DNA of 50,650 nucleotides from a virus. Where the stretch lies: positions 1 to 50,650 of IMG/VR virus record IMGVR_UViG_3300034682_000034. The stretch is one strand, 5' to 3'. Positions 1 through 50,650 of this stretch are shown piece after piece. How positions within the stretch are numbered: position 1 is the stretch's first letter; each line of letters opens with the position of its first letter. The notes below the pieces were generated by a model. The model worked only from the letters and a program-made list of their open reading frames with translations, did not search any database and was not told the DNA's origin. The position numbers were made by a program, and so were the translations under genes.

Positions 1-127
1 ACCTAAGTAGCCCCCTGCTACGAAAACGTCTCACAGAGCTTCTAATGACAAAACAACGTAAATCGTATGAAGATCGTATCAGTAAAAACAGTTATGACAG
101 TCCTAATTGGGCTGCATTGCAAGCTGA
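1..127. repeat. Terminal redundancy: bases 1-127 are identical to 50524-50650 (overlap of a circularly closed contig; unit genome 50,523 bp)
   Basis: Direct string comparison of window start and end (acctaagtagccccctgctacg...gcattgcaagctga). Confidence 0.95.
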
Positions 128-179
128 TGGAATTGGGTATGAAAGAGCAATTAATGAAATAATTGCATTGTTGAAGTAA
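1..179 (+). CDS. 3' part of a 79-aa hypothetical ORF that starts at 50463 and crosses the contig junction
   Basis: The frame continues from 50463 through the duplicated 127 bp to TAA at 177-179. Its ATG overlaps the portal stop (ATGA). Confidence 0.5.
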   Translation, partial: LSSPLLRKRLTELLMTKQRKSYEDRISKNSYDSPNWAALQADGIGYERAINEIIALLK

Positions 180-195
180 CAAAATCATCATTTTT

Positions 196-335
196 GGAGT
201 ATATACATATGCGCTCCCAGTATTAATATATATTAATATATATATATATATAAGTATATTATATATTAAGTATATTAATTATGTATATAAATTTATGTAT
301 ATAATTAGATAAAGACCTTATCTATTAAATTAAAG
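196..335. promoter_or_regulatory. TA-rich element 1: 17-mer GGAGTATATACATATGC (196-212), about 100 bp of pure A/T, and two tandem TTATGTATATA copies (279-289, 293-303) just upstream of the scaffold gene
   Basis: The same 17-mer and the same architecture recur at 36338-36437. The position, 38-62 nt upstream of the ATG at 341, suits a late promoter. Confidence 0.5.
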
Positions 336-340
336 AAACA

Positions 341-1144
341 ATGTCAGATAATCTATTTAATCCTCAGACCACTGAGAACAACACTACACCTCCTGTTAAT
401 AACAATGGTGCACTGAATGACCTTCTAGCATCCATTAAGAATGAACAGGGACAACCTAAGTATCGTTCCATTGAAGATGCATTGAAGGGTCTCCAGCATG
501 CACAATCCTACATTGCAGAAGTAAAGCAAGAACGAAACACTATTGCAGCTAAGCTTGAAGAAGAAGCTGCAAAAGCACGAGAGGTTGAGGAACTAAAACG
601 TGTAGTTGCAGAAATTACTCAGAAGCAAGATAAGAAGGATGTACAACCTACACCATCTATCGGTGCTGATGATATTACGAATTTGGTTAAGTCCCAACTA
701 GCTATCGAACGCCAACAAGAACAACAGTCTCTCAATAAAAACATGGTTCGTAAGGCACTCGTTGAGAAGTTTGGTGAAGAGAAAGCTGCTGAAGTATTTA
801 ACCAGAAAGCTGATGAGCTAGGATTGAGTGCTGAAAAGCTAACTCAAATCGTTGCAGAGAGTCCGAAGGCTGCACTTGCTATGTTGGGTGTAAGCGGGGA
901 TGTTGCTCATAAGCAAACAGGTTTTTCCCCCAATTCGACTAAGCTCCGTACAGAAGGCGTACCTCAAAGACGAGAATCCCTTATCGGTAAGCTTGATGCT
1001 TTCCGTCTACCTACAGGTCATACTGATTCAGACGTTAAAGCATTGAAACAACGGTCAGATCAGCTCCTTGAAGAACTGAATGAAAACGGTATTACTGTTG
1101 ACGACTTGACCATCCCATCTAACTATTTTAAAATTTTTCGTTAA
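341..1144 (+). CDS. Scaffolding protein (putative)
   Basis: 267 aa, charged and helical (EEEAAKAREVEELKRVVAEI). It lies between the portal region and the major capsid gene. Confidence 0.6.
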   Translation: MSDNLFNPQTTENNTTPPVNNNGALNDLLASIKNEQGQPKYRSIEDALKGLQHAQSYIAEVKQERNTIAAKLEEEAAKAREVEELKRVVAEITQKQDKKDVQPTPSIGADDITNLVKSQLAIERQQEQQSLNKNMVRKALVEKFGEEKAAEVFNQKADELGLSAEKLTQIVAESPKAALAMLGVSGDVAHKQTGFSPNSTKLRTEGVPQRRESLIGKLDAFRLPTGHTDSDVKALKQRSDQLLEELNENGITVDDLTIPSNYFKIFR

Positions 1145-1151
1145 ATAATCT

Positions 1152-2090
1152 ATGAGCCAAAATCGTGCTAATAGTGCTTCGTTTATTGAAACGCAGCAGT
1201 ATTCTAACCTGATTCTGACCAACCTTCATGATGGTCTGTTGCCCGGTCAATTCTACCGAAACGTTACAGACTTTAACTCTGGTTCGGTTCTGAACATTAA
1301 GACAGTCGGTTCTGTTACCATCCAAGATGTGGCAGAAGATGTTGCTGTTGATTACACACCTATCGAGTCTGGCACCATCCAGATGACTATCAAGGAACAC
1401 GTTGGTGATGCTTGGTATGTTACCGATGAACTGAAGGAAGACGGTGCTCAGATTGAGCAACTGATGACTGCACGTTCTATGGAATCGGCCCGAGCACTGA
1501 AGGAAGTGTATGAGTCCCGTTTCCTGCGAGCAGCTACTTCTGCTCTGGTAGGCACCCCTGGTACTGTTAACGGTTTCAACCACGTTCTGGTTGGTTCCGG
1601 CACTAGCAATACCATTGAGATTGCTGACTTCCTGAAGATGAAGGTTGCCTTCGATAAGGCTAACGTACCTCTGGGTGGTCGTGTTGCTATCGTTGACCCT
1701 CTGACTGCTGCATCTATTGCTAGTAAGGTTTCTCTGACCTCTGATGTGTCGGACTTTGCTGCTAAGATTCTGCTGAATGGCTTTGATCGTGACCACGAAT
1801 ACCTGTACAACATCCACGGCTTTAACGTGTTCACCTCTAACCGCCTGCACAAGGGCGCTCTGGGTGATGGCACTACGACTGTGACCGACGGTGTGGCTAA
1901 CATCTTCATGTCGGTGGCTTCGGACAACACCAAGCCTATGATGGCTGCGTGGCGTCGTATGCCTAGTATCGAAACTGAACGCAACAAGGACCTGCGCCGT
2001 CAGGAATTTGTGACCACTTGCCGTTACGGCTTTGGTGTACAGCGTCTGGATACTCTGGGTCTGATCGTTACTAACGCTTCGGTTTACTAA
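1152..2090 (+). CDS. Major capsid protein (putative)
   Basis: 312 aa, directly after the scaffold gene and followed by a hairpin/T-run. Size and synteny are typical of a capsid gene. Confidence 0.75.
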   Translation: MSQNRANSASFIETQQYSNLILTNLHDGLLPGQFYRNVTDFNSGSVLNIKTVGSVTIQDVAEDVAVDYTPIESGTIQMTIKEHVGDAWYVTDELKEDGAQIEQLMTARSMESARALKEVYESRFLRAATSALVGTPGTVNGFNHVLVGSGTSNTIEIADFLKMKVAFDKANVPLGGRVAIVDPLTAASIASKVSLTSDVSDFAAKILLNGFDRDHEYLYNIHGFNVFTSNRLHKGALGDGTTTVTDGVANIFMSVASDNTKPMMAAWRRMPSIETERNKDLRRQEFVTTCRYGFGVQRLDTLGLIVTNASVY

Positions 2091-2099
2091 TTTAATAAC

Positions 2100-2150
2100 A
2101 GAGGGGCTCCCCGATAGGCATATCAACTTCGGTCACTGTGCCCCTCTTTT
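2100..2150 (+). terminator. Possible intrinsic terminator after the capsid gene
   Basis: AGAGGGGC (2100-2107) pairs with GCCCCTCT (2140-2147) and is followed by TTTT. The 32-nt loop weakens the call. Confidence 0.35.
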
Positions 2151-2165
2151 CAAGGAAATAATAAC

Positions 2166-2684
2166 ATGGCTTTTGAAGGCAATTCTGGCCTGCAAGTTGC
2201 AAACCAATATGGCCCTCGTGGCACGGGTGTGACGATTGGCGTAGAACAGACTAACGGCAATTTTAATCGACTGTCCATTGAGTTGACTGGTCGAGGTATT
2301 GCTGAGGGCTTCTCGCCCCCTATCGTGCTTCCTAAGGGTGCTATCATCCGCGATGCTTACGTGTACGTTGATGAAGCATTCAGCGGTCTTACCAACATTT
2401 CGATTGGTCAGGGCAATGCTGAAGCAACCAATGGCATCACGCTGCTTGCTGTCGATTTGGCAGTTGGCGGTAAGAAGGTCACTGACAAGCTTACTGGTAC
2501 ATGGGCTGCTGGTACCCCTCAGACGCAAGCTTCTAATGTGAAGTTTGTCAAGACTGGTACTGTTCTCCCTACGCAAGGTCGAGCAAGTATTGTGATCGAA
2601 TATGTATATAAGCGCCGTAAGGATAACGAATTTGCTGCTGTTGCAGGCACGTTCCCAACTTACAAGGCACAACCTCAGGTGTAA
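2166..2684 (+). CDS. Hypothetical virion-module protein
   Basis: 172-aa ORF in the late plus-strand block, flanked by terminator-like hairpins. Confidence 0.6.
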   Translation: MAFEGNSGLQVANQYGPRGTGVTIGVEQTNGNFNRLSIELTGRGIAEGFSPPIVLPKGAIIRDAYVYVDEAFSGLTNISIGQGNAEATNGITLLAVDLAVGGKKVTDKLTGTWAAGTPQTQASNVKFVKTGTVLPTQGRASIVIEYVYKRRKDNEFAAVAGTFPTYKAQPQV

Positions 2685-2698
2685 TCTTAGGTTGCTCT

Positions 2699-2736
2699 AG
2701 GGGGTGGCATTAATTTGCTTCCCCCTTTTTTATTTT
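2699..2736 (+). terminator. Rho-independent terminator
   Basis: AGGGGG (2699-2704) pairs with CCCCCT (2721-2726), followed by TTTTTTATTTT. Confidence 0.7.
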
Positions 2737-2749
2737 CTAAAATAGAAAT

Positions 2750-3262
2750 ATGGCAAAAATTCAACACAGAGACATTCCTGATGCACAGAGACATGAGGTT
2801 AAAGGGGCTAGTACCGCACTCCCTAATTCTGTACTTGCTTCAGATGGAGCAGGCGGAACCGTCTTTAAGAAAATTGAAGTAGCTAACCTCTCAGGAGCGA
2901 TTCCTACAAACATAGCTGGTCTTCATATTGTAACCGATGGTGTTGGTGGTCTTGCTGGTACAGCACCTGTATTTGCTAGATTCACTCTAGCTTCTGGTGT
3001 TTTAACTCCTGAAACCTCTAATGGGTTTTCTATCAGCGGTACAGGTTTCAATGTAGATACAAGTGGATACTACTGGTTTAGTGTAGAAAAATATGAGATT
3101 GTGACATCTCCTTCTGTAGCTCTCATTAAGAGTAACCTTTATAATCAAACTTCTTCTTCAATTGTTACTACAGCACTAAGTGGGATTGTTTATCTTGATG
3201 AGTTGTTTACTTATGGTTTAGACTCTGATGGAAGTATTTCGATCTGGAAGGTTGGAGCATGA
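2750..3262 (+). CDS. Hypothetical virion-module protein
   Basis: 170-aa Gly/Ser/Thr-rich ORF. Its stop overlaps the next start. Confidence 0.6.
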   Translation: MAKIQHRDIPDAQRHEVKGASTALPNSVLASDGAGGTVFKKIEVANLSGAIPTNIAGLHIVTDGVGGLAGTAPVFARFTLASGVLTPETSNGFSISGTGFNVDTSGYYWFSVEKYEIVTSPSVALIKSNLYNQTSSSIVTTALSGIVYLDELFTYGLDSDGSISIWKVGA

Positions 3263-4011
3263 AGCAAACAGTTTTGGAAATGGTCCAAACAATTCTTTCA
3301 AGTCTGGATGTGGAAGAGGTTAATAGTATCAACGATACTGTTGAAGCAACACAAGTAGCGCTTATCTTGAAGAATACATATTTGAATATGGCTTCTAATC
3401 GAGATTGGTCTTCTCATAAAAAGCTAACAGTATTTAATCATTCAGGAACACCGGATAAGCCAACCCACCTAAAAGCTCCTGAAAACCTTAAAGAACTTAT
3501 TACCTTCCGATACAACACATCTAAAGAAGTAGATGGGTTTGAGTTTAATGAAGTTAAGTATATCTACCCAGATGAGTTTTTGAGGCTTAGTGGTAATCGT
3601 AACAAAAATTCTCAAAACACAAAACTCGTTCAAGATTTCGGTGGAACTTGGTTTTCAATTGTTACCAACAAAGGTCCTAGTTATTGGACAAGTTTTGATG
3701 ATCAATACATCGTTTGTGATTCCTACGATATGAATCTCGATGATGCACTGCAATCCTCTAAAACTCAGATTCATGCGGTTATGTTTCCAAGTTTTGAACT
3801 CACAGATACGTATGTTCCAGATATGCCAGTGGAGGCGTTTGCTGGATTGATTGCAGAAGCTAAAAGTGTAGCATTTGTTGAAGTCAAACAACTGGCAAAT
3901 CAAAAAGCAGAACAAGAAGCAACCCGACAACGTGTATGGTTGTCCCGAAAAGAATGGTCTTTAAAGGGTGGCGTGCGTTATCCTAATTTCGGAAGAAAGA
4001 ATATTAAATGA
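3259..4011 (+). CDS. Head-tail adaptor / tail tubular protein A-like (putative)
   Basis: 250 aa. The N-terminus (VLEMVQTILSSLDVEEVNSINDTVEATQVALILKNTY) resembles the gp11-type N-terminal pattern as I recall it. It precedes a 766-aa nozzle-sized ORF. Confidence 0.45.
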   Translation: MKQTVLEMVQTILSSLDVEEVNSINDTVEATQVALILKNTYLNMASNRDWSSHKKLTVFNHSGTPDKPTHLKAPENLKELITFRYNTSKEVDGFEFNEVKYIYPDEFLRLSGNRNKNSQNTKLVQDFGGTWFSIVTNKGPSYWTSFDDQYIVCDSYDMNLDDALQSSKTQIHAVMFPSFELTDTYVPDMPVEAFAGLIAEAKSVAFVEVKQLANQKAEQEATRQRVWLSRKEWSLKGGVRYPNFGRKNIK

Positions 4012-4217
4012 AGATTTATAAAGGTTTTATCATCAAAACCAATCCACTATCCCCAACAATGTTCACTGTCGCTGTGGAAGGACGTGGTGGTAAGATTCCT
4101 AAAGTATTGGAAGGTAGTTTTACATCCTTTAAAGTTGTGGCTGACATTATTGATAAATACAGTGACGCTCGTAAAGGTAATGTGAAAAATGACAACGAAG
4201 CCAACGCAACGGAATGA
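4008..4217 (+). CDS. Hypothetical small protein
   Basis: 69-aa ORF translationally coupled to both neighbours. Confidence 0.5.
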   Translation: MKIYKGFIIKTNPLSPTMFTVAVEGRGGKIPKVLEGSFTSFKVVADIIDKYSDARKGNVKNDNEANATE

Positions 4218-6489
4218 AATTCAAGGGTTTTCTAAAGGTTTATTCACTGAACTAAACCCTCTAAATTCCCAAATTGATACAACTATCTCTGAGAGTAATT
4301 TTGAATTGAAAAGAAACGGAACTCGTACACGAAGATTCGGGATGGACTTAGAATCGGGATTTACACCAGAACTTCTCGATCTGGATGAGGCTACCGTTAA
4401 TAGCTCTAAGCTTGCATCTTTTATGTGGAAAGGTGTGTCAGGAGACCCAAGTACACAGTTCTTTGTAGTCCGTATTGCTAATAAACTTAAATTTTTTAAG
4501 CTTAATTCCGATAACGGATCAGAGTTTGTATCAAGTGTAGATATTCCCGTCACACCAGAAGACTCTGTATCTTTTACTGCTGTACAAGGATTTTTGGTTA
4601 TTGCGACGGGTAAAGCTGATATGCTTCTGGTCTCATACAATCTTATTTCAAAAACTTTCTCAGTCTCAACGTTTAGAATCAGTATTCGAGACTTCTTTGG
4701 GATTGAGGAAACTATTGAGACACGGTATGAGACAGATAATGCATATCGAGGAAAACTAAACTGGCAACATTACTACAATCTTTACAATCAAGGTTGGGGT
4801 ATTCCAAGGCGCCCATGGTCACCAGTAACGGGAGCACCTCTTCGTGATGCTGTATCGCTAGGTTCTAATTATCTTCATACAACTCAATCCCCAAGTAACC
4901 ACGATAAGGTTTGGTCGGGTCTGACACAGAGACCTCGTAGTAGTCCTGATTTCCAACCCTTTGAAGCGTTCAACTTTGAACAGTTTCAAGCAATTACCGG
5001 CGTTGAAGGTTTTGTCTCCAAAGGGTATTTCATTATTGATGCATTTAACCGAGGAGCTTCTAGACAAACACAGTGGGTTTCCCATAAGAATAAGTACCCT
5101 GTAACAGGTAAACTTATTAGCTCTTTTAACCCACCTGCCGATATCACATCAAACGGGCCAACCTCTATTGCAACACACGCTGGAAGAGTATTCTATTCAG
5201 GGGTTAATGGAGTGGTTACAAATGGTGATAAAAGAAGTCCAAACTATAATAATTTTGTATTCTTCAGTCAATTGATTAAGAATCAACAAGATTTTGGTAA
5301 ATGTTATCAAGAGGGTGATCCAACAAGTAGAGAATCCTTTGACCTAGTTGACACTGATGGCGGTTACATTGTAATTCCAGAAGCAATTAACATTCATACA
5401 ATGTATTCACTTGGGGACCAATTGTTCTTGATTGCAGAGAATGGTGTTTGGTCTATTGCTGGTGGATCAGGATATGGATTTACTGCAAGTAACTATCTTG
5501 TTACTAAACTATCCTCGTTCGGTGGGTATCCTGGTAACTCGTTTGTGGAACTTGGTGGAGTTGGATTCTTTTGGGGAAGTGACGGAATCTACACAATCTC
5601 TAAAAATCAATACGGTGATTACGAGGTTTCTAATCAAAGTAAAAGCACAATTGATACTTTCTTCCGTCAAATCCCTGCACTAGCTCATTCAAATGTGCAA
5701 GGATTTGTTGATAAGCATCTTAATCAAGTTAGGTGGATTTACCGTGAAGGGGACTTGTTTACCAATTCACAAGTTAAAGAGCTAGTTCTTGACCTAAATT
5801 TTAAAGCATTCATCCCTAATACCATTTTCAACACTTCCACAAACACTTGCTCAATTATTGCAGGTACTCATGGTGGAGAATACAGTTCCAATGTTATTGA
5901 GGATTCGGTAATAGTTGATTTAGATGATGTAGTTGTAAATACGGATGATGTTATTACAGATGTGACAACTCAAAAAACTCTATCAACTAATGCTAAATAT
6001 GTAGGGATTCAAAAATCAGGAACAAGCTTGTATCTGCTAATCTGTGAATACAATAATACGGATTTTATTGATTGGGGGTTCACTGGGGTTGGTTCTGACG
6101 CTGAAGCCTTTATGATGACAAACACTTTCACAGGTGGGGATTTTGCAGTTAAGAAGCAAATACCTTACTTGACAATGGCATTTGCAGAAACTGAAAGAAC
6201 CTATGTCAGTGGTGTAGTGGATCAGGAAAGTTCTTGTATTGGAAGATTTATGTGGGACTTCACCCACAGGGAGCGATCTAATAAGTGGACAAGAGAAATG
6301 CAGCTTTACCGTAAGAGTAAGTGGTATTATGCTGATCTCGATATTGACAACGGTTTTACTTTGAACGTTGTGAAAACGAAAGTACGTGGTATTGGCCGAT
6401 CTTTCGCACTCCATGTTAAAACCGAACCACTGAAAGCTTGTCATATTTATGGGTGGAATTTAACACTAACAGGGAATACCGCGACATGA
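4189..6489 (+). CDS. Tail tubular protein B / nozzle-like (putative)
   Basis: 766 aa. Called on size and position between the adaptor-like gene and the internal virion proteins. Confidence 0.5.
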   Translation: MTTKPTQRNEIQGFSKGLFTELNPLNSQIDTTISESNFELKRNGTRTRRFGMDLESGFTPELLDLDEATVNSSKLASFMWKGVSGDPSTQFFVVRIANKLKFFKLNSDNGSEFVSSVDIPVTPEDSVSFTAVQGFLVIATGKADMLLVSYNLISKTFSVSTFRISIRDFFGIEETIETRYETDNAYRGKLNWQHYYNLYNQGWGIPRRPWSPVTGAPLRDAVSLGSNYLHTTQSPSNHDKVWSGLTQRPRSSPDFQPFEAFNFEQFQAITGVEGFVSKGYFIIDAFNRGASRQTQWVSHKNKYPVTGKLISSFNPPADITSNGPTSIATHAGRVFYSGVNGVVTNGDKRSPNYNNFVFFSQLIKNQQDFGKCYQEGDPTSRESFDLVDTDGGYIVIPEAINIHTMYSLGDQLFLIAENGVWSIAGGSGYGFTASNYLVTKLSSFGGYPGNSFVELGGVGFFWGSDGIYTISKNQYGDYEVSNQSKSTIDTFFRQIPALAHSNVQGFVDKHLNQVRWIYREGDLFTNSQVKELVLDLNFKAFIPNTIFNTSTNTCSIIAGTHGGEYSSNVIEDSVIVDLDDVVVNTDDVITDVTTQKTLSTNAKYVGIQKSGTSLYLLICEYNNTDFIDWGFTGVGSDAEAFMMTNTFTGGDFAVKKQIPYLTMAFAETERTYVSGVVDQESSCIGRFMWDFTHRERSNKWTREMQLYRKSKWYYADLDIDNGFTLNVVKTKVRGIGRSFALHVKTEPLKACHIYGWNLTLTGNTAT

Positions 6490-6932
6490 GTTATGAAGTG
6501 AGTAAAGCAGAGTATAACGATTTAGAGTGGATTGTAGATTGTGCAGTTGTTAAGATGCTTCAAGATGAAGTTAAAAATATGCAATACTACAATAAAACAT
6601 CAATTACCGATTTGGTTATGAATGCTTTGCTCTCAGGTACTCTGCTGATTTGTAAGAAAGAAGATGAACGTGTTGGGGTTTTGGGGGGCGTACTTGTCCC
6701 TCATTATCTCAATACTGATAAGAAAATTTTAGCTGAAATCATTTGGTACGTATCTAAAGAGCATAGAACTGGTAGAGCTGGCTATTTACTCTTAAAAGAG
6801 TATTCTAAGATGGCTAGGGAAATTTCCGATATGGCAACTTTCTCCTTGTTAGCTGACTCACCAGTTAGTGATAAAACACTTATGAAATTTGGATTCAAGC
6901 CAACTGAAAGAAGTTTCTTAATGGAGAATTAA
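6486..6932 (+). CDS. GNAT-family N-acetyltransferase
   Basis: Motif A-like segment ILAEIIWYVSKEHRTGRAGYLLLKEY. The ATG at 6486 overlaps the upstream TGA (ATGA). The ORF track's longer start at 6438 is less likely. Confidence 0.65.
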   Translation: MSYEVSKAEYNDLEWIVDCAVVKMLQDEVKNMQYYNKTSITDLVMNALLSGTLLICKKEDERVGVLGGVLVPHYLNTDKKILAEIIWYVSKEHRTGRAGYLLLKEYSKMAREISDMATFSLLADSPVSDKTLMKFGFKPTERSFLMEN

Positions 6933-7418
6933 ATGGCTGCTGTTTCAACACTTGCCATGGTAGGTCTCGCTGTTGCTGCTGTAGGAACTGCTGGTTCTTT
7001 GTACATGCAAAGCCAAGCTAACTCAGCAGCACAAGACGCTGCAAAGGCTCAACGTAAAGCTGCTGGCGTACAAGTGGCGCAGAATGCTGCCCAAGCTGCA
7101 TCTGAGCGTAGGCAACAAGCTCGAGAAGAACGTATCAAACGAGCCCAGATTATGCAGGCTGCTGAGAATACAGGCACTTCATCTAGTTCTGGTGAAGTTG
7201 GTGCTCTTGGTGGTATGGGTACTCAGTTGGGGGCTAATATTGGATTTAATCAGTCTATGATTAATCTAGGTAGACAACAAACACAGTTCGGACAAATGGC
7301 AGCAGATGCCAACACAAGAGCTAATCAGTACAGTAACTACGGAAGTCTGTTCCAACAAGCTGGTTCTTTGGGCTCTGGTTTGTTTAGTTCGGTCGGTGGA
7401 TGGAAAGCACTTAAATAA
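6933..7418 (+). CDS. Internal virion protein with N-terminal TM helix (putative)
   Basis: N-terminus MAAVSTLAMVGLAVAAVGTAGSLYM followed by Q/A/G-rich low-complexity sequence. It precedes the giant ORF. Confidence 0.55.
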   Translation: MAAVSTLAMVGLAVAAVGTAGSLYMQSQANSAAQDAAKAQRKAAGVQVAQNAAQAASERRQQAREERIKRAQIMQAAENTGTSSSSGEVGALGGMGTQLGANIGFNQSMINLGRQQTQFGQMAADANTRANQYSNYGSLFQQAGSLGSGLFSSVGGWKALK

Positions 7419-10400
7419 TGGATAACGAGCAAAGCCAAATTGACCCGATCCTGTATCGGGAACCTGATGAAGATCAGAAAGTTGTTATTACAGCACTCCC
7501 AGATAGGGCACTGAATGTCGAGGCGGCTGCGCTTGCCCTTCTGGAGAATGATGATGAGGCAGCTCTGGAGAAGTTTAAGAACCTCTCTGGAACCCCTCGC
7601 AACATGAAACCCGAGATGATTACCCGAGAGGGTGAACGTCACATGCGGGACTTTGAAGACTATATTCGTAGCGGACTGGTTAAAGTTCTCGCAGACCCTA
7701 CAGTCCCTATTGAACAAAAGACTGAAGTAGTAAAACAGTCTCAGAGTGGTTCTTTTGCACCCCCTGATGCACAGACAACACTTTACAATAAAGCATTGAT
7801 TGCAGACTCTGCTGGTGAATCTGAAAAGGGTTCTAAGGTACGTGAAAGCATGGCTATGTCTGCATTTAAGGCCGCTGAGATTCTAGAGGAAAGACAGGGA
7901 ATTATTAATGCGGCTGTTGGTAAGCGAGACGGTACACTAAATCAGGTTACAGACTTCCTGAGTATGTTGGTGCCTTTGGAAGCAGGTATTACTGCTGCTA
8001 AGGTTGCCAACAAGGAAGGTGGAAGTGTTGCTGTAGCAGGTGTGCTTCCAGGTACATACATGCGTAAGCTTAGTGATAAGTTTAAGGGCATGCCTATCGA
8101 GGAACAGAATGCGTATTTGCAAGAGTTGGCAACAATTGTCTCTAGTTCCTCTGGTCTGACAACTTCTAAAAATCAATTGAGAACAGAAGCTTGGCTTTCT
8201 GAAATCTCCGGTGGCATGGGTACTGCTGATGAGATGTTGGAAAACTTCTTTAATTTGCTGGATATTGTAGGTCTTGGTTCTACAATCAAGGGGCTTCCTA
8301 AAACCCTAGCAAAGGCGTCTGACTCTGCTAAAGCACTCTCTTCTCGCGCACAAGCAGAAGTAGGTAAGAACGCTAAAGATTGGTTTGAGCGTACAGGTCA
8401 AGATGTTAGAATGTCTAAACAATATGATCCTGAAACGGGGTCTATCAGTGAAGATGTTATGTCTAACATCGGTAGACAGGAGGTAGTACCTAGTATTCCT
8501 AAATTTAACAAGGATGTACAAGATGCCGCTAAATTGGAAGCCCAAGCTGTACAACTGAAAGACACAGCAAGCTTAAAGCTTTCTCGTGATGAGTTTGAAG
8601 AAACTCGTTCTAGCCTTGAGTCTATTAAATCTCAGAAACCCAAGCTATCACCAAATGCTACTCCTGCTGAGCTTCAAGGTTATTTGGAAGCCAAGAAGGT
8701 ATATCAAGAGACAGTACAAGGTTTGACCCAGAAACTGGAGATTCACCGTAATGCTGAAAAGGCTGAAGATGCACTTCCAGATGTTTTGAATAAGATTGAA
8801 ACACTGAAAAATTCTGAGGCTCTTGAACCTGTTCCTTTGAACCCGATTGCTGCTGCTATTGACAGAGCTTACAATCAATCCTTCTTGTTCACACACAACC
8901 CAAGAACACCAGGATTTATTCTGAACTTGACAAATCCAGATAAGGCACGAGCAGTTCAAGCTCAGATCATTATCAATCAATCTGATGAATTGGCTGAAGC
9001 TATTCATGGTGTCAATCGTCAAGAGGCTCTTGTTAAGGCCGTAGCACCTCAAATTACAGATGCTACTGGTCGGGTTAAAAAGCTAGTAGATGATCCTGAA
9101 CTATCTATTCGTTCTATTATGGCTTCTGAACTGGGGGAATCTATTAAGAATACCCACGATGGTTTCAGATATACAGAGAAGGAGATTGCTTCAGCAAGAG
9201 CAAATATCGTCGGTAACTACAAAGAAGTTACTGGATTGCAACTTAATGATGCAATGACCTCTTTCTCTTTTGATGGGGATACAATCAAGGTTAGTGGTGT
9301 CTACACTAATGGACAAGGTGGCTGGACAACTTCGGAAGAGGCAATTTCACAAGCTAAGTTTGCATTGCGAGACAGAGGTGTTAAAGATTCTGATATTGAG
9401 GTTTTGAAACTAGACGGTGACGAGTTTGTACCCGTAGATAAGGATGCTGTTTCAGGTCAAGAGGGTGTCTTTGCTGTACGCCTAAACGTTGAAGACAGAA
9501 TCACAGATGCAGATGTTGGTGAATGGGATAAGTTGGATGTTAAGCGTAACTTCCTAGACCGATTCCAAACACAAGGTTCTGGAGCTGGTTGGAGTAGATT
9601 TGTATTTGAGCCCAACAGCATGCTCCATCGGAGACTCACAGGGCCAATGTCTGTTGCAGATGATAAGAGCACCATCATCACTAACTCCCTTCTGTTGAAG
9701 TTTGAGAAGTTTACTGACTCTTATGTTAAACTCCCTAACAACATAAAGAAGGATGTGGATCATTACATTCGAGATGCTAACGTTCATGAGATTGCTTTTG
9801 ATCGTGTAGCCCTCTCTAACAGATTCCCACCTAATGTTGTGGATATGTTGCAAGAATGGAGAGATGCCTGGGATACGATGTACTTGTTGGAAAATGCTGA
9901 AGTTGTTAAAGCTGTGGATAAAGAAGGCTATAAGCTTTTCTCCCACCCTAACATTGAAGCTGTTGTTAAGCAACGTCCAAAGAGATTTGAAAACAATGTA
10001 GCTTATGATCCAGCAATTGATTCCGTTCGTACACTGACTAAGACTGAGATTGATGACATTTATAACAAGGGTGGTTATATCGGTGAATTCCGTAGACCTA
10101 TGACCTTGAACGGTTCTACCTCAGACTTCATGATTGTACGCAACACCCCTACAGAGTATGCTCGTAAGCTTCGAGATGATGATCGTCTACTGAACTATAG
10201 AGAAGGTTACTACCAAGTTTCCTATAAAACTCCTAAGTTTATTGATGAAGAGTATACTGATTCAAGTGGGGTAAAACGTACTCGTACTATCGGTGTTGCA
10301 GGTTCTGTTAAGGAAGCTAAGGCTGCGGTTGATCGTCTTCAATCTCAAGGTAATGGTAACACTTATAAATATCGTGGTGATGAGCGTGATGTTCGTCGTG

Positions 10401-12466
10401 GGGCTGATGCCTACTGGGATATGAATCAAGTGTCTGGACGAATTGCTCAACGCCATCGTGGTAAGCTTCTGGAGAACACTGTAGGTTTTAAAACGTACGG
10501 AGCTGATGACTTCATTGAAAACCCTGCTGACTCGGCTGTGAGAGCAGCTACAAGCATGGGTGGACGAATCGCAATGAAGGAAGTCATTGATACCGCAAAA
10601 GAACGATTTATGAAGCAGTATGGTCACATGTTGGCCGGACCTGATTATCAGAAAAAGTTCCCCACAAGTCGTGATATGCTTTTGGTGAAGGGTGAACAAT
10701 CTACCAAGGAATTGGCAGATGCACGTACAACCTGGGAATATATCAACTACATGGAGAGCGGATACATCAATGGTATGTCGGAAATCTCTAAGAGAGCTTT
10801 TAATACCGCTGCTGATGCTTTGGGTCTGCGTGGTTATAAGGTTGTTGAAAACCTGACTAGAGAACTTGCAGATGCGAATATTCAAGGAGCTATTAAGGGT
10901 GGTGTTTTTGCAGCATACCTTGCAACTAATCCGCTGAGACAGTGGCTGGTTCAGACCAATCAAGTTTGGCGGCTACTTGGGTATTCCGGTACACGTATGA
11001 ACGCTGTGTTTGATCTTGGTGGCAGTTTTGCTAATCCAGCTAAAGCAACAGCATTGCAAAAGGAGTTTCAAGATTTTTACAAGAGCACTGGTTTTGTTCA
11101 AGCAATTTCTAGAAGTAATCTTGTTAGAGGTACACTTCTGGATGCCGCTAATCGCCAGAACGCTGTAAGTCGAGCTTACGATAAGGCTGTACAGGCTGGT
11201 AGAGCTGTTGGCTATGACATTGGTGAGAATATCAATAATATTATGGCTTCCGCTGCTGTGTTTGATAAATATAAACAAGCAGGTAAAGATGTTAATGATA
11301 AGCTGGTTCGTGCAGAAATGCATGCTGAAGCTAGAGCTTTGAATCGTAATATGTCCTATGCAGGAGATATGCCTTACAATCAAAACTCTCTAGCACTGGC
11401 ATTCACATACATGCAAGTCCCTCATAAGTTTGCACTGCAAGGATTTGATAGAACTCTTGATCCTAAGATGCGAGCTAGATTGATTGCTGCTGACTTGGCT
11501 CTTTGGGGGCTCCCCGGTGTGGCTGTTATGCAAGCAATTGCAGGTAATGACATTCTCCCAGAAAACGCCAATGTTCGAGAAGTTCTCACTGATGGGTTGC
11601 AAAGCTTCCTGATTAACAAGACATTCCAGCTTGCTTACAACGATGCATCTGCTGGTATTGATCTAAGTTCCCTGGCTCCATATGATATGGATTCTTGGAA
11701 TAAAATGATCAATGGGCTATTGTTTGATGGTGGATTGTCAGCTCTAGTGTCTAATTCCCCAGCAGGACGTGTATTTGGTTTGTCAGCAGATAGCCGTCTA
11801 GGGTATGCAATCGAAACCACTTCCATGTTCTTCAAGGATTTGATGGAAGATAAAATGACGGCTGTAACTGTTAAAGATGTAGCAGATGCATGGGCACGTA
11901 TGTCCTCGGGGTATACTAACTTGCAAGAAGCTAAGATCATGTACCAGCTTGGTAAGGTGATTGATAAGCAGGGGCGGACTGTTGATGACACCGTTACCAC
12001 TCCAGAAGCAATTGCTAAGGTGTTCGGTTTCGGAACTAAGGCAACTAAGGATTATTATGAAACAATCCTTAAGGCTAGTGAGATTGATAAGCAGTGGCAA
12101 GAGTCGGCTAGAGCAGATGCTAAACTAATCTTCCAAATGATTAGAGGTTTGAATGACGGAGACATGCAAGGAGCTAGAGCTGTTGCTATGTTGTCACAAG
12201 CCCTAGCAGATGCTTCTAACTTCCCAAGTAAACAAGCACAAGCTCAATACCTAGCAACCATGCAAGCAGAAACGCAAAAATCCGCAAACTTCAAAGTGAT
12301 CGAGAAGCTGGCTAAAGTCGCTGGCTACCCTGACCCATCTGAAGGATTTGCGGATTTGGCTAAGACAGCTCCTCTGAGTGCAGAAGAGAAGTCTATGTAT
12401 ATGGAAGCTATGAATAAGAATTACAAGTTCTGGAATGAACTTGAGAAGGCTAACAAGGAAAAATAA
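7418..12466 (+). CDS. Giant internal virion / DNA-ejection protein (putative)
   Basis: 1682-aa ORF in the position held by gp15/gp16-type ejection proteins in podoviruses. Confidence 0.6.
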   Translation: MDNEQSQIDPILYREPDEDQKVVITALPDRALNVEAAALALLENDDEAALEKFKNLSGTPRNMKPEMITREGERHMRDFEDYIRSGLVKVLADPTVPIEQKTEVVKQSQSGSFAPPDAQTTLYNKALIADSAGESEKGSKVRESMAMSAFKAAEILEERQGIINAAVGKRDGTLNQVTDFLSMLVPLEAGITAAKVANKEGGSVAVAGVLPGTYMRKLSDKFKGMPIEEQNAYLQELATIVSSSSGLTTSKNQLRTEAWLSEISGGMGTADEMLENFFNLLDIVGLGSTIKGLPKTLAKASDSAKALSSRAQAEVGKNAKDWFERTGQDVRMSKQYDPETGSISEDVMSNIGRQEVVPSIPKFNKDVQDAAKLEAQAVQLKDTASLKLSRDEFEETRSSLESIKSQKPKLSPNATPAELQGYLEAKKVYQETVQGLTQKLEIHRNAEKAEDALPDVLNKIETLKNSEALEPVPLNPIAAAIDRAYNQSFLFTHNPRTPGFILNLTNPDKARAVQAQIIINQSDELAEAIHGVNRQEALVKAVAPQITDATGRVKKLVDDPELSIRSIMASELGESIKNTHDGFRYTEKEIASARANIVGNYKEVTGLQLNDAMTSFSFDGDTIKVSGVYTNGQGGWTTSEEAISQAKFALRDRGVKDSDIEVLKLDGDEFVPVDKDAVSGQEGVFAVRLNVEDRITDADVGEWDKLDVKRNFLDRFQTQGSGAGWSRFVFEPNSMLHRRLTGPMSVADDKSTIITNSLLLKFEKFTDSYVKLPNNIKKDVDHYIRDANVHEIAFDRVALSNRFPPNVVDMLQEWRDAWDTMYLLENAEVVKAVDKEGYKLFSHPNIEAVVKQRPKRFENNVAYDPAIDSVRTLTKTEIDDIYNKGGYIGEFRRPMTLNGSTSDFMIVRNTPTEYARKLRDDDRLLNYREGYYQVSYKTPKFIDEEYTDSSGVKRTRTIGVAGSVKEAKAAVDRLQSQGNGNTYKYRGDERDVRRGADAYWDMNQVSGRIAQRHRGKLLENTVGFKTYGADDFIENPADSAVRAATSMGGRIAMKEVIDTAKERFMKQYGHMLAGPDYQKKFPTSRDMLLVKGEQSTKELADARTTWEYINYMESGYINGMSEISKRAFNTAADALGLRGYKVVENLTRELADANIQGAIKGGVFAAYLATNPLRQWLVQTNQVWRLLGYSGTRMNAVFDLGGSFANPAKATALQKEFQDFYKSTGFVQAISRSNLVRGTLLDAANRQNAVSRAYDKAVQAGRAVGYDIGENINNIMASAAVFDKYKQAGKDVNDKLVRAEMHAEARALNRNMSYAGDMPYNQNSLALAFTYMQVPHKFALQGFDRTLDPKMRARLIAADLALWGLPGVAVMQAIAGNDILPENANVREVLTDGLQSFLINKTFQLAYNDASAGIDLSSLAPYDMDSWNKMINGLLFDGGLSALVSNSPAGRVFGLSADSRLGYAIETTSMFFKDLMEDKMTAVTVKDVADAWARMSSGYTNLQEAKIMYQLGKVIDKQGRTVDDTVTTPEAIAKVFGFGTKATKDYYETILKASEIDKQWQESARADAKLIFQMIRGLNDGDMQGARAVAMLSQALADASNFPSKQAQAQYLATMQAETQKSANFKVIEKLAKVAGYPDPSEGFADLAKTAPLSAEEKSMYMEAMNKNYKFWNELEKANKEK

Positions 12467-12468
12467 TT

Positions 12469-14292
12469 ATGGCGGAATTCGGTGTCAAAGCTACGGAATT
12501 GCAAGACCCACAAGCTCGTGGCTCTGCTCCGATTTCCCCAGTGCAGGAACCAGCATCTAGTTGGAGCATTGGGGATTTGCGGGGACTATTTACAGGGGCT
12601 GATAAGTCCAAAGAAAAGCCTTGGTCTAAAGAGGTAAATGATTACTACAAGAAGGCTAATGCAATTCAGCAAAGTGTTCTAACTGGTCAATTCAGTGAAC
12701 GTCAAGGGTACAACAAGATTAAGATGCTCACTACTGAATATGGTTTGCGTGTTGCGGACTATGGTATTGAAGCTCAAAAAGCTCTTAACGATTCATTCGG
12801 ATACATTAGAACAGGGGGTACGGGTCTGGGTGAGACTATCGAAGCTACCTCCCAAGATACGAAGAGGGCGTTCAACGCTGCTGATGCACTAACTAAAGCT
12901 GGTGTATACGTTCCACCTGTTAGTGAGCAATCGCAATCGGATAAGGACTTCCTTGTGCGTACAGAGGCTCATCTTGCATCTTTGGAGCGTACAGCTAAAG
13001 AATCTCAAGAAGCTATTACGTTCCGTAATACTGTAGACGCAGCTAACCGAGCTTCACAAGAATTTCAATGGAAACTTACAGATCGTGCTCGACAAGAAGA
13101 TGCACGTAATGCTGTAAACGGATTGAAGCGAGACAGTATTAGTTACATCCCACAGATGTTGGATAATATCCTTAAGGGTGAAGGTACGCCTCAAGAAAAG
13201 CAGATGAGATTTGAGCAAAGTATGGCAGGTCTAAATAACGTAGCCTCCAACGTTCTCATGGCTGATCCTACGTCTTTGAAGGTGTATCAGGAAACAATAA
13301 ATCAATTGACTACTCTGGGTCGTGAAATGATAGACCCTACCAAGGATACTAAGAAGCTTCAAGATGAGCTACAGCGTCGTATCCTTACCGCTCAATTGGA
13401 TATGACCAATGCAGCTCCTGTTCTTAAGGTTGCTGCCCTTGATCAGTTGATTCCTAACTCTCCTGCTATCACCATGGCTGCTGGGCAACAAGCCCAACGT
13501 ATCTTGGTGGATGATTTGAACAAGGCTGTCACCTCTAACGTGGTTCCTTCTGTTGTGGCTAATGATGTTCCTACACAGAAGTCTACATTCCAAACAATTC
13601 AAAGCACCATTTCCCGTGTAACTAGCGGAGCATCTATGAACCCCCAAGCAGATATGGACGCTGCTGCTAAGGCTGCTGATGCAACTCTCAAAACCTTGGG
13701 AATGGTTAACGCTAACAGTAACGTAACGCTGGAATATGTTAAAGACTTTATTGCTTCTCCTGAATATGGAGAGCTAATCAAGGCTGGTAAATATAATCCA
13801 GACATTGCCGATCAAGCTCGTCCAGCATTCCAAGATTTGTATGTTTCTGCTTTTGGAGAGAAATTCTTTACAGATATCGGGAAGCAGATTGGTGATGTAA
13901 ATTATGTCGATGGTAAGCCCAGTCCTGACAATGCTACCCTAGGTAAGATTGTGGACTTGGAAGTAACTTCAGATGGTAAGATTAAGGCAGTCAAGAAGAT
14001 TGACCCTTCTTTGAAGATTACAGCATCTACCGTGTATATCGACCGACAAATCCGTGATGCTCAGAAGATGGCCGATGGTTTGACCAAGGTTGTCCGTGCA
14101 GCAGCACATTTAGATGGCCGAACCGATTATGCTAAGTATTGGGAAGAAAACAAACACTTCTTGGCACGAGGAATTTTCCCTCCTCCAGAATTCATCGAGC
14201 AGCTCAAAGCTAAGGGCTACTCTGGTTCTGGTAGTGCTCTCAACCCTGCTAATTACAATAAACAGAATGGACAATCAACCAACCAACGATAA
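12469..14292 (+). CDS. Internal virion protein (putative)
   Basis: 607-aa ORF between the giant protein and the SLT gene. Confidence 0.5.
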   Translation: MAEFGVKATELQDPQARGSAPISPVQEPASSWSIGDLRGLFTGADKSKEKPWSKEVNDYYKKANAIQQSVLTGQFSERQGYNKIKMLTTEYGLRVADYGIEAQKALNDSFGYIRTGGTGLGETIEATSQDTKRAFNAADALTKAGVYVPPVSEQSQSDKDFLVRTEAHLASLERTAKESQEAITFRNTVDAANRASQEFQWKLTDRARQEDARNAVNGLKRDSISYIPQMLDNILKGEGTPQEKQMRFEQSMAGLNNVASNVLMADPTSLKVYQETINQLTTLGREMIDPTKDTKKLQDELQRRILTAQLDMTNAAPVLKVAALDQLIPNSPAITMAAGQQAQRILVDDLNKAVTSNVVPSVVANDVPTQKSTFQTIQSTISRVTSGASMNPQADMDAAAKAADATLKTLGMVNANSNVTLEYVKDFIASPEYGELIKAGKYNPDIADQARPAFQDLYVSAFGEKFFTDIGKQIGDVNYVDGKPSPDNATLGKIVDLEVTSDGKIKAVKKIDPSLKITASTVYIDRQIRDAQKMADGLTKVVRAAAHLDGRTDYAKYWEENKHFLARGIFPPPEFIEQLKAKGYSGSGSALNPANYNKQNGQSTNQR

Positions 14293-14887
14293 GCCCTGGG
14301 CGGAAAATCTCCTAGAGGTCTTTGGCTTCGGTAAAAAGAATGGGGGTACACCAACCCCTGTTCCTTCTGAAATAAACGCACAGAAGCCTATCTATGACCA
14401 ACCAGAGGCATTGTGGCAGATGTATAAGCCTAAGCCAATGAGTAATTTTGAAAACCTATTCAGCAAGGTGATTCAAGCTGAGAGTCAAGGCAAGCACAGG
14501 GATGCACAAGGTAACTTGACTAAGAGTAAAGTGGGGGCTTTAGGTATCACACAAATCATGCCCGCTACGGGACGTGATCCTGGATATGGCGTTGCACCAT
14601 TGCGTGATGATTCGGAAGCAGAATACCTGCGTGTAGGTAAAGAACTCCTACAAGCATACACCAAAGAGTTTGGTGGGGATATTCGCAAAGGACTCGCTGC
14701 ATATAATGCAGGAATTGGGAAAGTTCAGAAAACTATTTCTGAACACGGTGAAGAGTGGGAAACTAAGCTTCCTGCTGAAACTAAGAATTATTTGAGTAAG
14801 ATTTTAGGAACAGCAACCGGCAGTCGACAAGCTAACGCTCAATCTCCAAATTACGGTAATCGTGTAGATGGGACTAAAAAAAGGTAA
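14267..14887 (+). CDS. Virion-associated lytic transglycosylase (SLT domain)
   Basis: Motifs ESQGKHRD, GALGITQIMPAT and LAAYNAGIGKV. The start is taken at ATG 14267. The ORF track's start at 14114 would overlap the previous gene by 179 nt. Confidence 0.75.
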   Translation: MDNQPTNDKPWAENLLEVFGFGKKNGGTPTPVPSEINAQKPIYDQPEALWQMYKPKPMSNFENLFSKVIQAESQGKHRDAQGNLTKSKVGALGITQIMPATGRDPGYGVAPLRDDSEAEYLRVGKELLQAYTKEFGGDIRKGLAAYNAGIGKVQKTISEHGEEWETKLPAETKNYLSKILGTATGSRQANAQSPNYGNRVDGTKKR

Positions 14888-15167
14888 CGGTTACTTTGGC
14901 GAACTCAGAATGACAGATGGCAGTAGGAACGTAATGACTGAATTCTCTGTCGGTGTTGAAATTGATGGTAAAGAAGTTGAAATCCCAACACTTACCCCTA
15001 ATCAATCTCGAAAAGACATTGATGCTGTTTTATCAGGAATGGAACCTTCTGATACTATGATTGAGAAAGCTGTTGAACATGCTCGACAACGAATTTCAAA
15101 AGGTAAAAGTCCATTTGCGGGTCGCGGAGAACAAACACACAATTTAACTGATTTAACGAAACACTAA
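14868..15167 (+). CDS. Hypothetical protein, possibly a +1-frame C-terminal extension of the SLT protein
   Basis: 99-aa ORF whose first codons span the A7 run (14876-14882). No Shine-Dalgarno sequence is visible upstream. Confidence 0.5.
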   Translation: MGLKKGNGYFGELRMTDGSRNVMTEFSVGVEIDGKEVEIPTLTPNQSRKDIDAVLSGMEPSDTMIEKAVEHARQRISKGKSPFAGRGEQTHNLTDLTKH

Positions 15168-15168
15168 T

Positions 15169-15438
15169 ATGCCAGCTAAGGGTCAATACAAAAAGAATGC
15201 AACTGCTGATTCTATCCGTCAGCGTAAGTATAACAGTAAGCCAGAGAGCAAGAAGGATCGAGCCTCTCGTAATGCAGCTCGTAGAGAGGCTATGAAAGAT
15301 GGCCGTGTTAAGAAGGGAGACGGCAAGGATATCGACCATAAAAATATGAACCCTCGTGATAATCGAAAAGGTAATACAAAGGTTATGGATCGTAGTAAGA
15401 ATCGAGCTAAAAACCAATGGGCTAAGAAAAATAAATGA
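15169..15438 (+). CDS. Small highly basic protein
   Basis: 89 aa, very K/R-rich. The segment DIDHKNMNPRDNRKGNTKVMDRSKNR is faintly HNH-like. Confidence 0.55.
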   Translation: MPAKGQYKKNATADSIRQRKYNSKPESKKDRASRNAARREAMKDGRVKKGDGKDIDHKNMNPRDNRKGNTKVMDRSKNRAKNQWAKKNK

Positions 15439-15944
15439 CAATGAATGATAATGTTGCCTCTATTTCCAGAGGCAACCCTCCTTACTATTTCAGGAATGGA
15501 CGTACATTCCGAAGTTTTAAAGAGTTGAATATTGCAGCCAGTGGGTCGTATGTCGTAAAGATTGTACTACCTGTCCCTGTTTATTTTACTGGATTTGATA
15601 TTAATATTGAATCTGGTCAGTTGAAGGTTGAAACTGTCTCTGCTGGAACTCCTGGAGGTACCTTTGCAGAAACACTACCTGTAATCAAAACCAACCTAAC
15701 TGTACCTACTGACTATGTGGTTCAAACTGCCCTCACAGCAGGTGGGACGCATACTGGTGGCACGGTGATTGATGTTGTTAGACTTAAAACCAATAACAAT
15801 CTGAATCAAGGTACAAGTGTGATCATCCCAGATCAAGGTATTCGTGGAATTGCAGCAGGTACTTATCATTGGAGATTTACCAATCTAAGCACTACGGATG
15901 CAGTTACAGGCACTGTGAAGATTATGTGGACAGAACCATTCTAA
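15435..15944 (+). CDS. Hypothetical virion-module protein
   Basis: 169-aa ORF, the last gene of the plus-strand block. Confidence 0.6.
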   Translation: MTMNDNVASISRGNPPYYFRNGRTFRSFKELNIAASGSYVVKIVLPVPVYFTGFDINIESGQLKVETVSAGTPGGTFAETLPVIKTNLTVPTDYVVQTALTAGGTHTGGTVIDVVRLKTNNNLNQGTSVIIPDQGIRGIAAGTYHWRFTNLSTTDAVTGTVKIMWTEPF

Positions 15945-15953
15945 ATTAGAAAC

Positions 15954-16019
15954 AAAAAAACCCCGGAGGGGCTTAAGAGAGTAATTTCTCCTAGGCTCCT
16001 GCCGGGGTTTTTTTTTGTT
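15954..16019. terminator. Bidirectional intrinsic terminator at the convergence point of the two gene blocks
   Basis: AAAAAAACCCCGG ... CCGGGGTTTTTTTTT: an A7 run, a GC stem and a T9 run between the stops at 15944 (+) and 16044 (-). Confidence 0.8.
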
Positions 16020-16043
16020 ATTAGGGGTTAAATACCCCAACCT

Positions 16044-16298
16044 TCATGGATTACCATACAAGTCCTTGTCTTTCCACATACGCCAATCAGGATTAACCTT
16101 AGGCTCAGAACGTCTAATTAGCTGTGTCCCGCTGATGAAATCACCAATACGAGGATCACCTAGTTCATCCAGAACTTCAAATACATACACTTCATAGTTA
16201 GAGTCTAGAAGGCCATCTTCACCAACAGTTTTCACAACATATTGATATGTACCCTCTGTACCTCTGACCTTTGTACAACCATGATTAATTTCAATCAT
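16044..16298 (-). CDS. Hypothetical protein
   Basis: 84-aa ORF overlapping the upstream gene's stop. Confidence 0.55.
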   Translation of the reverse strand: MIEINHGCTKVRGTEGTYQYVVKTVGEDGLLDSNYEVYVFEVLDELGDPRIGDFISGTQLIRRSEPKVNPDWRMWKDKDLYGNP

Positions 16299-16756
16299 CC
16301 AACCCTCCGCACACTCTTCAATACACCTTCTTCACCCTCACCACCAGCCAATGCATGAATGGCAACTCTAACACGCTTATCTTCCACTGGAACACCCAGA
16401 CCTTGCAAGAAAACACACAGTCTAGCACCAACTGTGAAACGCTCCCAAGAAACTTGATCTGCACAAATCAGAAGATTATAGATTCCTTTCTTGATGGAAG
16501 TGAAATTGTTACCTGCAACAATAGGTTCATAACCTACACCTTGCATGTTCCAACCATCAATACGAGCAAGTTCAAGAATGCGCTCACGTAGCTCCTCATT
16601 AGCTACGAATAAAGCTACATCAATATCATTACCTTCACCGAGGATACGAGCACTACCTACCAGCTCAATCGGGGGTCGTTCCATATTCAGTTCATGACAA
16701 GCTTGTTCGATTGGACCACGAATATCGTTGTATTCAAAATCAGTAATCATTGGCAT
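16295..16756 (-). CDS. Minimal nucleotidyltransferase (Pol-beta superfamily) domain protein
   Basis: The segment ELVGSARILGEGNDIDVALFV fits the hGS-x(9-10)-DhD NTase signature. Confidence 0.5.
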   Translation of the reverse strand: MPMITDFEYNDIRGPIEQACHELNMERPPIELVGSARILGEGNDIDVALFVANEELRERILELARIDGWNMQGVGYEPIVAGNNFTSIKKGIYNLLICADQVSWERFTVGARLCVFLQGLGVPVEDKRVRVAIHALAGGEGEEGVLKSVRRVG

Positions 16757-16759
16757 TGT

Positions 16760-17080
16760 TTAAGCCTCCAACATTTTCTTCAAAGATTGAACATTAATTG
16801 CATTACCTAGAGCTTTATATTCGCTTCCGTATGCGTTTTCAGCATGCAGGTAAGGCACTGCCCTTACCCCTTGGTTGAAAAGCTCTTGGCGGGCCTCTAG
16901 ATCGCTTACATCACGGATTTCATATTGAATACCAGCCTCTTCAAGACGTTGCTTGACAGAGGGGCAATTAGCACAGGTTGTGGAGGTGTAAAGTTTAACA
17001 AACATTTTCTTTTCTTTCGCAGCCCTCCTCCCACAAGTCCAAAGATTTATAGGAGGAAGGCTAATTTTAAATTCAATCAT
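16760..17080 (-). CDS. Glutaredoxin/NrdH-like thioredoxin-fold protein
   Basis: MFVKLYTSTTCANCPSVKQ (CxxC) ... RAVPY. It lies next to the RNR gene. An alternative start is Met26 (17005). Confidence 0.65.
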   Translation of the reverse strand: MIEFKISLPPINLWTCGRRAAKEKKMFVKLYTSTTCANCPSVKQRLEEAGIQYEIRDVSDLEARQELFNQGVRAVPYLHAENAYGSEYKALGNAINVQSLKKMLEA

Positions 17081-17556
17081 TGATAGATTGATGCACGAAT
17101 CTTGTGCAGACTAACTGGAGAATAGTTAATAGCTTCACACGAAACATTAACATACCGCTTGTCATCTATCGTGTTCGTATGTACATGTCCATGAATATTA
17201 ACTTTCCCACGTAGCTCATCTGGGTGAATCGGTGCATGGGTAAGCCAGAATTCTTTATATTTCACTATCGCATGTACTTCGTCAAAAGTATCAACAAGCT
17301 GACGCATAGACAGATGTTCTGTGCAGTGATTACCTGCAACTAAGATTTTCTTCCCGGGAATACCATCTAGAACTGTCAGGCGATCTTGGCTAAGGATAAT
17401 ATCTCCCAAGAAATACACAATGTCCCTCTTTGTAACCCTCTTACGAAGGTTACTCAGAATCAGTTCTGTAATTTGCTCCTCAGACTCAAAAGGTCTCCAT
17501 CTAATTTGATTTCTGTGTCCGAAATGACAATCACCAATAAACAGGACATTGGCCAT
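17077..17556 (-). CDS. Calcineurin-like metallophosphoesterase
   Basis: Motifs GDCHFGH, LGDI, GNHC and HGHVH. Confidence 0.75.
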   Translation of the reverse strand: MANVLFIGDCHFGHRNQIRWRPFESEEQITELILSNLRKRVTKRDIVYFLGDIILSQDRLTVLDGIPGKKILVAGNHCTEHLSMRQLVDTFDEVHAIVKYKEFWLTHAPIHPDELRGKVNIHGHVHTNTIDDKRYVNVSCEAINYSPVSLHKIRASIYQ

Positions 17557-17569
17557 ATTTTTCCTTTAA

Positions 17570-19555
17570 TTAACGAACAGGGCAAGCACCTGTAGCACAG
17601 TCTTCCTGAATCTCAGCATCAATCATGTTGCCAGCATCCAAATTAACAGGCTGTAGGTTCTTGACATATTCATCGTAAACTTCTTTCGTTACGACTTCTT
17701 GTGGGAGATAGAGGTAACCCAAATCTTTTGCGGTCTTAGTAGGATCAGCGCGATAGAGGAACGACACTCCGACATAAACATCCCAATTGTCCAAGAGCCA
17801 ATGGATAATTCCATCAACTTCGTCGGGCGAATAGTAGATTGTAGCTGAAACATTCTGCTGACACCAATTCTGCATGTAAAGCTTGTAACGTTCCAATTGA
17901 GAAATTGCAGTTTCAAGATTTACCTCAACCTTCTTACCATCACGTTCATAAGACTCGAACGGAACATCTTTGTACTCAACTGGTAGAGTGACAATAACAG
18001 CATCGGGATCAGCCGGATTGTCAAATACCCGGTAACCAGCAGTACGACACAGACCAACCAGAGGGTCATGCTTACTGAGATTGATGTTGTTAAAGACATA
18101 TCGGCCAAGTGGTTTATGTACGCCCTCAGTCGTGTCCATGATCTTTGAGAGTGTTCCAGAAGGTTTAACAGTTGTGACATTTTTAGGTTTCGGTGTACCA
18201 AGTTCTTCAGCCATGCTATATGCACCAGCAACAGCAACACGTTGAAGCTCTTGCAAGTCATATGCCTTAAGGTCAGGACGTGTAGCAATACCTGTCAGAC
18301 CAACACCACACAGACGCAAGAATTCATTGTTAAGGTGCCAAGCTTCTTGCAACATACCATCCAACAAGTTAACACAAGTTTGACGATAGTTTGCTCGTGC
18401 TGCAATGGTGATAGCACGACGAAGACCAGCAGAGTCACCCTTGAACTTACTCAGATCAGTCTCTGTCAGATTACAGAATGCCTTATTACCAAGCAAGATT
18501 TCTACACAAGGATTGCAACCCTTAAACCATGGAGCACGTTTACGAGCAGCTTGTGCATTAATAAACCCAGGCTCAGAACCACCTGCTTCCTGCATCAGAC
18601 CAAAGATGTACTGAAGTTCTTTCACAGTTGGTTTTTGGTTGAACAAGAGAGAGTTATTGCTTTGGGCTCGTTGAGGATTCTGTTCCCACCAATTACGCTT
18701 TGCTACTGCGAACTCTTCCCATTCATCTTCTCCATATTCAAAGATTGCGATTTCCGCAGATCGGCGAGAAGAAAGAACAGTCCCCAACCAATTAGCAAGG
18801 TCAAGAATGTCAATGCGAGTGAGGAGAGAGTCAGCACGACGATTGAAGAGGTGTGCAATGTGCTCCATAGCACGTGCAAGAGCAGCGTCACCTGAGCTAA
18901 TCCAACCATAGCCCCGCAGACGTTCACCAGCAGGTCTGATTTGGGATAGATCAATAACGAGTTTAGTTGCTGGGTACTTGTGTGCCACAAGCTTACCAAC
19001 TGCTTTACACCATGCTTCAGCCGAGTCACCAACTTGGATTGTCCAAACACCATTTTCATAAGTTTCCACATTATGTTCAACACCACCCTTAGTAGTGCGT
19101 GTAGAACGGATGATTTGAATATCTTCCAATGGTTTCTTAAAACCAGTCAGTTGACCAACAACAGGTTTAAAGCCTACACCGCAACCTTGCATCAGAAGCC
19201 ACAGAGCATCAACTACATCATACACACTTTCAATCTCTGTAAATGCACAGTTGAATTGAGAAGCTTCTCGTGTCTTAGCTACGTCAGTACCACCAAGCCA
19301 CAGTGTACGCCCAGAGGTGAGAACCTTACGCTCCAGCATTAGAGCACGAAGTTCTTCTAGTTCAGCAAGTTGTACAGGGGTGAGTTCAGCCTTCAGTTGA
19401 CGTTCCCACAGCCATCGTTGATGGCCAATAACACGGTCAATTGTTTGCTCCCAAGTTTCAAACACTGTACCTTCTTGATTAAGAGGTCTATTGTAGGTTC
19501 TACGAATCAGGAAATCAGATCGGAAGGAAAATTTCTTTTGTTCTTGTTGTGTCAT
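17570..19555 (-). CDS. nrdJ: Ribonucleotide reductase, probably class II (B12-dependent)
   Basis: 661 aa with FNCAF, GCNPCVEILL..FCNL and a C-terminal Cys pair (CATGACPVR). The complete genome has no NrdB-like or glycyl-radical partner. Confidence 0.8.
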   Translation of the reverse strand: MTQQEQKKFSFRSDFLIRRTYNRPLNQEGTVFETWEQTIDRVIGHQRWLWERQLKAELTPVQLAELEELRALMLERKVLTSGRTLWLGGTDVAKTREASQFNCAFTEIESVYDVVDALWLLMQGCGVGFKPVVGQLTGFKKPLEDIQIIRSTRTTKGGVEHNVETYENGVWTIQVGDSAEAWCKAVGKLVAHKYPATKLVIDLSQIRPAGERLRGYGWISSGDAALARAMEHIAHLFNRRADSLLTRIDILDLANWLGTVLSSRRSAEIAIFEYGEDEWEEFAVAKRNWWEQNPQRAQSNNSLLFNQKPTVKELQYIFGLMQEAGGSEPGFINAQAARKRAPWFKGCNPCVEILLGNKAFCNLTETDLSKFKGDSAGLRRAITIAARANYRQTCVNLLDGMLQEAWHLNNEFLRLCGVGLTGIATRPDLKAYDLQELQRVAVAGAYSMAEELGTPKPKNVTTVKPSGTLSKIMDTTEGVHKPLGRYVFNNINLSKHDPLVGLCRTAGYRVFDNPADPDAVIVTLPVEYKDVPFESYERDGKKVEVNLETAISQLERYKLYMQNWCQQNVSATIYYSPDEVDGIIHWLLDNWDVYVGVSFLYRADPTKTAKDLGYLYLPQEVVTKEVYDEYVKNLQPVNLDAGNMIDAEIQEDCATGACPVR

Positions 19556-19558
19556 AAA

Positions 19559-19921
19559 TTACTGTTCTTTTACAAAGCGACCATCAATCATAGTCCCTTT
19601 TCTATCTTTAATCTTTTTATACGCCAAATCCAAACATTCAACCATATCGAGTCCACGAAGTCTAGCAATCTGGATGCAAACAACCAGAATATCACCAAAC
19701 TCCAACTTAGCTTCTTCTTCAGTTGTTGCATCACGGAATTCATAAACTTCCTCAATCAGTTTTGGAATTTGTGTGTAGCTTGTAGCACCACCCTCTGCTG
19801 TAATGTTACGGTCTTCGGCCCATTTACAGATGTCCCAGATAAGCTGGGGCAGGTCTACATCGTGCATCTCCATCAGGAAGGTCATTTCTTCATGAGATTT
19901 ATTTTGATCTTTAATAGTCAT
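19559..19921 (-). CDS. mazG: MazG-like nucleoside triphosphate pyrophosphohydrolase
   Basis: KLIEEVYEFRDA ... EFGDILVVCIQIA (EExxE/D all-alpha NTP-PPase pattern). Confidence 0.7.
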   Translation of the reverse strand: MTIKDQNKSHEEMTFLMEMHDVDLPQLIWDICKWAEDRNITAEGGATSYTQIPKLIEEVYEFRDATTEEEAKLEFGDILVVCIQIARLRGLDMVECLDLAYKKIKDRKGTMIDGRFVKEQ

Positions 19922-20051
19922 GTCTACCTTTCAACTCATTCAACAGGTCTGCAAAATCACGAAGAATTTTTATAGACTTACTCAATCCATATTGGATCAA
20001 CAAACCAACCCCAACCAATAGAGTGCTCAAGTAGAAAAAGGGGTACGCCAT
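19911..20051 (-). CDS. Possible 46-aa single-TM protein (below the ORF-track cutoff)
   Basis: Hand translation gives MAYPFFYLSTLLVGVGLLIQYGLSKSIKILRDFADLLNELKGRHDY. It fills the gap and overlaps the mazG start by 11 nt. No clear RBS. Confidence 0.3.
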   Translation of the reverse strand: MAYPFFYLSTLLVGVGLLIQYGLSKSIKILRDFADLLNELKGRHDY

Positions 20052-20064
20052 AATCTGTCTAATT

Positions 20065-20835
20065 TTAGTAATCATACTTAGCCTTCAGATAACGCATAGG
20101 GAGAAGGTTCAAATCAAACTGACCATTTTCACAACCATGCAACATCAATGCACCACGCCAGTGATTATTACCTTGCGACCCGAGATACTCTTCGTCATGT
20201 AGGTAGAACGATCCAGCAATGATACTAGTGAGGAGAGTTCCATCTGCTCGCTTACCTGTTGCGATTTGTAGACCTTGTTGGTGTCCGGCGATACAAGAAT
20301 TATGTGTCTTGTTGAGCTGTGCATTGGCTGTCGAAGCCGGCCTACCAGCGGTTCCTGAGACAAAATAATGACTGAAGCTGATTCCTTGTAGATTAATCAC
20401 TTCCAGAAACGGGTGAACATCCCAACCATAGCGTTCATAATCCAAGTCCTCAATACCAATTGTCCCATCGAGCTTCGGATCATCGTTTACAGCACGAGCA
20501 ACACGGTTCTCGTGGTTCCCAAGAGTCAGGTGCATTTCAGGGAAATACACACGTTTCTTATTCCGGGCTTGCTGATGTTGAAGGGTCCAGAGAGGGGAGA
20601 GAAGAACTTCCATAGCTCGATGAGAAGCTTCAATGTCAGCACGATAACGGCGTCCCTCAAAGCTCTTTTTGCCAATATCATAGCTGCTCAGGCTTGCCAT
20701 ATCAGCAAAATCACCACCATTCACAATAATGTCTGGTTGTTTCTTGACAATATAGTTACCAAGCCAGCGAAGATGATCTACAGGAGTATTGGGTTTTACC
20801 TGAGCGTCAGGGATATAGAGAATAGATTTAGTCAT
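20065..20835 (-). CDS. Calcineurin-like metallophosphoesterase / protein phosphatase-like
   Basis: Motifs GGDFADM and LTLGNHENR. Confidence 0.7.
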   Translation of the reverse strand: MTKSILYIPDAQVKPNTPVDHLRWLGNYIVKKQPDIIVNGGDFADMASLSSYDIGKKSFEGRRYRADIEASHRAMEVLLSPLWTLQHQQARNKKRVYFPEMHLTLGNHENRVARAVNDDPKLDGTIGIEDLDYERYGWDVHPFLEVINLQGISFSHYFVSGTAGRPASTANAQLNKTHNSCIAGHQQGLQIATGKRADGTLLTSIIAGSFYLHDEEYLGSQGNNHWRGALMLHGCENGQFDLNLLPMRYLKAKYDY

Positions 20836-20838
20836 GTA

Positions 20839-21726
20839 TTAAATAGTTTGTCGAAGTTGCACCCAGCCACGCATGTTTGCTGACCAGTACCTACCATTAC
20901 TGTCCATGTGTGTTGCCCCATAAGGGAATTCGGTATCTTCACGATTAGTTGAATACTCCATAGGAGAACATTGATGCTCTACGGGGCTTAAATGAGGCTT
21001 AGGTCCAGAGAACAATTTGTCATAGATTTCCAGAGCCTTCTCGATAGAAGTGTCTAGCTTACGATAGGATACTTGAGCACAGCAGGAAGCAGAGATTTTC
21101 TTGGCAGTCTCTACATCTAGTGAAACCCAATTTTCTGTATCACCAACTCGGTACTGAACATCGCCGTTTGGGAACAACAGTGTTTGCACATAAGGGAGGT
21201 GCCACATACCAGGGTACAGACGTGAGGGCTGGGAAGCGTCCATAGCCTCTTTCATCTTAGTAGCAAGCTCTACAATTTCCGGTTGTGCTGCTTCTGGGTC
21301 GATCCGTAGCCAGAAGAAATTGTCCCACTCTGTTGCAGTGACAACAACTTTAATTGGAGAGAACCATTCGAGACAGCGATTTGCCCATTGTTTGTGCAAA
21401 CCTTCTGCAGACATTCTTTCAGCAAAATCTCTGCAATAACGAACCAATGCATGCCAGTAATACTCGCAAGCTTTTTGATTTTCTTCATCGAGAACCTCCT
21501 TTGAGGACATTCCTGCTTGATTCTTTCCCCATACAATGGGGGTGATGTATTCAAGTTTAAGAGATTTTGATACAGGTACAGCACGGCTAGATTGAGCGTT
21601 TCGAGAGAACATCCGGTGAGTCATCAACTCGGCATGGATGAATCGTGGGTATTCCAGTTCAAAGGTAGTAAGTCGGATACCTTCTGGGCTGATTGAGTCA
21701 GCAATAATATTAGCTGTGATTGTCAC
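20839..21726 (-). CDS. thyX: FAD-dependent thymidylate synthase
   Basis: ThyX signature THRMFSRNAQSSRAV (RHRxxSxxxxSxR type). Confidence 0.85.
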   Translation of the reverse strand: MTITANIIADSISPEGIRLTTFELEYPRFIHAELMTHRMFSRNAQSSRAVPVSKSLKLEYITPIVWGKNQAGMSSKEVLDEENQKACEYYWHALVRYCRDFAERMSAEGLHKQWANRCLEWFSPIKVVVTATEWDNFFWLRIDPEAAQPEIVELATKMKEAMDASQPSRLYPGMWHLPYVQTLLFPNGDVQYRVGDTENWVSLDVETAKKISASCCAQVSYRKLDTSIEKALEIYDKLFSGPKPHLSPVEHQCSPMEYSTNREDTEFPYGATHMDSNGRYWSANMRGWVQLRQTI

Positions 21727-21958
21727 TCTCTTGTTCCTTTAGTTTCTGTTTCAGATAGCACGCCAAATCAAGAACCTCTTCGTAAGCATCTTTCAATGCA
21801 TTACGACCATTATTGGCTTGCAGGATTGTGCCGTACTTTTCCAAACCCATTTGCTTACGGCTCAGTATGTCTTGAATTACAAGATCATGAATGCTCTCTC
21901 CGTTGTTAGGTTCTGGAGCAGGTTCACCCCAAACTAATAGCCAGGGCTTATCCGTCAC
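21710..21958 (-). CDS. Small protein, possibly an all-alpha NTP pyrophosphohydrolase-like domain
   Basis: The segment KYGTILQANNGRNALKDAYEEVLDLACYL resembles phage dNTP diphosphohydrolase N-domains, from memory. Confidence 0.45.
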   Translation of the reverse strand: MTDKPWLLVWGEPAPEPNNGESIHDLVIQDILSRKQMGLEKYGTILQANNGRNALKDAYEEVLDLACYLKQKLKEQESDNHS

Positions 21959-22209
21959 TGTGTCACCGCTTTCTTCTGGTCAAAATAGGACTCTAGACCA
22001 TCATAAACAGCCTTGCGTTCATCTTCAGGGATTAGACTAAAATAGCCATAAGTCAACATGCCACACTTAGCAGTTGGTTGTTTATTACTACCTAGATGAT
22101 CCTCCATAATGTTCTTCAACGTTGCAACACGATTACGTGTACGCAAATCAGAATCTTCAATATCGTTGAACAGGGAGTAGCCAAAGTATTCGTTATTATT
22201 GTTTTGCAT
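21955..22209 (-). CDS. Hypothetical protein
   Basis: 84-aa ORF coupled to its neighbours. Confidence 0.5.
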   Translation of the reverse strand: MQNNNNEYFGYSLFNDIEDSDLRTRNRVATLKNIMEDHLGSNKQPTAKCGMLTYGYFSLIPEDERKAVYDGLESYFDQKKAVTQ

Positions 22210-22585
22210 TATATTTCTTTCGCAGAATATTTTCCTCAGCAGTCACTAATTTGTGACAGCCTTTACACAGAGCTTCCAGACCATCTTGTTCACAGAACAA
22301 TCGTTCAATTACGTTGTCCCAAGAATCAAACCCTTCAACGGGAACGACTGGAATAATATGGTTAATCTCAATTTCTTTTTGTGGGAATAGATTGTGGCAA
22401 TGAGCACATTCAAAATGTTTTGCCATCCTACCTGTTTTCTCGTTGATCTTTACGCATCTGAATGCGAGATTCAGACATGAATAACGAGGTTCCCACCTTA
22501 CGGATGCTGTTCTAAGTGAACTCTTTACAAACGAGTTAAATCTGCTTTGTGTCCACTTACCGCCATTGTATTTATCCCTTTTCAA
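22196..22585 (-). CDS. HNH endonuclease
   Basis: CAHCHNLFPQKEIEINHIIPV ... LCKGCHKLVT. Confidence 0.75.
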   Translation of the reverse strand: MKRDKYNGGKWTQSRFNSFVKSSLRTASVRWEPRYSCLNLAFRCVKINEKTGRMAKHFECAHCHNLFPQKEIEINHIIPVVPVEGFDSWDNVIERLFCEQDGLEALCKGCHKLVTAEENILRKKYNAKQ

Positions 22586-23447
22586 TAATCTCCCCTGTTT
22601 TCACATCCATCCATTGCTGAGCACTGATGAAAGGGTTCCACAATTTAACTTGTGTAAAATCTTCATCAACATCTTCAGCCATTCTAAGGAGATTGCCAGT
22701 TTCTAGGAATCTGTCAACAGCCTTATTATCAAAGGCTTTGACATAAACACCGAATGTTGTAGCTTGGAGCTGATCAATTGTTTCTAACGGAGATAGCAGA
22801 GTGAATGCAGTCACATTACCCATTCCGTCAATACCCTCGATACAGTCTGTACGGTCCCCCATCAACATCTGTGCATAAAAGTATTTCTCACCACCACCAA
22901 GAAGTTTAGTTCCTTTAGGTTTACGAATCAGTTTAAGAAAGCCTAGCTGATCAATAACCATAGGCCCAAATGCAGGTTGATGGCCTAGCTCCCAACCATA
23001 ATGAGTTCCTGGAATTTGATGTAGGTCTTTATCCCGAGAAGCACAGATGTACTTACCTGGGTTTTTCAACATCTTCAGTTTAATCAAGTCATCAGCTTCA
23101 AACCAATCTTGTTGTTCCCACTCATACCGACTTTGCAGATATGCCTTGACATTTTTGTAATGGAAGGGTCTGCTGGTTTCACGGTTTTTATATTCATTTG
23201 TTTTTGCTAAGTGGTTTCGATAGTTGTTCTTACCAGTGAAGAAGAGGAGAGGTTTCTCCCCTCCAGCCTCTTCACAGATTTGCTCTAATCGACCTAGCAA
23301 CATCTCCTCAACCACATCGAATGGGGGAGGTCCTTCGACCTCTTTACCCATTTCTTTGTGTCTATATTTCCAATATGCTTCAGCAGCAAAAGCTACTTCA
23401 TACTGGAGGATATCGGCGTCTACTGCTACGTCCATGCGGATTACCAA
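22572..23447 (-). CDS. 5'-3' exonuclease / flap endonuclease
   Basis: ASRDKDLHQIPG and MGDRTDCIEGIDGMGNVTAFTLL (H3TH-like). Confidence 0.75.
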   Translation of the reverse strand: MVIRMDVAVDADILQYEVAFAAEAYWKYRHKEMGKEVEGPPPFDVVEEMLLGRLEQICEEAGGEKPLLFFTGKNNYRNHLAKTNEYKNRETSRPFHYKNVKAYLQSRYEWEQQDWFEADDLIKLKMLKNPGKYICASRDKDLHQIPGTHYGWELGHQPAFGPMVIDQLGFLKLIRKPKGTKLLGGGEKYFYAQMLMGDRTDCIEGIDGMGNVTAFTLLSPLETIDQLQATTFGVYVKAFDNKAVDRFLETGNLLRMAEDVDEDFTQVKLWNPFISAQQWMDVKTGEIIEKG

Positions 23448-24115
23448 GGCATGTCATCGTCAGGTGTGTCATCCACAGGTTCTGCTTCCTGCTTAGGGGC
23501 TTGCTTCTCTGGAACAGAGAAACCACCCAACAGACGTTCCAGTTCAGAGCCTGGGAAGTCAATAGATGCCTTAATGTCATCTTGGATGAACTTAGGAATC
23601 TTATTGAAATACTCCAGATTAGGTTCGCTAGGGTCAAAGAAGAACCCTTCATTAACCAGATCAGGAATCTTGGCAATATCCCGTGGACGAACAGCAGTTA
23701 CACCACCAACATTGTCATAAACCTTACCACCCTTTGCATTGTTCACAACAGTGACACTGACAGGCATACCCACCAATTGAGACCAATCTCCATCAAACTT
23801 CAGCGTAGGGTCAATACCCTTATAACGCATGGTGCTCTTGGCATTCTCTTGTGTGATTGGGCTTAGATTGAAACTTTCAGTAATCCAGCGTGGCTTACCC
23901 TCCATTTCATCACCATTCTCATCAACCATGTATGCATCAACCAATTCATAAACAACCCAGATTTTCAGTTTGGGAGCTTTGACTTCGCCTTGAAAGACGA
24001 CAGGATGACGACCTGCTCCATAAACACGAGCAACTCGTGCTGGATAGGAACCGGGTTCCAGATTAGGTTGTGCTGCAAAATTAGTTTTTTCTTGTTTTGG
24101 TGCTCGTAGAGACAT
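23441..24115 (-). CDS. ssDNA-binding protein, T7 gp2.5-like (putative)
   Basis: 224 aa with an acidic C-terminal tail ending in an aromatic residue (EPVDDTPDDDMPW). It sits in the replication module. Confidence 0.5.
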   Translation of the reverse strand: MSLRAPKQEKTNFAAQPNLEPGSYPARVARVYGAGRHPVVFQGEVKAPKLKIWVVYELVDAYMVDENGDEMEGKPRWITESFNLSPITQENAKSTMRYKGIDPTLKFDGDWSQLVGMPVSVTVVNNAKGGKVYDNVGGVTAVRPRDIAKIPDLVNEGFFFDPSEPNLEYFNKIPKFIQDDIKASIDFPGSELERLLGGFSVPEKQAPKQEAEPVDDTPDDDMPW

Positions 24116-24137
24116 ATTTATTTTCTTTATTGATTAA

Positions 24138-24338
24138 TTATTGTGTTACTCGTGTAACTTGCTTGATGAAACGACCACGATTATCACGATAAACTGTGAT
24201 TGTTTCGATGCCATTTTTCAGACATGTTTGACTTTTGTGGAACATCATGTCGCCATATTCATTGCGATATTGTCCACGCTCACCTGCCATCACACGACGA
24301 CCCTTCAGTTTCCAACCATTAAATGTATTGTAGCTCAT
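24138..24338 (-). CDS. Hypothetical small protein
   Basis: 66 aa. YNTFNGWKLKGRRVMAGERG is reminiscent of the ArdC N-terminal ssDNA-binding motif (weak). Confidence 0.5.
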   Translation of the reverse strand: MSYNTFNGWKLKGRRVMAGERGQYRNEYGDMMFHKSQTCLKNGIETITVYRDNRGRFIKQVTRVTQ

Positions 24339-24339
24339 A

Positions 24340-24498
24340 TTAAACTTTCTTAGAGGCTTGATAATCGCAAATATAGTATTGGTCTACAGGGAATCCTTCT
24401 TGAAGGGCTTCCAGAGTTACGTGTTCGGCATCATAGACACCTACAACACAATCCCAACCGAGTTAAAAACCCGTCACAACATAAACTTTCTTATCCAT
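24340..24498 (-). pseudogene. Small gene interrupted by an in-frame TAA (codon 12 of 52)
   Basis: Hand translation gives MDKKVYVVTGF*LGWDCVVGVYDAEHVTLEALQEGFPVDQYYICDYQASKKV*. The ATG overlaps the polA stop (TAATG), and the final stop abuts the next ATG. There is no start codon after the TAA. Confidence 0.4.
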
Positions 24499-26384
24499 TA
24501 ATGTACCTCATACCAGCTTCCGCCGACTTTACCGTCACCCTTGTGAGGGCAAACGATCTTAAAAAACTTACCAGCCCAGACAATTGATTCTTCAGAAATA
24601 CGTTGCACTTCCTCAGCAATATCTGGATCACATTCAATTGTATATTCATCATGGTACCAGCACACAAACCCCCATTGTTTACCCCATTCAAATCGCTTAG
24701 AAAGCTCTGTGAACGTGCGAATGTAGGCTGCGGTCATCATGATAGCTTCGTCACTTTGAAGCTCATACACAAGCAACTGGTGCTCGTATGGAACCTTAAC
24801 AGGTCTACCATCTAATCCGATGATATATCCATCATAATATTCCATCTTACCCCATTTAGAATTCCATCGTTTCTTGGCAGTTGAACGCCATTGCAACAAT
24901 AAACTCTCCATGTGAGCACCTAAACCATCAAACCCTCGATACAACCTAGCTCGAATGTCAGCACCTTCTCCTGGCTTCTTGGCAGTTTTCCCAAGTTTAG
25001 GATCACCACCTCCAAACAAAAGACAATACATCACGTTCTTAGCAATATCTCGGCTTTCAAGCTCTGCAATTTTACGTGTTAATGAGTGTAGATCAGTTCC
25101 GAGTTCCTTCTTACCAGTTACGATTGCTCGAATATACTCCTCGCTACCCATGCGGCCACCTAACATTCGCAGTTGACAGGAATCAGAGTCAGTCGATACC
25201 AACACTTTACCGTTACGTGCTACGAACAAGGCTCGCATTCGCTTACCTAGATAACTAGATGCTTTAGGAATATTGACGATATTACGATGAATAGCTCTGC
25301 TAGTTTCAGCCAAATTAGAGACTACTGAAGGGATAGCACCATCGTCTCTAACAAGTGTTAGCAAACCTCTAACGATACTTTGCCTTTGCCGTGTTTGCAC
25401 ACGTTTAGCAATAAGCCTACCCAAACTACCTTGAATGCCTTCAAACGGATCGTCTTTAGACATTTTAGGAGAAGTTCGCTCACCCGCATCGTTAGTGTTC
25501 CATTCAATCGGCTCCCAACCTAAATTTAGCAGGTAAGTCTTAGTTTCATCATTAGAGTTTAAATCTACAGGACGGAAACTAACACGGCTATAAGGCCCGC
25601 CAACAATACGATTGGATATAACTTCACTGTCAGCACCCCAATACCGGAGGACATGTTGGTTATAATTCCCAGATTTAAGGAACGGTTCTTTAACATATTT
25701 ATATTCACCGTTTATTTTTGTTTCTTGCACCTCCAAGACTAAAGGAAGATTGGGAGAGATTGCTCGATCAATACGTTCAATACGTTTATCTAGGAACTGG
25801 ATAAGATTTTCTGCCTCTATAGAGTCAAATTTCCATCCGTACTCTTCTTGCTTTTGCAAGCATTCAAAGAGTTTGAATGTCATTTTAAATGCATTCGTCC
25901 AGTTCTTACCCTCTGCCTCTTTCATCAACATGTGGTAAGTTTTCACATTGATGAGTGTATCTTCCAAACAGCGATGTTGAATCGCATCTGAGTGAACTTC
26001 CCAATCATCATTTTCTGGCTTATCTACCCCACACCTAACACCCCAAGCATAAAGACTATGAGGTCCAGCCTTACGATCTTTGGCATTAGGGGGGAGTAGT
26101 CTCTTTGGATTGAGTAGCCGAGACATGATAAGCGTATCTACTTTCGTGCCCTTATATGTATACCCCAACACTTTTTGCAGCATGGGAAAATCATAACCGA
26201 TGATATTGTGTCCAATCACAACATCCACTGTATCAAGATACGCTGGGAGTTTTCCAATATTCAAGGGAGTGAATTGTGCAACAACTTCTTCAGCAAGATT
26301 TCTGAAAACTGCACAGTGAAGCTTCGTAACTGTGGGTAACAGTCCATCTGCTTCAGCATCCATCACTTGAACATTTCTTCTCAT
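24498..26384 (-). CDS. DNA polymerase, family A, with 3'-5' exonuclease
   Basis: Exo motifs VMDAEADGL and HNIIGYDFPML. Pol motifs DSDSCQLRML, RDIAKNVMYCLLFGGG and YHDEY. Confidence 0.9.
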   Translation of the reverse strand: MRRNVQVMDAEADGLLPTVTKLHCAVFRNLAEEVVAQFTPLNIGKLPAYLDTVDVVIGHNIIGYDFPMLQKVLGYTYKGTKVDTLIMSRLLNPKRLLPPNAKDRKAGPHSLYAWGVRCGVDKPENDDWEVHSDAIQHRCLEDTLINVKTYHMLMKEAEGKNWTNAFKMTFKLFECLQKQEEYGWKFDSIEAENLIQFLDKRIERIDRAISPNLPLVLEVQETKINGEYKYVKEPFLKSGNYNQHVLRYWGADSEVISNRIVGGPYSRVSFRPVDLNSNDETKTYLLNLGWEPIEWNTNDAGERTSPKMSKDDPFEGIQGSLGRLIAKRVQTRQRQSIVRGLLTLVRDDGAIPSVVSNLAETSRAIHRNIVNIPKASSYLGKRMRALFVARNGKVLVSTDSDSCQLRMLGGRMGSEEYIRAIVTGKKELGTDLHSLTRKIAELESRDIAKNVMYCLLFGGGDPKLGKTAKKPGEGADIRARLYRGFDGLGAHMESLLLQWRSTAKKRWNSKWGKMEYYDGYIIGLDGRPVKVPYEHQLLVYELQSDEAIMMTAAYIRTFTELSKRFEWGKQWGFVCWYHDEYTIECDPDIAEEVQRISEESIVWAGKFFKIVCPHKGDGKVGGSWYEVH

Positions 26385-26866
26385 GTATTATATTTATAGT
26401 CTTTTAGGAATTTATGGCGAAATTGATAAATCATTTTACGGATGTTACCCTGAGTAAACGGGGTTACATGGGAAATCTCTCGCCCTGTATAGCCTCCGAA
26501 AAAATACAATTTCAAAACGATTTGACGATCTTCAGGTTCTTTAGCGATTTCAACTCGCAAAGCTTCTTTCAAATCATCAATACGTGACGTGTCAGCAATC
26601 GAGGTAAAATCGAAATCCTCAATAGGTTCAAAGGTAATACCACGATTTTCTGACAATTGATCACGAAACGCATTCTTGATCAACCCTGCAAACCAAGGCT
26701 CAAACGGTTGAGTTTGATCCCAACGATCAAAATATTTCAATGCTCTGGCATACGCTTCATGCACTACATCTTCAGATGCCTGCTCACTACCAAGAGGTCT
26801 AGTGTAACGCTTAATTAGCTTAGCACTATGTTCTCGGTAGTGCGCCTCTACAACTGTATTACTCAT
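26381..26866 (-). CDS. ECF-like sigma-70 family factor (phage-encoded)
   Basis: Region-2-like EDVVHEAYARALKYFDRWD..FEPWFAGLIKNAFRDQL and region-4-like HTH GYTGREISHVTPFTQGNIRKMIYQFRHKF. Confidence 0.7.
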   Translation of the reverse strand: MSNTVVEAHYREHSAKLIKRYTRPLGSEQASEDVVHEAYARALKYFDRWDQTQPFEPWFAGLIKNAFRDQLSENRGITFEPIEDFDFTSIADTSRIDDLKEALRVEIAKEPEDRQIVLKLYFFGGYTGREISHVTPFTQGNIRKMIYQFRHKFLKDYKYNT

Positions 26867-27095
26867 TATCGATGCTGTTCAGTTCTGCTGCGGAAGGGAT
26901 TTGTTTCTGCCAACCATCGTTACGACGGACTCGACGCTTCATATTCATATCTGTCCATTCATACACAGAATCCTTTTCAGATTTACGTGCAGAAGATCGA
27001 CGATCAGAACGACGGTACAGAGCGCGTTCCTGTACAACTTCCTCACCGATATAATAACGCTTATTACCGTGTAGCTTTTTGAATGTTTTACTCAT
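26859..27095 (-). CDS. Hypothetical basic protein
   Basis: The start is taken at Met31 of the ORF-track entry (MSKTFKKLHGNKRYY...), so it does not overlap the small TM ORF upstream. Confidence 0.5.
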   Translation of the reverse strand: MSKTFKKLHGNKRYYIGEEVVQERALYRRSDRRSSARKSEKDSVYEWTDMNMKRRVRRNDGWQKQIPSAAELNSIDNE

Positions 27096-27108
27096 AGTGA
27101 ATTCAAAA

Positions 27109-27255
27109 TCATGAAGATGAATGTGGAGATACCAGAGATAGTAACCCATTAACGAGGATTGGAAGCACCAATAAAGGTGCCCCAATCTTTATTACCTGAT
27201 AGGCATGCCAAAGAGCATAACCTAACAGGCCACTAATGAACAATGATGATAGCAT
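27109..27255 (-). CDS. Possible 48-aa two-TM membrane protein
   Basis: Hand translation gives MLSSLFISGLLGYALWHAYQVIKIGAPLLVLPILVNGLLSLVSPHSSS. The ATG overlaps the upstream TGA (TGATG). Confidence 0.4.
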   Translation of the reverse strand: MLSSLFISGLLGYALWHAYQVIKIGAPLLVLPILVNGLLSLVSPHSSS

Positions 27256-27938
27256 CAGCCAAGCCGCCATCCACCAGGGAACTGTTCATTGTTCAATGCG
27301 AGATGTTGAATCAATGCACCGTCCATGACCTGTTCTCCGCTTCGTCGGTGCCGAATAATGTTGAAAGGGAGCCATCCATAACGAGGCCAATACACAGCGT
27401 TATTACGAACCTCTCCAGCTACGGGTGGGGGCACAATCGCTACTGGTTGAACATCTTGCGGCATTCCAACCCAATCCTGTACGGCTTCTCCATTTACAAA
27501 GATTTGAGGGTTAATACCGCGTAGGGGCTCACCAGCAACTCTTGGTAGAAGAACCACTTCTGCACCCTCTTCGGGAACATTTTGTGCTAGCTGTCTACGC
27601 AGATCATCAGCTACTCGGCCGAAATTGTCGAAGAAGTTCTCAAATCCAGGATGGAACTGCAACGCTCTCTCACGATTACGCTTGATCATATCCTCAAAGT
27701 GCTTCAGATTGTCATCCGAAATTTTGAGATTAGGTAGTTCAAGTGTAATTTTTGCAAGACGCATTGCAAACTTTACGGCATCTTCAATGCGTTTCTCTTC
27801 CAAAGCTTCCTTTTGAAGCTCAGTAAACACTGACACCAGTTGTTTTTCAACTTCTGTACTTACGTGGTCCTCTTCTGCTTGAGAGTCAAGCACATGCTCA
27901 ACTACACTCTCCAAACGATCAATAACGGCCTGTACCAT
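27255..27938 (-). CDS. Hypothetical protein (replication module)
   Basis: 227-aa ORF immediately downstream of the primase-helicase. Confidence 0.6.
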   Translation of the reverse strand: MVQAVIDRLESVVEHVLDSQAEEDHVSTEVEKQLVSVFTELQKEALEEKRIEDAVKFAMRLAKITLELPNLKISDDNLKHFEDMIKRNRERALQFHPGFENFFDNFGRVADDLRRQLAQNVPEEGAEVVLLPRVAGEPLRGINPQIFVNGEAVQDWVGMPQDVQPVAIVPPPVAGEVRNNAVYWPRYGWLPFNIIRHRRSGEQVMDGALIQHLALNNEQFPGGWRLG

Positions 27939-29591
27939 TTAAATCTCCGTAAAAACTGTTGTATCTGGGTTCCAATACATAGGGTAGGAACCAACCTCGC
28001 CATACTCTCGTGCTTCCAAAATAACCAACTGTCTAACATTACGTTGTTCAGGCGGAAGTTCTGGATCACGATTACCCTCTAAACCCAACATTAGATTGCA
28101 TGAACGAGCCATTGCTCGTGAACCTGCGAATTGAGAAGAGAGAACCTTACCACCACGTTCATGTGGAGGACCATTATCTGGATTCTTCAAGTGACAGAAG
28201 ATGAAGATAACAATATTGAGATCAAGAGCCATTGCACTTAGTTCTTGAGCAATTTTCTGCAACATTACGTTGGCTTCACCCGATTCCATACCGTTGGTTA
28301 GGTTAGTGATCGGGTCAATGAAAACAGCTTTAGCACCTGCAACAGCCGCTGCTCTGATATCGTCCTTCAAGGTTTCCCATCCAACGTGCTGATATAGGTT
28401 AAGCATCTCGAGTTTATCTCCGATAACTTCACCAGCAGCATCATAGGCTTCTTCGTCAAAAGCAACTTTAGGATCGTGAAATCTCTTGTGGGCAATCTTT
28501 CCTGCAATTAACTTGTAGGACTTCTTGTTCTCTTCTTCGGGTTTGCAGAGGAAGACTTTCCATCCCAAATCCTTGATGAAGTATGCAGCAAGTTGATTAA
28601 CCACTTCCGATTTGCCTTGTTTCTGACCCGCTCCAAGATAGATGGTTTCACCAAGACGGATGCCCCGCGTTGCTTCATTGATTCCTTTCCAAGGCCAAGG
28701 GAATCCCCATTCAGGCGGCTTCTTAGCTGCCTCATGAAGATCACGACCATTGACCAATCGTGTATTTTTTGGCTTTGATGCTCGGAAAACAATAGCATTC
28801 TGAATTTGCTTACTGATTCCATCAATTAACCCCTGATTAACATCTTTACAAGGAAGCTCTGCTACTTTAGCTTCAGGGAAAACCTTGAGAGCTTTTTCGA
28901 TAGCTTCTTTACCAGCAACATCTTTATCCATAATCAAGATGACATTCTGCCATTGCTTACGGATTTGAGCACCATACTTCGTCAACATCTTTGCTAAGGA
29001 TGATGCACCAGATGGTACAGAGATAACTGCTGGAGTCCAGCTTGCATATTCAGGATTGCGTTTATTGCTTTCCCGAATAATTTGAAATAATGCTACAGCA
29101 TCAAATTCACCTTCCGTGATATATAAGTTTTTACCTTCACTCAACAATGCCTGATGCCATCCAAACGGAGCTGCGTCACGGGTTGTACCGACAGCCCACA
29201 TCATTTTAGGGGAAAGCAACCTAGCTTTGTAGCCAAGAAGTTTACCTGCATCATCGAAGTAAGGGAAATAAACAGACTCAGGTGTTGAACCATCAACTCT
29301 ACTCACTCCAGTTTTGATTCCGAAATGATTCAAGTATTCTTGTTTCAACTTCCGAGAAGGAATAGATACCGTTTGATAAGTACCAATCTCAGCAATTTCT
29401 GCTTGACTTTCTTCCTCAGTCTTTACATGAACTTTTGGAGCGTATCCCTCTTCCCTGTCTGAATAGGGATTTGGAATGAATGTCCCACATGCAAAGCAAT
29501 ATCCTGTGTATTTACCATCCTCTTGAAACACTTGAAGACCATCACGGGAGCCACAAGTATGAGGTAGTTTTTCAACACATCGTCTGGTCAA
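27939..29591 (-). CDS. Bifunctional primase-helicase (T7 gp4-like)
   Basis: Zn finger CGSRDG..CFACG, TOPRIM YITEGEFDAVAL/IMDKDVAGKEA, Walker A GAGQKQGKSE and Walker B VFIDPITN. The ORF track uses a TTG start. Confidence 0.9.
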   Translation of the reverse strand: MTRRCVEKLPHTCGSRDGLQVFQEDGKYTGYCFACGTFIPNPYSDREEGYAPKVHVKTEEESQAEIAEIGTYQTVSIPSRKLKQEYLNHFGIKTGVSRVDGSTPESVYFPYFDDAGKLLGYKARLLSPKMMWAVGTTRDAAPFGWHQALLSEGKNLYITEGEFDAVALFQIIRESNKRNPEYASWTPAVISVPSGASSLAKMLTKYGAQIRKQWQNVILIMDKDVAGKEAIEKALKVFPEAKVAELPCKDVNQGLIDGISKQIQNAIVFRASKPKNTRLVNGRDLHEAAKKPPEWGFPWPWKGINEATRGIRLGETIYLGAGQKQGKSEVVNQLAAYFIKDLGWKVFLCKPEEENKKSYKLIAGKIAHKRFHDPKVAFDEEAYDAAGEVIGDKLEMLNLYQHVGWETLKDDIRAAAVAGAKAVFIDPITNLTNGMESGEANVMLQKIAQELSAMALDLNIVIFIFCHLKNPDNGPPHERGGKVLSSQFAGSRAMARSCNLMLGLEGNRDPELPPEQRNVRQLVILEAREYGEVGSYPMYWNPDTTVFTEI

Positions 29592-29671
29592 TAGTTTTAA
29601 TCTCCTGTGGTTAGTTAGCCCCTGCCTTTTTAAAGCAGGGACTTGTATATACCAAAAATATCAGAATTTTG

Positions 29672-30454
29672 TTACTGATATTGGGCAAAACCCTCAACAT
29701 ATTTGTTAAGAGTTGTACCAGCAAGACCACATGCACTGTTTACTTCCAGAACATTGACCTTACCTCGTGCTGTGACAACAACATCCACTGCGCCAAAATC
29801 CAAGCCAAGGGCCATGATAGCATTCTTAGCCTGTTCCTTTACAGCTTCGGGTGCTTGCACATCTTGATTGGTATAGATGAATCCGCCATCCAGATTACGA
29901 ACTTGCCAGTTGACATTCTCATCAGGAACATCAAGCTTACGAGCTTTTCGCTGAACGAAGAATACTTCACCATTCATCACATGGACCCGATACTCATCCT
30001 TCTTAGGGATGTATTGGACATAGAGAGGAGCTTGTACCAATTGATCAACTGATTCAGCAATGACAATACCTTGTCCGCTGTGACCAGTCAAAGTCGTTCG
30101 ACAAACCACTTTCTTACCCTCACGAATCCAACCTTCTGCTACAGCCTTGTCACGAGTGTAATTTGGGAACTCAACTTTATTAGGTTGACCCTCAATACCG
30201 TTATGCAAGCTGAAAGTATCGAAAGTTTTCAGCTTATCCCCACTGATACGCAGCTTGTGCGGAGGGTTCAAGATTCTAGCCCCTCCAGCGACTTCTACAA
30301 CCTGATCCTTACTACTCCCCCAATTGATCAAGATATCGCCTTCACGGCCCTTCCAGCGGCCTCCTTGAAGCTTGACACGCTTGATGCCCAATGCATCTGC
30401 CAGAGCCTTGCAAGAAGCAGAACCCTGCTTGTATGGAAACAATTTCTTAGTCAT
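29672..30454 (-). CDS. ATP-grasp fold ligase (RimK/R2K-like)
   Basis: YVQYIPKKDEYRVHV and LDFGAVDVVVTARGKVNVLEVNSACGL. Confidence 0.75.
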   Translation of the reverse strand: MTKKLFPYKQGSASCKALADALGIKRVKLQGGRWKGREGDILINWGSSKDQVVEVAGGARILNPPHKLRISGDKLKTFDTFSLHNGIEGQPNKVEFPNYTRDKAVAEGWIREGKKVVCRTTLTGHSGQGIVIAESVDQLVQAPLYVQYIPKKDEYRVHVMNGEVFFVQRKARKLDVPDENVNWQVRNLDGGFIYTNQDVQAPEAVKEQAKNAIMALGLDFGAVDVVVTARGKVNVLEVNSACGLAGTTLNKYVEGFAQYQ

Positions 30455-30631
30455 TCAGATTCCAGTAAAAAGATAGTAAGCTGCAAATGAACATCCGATG
30501 CCAACCCACAGGATAAGGAGTCCGAAAAGCTTACCCCCGGCACTATCCATAAACAATACGCCTAAACCTGCACAAATACAAAAGAGAGCAAGCATGGAAC
30601 ATCCGATGCCAAACCATATATCAAAAAGCAT
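30455..30631 (-). CDS. 58-aa two-TM membrane protein with an internal duplication
   Basis: Hand translation gives MLFDIWFGIGCSMLALFCICAGLGVLFMDSAGGKLFGLLILWVGIGCSFAAYYLFTGI. It is packed exactly between neighbours (TGATATG and TGAATG). A roughly 20-nt direct repeat encodes W(F/V)GIGCS twice. Confidence 0.55.
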   Translation of the reverse strand: MLFDIWFGIGCSMLALFCICAGLGVLFMDSAGGKLFGLLILWVGIGCSFAAYYLFTGI

Positions 30632-30632
30632 A

Positions 30633-31469
30633 TCAACCCTTCACATGAAACAGTTCAAGCATCAGAGATTTTTGATATTCAACATCCTTCTCCCAACCAC
30701 TCTTCAAGAAAGAAGTGGCTAGCTTGGGTGTGCTGAACAACATAGCTCCTAGTTCAGTAATATCAGCCTTGTTCAAGGCATCAATACTACCCAAATCCTT
30801 ACCAATCTTACGCAGACGAATAAGTGCTCTAACCCAGAGGTGAATACGCTCCCAATCATCTGTACCTTCCAATGTGCGGAATTCGATTGTTCCTTGACGA
30901 CCCAGAGGGACAATATTCAAAGCGCAATATTTACCGCTGTCGTTGTTAGGTAGACGATCATAACGAATGAACTCTCGCAGTTGAGAAACAATAGCTTCTG
31001 CATCACGGAGACGCAGACAGAAACGATTACCAACACGATGCTTCGCGCAGAACTCCGTGTATTGACGCTCAAACAGGTAGTAGAGCATGACAATCGTTTT
31101 AGTTTGCTCCAATGTCAGATTGGACACATTCACATGACAGTGCGTAGATGTTCGGAATGTATATTCCGGTTTGGTACGATTGGCTGCAAAAGATTCCTTG
31201 ACGTTCGCCAAATAACCCTTAACACCCACAGCACCGGAAGGGTCACGAAGGACATATTCCTTACCGTCTCGCAACGAACCATCACGAACAGTCATCCATC
31301 CTTCGATTTCGTCGGGGAGGCGAGAACCTTCAACCTCCAATTCAAGACCCACAACAGCACCGACAAGACGGTTTACACCGAAATGCTCAGAAACAGACTT
31401 AGCGACCACAGATTTTCTCCAATTCAGCTTGCAAAAATTTCCAATTATCTCGGAAGTCAGTTTGGCCAT
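30633..31469 (-). CDS. Amidoligase_2-type carboxylate-amine ligase (GCS2/glutamine-synthetase-like)
   Basis: VGLELEVEG, RDGSLRDGKEYVL, THCHVN and GTIEFRTLEG. The start is ATG 31469, or GTG 31409, which has a GGAG 7 nt upstream. Confidence 0.75.
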   Translation of the reverse strand: MAKLTSEIIGNFCKLNWRKSVVAKSVSEHFGVNRLVGAVVGLELEVEGSRLPDEIEGWMTVRDGSLRDGKEYVLRDPSGAVGVKGYLANVKESFAANRTKPEYTFRTSTHCHVNVSNLTLEQTKTIVMLYYLFERQYTEFCAKHRVGNRFCLRLRDAEAIVSQLREFIRYDRLPNNDSGKYCALNIVPLGRQGTIEFRTLEGTDDWERIHLWVRALIRLRKIGKDLGSIDALNKADITELGAMLFSTPKLATSFLKSGWEKDVEYQKSLMLELFHVKG

Positions 31470-31962
31470 TACCGTCAATGTGCCCAACTGTATTACCCTT
31501 AAACAAGATTTCCCCTGTGCTCGCCACCGCCATCTGACGGTCAAAAGCCACACACGAGTCATTACGACGAGCCGATTCATATGCTGCTGTGAATGTAGGG
31601 TATTCCTTGTTAATCATCCGTCGCAATGCATCACGAACATGTCGAGACGCAATGATTTTTGCGATAGATGGAAAGTTGGGAACATTTCTGTCAGACCAAC
31701 CTACGCGATACTGACGTTGAGGGGTACGTTGAAGGAAGCGAGCTACGCTGTCCAACTGTAGATAACCTAGCTGCCAACTAGTAGGGGCCAGCAGTGCATC
31801 AGCATCTTGCTCAACAAGAACCATCTTATCTTGATTGAATGAGAATGCAGACATAACATTCCCACCTTCCAGACGATGGATTGCCAGCAAATCACCCTCT
31901 CGCTCAACAACAGAGCCGACAAACATCATCTCTGCATCACCATTAGACACAATTGTTGGCAT
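31399..31962 (-). CDS. Hypothetical protein in the ligase operon
   Basis: 187-aa ORF with no motif I recognise. Confidence 0.6.
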   Translation of the reverse strand: MPTIVSNGDAEMMFVGSVVEREGDLLAIHRLEGGNVMSAFSFNQDKMVLVEQDADALLAPTSWQLGYLQLDSVARFLQRTPQRQYRVGWSDRNVPNFPSIAKIIASRHVRDALRRMINKEYPTFTAAYESARRNDSCVAFDRQMAVASTGEILFKGNTVGHIDGNGQTDFRDNWKFLQAELEKICGR

Positions 31963-31971
31963 AACAGTTCC

Positions 31972-32769
31972 TTAAGACACCATTTCCAGATCAAAACGCT
32001 TGATCAGCTTTTCAGCTTGAGACTTGTCGCTATTGTTGATGATAGCTTCAATGTCATATCCCTTTGTTTTCAGGAACAACGCTTCGCCAGCAAACAACAT
32101 TTCCATAGCCTTCTTAGCATTACGGAACACCCACGCCTTACGCTCATCAGTGAGCAGCCATGCATTGCTGAGAGTACGATATTCCATGCCATAAGGCTTA
32201 CGACGATAGCAACCACCCTTACCATACATGCTGCGACGACGAGTATCTTCGTCGTAGAACATGCTAGGAAGACCCAGAACAATGTCCAATTGCTTTGCAG
32301 CAGCCTTAGATTTTGCATCAGCCATAGCTGTGTGAATATCTTGAAAATCTGTCCAACCTACGTGAACATGACCCGATGCTGTACGCATTGGGAGTTGATT
32401 GTCTGGACGTGGGTTAGGACCATCACGATATGCACAGAAGTCCGGATCGCAACCCAACTCACGAGCTTCAGCAGGTTGAGAGGCAATGTATTCCAGAGCG
32501 AAGTCAGCCACAGGAACAGGAGCCAGTTCATACTGTGGAACCATTGCCTTCAAGGTTGCGAGAACAGTGTTGACATTCTCAACAAATTGCTTTTCAGATT
32601 CAGCAGGGTCAATGTTGAATTCCAAAGCCATGCCATCGACTTGAACAGCACCCTTCTCCACCTTATGTGGGTTCTTCTTATCACCTGGGATGAGTCCATG
32701 TGCAGACACAAAAGAACCACCTTGCTTCACGAAAATTTCAGGATCGCAACCAATCAAAATCTTGGACAT
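31972..32769 (-). CDS. phiEco32-like COOH-NH2 ligase type 2
   Basis: IGCDPEIF, DGMALEFN, ELGCDPDF, SGHVHVG and KPYGMEYRTLSNAW match my recollection of Pfam COOH-NH2_lig. Confidence 0.7.
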   Translation of the reverse strand: MSKILIGCDPEIFVKQGGSFVSAHGLIPGDKKNPHKVEKGAVQVDGMALEFNIDPAESEKQFVENVNTVLATLKAMVPQYELAPVPVADFALEYIASQPAEARELGCDPDFCAYRDGPNPRPDNQLPMRTASGHVHVGWTDFQDIHTAMADAKSKAAAKQLDIVLGLPSMFYDEDTRRRSMYGKGGCYRRKPYGMEYRTLSNAWLLTDERKAWVFRNAKKAMEMLFAGEALFLKTKGYDIEAIINNSDKSQAEKLIKRFDLEMVS

Positions 32770-32796
32770 TTGTAAACTCCTAGTCAGTTGTTGAGG

Positions 32797-34134
32797 TTAT
32801 AGATTAACAGAATCACGAATAATAGGATCAGCCACGCACTCTTCGCAGAGGAACCCTGATCCGTCTTTGATGGCCGTTGCTTTTTCTGGTTCAACGTCAC
32901 CCGAGCAGTAGGCACAGCATCCGTAAAGACGATACCACTCTCTGGCTTCCATCTGTTTGCCGCTCGGAGATAGGAGAAACTTATTGGCACTTTGGCCGTC
33001 CTCCGATGAAGCATCTGGCTCATCTTGATTGCCACCGGCTGGCTCATCTTTCAAGATAACCATGTCAGGTTGAGACAAATAATAGACTGGTTTGTTATCC
33101 ACCTTCTGGAAACCAGACAATGTTGCCTCAACGTAGTCACCCTTAGCCAAGTCTTCTGTTTTGACAGAATCAATCAAGAAGAATTGTGCTTCTGGATGTT
33201 TATCGTTAGTCAGGTAAAGACCATCAATACCTTGTAGCTGTCCAGATCGGACAACTTCAAACATAGTGCGCTCTGAACGCAGCTTGTTGTACAACGTATA
33301 ACCATCAACAGAAGGGGTTGTCGCCGCAGGAAGATGTAGAGTGCTCCGCTCGGCGTTGTTGGCGTTCGAGTTTGCGCTGTAGTTTCCGTTGGCGTTTTGA
33401 GCCGCGCCCGGCAGTGCTAAAGGGTAGATTACCGCTTTCTTTTCAATCTTTTCAACAATAGGCTTACCGATCACGGTACTCCCTTGTTCAAGTTTGAAAC
33501 GCATGTGTGTGTCAACAGGTACTGAATTCAGTTCAATCAGTTCAACATCACGGCGATCAGTAATCCAATCAATCATTCCGAATTCCGAACCCAGAATCAT
33601 CACACCATCTTTGGTAACACCATAGAACAGTGGTCGTTCCGAATTACGGAAAACATTGACCTCATTGGTTCGCTTATCCCACCACACCAATGCCATAGCC
33701 CCAGTACAAGTGTCAATTGCACTCTTCAATCCACGATTGTTGATGTGTTGATACAGAACATGACTGTCAACAGGGTGTTGACCGTAGCCCTCCAATTGAT
33801 TGTAGATACGCAAGGAACCATTATGCACACCTGCAATATGTTCAAAATCAAAGGGATGAGCGTTATGACGTGTGACTGCACCTTGAGTTGCATATCGGTT
33901 GTGACCAACCAATAGGCGGTGAACACCACGCATCATATTGTCATAGGACTTGGTATCCATCAGCGCATCAGGTGTACCCAATGTCTTAGCGATTTCAATT
34001 CCGCCAGCATAACGAGGCACACGTAGAACACCAGTGCTGTGCTTTCCACGGAGCTGATCAACAATCAGCATGTCTTCAAACACATCTTCGTGTTTCTTGA
34101 TGATGTTACCAAATACGGCTACGATTCCACACAT
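32797..34134 (-). CDS. Class II (Ntn) glutamine amidotransferase fused to an unknown C-terminal domain with a Cys ribbon
   Basis: N-terminal MCGIV, then GHNRYATQG, HPF, VHNGSL and DSH. C-terminus CCAYCSGD..CEEC. Confidence 0.85.
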   Translation of the reverse strand: MCGIVAVFGNIIKKHEDVFEDMLIVDQLRGKHSTGVLRVPRYAGGIEIAKTLGTPDALMDTKSYDNMMRGVHRLLVGHNRYATQGAVTRHNAHPFDFEHIAGVHNGSLRIYNQLEGYGQHPVDSHVLYQHINNRGLKSAIDTCTGAMALVWWDKRTNEVNVFRNSERPLFYGVTKDGVMILGSEFGMIDWITDRRDVELIELNSVPVDTHMRFKLEQGSTVIGKPIVEKIEKKAVIYPLALPGAAQNANGNYSANSNANNAERSTLHLPAATTPSVDGYTLYNKLRSERTMFEVVRSGQLQGIDGLYLTNDKHPEAQFFLIDSVKTEDLAKGDYVEATLSGFQKVDNKPVYYLSQPDMVILKDEPAGGNQDEPDASSEDGQSANKFLLSPSGKQMEAREWYRLYGCCAYCSGDVEPEKATAIKDGSGFLCEECVADPIIRDSVNL

Positions 34135-34152
34135 TTTATTACTCTTTCTTAA

Positions 34153-34818
34153 TTACTCGATGATCATGAAATAGCGAATATCGCTAGAGTTACCAGCACG
34201 ACCCCACCGCCAATTCACTGCTGGCTTGGCTGCTCCGATACGGGATTGGCATCTTTGAGCAAGATCATCGGCGTCCAGATCAGTCTGTGTGAGAATAGCT
34301 ACCTTTTGATGGGTAGATTCCCGCATCTTCTGACCAAACACATCCAAATCTTCTTCTCGAATACCAATCCAACGGTTACGCGGGAGACGTACACGATAGG
34401 CAGATGCTGTTTGCTTGGCTACTGGGGCAGTCTCACTGAGGACGCTCTGAAGTGCAGCCTTTTCATCTACAGCGAACGGGTTCTCGACAACAGGAACTTC
34501 CCCTGCCTCGTCACAACATTCCCAAGTGAAGAGATGAAGGACAGTTTCGCTGTGACGTTTCTTCTTACTGGTTGATACAAGCTTCCAACCGAGAGATTGG
34601 ACAACTTCAATTGCATCTTTTTGTTCAGAAGTGAGGAAGATAACAGCAATGCCATTACCATCACGAGCCACACTTTCCATCTTCTCTTTAAGCTCTTTTG
34701 CAAGCTTAACTTTAGTAATGGATTCTGCGCGTCCATACATTGCTGTCCCAGAGCCACCGAATGCATTAATCACTTTGGCGGTGCAGCAATTCGGAATATG
34801 ATCAACTCGTAGCGGCAT
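34153..34818 (-). CDS. Hypothetical protein in the ligase operon
   Basis: 221-aa ORF with no motif I recognise. Confidence 0.6.
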   Translation of the reverse strand: MPLRVDHIPNCCTAKVINAFGGSGTAMYGRAESITKVKLAKELKEKMESVARDGNGIAVIFLTSEQKDAIEVVQSLGWKLVSTSKKKRHSETVLHLFTWECCDEAGEVPVVENPFAVDEKAALQSVLSETAPVAKQTASAYRVRLPRNRWIGIREEDLDVFGQKMRESTHQKVAILTQTDLDADDLAQRCQSRIGAAKPAVNWRWGRAGNSSDIRYFMIIE

Positions 34819-35485
34819 CTGTTACTCCATCATAAATACCAACAATAGTTTCTTCAAGTGTAATCTTACACCAGTCACGGAACTGTTGGAACTGTTTAGA
34901 ATTGAAACTGAATTCAGGATGACCTTGAACACCGAACGCGCGAATCTTAGGGAAGACCACACCCTCTACAATGTCACCAACACGCTTGTGAACGAATGCC
35001 TTAGCATCTTCATCATAAACGCTTGCACCCACTTCACGACCTGCCACAGCAACGATGATAGCATTGTCTGGGTTGGGCAACATAGCTTGATGGTGACAAG
35101 AGGTGACAAACATCTGCTCTCGCGTCCCACCCAACACCATCATGTAGTGGTTTTCGCAGTGATTTTCAATGTCTTGAATCATCTTGCCGCCTTGCATGAC
35201 ATTCAAAAACTGAGCACCACGACAAATACCAAACATAGGAATCTGTTCAGCATGTGCAATCTGATAGTTCCGAATGTCGCACTCGTCACGATATTCTGCT
35301 GGGCCTGTTGTTCGATGGCGAGGGTGGCCATAGAGTTCAGGGTTTACATCAGCACCGCCTGTGAACAGAACAATGTCTGCATCATAGATTTCTTTGGTGA
35401 CAGAATATCCCCAAGCAGTAAGCAACTGCAACTCCCCGTAGCGTTCACCGCCAGATATGAAAACTTTACGACTGCTCAATTCCAT
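34802..35485 (-). CDS. Class I glutamine amidotransferase-like / peptidase C26 (gamma-glutamyl hydrolase-like)
   Basis: FTGGADVNPELYG, PMFGICRGAQFLNV and FGVQGHPEF (Cys-His-Glu triad context). Confidence 0.8.
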   Translation of the reverse strand: MELSSRKVFISGGERYGELQLLTAWGYSVTKEIYDADIVLFTGGADVNPELYGHPRHRTTGPAEYRDECDIRNYQIAHAEQIPMFGICRGAQFLNVMQGGKMIQDIENHCENHYMMVLGGTREQMFVTSCHHQAMLPNPDNAIIVAVAGREVGASVYDEDAKAFVHKRVGDIVEGVVFPKIRAFGVQGHPEFSFNSKQFQQFRDWCKITLEETIVGIYDGVTDAATS

Positions 35486-36350
35486 ACTCCTGAGTTAGTT
35501 TGATTATGTGTTCAAGCACAGATTTGTTCTTGTACTCTTTAACTTCATCACCATATAGCTTTGTTGTTTTATAGGGTGTAATACCTTTCCACGGATTGCC
35601 TTTGAAATGTTTCTGATCATGGGCCATCAACTGCCAGCGACTATACATCCCTGGGTCTGGGTCCCAATTATTAGCCCACAAGTTCTTACCACTTGCAATA
35701 AACTTGAACAACTTATCCAGGCTGATTTCACCACGAGCGTTGAAGGCTTGATGGCTTGGCTGAAGGTTGGGCGTATCTCTGGTTAGATCAAAAATGAATG
35801 CCAAGTGAACTGCAACAATTTCAGGTACACCATACTCTCGAAGATAATTGAATGTCTTGTAAGTAGAAGGTAGCTCTGTAGGTGCTCGAAGAGACACAAC
35901 GAAACGACCAAAATCATTCTGATTATAATCGTTAATATTGTGTAACAGAACCGTATTGTCTGAAGTGCGAATGAATCGTCCCTCATTCAATTTCAGAATT
36001 GCTTCAAAGAAATTGTTACTGGTTTCTTTATCAGAACGTTTACCAAGTAGGTGAAGAACGTGATGTACTTTTCGATCTTTGTAATCGTTATCCAAAGATG
36101 CAGCACAAACACGCCTGGTGTTCAATACCTCGATATGAAGGCCATCTTCACGGTATGAACCACCAACACCCCACCATGGTTCAAATTGAGATGAACCATA
36201 TGGACGAAACTTCAACAGTTTCTCGTCGAATTCTATGTAATTCTGACAAGCAGCAGGTACTTTCCCAAACTCTTGAACAAGTTTATCAAAATTTTTAGGT
36301 AATTTCACATCACCTCCGTAACAAAAACAGTGTTTCGGGAGTATATACAT
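35466..36350 (-). CDS. Hypothetical protein, first gene of the ligase operon
   Basis: 294-aa ORF. The ATG at 36350 lies inside the conserved 17-mer. An alternative GTG start at 36308 is preceded by GGAGG. Confidence 0.6.
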   Translation of the reverse strand: MYILPKHCFCYGGDVKLPKNFDKLVQEFGKVPAACQNYIEFDEKLLKFRPYGSSQFEPWWGVGGSYREDGLHIEVLNTRRVCAASLDNDYKDRKVHHVLHLLGKRSDKETSNNFFEAILKLNEGRFIRTSDNTVLLHNINDYNQNDFGRFVVSLRAPTELPSTYKTFNYLREYGVPEIVAVHLAFIFDLTRDTPNLQPSHQAFNARGEISLDKLFKFIASGKNLWANNWDPDPGMYSRWQLMAHDQKHFKGNPWKGITPYKTTKLYGDEVKEYKNKSVLEHIIKLTQEYGIEQS

Positions 36351-36437
36351 ATGCCGCCGGAGGCAATATATATATATATATATAATTATATAAATATATT
36401 TATATAAATATAATTATATTATGTATATACTATAATT
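36338..36437. promoter_or_regulatory. TA-rich element 2: 17-mer GGAGTATATACATATGC (36338-36354), about 65 bp of pure A/T, and TTATGTATATA (36417-36427)
   Basis: Same 17-mer and layout as 196-335. The minus-oriented ATGTATATA copy faces the ligase operon. Confidence 0.5.
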
Positions 36438-36617
36438 TATTACTTCTTGAGCTTCAGGAATTTATCCTTGGGCAGACGAGTTTGAACATAATACCCACCA
36501 ACCTTGGTGAAATATTGAGGATGCTTCAAACCTTGTTTCTTGATTTCAAAGAAACCATCACCCAAATCCACAATGGATTCAATTTGTTCAGGATTGCAGA
36601 TGTAAGACAGCTTGGAC
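36438..36617 (-). CDS. Hypothetical 59-aa protein (below the ORF-track cutoff)
   Basis: Hand translation gives MSKLSYICNPEQIESIVDLGDGFFEIKKQGLKHPQYFTKVGGYYVQTRLPKDKFLKLKK. Confidence 0.5.
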
Positions 36618-36695
36618 ATATTCAGCTTTCATTAAACAGTGCGACTTTGCACCAGTAAGCCCTCTCGCTAAAGAAGACTTACGGGAGATCGTCAA

Positions 36696-37052
36696 TTATT
36701 TCAATTGTTTGATCTTGATGAAATATTCAGGGTGATCACTGACCAAGGAACAAATCCTGTAGTCAGGGGTTACTCTAAACACCTTTCCTCGTGTAAAACC
36801 CCGGATTAGAACCTCCCTGCTAGTGTTCCATTGGCAAAGCCACACTTCCAGGCGTTCATGATCAGCTTTGGGCCACGGAGAGAATGATAGCTCTCGTGCG
36901 CTATATTGGCGCAAACCAACGCTAGGGAAGTGCACCAGGATGTTACGTTCGTTATCCTTAACATGGTTTTGGCAGTTCAGTTCTTTCACCACGCCTTCAC
37001 CGTAGAAGATGTGATGAACCGTGTCACCTACTTTAAATGGATGGTCCATCAC
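36696..37052 (-). CDS. Hypothetical protein, paralog family A (copy 1)
   Basis: HPFKVGDTV...GEGVVKE...ELSFSPWPKADHER is shared with 37544-37873. Confidence 0.6.
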   Translation of the reverse strand: MMDHPFKVGDTVHHIFYGEGVVKELNCQNHVKDNERNILVHFPSVGLRQYSARELSFSPWPKADHERLEVWLCQWNTSREVLIRGFTRGKVFRVTPDYRICSLVSDHPEYFIKIKQLK

Positions 37053-37471
37053 TTCACCTTCGGAGTGCAGTCGAAGAAACGAGGATCACACACAGGAGCT
37101 TGCTGTGTAGGAGCCTGTGGAGCTACTTGCTGCGGAGCTGGTTCATCAGGCTTGCTCAGAGCGTTGCCCAACATCACACCCGCTGTAGTGCCAATTGCAG
37201 AACCCGCAGCCGTACCTAAGATTGTGCTTCCAATACCAGGGCCAGACGATCCTTGATTGATGACACGGGTTTCACGAATCACCGTAGTGTTGTTCGTGGT
37301 ACGGTTCACCACACGAGGGGGAGGTGCAGAAGGCTTCACAGATGGGCGAGAGAAGGATGAACCACCACGAGGCTTCGCTTCAGCCGTGATGGGTTTGCAT
37401 GCCACAACACCAACCGAAGCGATGATAGCAGCCAGCATCAGAGAGTTGTTCCAACGATTCATCGAACGCAT
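37049..37471 (-). CDS. Lipoprotein with a glycine-zipper domain
   Basis: Signal peptide plus lipobox MRSMNRWNNSLMLAAIIASVGVVAC, and glycine zipper GIGSTILGTAAGSAIGTTAGVMLGNAL. The start is at Met17 with an AAGGA RBS. Confidence 0.65.
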   Translation of the reverse strand: MRSMNRWNNSLMLAAIIASVGVVACKPITAEAKPRGGSSFSRPSVKPSAPPPRVVNRTTNNTTVIRETRVINQGSSGPGIGSTILGTAAGSAIGTTAGVMLGNALSKPDEPAPQQVAPQAPTQQAPVCDPRFFDCTPKVK

Positions 37472-37543
37472 GATTTGTTCCTTGTTTAAATGCAACAGCG
37501 CATCAGTAAGAACACTCATCGAATGCTCTTACATGCTGGACTA

Positions 37544-37873
37544 TTATTTCCAGGAGTCTCCTAGGAATTTGTGGAAGGTGTACTGATCTGCTTGGTTACA
37601 ATAATCACCATCAACATCAACCGTAATGTCTCCCTTCTTCTTACGAATCATTGGATACGATTGGTTGACATGTGTCACTATCCACCAACCATCTTGAATA
37701 GGACGTTCGTGGTTGGCTTTAGGCCATGGTGTGAAAGAGATTTCATCACAAGCCACCCAAGCCTGATTCATCTTATCTGTTTCGATTTTACAAGAACTAG
37801 CTAGGTTATCTTTTACAACGCATTTGCCATAACGAACAGTGTATACAGTATCACCAACTTTGAACGGATTCAT
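37544..37873 (-). CDS. Hypothetical protein, paralog family A (copy 2)
   Basis: NPFKVGDTV...GKCVVKD...EISFTPWPKANHER. Confidence 0.6.
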   Translation of the reverse strand: MNPFKVGDTVYTVRYGKCVVKDNLASSCKIETDKMNQAWVACDEISFTPWPKANHERPIQDGWWIVTHVNQSYPMIRKKKGDITVDVDGDYCNQADQYTFHKFLGDSWK

Positions 37874-37952
37874 TTAAAGCCTCTATAAACGATTTTAGTA
37901 GCCACCCGCTACCTAGGTATTCCCAAGCCCTTAAAAGCCTCACAGAAGCCGT

Positions 37953-38117
37953 TTAAACGCCTTTACGGGTACGTTCATACACAACAACTGCATCAGAGGG
38001 AAGTTCCTGAGCACGTTCCAAATATTCCATTGCTGCTTCAAAGCTAACAAATTCTTTCTGAGTACGTGCAAAAACACCAAAACGATCTTTCCAAGTGATT
38101 GTGACTGTGTGTTTCAT
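37953..38117 (-). CDS. Hypothetical 54-aa protein
   Basis: The start is taken at Met38 (MKHTVTITWKDRFG...), which overlaps the upstream stop (ATGA). Confidence 0.45.
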   Translation of the reverse strand: MKHTVTITWKDRFGVFARTQKEFVSFEAAMEYLERAQELPSDAVVVYERTRKGV

Positions 38118-38338
38118 TTCAGTTCCGTAACTGATGCAAAGACATATCCAGCAACAACAGCAGACACTATCGCAATGCTGGGGAGGGCAAAAAGGAAGTG
38201 ACTGCTTGACCACTTGAATGTATCCCATACTAAACTAAAGCACAGATACATCCAAATGGTTGTCAAAATAGCTGCAATGCTAGTTGCAAGCATAGCCATC
38301 GCCCTCTGTGAATTCCACCTTAAAGTCCACACATTCAT
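38114..38338 (-). CDS. Small membrane protein
   Basis: Two hydrophobic segments (LATSIAAILTTIWMYLCF and LPSIAIVSAVVAGYVFA). A likelier start is Met16 (38293), which has a GAGGG RBS. Confidence 0.5.
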   Translation of the reverse strand: MNVWTLRWNSQRAMAMLATSIAAILTTIWMYLCFSLVWDTFKWSSSHFLFALPSIAIVSAVVAGYVFASVTELK

Positions 38339-38477
38339 GTGTCAATTTGGTGATCAGCAGAGCGAAGTCCCGATCAATCTCCATCTTACGCACAACAGAT
38401 TGCCCATTGCGATGATAGCTCACTGTGGCATAACGTGTGATGGTGCGATTCATACGCAGTTCAAATGTTGTTTGCAT
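38280..38477 (-). CDS. Hypothetical protein
   Basis: 65-aa ORF in the operon frame. Confidence 0.45.
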   Translation of the reverse strand: MQTTFELRMNRTITRYATVSYHRNGQSVVRKMEIDRDFALLITKLTHECVDFKVEFTEGDGYACN

Positions 38478-38700
38478 ATTTCCTCCAACGCTGATCTATT
38501 CCAGACCAGTAATCCTGTCCTTGAGATGACCCTATCCACACGAAAGATTGAGAAACACTCTTACATTTGGGGATAAAGTGGAGTTTCGAGCAAGCTACCT
38601 GTAGCAAGTTCTTCTCAATATCAGACCAATCTTCATCGTTAGCGAGACATTCAAAAAGGCTCTTGTAAAGAACCGTTTGTTTCAATTCTTCTAATGTCAT
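38461..38700 (-). CDS. Hypothetical protein, paralog family B (copy 2)
   Basis: The pattern EEL..T.LY..L...L.ND.D...I..N.LQV ... F.W..S.QG..YW is shared with 38703-38951. Confidence 0.55.
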   Translation of the reverse strand: MTLEELKQTVLYKSLFECLANDEDWSDIEKNLLQVACSKLHFIPKCKSVSQSFVWIGSSQGQDYWSGIDQRWRKYANNI

Positions 38701-38702
38701 GG

Positions 38703-38951
38703 CTATCGAACTCCAAGATACCGATGATGTACGTTACCCCAGTATTCTCTTCCTTGGGCTGTGCTACTCCAAATAAATGCTTCATCGACATTTGAGCTGT
38801 CTCCAGTATCTTCAAAGTTAAATTTTCTCCCTTTCCCGGAAGTGATAACCTGTAGATAATTAGCTACAATTTCATCAAAATCAATATCGTTACCAAGGGC
38901 TTTATACAGATTTTGGTAAAGCCTTGTTTTCTTGAACAGTTCTTCAGTCAT
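38703..38951 (-). CDS. Hypothetical protein, paralog family B (copy 1)
   Basis: The start is taken at Met35 (MTEELFKKTRLYQNLYKALGNDIDFDEI...). The longer ORF-track form nearly abuts the tRNA (its start at 39053 is 5 nt from the tRNA 3' end at 39059). Confidence 0.55.
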   Translation of the reverse strand: MTEELFKKTRLYQNLYKALGNDIDFDEIVANYLQVITSGKGRKFNFEDTGDSSNVDEAFIWSSTAQGREYWGNVHHRYLGVR

Positions 38952-39058
38952 CTTTGAAACCCCATGTGTTAATCCAACCCATGCCAATAGCGAAGAAATA
39001 CGCATAGACACAGAGAGCCAAAAGGAACAGGACGTATGGATGCATGATAGCATTAAAA

Positions 39059-39135
39059 TGGTACGCCGTACTGGAATCGAACCAGTGACCCACAGCTTAG
39101 AAGGCTGTTGCTCTATCCAACTGAGCTAACGGCGC
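39059..39135 (-). tRNA. trnR-UCU: tRNA-Arg (anticodon UCU), CCA encoded
   Basis: Hand-folded cloverleaf: GCGCCGT/ACGGCGT acceptor stem (G1-U72), D arm GCTC-AGTTGGATA-GAGC, anticodon arm ACAGC-CTTCTAA-GCTGT, T arm ACTGG-TTCGATT-CCAGT, then A-CCA. Confidence 0.9.
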
Positions 39136-39154
39136 AATGTTACGGAATACACAT

Positions 39155-39177
39155 AAAAACCCACTGTTTCCAATGGG
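39155..39177 (-). terminator. Possible intrinsic terminator upstream of the tRNA
   Basis: On the minus strand, CCCATTG-gaaa-CAGTGGG (one mismatch) is followed by TTTTT. Confidence 0.4.
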
Positions 39178-39289
39178 CTTATGATGAACACTCAATAACC
39201 ATCCATGTCACGTTCGAGGGAGCTTAGTCCCCACAAAGTTAATAGGGATAACCCTACGACAAGGAACAATGCAAAGATGGTTATATAAG

Positions 39290-39658
39290 TCATGCCATGA
39301 TGCCTTCACGTTGCAGCTTCTTGTAAGTGCTATGTGTCAGGTTGATGTTGTGACGAATGGGAGACACACCTACCCCGCGCTTGATGGCAGACATGATGTT
39401 ACCGGCGATTGCTTGGCCTTGTTCCGTGTAGGCTGTCTTTGCAATCGTGATATGTTCCATTGCAGCAGCGATGCTGGCATAAGCCACGGAAGATGCAACT
39501 TTCTTGCCTTGTTTACGCTTATCAGCGCGCGCTGTACCACGTTCCACCTTCATAACCTTTTCGTCCTGCTGATGCATACGTGCAATATGGCGTGCAGCCT
39601 TAACAGCCTTGTTAGCGGAAGTGCGGGCGATCTTGGCGGCGTTGACATTCTTAGACAT
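39290..39658 (-). CDS. Hypothetical basic early protein
   Basis: The start is taken at Met48 (MSKNVNAAKIARTSANKAVKAARH...), with a GGAG 7 nt upstream. Confidence 0.55.
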   Translation of the reverse strand: MSKNVNAAKIARTSANKAVKAARHIARMHQQDEKVMKVERGTARADKRKQGKKVASSVAYASIAAAMEHITIAKTAYTEQGQAIAGNIMSAIKRGVGVSPIRHNINLTHSTYKKLQREGIMA

Positions 39659-39699
39659 GGAAATTCTCCAGGTATACATGCGACATTGCATGAGAATGC

Positions 39700-39713
39700 A
39701 CACTGTTACCAAT
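39700..39713 (-). repeat. Early-region motif ACACTGTTACCAAT, copy 1 (41 nt upstream of the gene start at 39658)
   Basis: An identical 14-mer lies at 40840-40853, 44 nt upstream of the gene start at 40795. Confidence 0.6.
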
Positions 39714-39922
39714 ATGCATTCATCCTGCACAGTCAAAAAGACAAAGAGGATGGTTACATTAACGTCTGTCCATACGGGTGTTGCTGCAACCAGCTTCATA
39801 TTTACTGTACTGTAAAATCTTAATCTCTATTTGACTTAGTTAAGGTCGGTCTCGGATCATGACATATCCTTTCTTTTCTCTACTAACATCATGGCCGGCG
39901 TTGGCCCATTAGTAGGCGTCAT

Positions 39923-39977
39923 AAAAAAATTTTGAATAGCGCATTGTTACAGCGCAGCGATGATAGCTTGCGCTATT
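39923..39977 (-). terminator. Possible intrinsic terminator or attenuator with alternative pairings
   Basis: On the minus strand, AATAGCGC ... GCGCTATT is followed by CAAAA and T7. An internal AGCGC/GCGCT pair offers an alternative stem. Confidence 0.4.
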
Positions 39978-40110
39978 ACGCTGCTTTCTTACGCTTATTC
40001 TCCTTTCGATAAGCCGCAAACGCTGCCAGTCGCTGCTTTGCAAAAGCACGTAGGGCTTCGTTATGTTGCTTCATAGCGACACTAGATGTTTCAATCTTGG
40101 CAAAGTACAT
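39976..40110 (-). CDS. Possible 44-aa basic protein
   Basis: Hand translation gives MYFAKIETSSVAMKQHNEALRAFAKQRLAAFAAYRKENKRKKAA. An AAGGA lies 6 nt upstream. Confidence 0.35.
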   Translation of the reverse strand: MYFAKIETSSVAMKQHNEALRAFAKQRLAAFAAYRKENKRKKAA

Positions 40111-40183
40111 ACATCGTTCCTTTTAAACAGTGCAACATTGCACAGGTATGCACCCTTACACAAGATGCATACGCTTTGCACAG

Positions 40184-40795
40184 TTACAGCAGAGCAGGTT
40201 CAGCGGCCAAACCGTTGTTACCCACCATGCCAACGGCAGCTTGTGTCACAGCTTCTTCAGCTTTCAGCATTGCAGCCAGCACTTGCTGAATATCCTCGAA
40301 TGTCAGCACGCCACCTGTCAGCATTTCAAAGGCTTGAACCTTGTCCACGACACCAGCTTGGATGCCTTCAATCATGGCTTCACGGGCTTTAGTTGCACGC
40401 TTCGCCACATCTTCCAATGTGATGGCCTTCTCTTCCTTAGCCTTAGCTTGCACAGCCCACTGCCAGAAGTTCATGCCGGATTGCTTGAATGCATCAAACG
40501 CATCGTGTGCATGTTGGTATGGGTCAACCTTCACACCATCCTTGACATAGGCTTTGTGGCGCTTCGCCAGAATGCCCTCTTCCATCTTGTGCCCAGCATG
40601 GGCCTTAAAGAAAGAGCGAACTTTCTTTTGGTTCAAGGGTGTCAGAGCCAGCATGAATGCATTGGCGCTGTCCACTTCGTTGTGCTCATGAATGCGCTCG
40701 GTTACGGCAACAATCAGTTCGGCAATCAGCGACTTAGTTTGGCCCTCTGCAACACGCAGTTGACCGATCTTTTCATTGATGATTTTCAGTTCCAT
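40184..40795 (-). CDS. Hypothetical early protein
   Basis: 203-aa balanced-composition ORF. The antisense 262-aa ORF is Cys/His/Leu-rich shadow. Confidence 0.6.
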   Translation of the reverse strand: MELKIINEKIGQLRVAEGQTKSLIAELIVAVTERIHEHNEVDSANAFMLALTPLNQKKVRSFFKAHAGHKMEEGILAKRHKAYVKDGVKVDPYQHAHDAFDAFKQSGMNFWQWAVQAKAKEEKAITLEDVAKRATKAREAMIEGIQAGVVDKVQAFEMLTGGVLTFEDIQQVLAAMLKAEEAVTQAAVGMVGNNGLAAEPALL

Positions 40796-40839
40796 GATGA
40801 TCTCCTATTGAAACTATCGGGCAAAGGCGCCCCAATAGT

Positions 40840-40853
40840 ACACTGTTACCAAT
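40840..40853 (-). repeat. Early-region motif ACACTGTTACCAAT, copy 2
   Basis: See 39700-39713. Confidence 0.6.
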
Positions 40854-40872
40854 GCACTATTAGAAACCTTTA
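40852..40872 (-). repeat. 21-nt early-region repeat ATGCACTATTAGAAACCTTTA, copy 1
   Basis: 19/21 identical to 41019-41039 (ATGTACTATTGGAAACCTTTA). Confidence 0.6.
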
Positions 40873-40995
40873 TTTGTTCAATGCTCGGACAATAAGATCA
40901 GCGTGGTCACTTGTGTAGGCTTTAGCAATTACTATGCCAGCACTATCCACAATATACCATTGATCCTCTTTTTCAACCCATGTTTTTGTAAACAT
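40870..40995 (-). CDS. Possible 41-aa protein
   Basis: Hand translation gives MFTKTWVEKEDQWYIVDSAGIVIAKAYTSDHADLIVRALNK. A GGAGG lies 5 nt upstream of the ATG. Confidence 0.45.
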   Translation of the reverse strand: MFTKTWVEKEDQWYIVDSAGIVIAKAYTSDHADLIVRALNK

Positions 40996-41018
40996 GATAA
41001 CCTCCAGTTAATAAATGT

Positions 41019-41039
41019 ATGTACTATTGGAAACCTTTA
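41019..41039 (-). repeat. 21-nt early-region repeat, copy 2
   Basis: See 40852-40872. A partial third copy (ATAAGTGTATGTACT) lies at 41201-41215. Confidence 0.6.
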
Positions 41040-41046
41040 GACACGC

Positions 41047-41241
41047 TCAAAATCGAATCCGAATTCGATCATAATCAGCGCGCTTTGTCGGTTGTATGGC
41101 TCCCATTCGGAAAACCCTGATGGAGAACCACACTGCACATAACGAACCATCCATGTGCCGGTGTTTAGAATCAAACGTAATTGCATAATACCCCCAGTGA
41201 ATAAGTGTATGTACTCGATGTGAATACATAGATTTATTCAT
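41047..41241 (-). CDS. Hypothetical 64-aa protein, first ORF of the leftward block
   Basis: A GAGG lies 4 nt upstream of the ATG. The composition is unremarkable, and the ORF contains a partial copy of the early repeat. Confidence 0.4.
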   Translation of the reverse strand: MNKSMYSHRVHTLIHWGYYAITFDSKHRHMDGSLCAVWFSIRVFRMGAIQPTKRADYDRIRIRF

Positions 41242-41697
41242 TCAACCTCTAGCCTTGATGTAACCGGATAAGAAAGCATGATAGCTCCCCTACCCGTCGT
41301 GCATTTTCACTTTGGCATCATACAATTACACTGTAGTCCGTGGCCTACAGATTCATTATACGATGTTTCCCCATTGCTACTAATGTAGAACGCAAATACA
41401 CCAAGGCTAGATTGTGAATGAAATAATGCAGGCTATAGCATCATTACAGGGACCAATACGTTTTCAGGTTTTCACTTAGGTTTGCCCTACCACAGACATA
41501 CTATCTTAACCGCTGACAGTGTAGGGGTCAACGATGTAACCACGGTTACACCTCACCCTCCCTGCCACGGGATTATCTATGAATAGTTCTTAGCTTTGTT
41601 ACTAACTAGAACCCGTATCAGTTTTTAATGAGAGGCTACAGCAATAGGCACGATGACCCTCTGCATGAGGCAAGCATTGTTTGCTTGCTTGTCCCGT

Positions 41698-41725
41698 ATT
41701 ATGCCTGAATTGGTTTTGTTGTCAA
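41698..41725 (-). promoter_or_regulatory. Sigma70-like leftward promoter (TTGACA-16 nt-CATAAT)
   Basis: The reverse complement reads agtgcTTGACAacaaaaccaattcaggCATAATacg. Confidence 0.45.
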
Positions 41726-41887
41726 GCACTATTTACAGTGCCTTGCGTGTCGCCACTTCTAAGCTCCGTCCTAATAGATGGATGAAAAGCTCTTACTGCC
41801 CGCGATTTATGAGGGACTACCTCACACACATAAGACTAACCAATTCAGACTTTTAAAGAACAAGCAAGATTGCTTGCGATGGTGTGT

Positions 41888-41917
41888 ATTCTACAGAGCT
41901 TTTAAAGCCCTTGTCAA
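41888..41917 (-). promoter_or_regulatory. Sigma70-like leftward promoter (TTGACA-18 nt-TAGAAT)
   Basis: The reverse complement reads gtgTTGACAagggctttaaaagctctgTAGAATacac. Confidence 0.4.
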
Positions 41918-42110
41918 CACCGTGGTTTCTTTCAAACCTTGCATGCGTTAGTACCGCATGACACTGTGGAATTACACTCTACGACTAAGGGCCACAAACC
42001 CTAATCACTCTGCACTGCTGCACCTAAGTGCTTATTGGCTGGCGATGTGATTAATGTAATGGGTAAATCCTTGAATCCAATGTAGTAGAAACCCTAGTAC
42101 GTAAACATAC

Positions 42111-42165
42111 GTATGCACAGGCTCCAACCGCATTTCATGCGATAGCTATTGAGCTTGTATGCACA
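42111..42165 (+). promoter_or_regulatory. Two outlying DnaA-box-like 9-mers GTATGCACA (42111-42119 and 42157-42165)
   Basis: Each matches TTATNCACA at 8/9 positions. The second lies inside the hairpin CTTGT-atgc-ACAAG. Confidence 0.4.
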
Positions 42166-42355
42166 AGCCCTGTTTTATTAATAAGCGCGCCCCTGCGGGC
42201 GCATTAGTAATACACCACAAACCCTATATAAATCAATAGCTTATGCGCGAAGGGTAAGCAGGTTTCTATATAGATGGCTAGCAGGGTTGGTATGAAACTG
42301 GTGGTGGTTGGTTATTGATCCCCCATTATCAATAGCCCTAATCTATCAATACACC

Positions 42356-42398
42356 TTATCCACAGGCTATCCACACAGATATACACAGGATATGCACA
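42356..42398 (+). promoter_or_regulatory. Array of four head-to-tail DnaA boxes
   Basis: TTATCCACA (42356, 9/9), CTATCCACA (42367), ATATACACA (42379) and ATATGCACA (42390). All lie on the same strand with 11-12 bp phasing. Confidence 0.65.
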
Positions 42399-42534
42399 AG
42401 TGCTAGGGGGTAGGCAGGGGGTTGGGGGTGGTTCAGTAGGGTGCATTGACCCTAAAAAATTTCTTATAAAAATTATCATATACGGAGGTCTACAAAATTT
42501 ATGAAAAAGTACAAAGTTCGAGGAATTAATTATA

Positions 42535-42819
42535 ATGTTTATTGATGATTTTGATGGTATTCTAGCTAAGCTTCCCGGTATTATCGGAAGTGCAGGTGCC
42601 TTATATTGGCTAAAAGGCCCTTGGACTAAGAAGATTTTCCTCTTCTTGCTTGGTGTAGCAGCCAGTGTGTATGGTACACATGATTTTGCCAATGCTACAG
42701 GGTGGTCTGAAGGTCTCTCTGGGTTTATTATTGGCTTGTTTTCTATGTATGTGGCAGATTGGATGTTTATGAATGGTCCTATGCTATTGAATAGATGGTT
42801 TGGAAAGAAAGAACAATGA
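42535..42819 (+). CDS. Holin (putative, three hydrophobic segments)
   Basis: 94 aa with GIIGSAGALYWL, IFLFLLGVAASVYG and LSGFIIGLFSMYVADWMF, and a basic C-terminus. Its stop overlaps the endolysin ATG. Confidence 0.65.
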   Translation: MFIDDFDGILAKLPGIIGSAGALYWLKGPWTKKIFLFLLGVAASVYGTHDFANATGWSEGLSGFIIGLFSMYVADWMFMNGPMLLNRWFGKKEQ

Positions 42820-43334
42820 AGACATTGTATATTTCAGCAGGACATTCTGATGTACAGCCAGGGGCAGTTGCCAATGGTAAGCAAGAGAATAAGGTTGTTC
42901 TTGAGTTTAGAGATTTAGTGGCTAATGAGCTTAGGAAGCTTGATTGTATCTTCGGAACTGATGGTGTTGAAGGTCAGAATTTGACATTGAATGAATCAGC
43001 TAATACAGCTAAGAACTATGATTTGGCTGTTGAATTTCATTTGAATGCAGGACCAGCTACAGCTACAGGGGTTGAAACCCTTTCAGCTCCTAAAGACTAT
43101 GCTCTGTGTAATGAGATTTGCTCAATCATCTCTGATTCTTTAAATATTAAGAATAGAGGTGCTAAGCCTGAAGATTCAGGGCAACATAAGCGTCTCGCTT
43201 TCGTACAAGCTGGAGGTATTATTGTTGAGCTTTTCTTCATTACAAATAAACAAGACCTCAGTAAGTATGAACAAAATAAGCTTAAGTTAGCTAAAGAGGT
43301 AGCAGATGTTCTTTACAAAGCTTCCCAGCGTTAA
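42816..43334 (+). CDS. Endolysin, N-acetylmuramoyl-L-alanine amidase (Amidase_3 type)
   Basis: ISAGHSDVQPGA, AVEFHLNAG and GVETL. The start is taken at Met8 of the ORF-track entry (ATGA overlap with the holin stop). Confidence 0.85.
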   Translation: MKTLYISAGHSDVQPGAVANGKQENKVVLEFRDLVANELRKLDCIFGTDGVEGQNLTLNESANTAKNYDLAVEFHLNAGPATATGVETLSAPKDYALCNEICSIISDSLNIKNRGAKPEDSGQHKRLAFVQAGGIIVELFFITNKQDLSKYEQNKLKLAKEVADVLYKASQR

Positions 43335-43827
43335 GACAATAGCTATTGTAGCCATTTTAAGCCTGTTTACAGGACTTTTATGTGGTAGTTGGTACCTAGG
43401 TAGCCAAAGTGGTAAAAAGAGCGTACAGAGCCTCTGGGATAAAGATAAACTAGCTTATTCTGCTCAAATTGAAAAGTTGAAAAGTGAGTATGAAGTAAGA
43501 GAAAATAGTTACCTACAATCTCTTTCAAAAAAGGAAAGGGAGTATAATATTGAAAAAGGGAAATATGAAGCTTACCTTGCTGAGCTTAATCGGTCTTATG
43601 CTGATCGGCTGCTCAAGTCTGAACAACGAGCACAAGTATATAAACGTAAAGCCGAAGGCTCCCCAATTGAGCGAGACAGTCTTGCAAGCTATGCAGCCTC
43701 TCTCGACAAATCTCTTGAAGAAGGGAGAAGCTTGGAACAAGAATACAGAGCTACTGTTGAACAGCTTGAACGAGACAAACACATCCTCTCAACACAAATA
43801 ATTGAATTAGTAAAACTATATGAGTAA
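43306..43827 (+). CDS. i-spanin (Rz-like)
   Basis: N-terminal TM IAIVAILSLFTGLLCGSWYLG followed by a long coiled-coil-type sequence. Confidence 0.7.
   Translation: MFFTKLPSVKTIAIVAILSLFTGLLCGSWYLGSQSGKKSVQSLWDKDKLAYSAQIEKLKSEYEVRENSYLQSLSKKEREYNIEKGKYEAYLAELNRSYADRLLKSEQRAQVYKRKAEGSPIERDSLASYAASLDKSLEEGRSLEQEYRATVEQLERDKHILSTQIIELVKLYE
43565..43801 (+). CDS. o-spanin (Rz1-like lipoprotein), fully embedded in the i-spanin gene in another frame
   Basis: MKLTLLSLIGLMLIGCSS has a signal peptide and an LIGC lipobox. The mature part is short and contains Pro. Confidence 0.75.
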   Translation: MKLTLLSLIGLMLIGCSSLNNEHKYINVKPKAPQLSETVLQAMQPLSTNLLKKGEAWNKNTELLLNSLNETNTSSQHK

Positions 43828-46498
43828 AATCAATATTCCACCAGTATCTGGGGGTTTCAATCTCAGTCAGATTAATAGTAATTTTGACCAGATTGAACAG
43901 CATCTGAATGATCGTGTTCTGTATCGAGACGTACCTACTGGTGAGCCAAACCAGATGGTTAATGATTTGGATATGAACAGTTATCGTATCTACAACCTAC
44001 CTGAACCATCACTAGACCATGAACCAGCTAGGTTTAAAGAAATTAAAGAGATTGGGCCTCTTGCGCAGGGATATGCAGAAGCGGCTAAAGCAGAAGCAGA
44101 TAGGGCTAAATACGAAGCAGACAGAGCTTTCCAATCTGCTGTCTACGGAGGGGCTGATAACTTAAAAGTGTTCAATGACTACGCATCCGCCTCAGTTGCT
44201 GCGGCTACACTGCCGGATGATCAGGTTGTGGAAGCTCCAGACGCTAATGGTCGCCTTTCGATTTTTGAGGTGCAGAGTGGTGCTTTGGTATTCAAGGACT
44301 TTGCCCCAAATGCAATCCGCCTCCAGTCCTACACAGAGCTGCGCACCTACACCGGCGCTTCGCAAACGGTTGATGTATCCGATCCGGGTGTTGCCGGTCG
44401 GTTCAATCGTGACGACGCGGATACAGTAACAACGGACAACGGCGGCACTGTCATCGTCGATGGATCAGGGCGCCGCTGGAAGCGGGTCTTTAGTGGAGGG
44501 GTTGACCTGCTTTGGTTTGGAGCTGTTGAGGGGCAGAACTGCGCATCTGCGATTGTTGCTGCATCCGCCGCTACTGTGGGTGTGATCATTGTGCCTCCTG
44601 GTGGGTTCGTAGCTACAGCCACCACGTTAAATTCTGCCACCCTGTTATCTGTGCTGAACCGTATTCGTTGCTATGGAACTCTGACCATCACTTGCGCAGC
44701 CGGTACGCACAACTTCACCAGTCAGGCGATTGTCAATTCGCCAGATGCCCAGCGCATTCAGATTCTCGGCGCCACGACAATCAGTACCACGGCAAACAGC
44801 CAGATTTCCGTAAGCGGAAGTGCGAAAAATTACAGCGTCACAATTGGAGTTGCTTCCTCCGCTGGCGCTGCTGTTGGTGACTATGCTCTGATTCGTACTG
44901 ACGTAACAGGCACTGGCGACTTTTACGCCCATGCAGGCGTATGGAAAATCACCGCTGTCGACTCAGGCGGTTCCAACCGGCTCACGCTGCTCAACACACA
45001 TCATGGGGCTGCGTTCCCGACAAACACCCTGACGGGTGGCACGGTGGTTGTGCTAAAGACCATCCTAAAGTTCACAGGCTGTGATGGTTTCCGGTTCGAG
45101 GGTGGTCAACCGCTTGGCCTGCTGGATCGCGTGGCTATTGTTGGTGACTACGATGTAGCTGCCGCCACCGGGACTACCGGAGCACACGGTATCGTCATGT
45201 CAGCCCCGGTTATTGTCGGTGGTGCTTCCAGCAACGCAGCTCACAACATGACAGGAAACGCCGTCATTGGCGCATCTGTAGGTGTGTCTGCGTTCGGGGA
45301 GCAAGGCATTGCAGTGTCTGGTCGCTGCACCCTTCTAGCCAACTTTGTAGCCTCCTGCTCAAACAGAAAGCGCGGGTGGTACGCAGAAGGCGGCCACATC
45401 CGCAGCAAGTTTGTAATTGGATCAGGAAATGGAGAAGACGGATTCATTTCTGACGTTTCTGGGGCGATTCAGGCAAATAACAGCATTGCTAGCGGCAACG
45501 GCCTAGACGGATTCTGGAGCACTAACAATTCGTTTCTTGCTTGCGCAACGTCTTACGCAACCGGAAATCTGTCTCACGGTTTTGAAGCTCGTGGTCTGAC
45601 TAGGTTGTCAGGAGATGGATCAGTTTCTCTAAACAACGGAGGGTCTGGTTTTAGTGCTTCTGACGGAGGGATGATTGATGCAGACAACGCTACAGCTTCT
45701 GCAAATGGAAATAGCGGATTTTATGCATCTTCAGGGAGCGTTATTGACGCTGATAACTCCACTAGCACTAGCAACACAGGGTACGGATATCGCGGAGAAT
45801 ACAAGTCAGTAGTTAGGGCTGCAGGGAGCACAGTTAGCGGAAACACGACAGCAAGCTATTACAGCCGTAATAGCGTGGTTTTTGAGTCTAGCGGCGCGGT
45901 TGCCGTAAATGATATTGGTGATTATTCAGTTGCACCACGTTTTTACAACACTGCAAAAACAAATTATTTCTCCCCAGTTTTAACTGCGATTGGCGATCTA
46001 GTTTGGACAAACGGGACAAACCGTTTCGTTATGAAAGCAGACGGTACGTTTCACCCATCTGCCGATAACGCGCAAGCCCTCGGTCGTGCTTCCGAACGAT
46101 GGTCCGTTGTTTACGCTGGTACTGGCACGATCAACACTTCTGACGAGCGAGATAAGCAGCAGGTGCGTGACTTGTCTGCCGCAGAGCGAGCAGTGGCAAC
46201 ACGCCTGAAATCTCTGGTGAGGGCTTTCAAGTTCAACGACGCAGTTGAGGCCAAGGGAGAAGGAGCACGCATTCACTTCGGAGTCATGGCTCAGGACGTA
46301 AAGGAAGCATTTGAGGCTGAGGGGTTGAACGCGTTTGAATATGCACTTCTCTGCTACGACGAGTGGAGTGATGAATATACCGAAATTCTGGACGACACGG
46401 GGCAGCCGACTGGAGAACAAATTCTGACAACGCGAGCAGGAAACCGCTACGGAATCCGCTATGAAGAACTGCTTGCGTTCATCGTATCAGCTCTGTGA
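43820..46498 (+). CDS. Tail fibre/tailspike with a parallel beta-helix and a C-terminal S74 intramolecular chaperone domain
   Basis: N-terminal anchor motif NQMVNDLDMNSYRIYNLPEP. Repeats of the form GNGxDGF/NNGGSGF/ANGNSGF/SNTGYGY. C-terminus NTSDERDKQQV...IHFGVMAQDV...YEELLAFIV. Confidence 0.85.
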   Translation: MSKINIPPVSGGFNLSQINSNFDQIEQHLNDRVLYRDVPTGEPNQMVNDLDMNSYRIYNLPEPSLDHEPARFKEIKEIGPLAQGYAEAAKAEADRAKYEADRAFQSAVYGGADNLKVFNDYASASVAAATLPDDQVVEAPDANGRLSIFEVQSGALVFKDFAPNAIRLQSYTELRTYTGASQTVDVSDPGVAGRFNRDDADTVTTDNGGTVIVDGSGRRWKRVFSGGVDLLWFGAVEGQNCASAIVAASAATVGVIIVPPGGFVATATTLNSATLLSVLNRIRCYGTLTITCAAGTHNFTSQAIVNSPDAQRIQILGATTISTTANSQISVSGSAKNYSVTIGVASSAGAAVGDYALIRTDVTGTGDFYAHAGVWKITAVDSGGSNRLTLLNTHHGAAFPTNTLTGGTVVVLKTILKFTGCDGFRFEGGQPLGLLDRVAIVGDYDVAAATGTTGAHGIVMSAPVIVGGASSNAAHNMTGNAVIGASVGVSAFGEQGIAVSGRCTLLANFVASCSNRKRGWYAEGGHIRSKFVIGSGNGEDGFISDVSGAIQANNSIASGNGLDGFWSTNNSFLACATSYATGNLSHGFEARGLTRLSGDGSVSLNNGGSGFSASDGGMIDADNATASANGNSGFYASSGSVIDADNSTSTSNTGYGYRGEYKSVVRAAGSTVSGNTTASYYSRNSVVFESSGAVAVNDIGDYSVAPRFYNTAKTNYFSPVLTAIGDLVWTNGTNRFVMKADGTFHPSADNAQALGRASERWSVVYAGTGTINTSDERDKQQVRDLSAAERAVATRLKSLVRAFKFNDAVEAKGEGARIHFGVMAQDVKEAFEAEGLNAFEYALLCYDEWSDEYTEILDDTGQPTGEQILTTRAGNRYGIRYEELLAFIVSAL

Positions 46499-46608
46499 TC
46501 TATCGTGACGCCATAATCGCTCCAACTAGAGGGTGTTTATTTTAAACTCTCAAAACTATTCCGCGAAAAAAAAATAAGATAATATCGTTAACTCTTAGAA
46601 AGTAAATA

Positions 46609-47112
46609 ATGGAAATAACACGAGAAATGCTCGTGGATGATCGGGGGAGGTATAAAACCCTCTCCCTTTTCCTTGAAATTGCATACGATAAGGATGCAAT
46701 ATTCACACTCAAGGATTATGACCACGAATACAATGGTAAAATGTATTATTCTTTGAAGAAACTGTTTCTAGAAGAATCAGACCCTACTGAATATGCATTT
46801 GCAAATAAATACTTAGCTGGTTGGGACCATTGGCAGAAAATCTGTAACAATAAGGTTTTATCTCTACATGTGGATAAGTGGAGATCGGAATTGGAACTAA
46901 AATTACGTTCTGAAGGTATCCAACACATCCTTAAAAGTGCTCGTAAAAAAGGCAATTGGCTAGCTGCTAAATTCCTTGCTGAGAAAGGCTGGGAAACAAG
47001 GCAAGCAGGTCGCCCTTCTAAAGAAGAAATTGAGAGAAACATTGCAATTGAGTCACAAATTCAAAATGAATTTTCTGATGATATTGCTCGATTGAGGGTT
47101 ATAAATGGCTGA
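46609..47112 (+). CDS. terS: Terminase small subunit (putative)
   Basis: 167 aa, overlaps the TerL start by 8 nt, with a basic helical C-terminal half. Called on position only. Confidence 0.5.
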   Translation: MEITREMLVDDRGRYKTLSLFLEIAYDKDAIFTLKDYDHEYNGKMYYSLKKLFLEESDPTEYAFANKYLAGWDHWQKICNNKVLSLHVDKWRSELELKLRSEGIQHILKSARKKGNWLAAKFLAEKGWETRQAGRPSKEEIERNIAIESQIQNEFSDDIARLRVING

Positions 47113-48712
47113 AGTAAACTGGCTGGTGTTAGCCAATAAAAAACTAGAGAAAATGCCAGATGAGGCAAAAGAAGTTAGAGAACTAGCTCTTAACGATCTG
47201 TATACGTTCGCTAGGTTGGTTAATCCAGGCTACGTTTACGGTGAAGTTCATCAAAAGACTTTTAAATGGCTAGAGAGCTACTCTTTGTATGGGAGTGGGT
47301 CAGGAACTGCTAATAAACTTATCATGTTCCCGCGAGCACATTTAAAAAGTCATATGGTTGCTACGTGGGCTGCTTGGATTATTACTAGGCACCCAGAAGT
47401 AACAATGTTATATGTTTCTGCTACATCTACACTAGCTCAAACACAGCTTTATGCTATTAAAAATATCCTTGATTCTACTGTATATCAAAGATACTTCCCA
47501 GAGTACATCCATCCGCAAGAAGGTAAGCGTGAAAAATGGACAAATGAGGTAATTTCAATTGATCATATTAAGCGTAAAAAAGAAGGTATCCGGGATGCAA
47601 CCATTGCTACGGCAGGTTTGACAACCAATACAACTGGTTGGCATGCGGATATCATTCTTGCTGATGACCTTGTTGTACCTGAAAATGCATACACAGAAGA
47701 TGGAAGAGAGTCTGTACGTAAGAAAAGTTCTCAATTCACATCTATCCGAAATGCTGGTGGATTTACTCTGGCTTGCGGAACCAGATACCACCCTAACGAT
47801 ATCTATGCCACTTGGAAAGCGCAAGAATATGAAGTTTTTGATGATGAAGGGCTAGTAATCGGTAAGGAAAAGGTATGGGATATTCAAGAGTACGCTGTAG
47901 AACAAGATGGTATCTTTATCTGGCCAAGAACAATTCGACCTAGTGATGGTAAAGCATTTGGATTTAGTAATCAAGTGCTAGCCCGTATTAAAGCTGAATA
48001 CGAAGACAAAACACAGTTTTTTGCTCAGTATTACAATAACCCTAATGATCCTGGATCAAATCGAATCTCAAGAGAATCTTTTCAATACTATGATCGTAAG
48101 TTCTTAAACATGAAGAACGGTTACTGGTATTTTAAAGATAAACGGTTAAATGTATACGCTTCTATCGACTTTGCTTATAGCTTGTCTAAAGCAGCAGATA
48201 ACTCGGCTATTGTGGTAATTGGTATTGATAGTGACGGATTTATTTACGTACTCGATATTTCAGTGTTCAAGACAGACAGAATCTCGGAATACTTCAAACA
48301 GATTGCAGCACTACACAGTAAGTGGCAGTTCATGAAACTTCGTGCTGAAGTTACTGTTGCTCAAGTTGTGATCGTTCGTGACTTGAAAGAAAAGTTAAAA
48401 GAAGAGGGTATGAGTCTTTCTATTGAAGAATATCGCCCAAGCCGTAAAGAGGGCACTAAAGAAGAAAGAATTGCTTCTGTTCTTGAACACCGCTATGATT
48501 CAAGACTTATTTGGCATTTTAAGGGTGGATATAACGAGGTTCTAGAAGAAGAACTTGTTCTAGCAAGGCCCGCACATGATGACGTTAAAGATGCTCTTGC
48601 GTCCGCAGTAAGTATTGCAATACGGCCTAAATCTGACCGTATTTCTAGTAACAAACAACAATCCAGTGTAAAGTTTAACTCCCGATTTGGTGGTGTTGCT
48701 TTCTCTAACTAA
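47105..48712 (+). CDS. terL: Terminase large subunit
   Basis: Deviant Walker A FPRAHLKSH, Walker B DIILADDLV, and nuclease-domain-like YASIDFAYSLSKAADNSAIVVIG. Followed by the portal gene. Confidence 0.85.
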   Translation: MAEVNWLVLANKKLEKMPDEAKEVRELALNDLYTFARLVNPGYVYGEVHQKTFKWLESYSLYGSGSGTANKLIMFPRAHLKSHMVATWAAWIITRHPEVTMLYVSATSTLAQTQLYAIKNILDSTVYQRYFPEYIHPQEGKREKWTNEVISIDHIKRKKEGIRDATIATAGLTTNTTGWHADIILADDLVVPENAYTEDGRESVRKKSSQFTSIRNAGGFTLACGTRYHPNDIYATWKAQEYEVFDDEGLVIGKEKVWDIQEYAVEQDGIFIWPRTIRPSDGKAFGFSNQVLARIKAEYEDKTQFFAQYYNNPNDPGSNRISRESFQYYDRKFLNMKNGYWYFKDKRLNVYASIDFAYSLSKAADNSAIVVIGIDSDGFIYVLDISVFKTDRISEYFKQIAALHSKWQFMKLRAEVTVAQVVIVRDLKEKLKEEGMSLSIEEYRPSRKEGTKEERIASVLEHRYDSRLIWHFKGGYNEVLEEELVLARPAHDDVKDALASAVSIAIRPKSDRISSNKQQSSVKFNSRFGGVAFSN

Positions 48713-48720
48713 TAAATAAA

Positions 48721-50466
48721 ATGGCTAATACACCTTTAGAACTTGATAAAAAATGTGGACGAGACGGTCTTGCTAAAGCAATTGGCATGTACTGGTCTAC
48801 ATGGAATATGCAACGTAACCCAAAAATCCAAGAATGGAAGGAACTACGTAATTATCTTTTTGCTACCGACACATCCACAACTTCTAATAACTCACTCCCT
48901 TGGAAAAATAAAACAACATTACCTAAGCTGTGTCAAATTCGGGATAACTTGCACTCTAATTACATTTCAGCACTATTCCCTAATGATGAGTGGCTTTCTT
49001 GGGAGGGTTATTCTGTTAACGATAGCATTCAAGAAAAGCGAAAAGCTATTGAAGCATACATGTCAAATAAATGCAGGATGGGTGATTTCAGACAAGTGAT
49101 GAGTCAACTTCTCCTTGACTATATTGACTATGGTAATGCTTTTGCCACTTGTGACTTTATTAGTAACCTTCGTGAAGGCGTTAATGGTGAAATAATCCCC
49201 GTGTTTATTGGTCCGAAGGCTCGTAGAATCAGCCCAATGGATATTGTGTTTAATCCTTTGGCAACTTCTTTTGAAGAAAGCCCGAAAATTGTACGATCTT
49301 TGGTAACAATTGGTGAAATCGCTGCTTTGGCAGATTCTAATCCTGATAATACATATCTTACGGATGCTCTAAAACGCCGTAAAAAGATTCAAGCTCGTCC
49401 AGGAGCATACGGTTTTGAAGATGCTGCAAAATACGAAGGTATTCAGATTGACGGTTTTGGCAGCTACATGGAATATCTTACTTCTGGCTATGTTGAAGTT
49501 TTGAACTTCTATGGAGATATATACGATGAAGACTCTGGAGAGTTTCTCAAAGGGTACCGTGTGGTTGTTATCGACCGTATGTGGGTTATTGAGAAAGGTC
49601 CAATCCCTCAATGGTTGGGTGGTGCTCCTATTTATCATTGTGGCTGGAGAACTCGGCCTGATAACTTATGGGCTATGGGTCCTTTGGATAACCTGGTTGG
49701 TATGCAATATCGTATTGATCACCTGGAAAACTTGAAGGCTGATGCAATGGACCTCGCTGTAATGCCTCCATTGGTTATTGCTGGTGAAGTTGAAGCATTT
49801 ACTTGGGAACCTGGAGCAGAAATTCATCTAGATGAAAATGGAACAGTTACCGAACTTGCTCGTAATGCTCAATGGGTGATTCAAGCAGATAATGCTATTC
49901 AGTTGCTTGAACAACGTATGGAGATGTATTCTGGCGCCCCTCGTGAAGCTATGGGTATTCGTACCGCTGGTGAGAAAACTGCATTTGAAGTTCAACAGTT
50001 GCAAAATGCTGCTGGTCGAATCTTCCAGGAAAAGATTACACACTTTGAGACAATGTTGATGGAGAAGCTTCTGAATGCAATGTTGGAGACTTCTGTACGT
50101 AATCTTGACCGTGTAGACGTTGTAAGGGCCATTGACAATGATTTAGGGGCTCAAGTATTCCTAGATATCACCAAGGACGATATCACGGCTAATGGCGTTC
50201 TACGCCCCATTGGAGCACGTCACTTTGCAGCACAAGCCCAAATGATGCAAAACCTAACAGGTGTATTCAACAGTCCTGTTGGACAAATGATTGCGCCTCA
50301 TGTGAGCACAAAGAAACTAGCAACACTGGTTGAAGACATGATTGGTATCGGGAGATTCCAAATCATTAAACCTTTTGTTCAAATTGAAGAACAACAAGAA
50401 CTTCAAACTTATGCAAATACTGCTCAAGAAACAATGATTGAGCAAGACAACCTACCAACACCATGA
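48721..50466 (+). CDS. Portal protein
   Basis: 581 aa, immediately after TerL and before the scaffold/capsid genes. Confidence 0.75.
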   Translation: MANTPLELDKKCGRDGLAKAIGMYWSTWNMQRNPKIQEWKELRNYLFATDTSTTSNNSLPWKNKTTLPKLCQIRDNLHSNYISALFPNDEWLSWEGYSVNDSIQEKRKAIEAYMSNKCRMGDFRQVMSQLLLDYIDYGNAFATCDFISNLREGVNGEIIPVFIGPKARRISPMDIVFNPLATSFEESPKIVRSLVTIGEIAALADSNPDNTYLTDALKRRKKIQARPGAYGFEDAAKYEGIQIDGFGSYMEYLTSGYVEVLNFYGDIYDEDSGEFLKGYRVVVIDRMWVIEKGPIPQWLGGAPIYHCGWRTRPDNLWAMGPLDNLVGMQYRIDHLENLKADAMDLAVMPPLVIAGEVEAFTWEPGAEIHLDENGTVTELARNAQWVIQADNAIQLLEQRMEMYSGAPREAMGIRTAGEKTAFEVQQLQNAAGRIFQEKITHFETMLMEKLLNAMLETSVRNLDRVDVVRAIDNDLGAQVFLDITKDDITANGVLRPIGARHFAAQAQMMQNLTGVFNSPVGQMIAPHVSTKKLATLVEDMIGIGRFQIIKPFVQIEEQQELQTYANTAQETMIEQDNLPTP

Positions 50467-50650
50467 AAACATCTATTCTAGCAGGTTTAGAAGGCGAGGA
50501 GAAGAAAAACGTAGAGGGGGAATACCTAAGTAGCCCCCTGCTACGAAAACGTCTCACAGAGCTTCTAATGACAAAACAACGTAAATCGTATGAAGATCGT
50601 ATCAGTAAAAACAGTTATGACAGTCCTAATTGGGCTGCATTGCAAGCTGA
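50463..50650 (+). CDS. 5' part of the 79-aa junction-spanning hypothetical ORF (continues at 1-179)
   Basis: The ATG at 50463 overlaps the portal TGA. Translation begins MKTSILAGLEGEEKKNVEGEYLSSPLLRKRLTELLMTKQRKSYEDRISKN... Confidence 0.5.
   Translation, partial: MKTSILAGLEGEEKKNVEGEYLSSPLLRKRLTELLMTKQRKSYEDRISKNSYDSPNWAALQA
50524..50650. repeat. Second copy of the 127-bp terminal redundancy
   Basis: Identical to 1-127. Confidence 0.95.

Follow-up and report, generated by a model that had tools for sequence, protein, structure and literature searches.

Two AT-rich elements that share an identical 17-mer are present in this phage genome, one just upstream of the scaffold gene and the other at the edge of the amidoligase cluster. 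The question that they raise is whether they are promoters, which sigma factor would read them, and what role is left for the long AT tracts that follow. The window (the whole stretch of 50,650 nt that was analysed) is a circular assembly, as bases 1-127 recur at 50524-50650, and it holds a podophage genome of about 50.5 kb. The closest relative is PQ867852, an oyster-metagenome phage of the Zobellviridae, with about 92% identity over 89% of the genome. Late genes fill the plus strand between 42.5 kb and 16 kb, across the assembly junction, in the order lysis and tail genes, terminase, portal, scaffold (341), capsid (1152), tail tube and internal virion proteins. The minus strand, from about 41.9 kb down to 16 kb, carries the early and middle genes, beginning with small early genes and continuing with the amidoligase cluster (29.7-36.3 kb), primase-helicase, sigma, DNA polymerase, exonuclease and nucleotide metabolism. 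A non-coding region of 1.2 kb (41.24-42.45 kb) probably contains the physical genome ends, and a sigma-70 scan located good sigma-70-type promoters on the minus strand at 41.5-41.9 kb.

The 17-mer, GGAGTATATACATATGC, is found in the window at 196-212 and 36338-36354 only, even when two mismatches are allowed, and two occurrences were reached in none of 100 shuffles; the earlier note had thus counted and placed it correctly. It turns out to be the downstream half of a two-part motif, GTAACA-N17-GTATATAC(A), within a longer repeat of 37 nt (176-212 versus 36318-36354) that is 84% identical, with all its mismatches in the spacer. GTAACA-N17-GTATATAC is present in three copies, at 176+, 36318+ and 29675-, which are named here P1, P2 and P3. 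A search of the window with GTAACA-N(16-20)-TATATAC gives exactly three matches, all with the same spacing, against 0.01 expected. The boxes are identical between copies, whereas the spacers differ at 6 of 17 positions, and this combination of invariant boxes and variable spacers is the pattern expected for a two-part protein-binding site. The twins P1 and P2 lie on the same DNA strand and therefore take opposite orientations relative to their neighbouring genes. GTATATAC is itself a palindrome and, within this window alone, reads the same on either strand. A hairpin GGAG...CTCC around the -10 box of copy 1 was considered and rejected, as it is not conserved in copy 2.

What follows the 17-mer is equally distinctive, since a content of at least 93% A/T over 40 nt is reached in the whole window only by the two tracts after its two copies. 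The description given in the earlier note, a GC-containing spacer followed by pure A/T, holds for the GC block of both copies and for the tract of copy 2 (pure A/T over 36365-36422), but the tract of copy 1 is C-free with G residues, each of them within a GTAT or TTAG motif. Both tracts are strongly self-complementary AT-only palindromes that can fold into long hairpins of A/T pairs alone (z about -3), with a second GTATATA box at the end of each: TTATGTATATA is found at 279-289, 293-303 and 36419-36429, and the tracts close with TTATGTATATA(A/C) about 82-98 nt past the first box. The inverted repeats said to bracket each element are indeed there, and in copy 2 the bracket extends to a perfect 12-nt inverted repeat (AGTATATACATA at 36340-36351, TATGTATATACT at 36420-36431). 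As the AT tract and second box accompany P1 and P2 and not P3, and the same is seen in several lineages, they are to be regarded as part of the module and not as filler. The parts of P1 and its surroundings are the following.

176..181, plus strand: P1 -35 box GTAACA, which has the ECF-type AAC and whose TAA is the stop codon of a small ORF after the portal gene
182..198, plus strand: P1 spacer of 17 nt, variable in sequence among the three copies and constant in length
196..212, plus strand: copy 1 of the exact 17-mer, with the -10 box at 199-206 (GTATATAC) and the start region predicted at about 208-214
213..220, plus strand: P1 GC block GCTCCCAG, directly after the predicted start, with an analogous block in P2 and in PQ867841
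221..312, plus strand: P1 AT-rich, C-free tract, the predicted leader, with an AT-only hairpin (224-277) and sense GTATAT boxes at 254 and 270
279..290 and 293..304, plus strand: tandem TTATGTATATAA boxes, the 'box 2' of the module, between which a 12-bp hairpin is possible
306..324, plus strand: small hairpin TAGATAA-N5-TTATCTA, preceding the ribosome-binding region
341..1144, plus strand: scaffold protein gene, followed by the major capsid gene (1152-2090), the two genes that P1 would serve

A candidate reader of the two-part motif is encoded by the phage itself.

26381..26866, minus strand: gene for the ECF-type sigma factor of 161 aa that presumably reads P1, P2 and P3

That the phage carries its own sigma, as the earlier note had said, is confirmed by this protein, which consists of sigma-2 and sigma-4 domains only. 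The sigma-2 domain is clear (Pfam Sigma70_r2, E 4.5e-9) and the sigma-4 domain is weak (a weak r4_2 match). Its best solved relatives in the PDB are SigL, SigE, SigW and sigma-E, and its sequence, of a generic ECF type, does not support the label 'gp36-like': the phiEco32 gp36 chain is absent from its PDB matches even at E<=10, and phiEco32 is absent among its tblastn matches (E<=1e-3). ECF promoters have been characterised by a -35 AAC, group-specific -10 boxes such as CGTA, spacers of 14-17 nt and self-regulation (PMC5758882). The motif GTAAC-N17-(A/G)GTATA fits this pattern at the level of sequence, with its -35 AAC (within GTAACA in all three copies), its GTA-type -10 and its 17-nt spacer, which is found in all three copies and in the twins of eight other lineages.

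The comparison with relatives was made on whole genomes with a homologous sigma beside the DNA polymerase, in which the region upstream of the scaffold gene served as the query for a best second match within that genome. These relatives are not phylogenetically independent. A sigma homologue adjoins the DNA polymerase gene in PQ867843, PQ867840, PQ867839, CW02, PA11, PQ867841 and PS32B-4, and the syntenic ORF of Pecta gives a faint Sigma70_r2 match (E 0.054). The following twins were found.

PQ867843, 649- and 12031-: GTAACA (AAAATAATTTGTAACAAAA)...GGTATTAT
PQ867840, 44819- and 5828-: GTGACA (TTTGTGACA)-N17-GTATATATAAGTGAGG, with (TA)10 after the second copy
PQ867839, 40150- and 3690-, plus a sense copy at 12056+: TGACCCC (TAATTATGACCCCATTC)...
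Salinivibrio phage CW02, 34032- and 46117-: GTAGAG (TGTAGAGATT)...CTAAAAA...ACTATAT
Pseudomonas phage PA11, twin pair: TTAGGAGA-N16-GTA, with (TA)9-10 after both copies
PQ867841, 40561+: GTCACA-N17-GTCAAATA, with GC block and (TA)n present
Erwinia phage Pecta, 7385+ and 46174+: TGAAAC+TTTTT-N17-GTC(A/T)TAT, that is, the canonical ECF -35 box and T-tract
Vibrio phage PS32B-4, 3606+ and 43046+: GAGGG(G/T)-N17-CTATATAA

The layout is common to nine related lineages, with the sigma recognisable in seven and faint in one at the same gene position: a promoter-like motif just past the small ORF upstream of the scaffold gene, and a twin of it on the late-gene strand. According to the deposited annotations, the first copy is always sense and upstream of the scaffold, and the second is always on the late-gene strand. 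In eight lineages, including that of the window, this second copy is antisense and falls in an intergenic gap, either within the early region or where that region ends; PS32B-4 is the exception, its second copy immediately preceding the first late genes. The window, PQ867841, PQ867840 and PA11 each have an AT-only palindrome or a run of (TA)9-10 after P1 or P2. The -35 box varies between genomes and is identical within each genome, which is the signature expected if the sites are read by each phage's own sigma. The window and PQ867843, which share the -35 GTAACA, also share the sigma-4 helix N-[IV]-R-[KQ] at 19% overall identity, and PQ867840, with -35 GTGACA, has NVTT at that position; this apparent co-variation of sigma-4 helix and -35 box is suggestive, in a few genomes only.

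Upstream of the relatives' scaffold genes a strand-specific GTATAT-type motif was found at the same place, conserved in position and orientation, as would be anticipated from the promoter idea of the earlier note. TAGTATAT is present in 15 of 50 distinct scaffold-upstream regions and its reverse complement in 1 of 50, which is a strongly strand-specific distribution, and the distance from the preceding stop codon to the first GTAT box is 24-28 nt in many of 49 IMG/VR relatives. In many relatives tRNA genes separate this site from the scaffold gene, and their presence implies transcription of the region. The exact 17-mer was of less use for such searches: it gave 114 matches in IMG/VR and metagenome contigs, none with GTAAC or AT-tract context, and close-range footprinting was confined to PQ867852, as the 17-mer scans gave no other close relative. 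A scan of IMG/VR with GTAACA-N17-GTATATAC, which has 14 specified bases, yielded at least 118 single chance matches and is uninformative.

Taken on these sequence comparisons, P1, P2 and P3 are read here, with a probability of roughly 0.6, as promoters for the phage's own ECF-type sigma, the twins P1 and P2 having AT-palindromic leaders. The proposed model is that host RNA polymerase carrying the 161-aa sigma would recognise the -35 GTAACA and, after the 17-nt spacer, the -10 GTATATAC, so that the exact 17-mer would cover the -10 box and the start region, and both twins would fire rightwards on the late (plus) strand. The late-promoter idea of the earlier note would then be right in kind, but the main promoter is probably at the 17-mer and not at the tandem ATGTATATA boxes, which it had correctly located 38-62 nt upstream of the scaffold ATG at 341. 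P1 (176-212) would drive the scaffold and capsid genes through a C-free, AT-rich leader of about 130 nt, the scaffold ATG being 135 nt downstream of the P1 -10 box. The tandem boxes at 279-304 may act as extra proximal promoters that are independent of a -35 box.

The proposed promoters resemble those of B. subtilis sigma-W (TGAAAC-N16-CGTA) and sigma-X in their two-part layout, -35 AAC and fixed spacer of about 16-17 nt. Other features in common with ECF promoters are the short -10 with a GTA or GTC core, the near-consensus match in every copy and possibly a self-regulating copy (P3) upstream of what would be the sigma's own operon, and the twin of Pecta carries a literal tGAAACnTTTt box. In contrast to ECF systems, the sigma is a phage product for which no anti-sigma gene was identified, the -10 is AGTATATA and not CGTA, an A-tract and not a T-tract follows the -35, and the output would be a timed lytic programme and not a stress response; two of the three copies, moreover, precede long AT-only palindromes.

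P3, the inverted third copy, has no AT tract and is sense-oriented with respect to the genes downstream of it, those for primase-helicase, sigma and DNA polymerase.

29645..29675, minus strand: P3, GTAACA-N17-GTATATAC, starting at the stop codon of the ATP-grasp gene
29620..29640, minus strand: GC hairpin CCCTGC-N9-GCAGGG, just past the P3 -10 box in the predicted 5' leader, followed by a ribosome-binding site and the primase-helicase gene

P3 and the sigma gene share a strand, P3 being 2.8 kb upstream, and no obvious terminator intervenes. P3 would feed the replication and sigma operon, which would be the self-regulating arrangement that is typical of ECF sigmas. P2 and P3 were also considered as the borders of a mobile cassette, that is, as inverted repeats flanking the amidoligase cluster; this was rejected because P1 shares the motif and the relatives' copies are placed according to the logic of transcription, not around the cluster.

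P2, the antisense twin, is on the late-gene strand and antisense to both of its neighbours, which are minus-strand genes.

36318..36354, plus strand: P2, with -35 GTAACA (36318-36323), a 17-nt spacer, -10 GTATATAC (36341-36348) and the 17-mer (36338-36354)
36355..36364, plus strand: P2 GC block CGCCGGAGGC
36365..36434, plus strand: P2 AT tract with a (TA)n run, containing an AT-only palindrome (36367-36434) and ending in TTATGTATATAC (36419-36430)

On one side, the probable start codon of the first amidoligase-cluster gene is GTG 36308, preceded by the ribosome-binding sequence GGAGG; in the annotation of PQ867852 its start is instead an ATG inside the 17-mer. On the other side there is a 59-aa gene (36440-36619), three of whose four differences from PQ867852 are synonymous on the minus strand; this marks it as a real gene, and P2 as antisense to real genes. 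All 129 aligned positions of P2, AT tract included, agree with PQ867852, against 91% identity in the ORF next to it; the two phages differ by one unit in the length of the (TA)n run. A bidirectional P2 was rejected, as the minus strand has no GTAACA at N17. In its own direction P2 meets no gene for about 6 kb, a point against its being a promoter, and the motif scan of the window gave no GTAACA-N17-type motif directly upstream of the late arm at 42.5 kb.

P2 (36318-36354) stands at the boundary between the early genes and the amidoligase and replication genes. Its transcripts would head for the late arm at 42.5 kb, crossing the early genes in antisense, and besides P1 it would be the only other sigma-type promoter on the late strand. 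To judge from the arrangement in PS32B-4, the first late operon (tail, lysis, terminase and portal genes) would be transcribed from P2. In most lineages this promoter would now lie 2.5-6 kb upstream, and its transcripts would first cross early genes antisense. Should the genome ends indeed fall within the non-coding region, only joined or concatemeric DNA would let transcripts from P2 extend into the late genes. Candidate functions of the antisense twin are reading into the late genes, shut-off of early genes and a T7-like origin.

On the promoter reading, the AT tracts would make up the first 70-100 bases of the transcripts, but a promoter alone does not account for their function, which weighs against that reading. 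The candidates are a T7-like origin, an RNA leader (for RNase III-type processing or antitermination) or the extra -35-independent promoters mentioned above; an Rfam scan returned a tRNA as its sole match and no known RNA family. It is tentatively proposed, as a possible extension of the promoter reading, that the module is either a sigma-fired origin or a cis leader for processive late transcription, with antisense shut-off and concatemer-dependent late expression. In the first variant, host polymerase with the phage ECF sigma would tie the initiation of replication to sigma production. In the second, P2 transcripts would run antisense and cross the joined ends into the tail, terminase and portal genes. 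This second variant recalls lambda nutL/nutR and HK022 putL/putR, where two promoters also have a similar cis element of about 70-100 nt each, and long operons with internal terminators likewise need read-through. The lambda late operon crosses cos, and in the same way P2, like pR', would cross the probable genome-end region to reach the late genes. The comparison with lambda and HK022 is an analogy only: the leaders here are AU-only hairpins, unlike the structured, GC-containing RNAs of nut and put, and no antiterminator is known here.

A different promoter assignment would dispense with the -35 box. It holds that phiEco32-like, -10-only ATGTATATA boxes act in the sense of the genes, at 281-289 and 295-303 (plus strand) for the scaffold and at 36350-36342 (minus strand) for the amidoligase operon, with the AT tract as an upstream enhancer. 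ATGTATATA does occur six times in the window against 0.41 expected (200-, 281+, 295+, 2602+, 36342- and 36421+), each element, when read in the sense of the genes, has TATGTATATA 30-52 nt before a start codon with the AT tract ahead of it, and a GTAT box precedes the scaffold ATG by 29-38 nt in about 10 of 49 relatives. The phiEco32 consensus that the earlier note gave was essentially correct, 5'-AATGTA-3' centred at -11.5 (PMC12276001), and it shares the core TGTA; TATGTA, a 5/6 match, is found at 280-285, 294-299 and 36420-36425 and on the opposite strand of both 17-mers. This assignment is nevertheless unlikely. No relationship between the 161-aa sigma and gp36 is detectable, the sigma-4 domain of the former leads one to expect a -35 box, and the proximal boxes have no conserved -35 partner. 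The twins of PQ867840, PQ867843, PQ867839, PQ867841 and Pecta lie on the late strand only, with no sense box upstream of the middle operon. As these twins have non-palindromic -10 boxes that are unambiguously on the late strand, the idea that the inverted 9-mer bracket represents two outward- or inward-facing promoters was rejected as well.

The link to phiEco32 is accordingly one of resemblance only. Both systems have a small phage sigma that steers (here, would steer) host polymerase towards late genes, a -10 core with TGTA or GTAT in it, and the same amidoligase cluster in the genome. The C-terminal domain of gp36 has been found to contact the -35 region as well (PMC12276001). The sigmas, however, have no detectable sequence similarity, and here there is a conserved -35 box at fixed spacing.

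The T7-type origin, in which transcription from a promoter activates an easily melted AT tract and primes a T7-like replisome, is compatible with the sigma-promoter explanation and would extend it. The T7 counterparts of P1 and P2 would be phi1.1A/B or phiOR, host polymerase with the phage sigma replacing T7 RNA polymerase. Every T7 origin needs a promoter, the primary one being phi1.1A/B and the secondary ones phiOR and phi6.5 (PMC8373140). In T7 origins (phi1.1A/phi1.1B with their AT-rich region; phiOL, phiOR) a promoter is followed by an AT-rich tract, and in the window an AT-rich, meltable tract lies downstream of each predicted twin promoter (221-312, 36365-36434). The replisome encoded here is T7-like, with Toprim and DnaB_C fused in one 550-aa protein, a family A polymerase (DNA_pol_A) and a 5'-3' exonuclease, as identified by Pfam, and like that of T7 it seems to have no dedicated initiator; no origin-binding or initiator protein was found among those of its proteins that were scanned. 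One copy of the element lies at the early/middle boundary, as in T7. The two T7 promoters phi1.1A and phi1.1B are 75 bp apart, and the -10-like boxes here are similarly in tandem, about 80-100 bp apart. AT-only palindromes or (TA)9-10 runs follow P1/P2-type copies and not the sense-oriented P3, and P2 has no nearby gene to express, while both P2 and its AT tract are fully conserved against PQ867852.

Several observations make this origin doubtful all the same. GC skew, tried as an origin signal, was rejected because it merely tracks the direction of transcription; direct reading of the AT tracts revealed no GTC primase sites on either strand; and the leaders of PS32B-4 and Pecta are AT-rich but are not (TA)n runs. 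Hybrids of rU:dA, moreover, prime poorly. The system also differs from T7 in that host polymerase with a phage sigma, not a single-subunit phage polymerase, would be used, and in that P2 is antisense to its neighbours.

If the preferred reading of P1-P3 as phage-sigma promoters were wrong, the elements could be ordinary host sigma-70 promoters with AT-rich flanks, in which the phage sigma plays no part. GTAACA, GTGACA and GTCACA resemble TTGACA (4-5 of 6 positions), the spacing to TATATA is 18 nt, and the relative L201 carries TGGTATAAT, a perfect extended sigma-70 -10 box. This explanation is improbable, though, as the -10 TATATA lacks the near-invariant final T and most relatives also have another base at that last position (TATAAC, TATTAG, TATAAG), whereas the preceding G is conserved. 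The -35 boxes GACCCC, GTAGAG, TAGGAG and GAGGGG are unlike TTGACA and yet identical within each genome. A scan for sigma-70 promoters and terminators around the elements gave nothing above chance, the good sigma-70 promoters being located elsewhere, in the 41.5-41.9 kb region.

Finally, a small functionless AT palindrome (MITE-like or cruciform), mobile or derived from recombination and inserted twice, could account for the perfect 12-bp terminal inverted repeat of copy 2, the strong self-complementarity of the tracts (z about -3) and the one-unit (TA)n difference from PQ867852, but it is very hard to credit, given the absence of a target-site duplication, the lack of GTAAC or AT-tract context in all 114 matches of the 17-mer (IMG/VR, metagenome contigs), the equivalent, sequence-unrelated twins of distant relatives at the same positions and the stronger conservation of P2 than of the adjoining coding sequence.

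The element would thus belong to a known class, that of phage-sigma promoters, and what is unusual about it is the conserved antisense twin and the AT-palindrome leader. The Zobellviridae and their relatives have T7-like virions and replication and no phage RNA polymerase, and podophages of this type are common in marine, oyster, Pseudomonas and enterobacterial samples. No promoter or transcription-start study and no biochemical data were found in the literature for this phage group, for whose own sigma the present analysis supplies a concrete predicted promoter consensus. A putative late promoter buried antisense in the early region points to early shut-off, replication-coupled late transcription or a sigma-dependent origin. 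The pairs of sigma and -35 box that appear to co-vary between these phages could, in addition, serve as orthogonal sigma/promoter parts in synthetic biology.

The two ends of the window carry an exact duplication of 127 nt. The sequence represents a circularised assembly whose length is about 50,523 bp, and the physical ends of the genome are not given by it. These ends are likely located in the 1.2-kb non-coding region from which the early and late arms diverge; this region shows only about 83% identity to PQ867852 (L001), the oyster-metagenome phage of the Zobellviridae that is the nearest relative of the window, and is alignable with it just in part. The features of the ends and of this region are:

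1-127 and 50524-50650: exact 127-nt duplication
41240-42450: non-coding region
41917, 41725 and 41531, minus strand: three good predicted sigma-70-type promoters
41232-41262 / 41397-41427: 31-nt inverted repeat
about 42406-42431: G-run block

The late arm meets the middle arm at a bidirectional intrinsic terminator, and late transcripts must read through two hairpins that are placed within the arm itself:

2100-2150: terminator hairpin, 3' of the capsid gene
2700-2730: terminator hairpin, 3' of the next gene
15950-16030: bidirectional intrinsic terminator, at the convergence point of the two arms

The intergenic region upstream of the scaffold gene is an insertion hotspot. In many IMG/VR relatives, including loci L129, L132, L134, L136, L137, L159, L161, L166 and others, the leader that extends from the promoter-like motif to the scaffold gene harbors either a single tRNA gene or several of them. 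In the window a tRNA gene is found in the early region, and the Salinivibrio phage CW02 also has tRNA-Arg in this region. The early features are:

39059-39135, minus strand: tRNA-Arg gene, anticodon TCT
39157-39180: terminator-like hairpin preceding the tRNA-Arg gene
36632-36674 and 40123-40165: 43-nt direct repeat, 74% identical, each copy just upstream of a small early gene on the minus strand
36699-37052, minus strand: 118-aa early protein

The direct repeat, which contains the palindrome GTGC-N6-GCAC, may serve as an operator or regulatory site for early genes. The 118-aa protein gave a weak, sub-threshold match (E 0.0033) to the PcrA/UvrD Tudor domain. This domain binds RNA polymerase, and the protein could act as an early modifier of the host polymerase.

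Two further genes differ from PQ867852:

43820-46498, plus strand: 892-aa tail protein gene
27939-29591: primase-helicase gene, 550 aa, counterpart of PQ867852 12351-14815

The tail protein gene is unusually GC-rich (0.51-0.53 versus about 0.43 elsewhere). No alignment to PQ867852 is obtained for its central part, which looks like an exchanged host-range cassette. The primase-helicase gene is intact in the window, whereas in PQ867852 it is annotated as two pieces with an HNH endonuclease gene between them, which suggests that a homing endonuclease, an intron or an intein has inserted in that phage. In Vibrio phage PS32B-4 (L326), the sigma is encoded as two adjoining ORFs (25471-26027, minus strand), one of 85 aa with sigma-2 only and one of 101 aa with sigma-4 only. 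Either this sigma is split, or a frameshift or an artefact of annotation accounts for the two ORFs.
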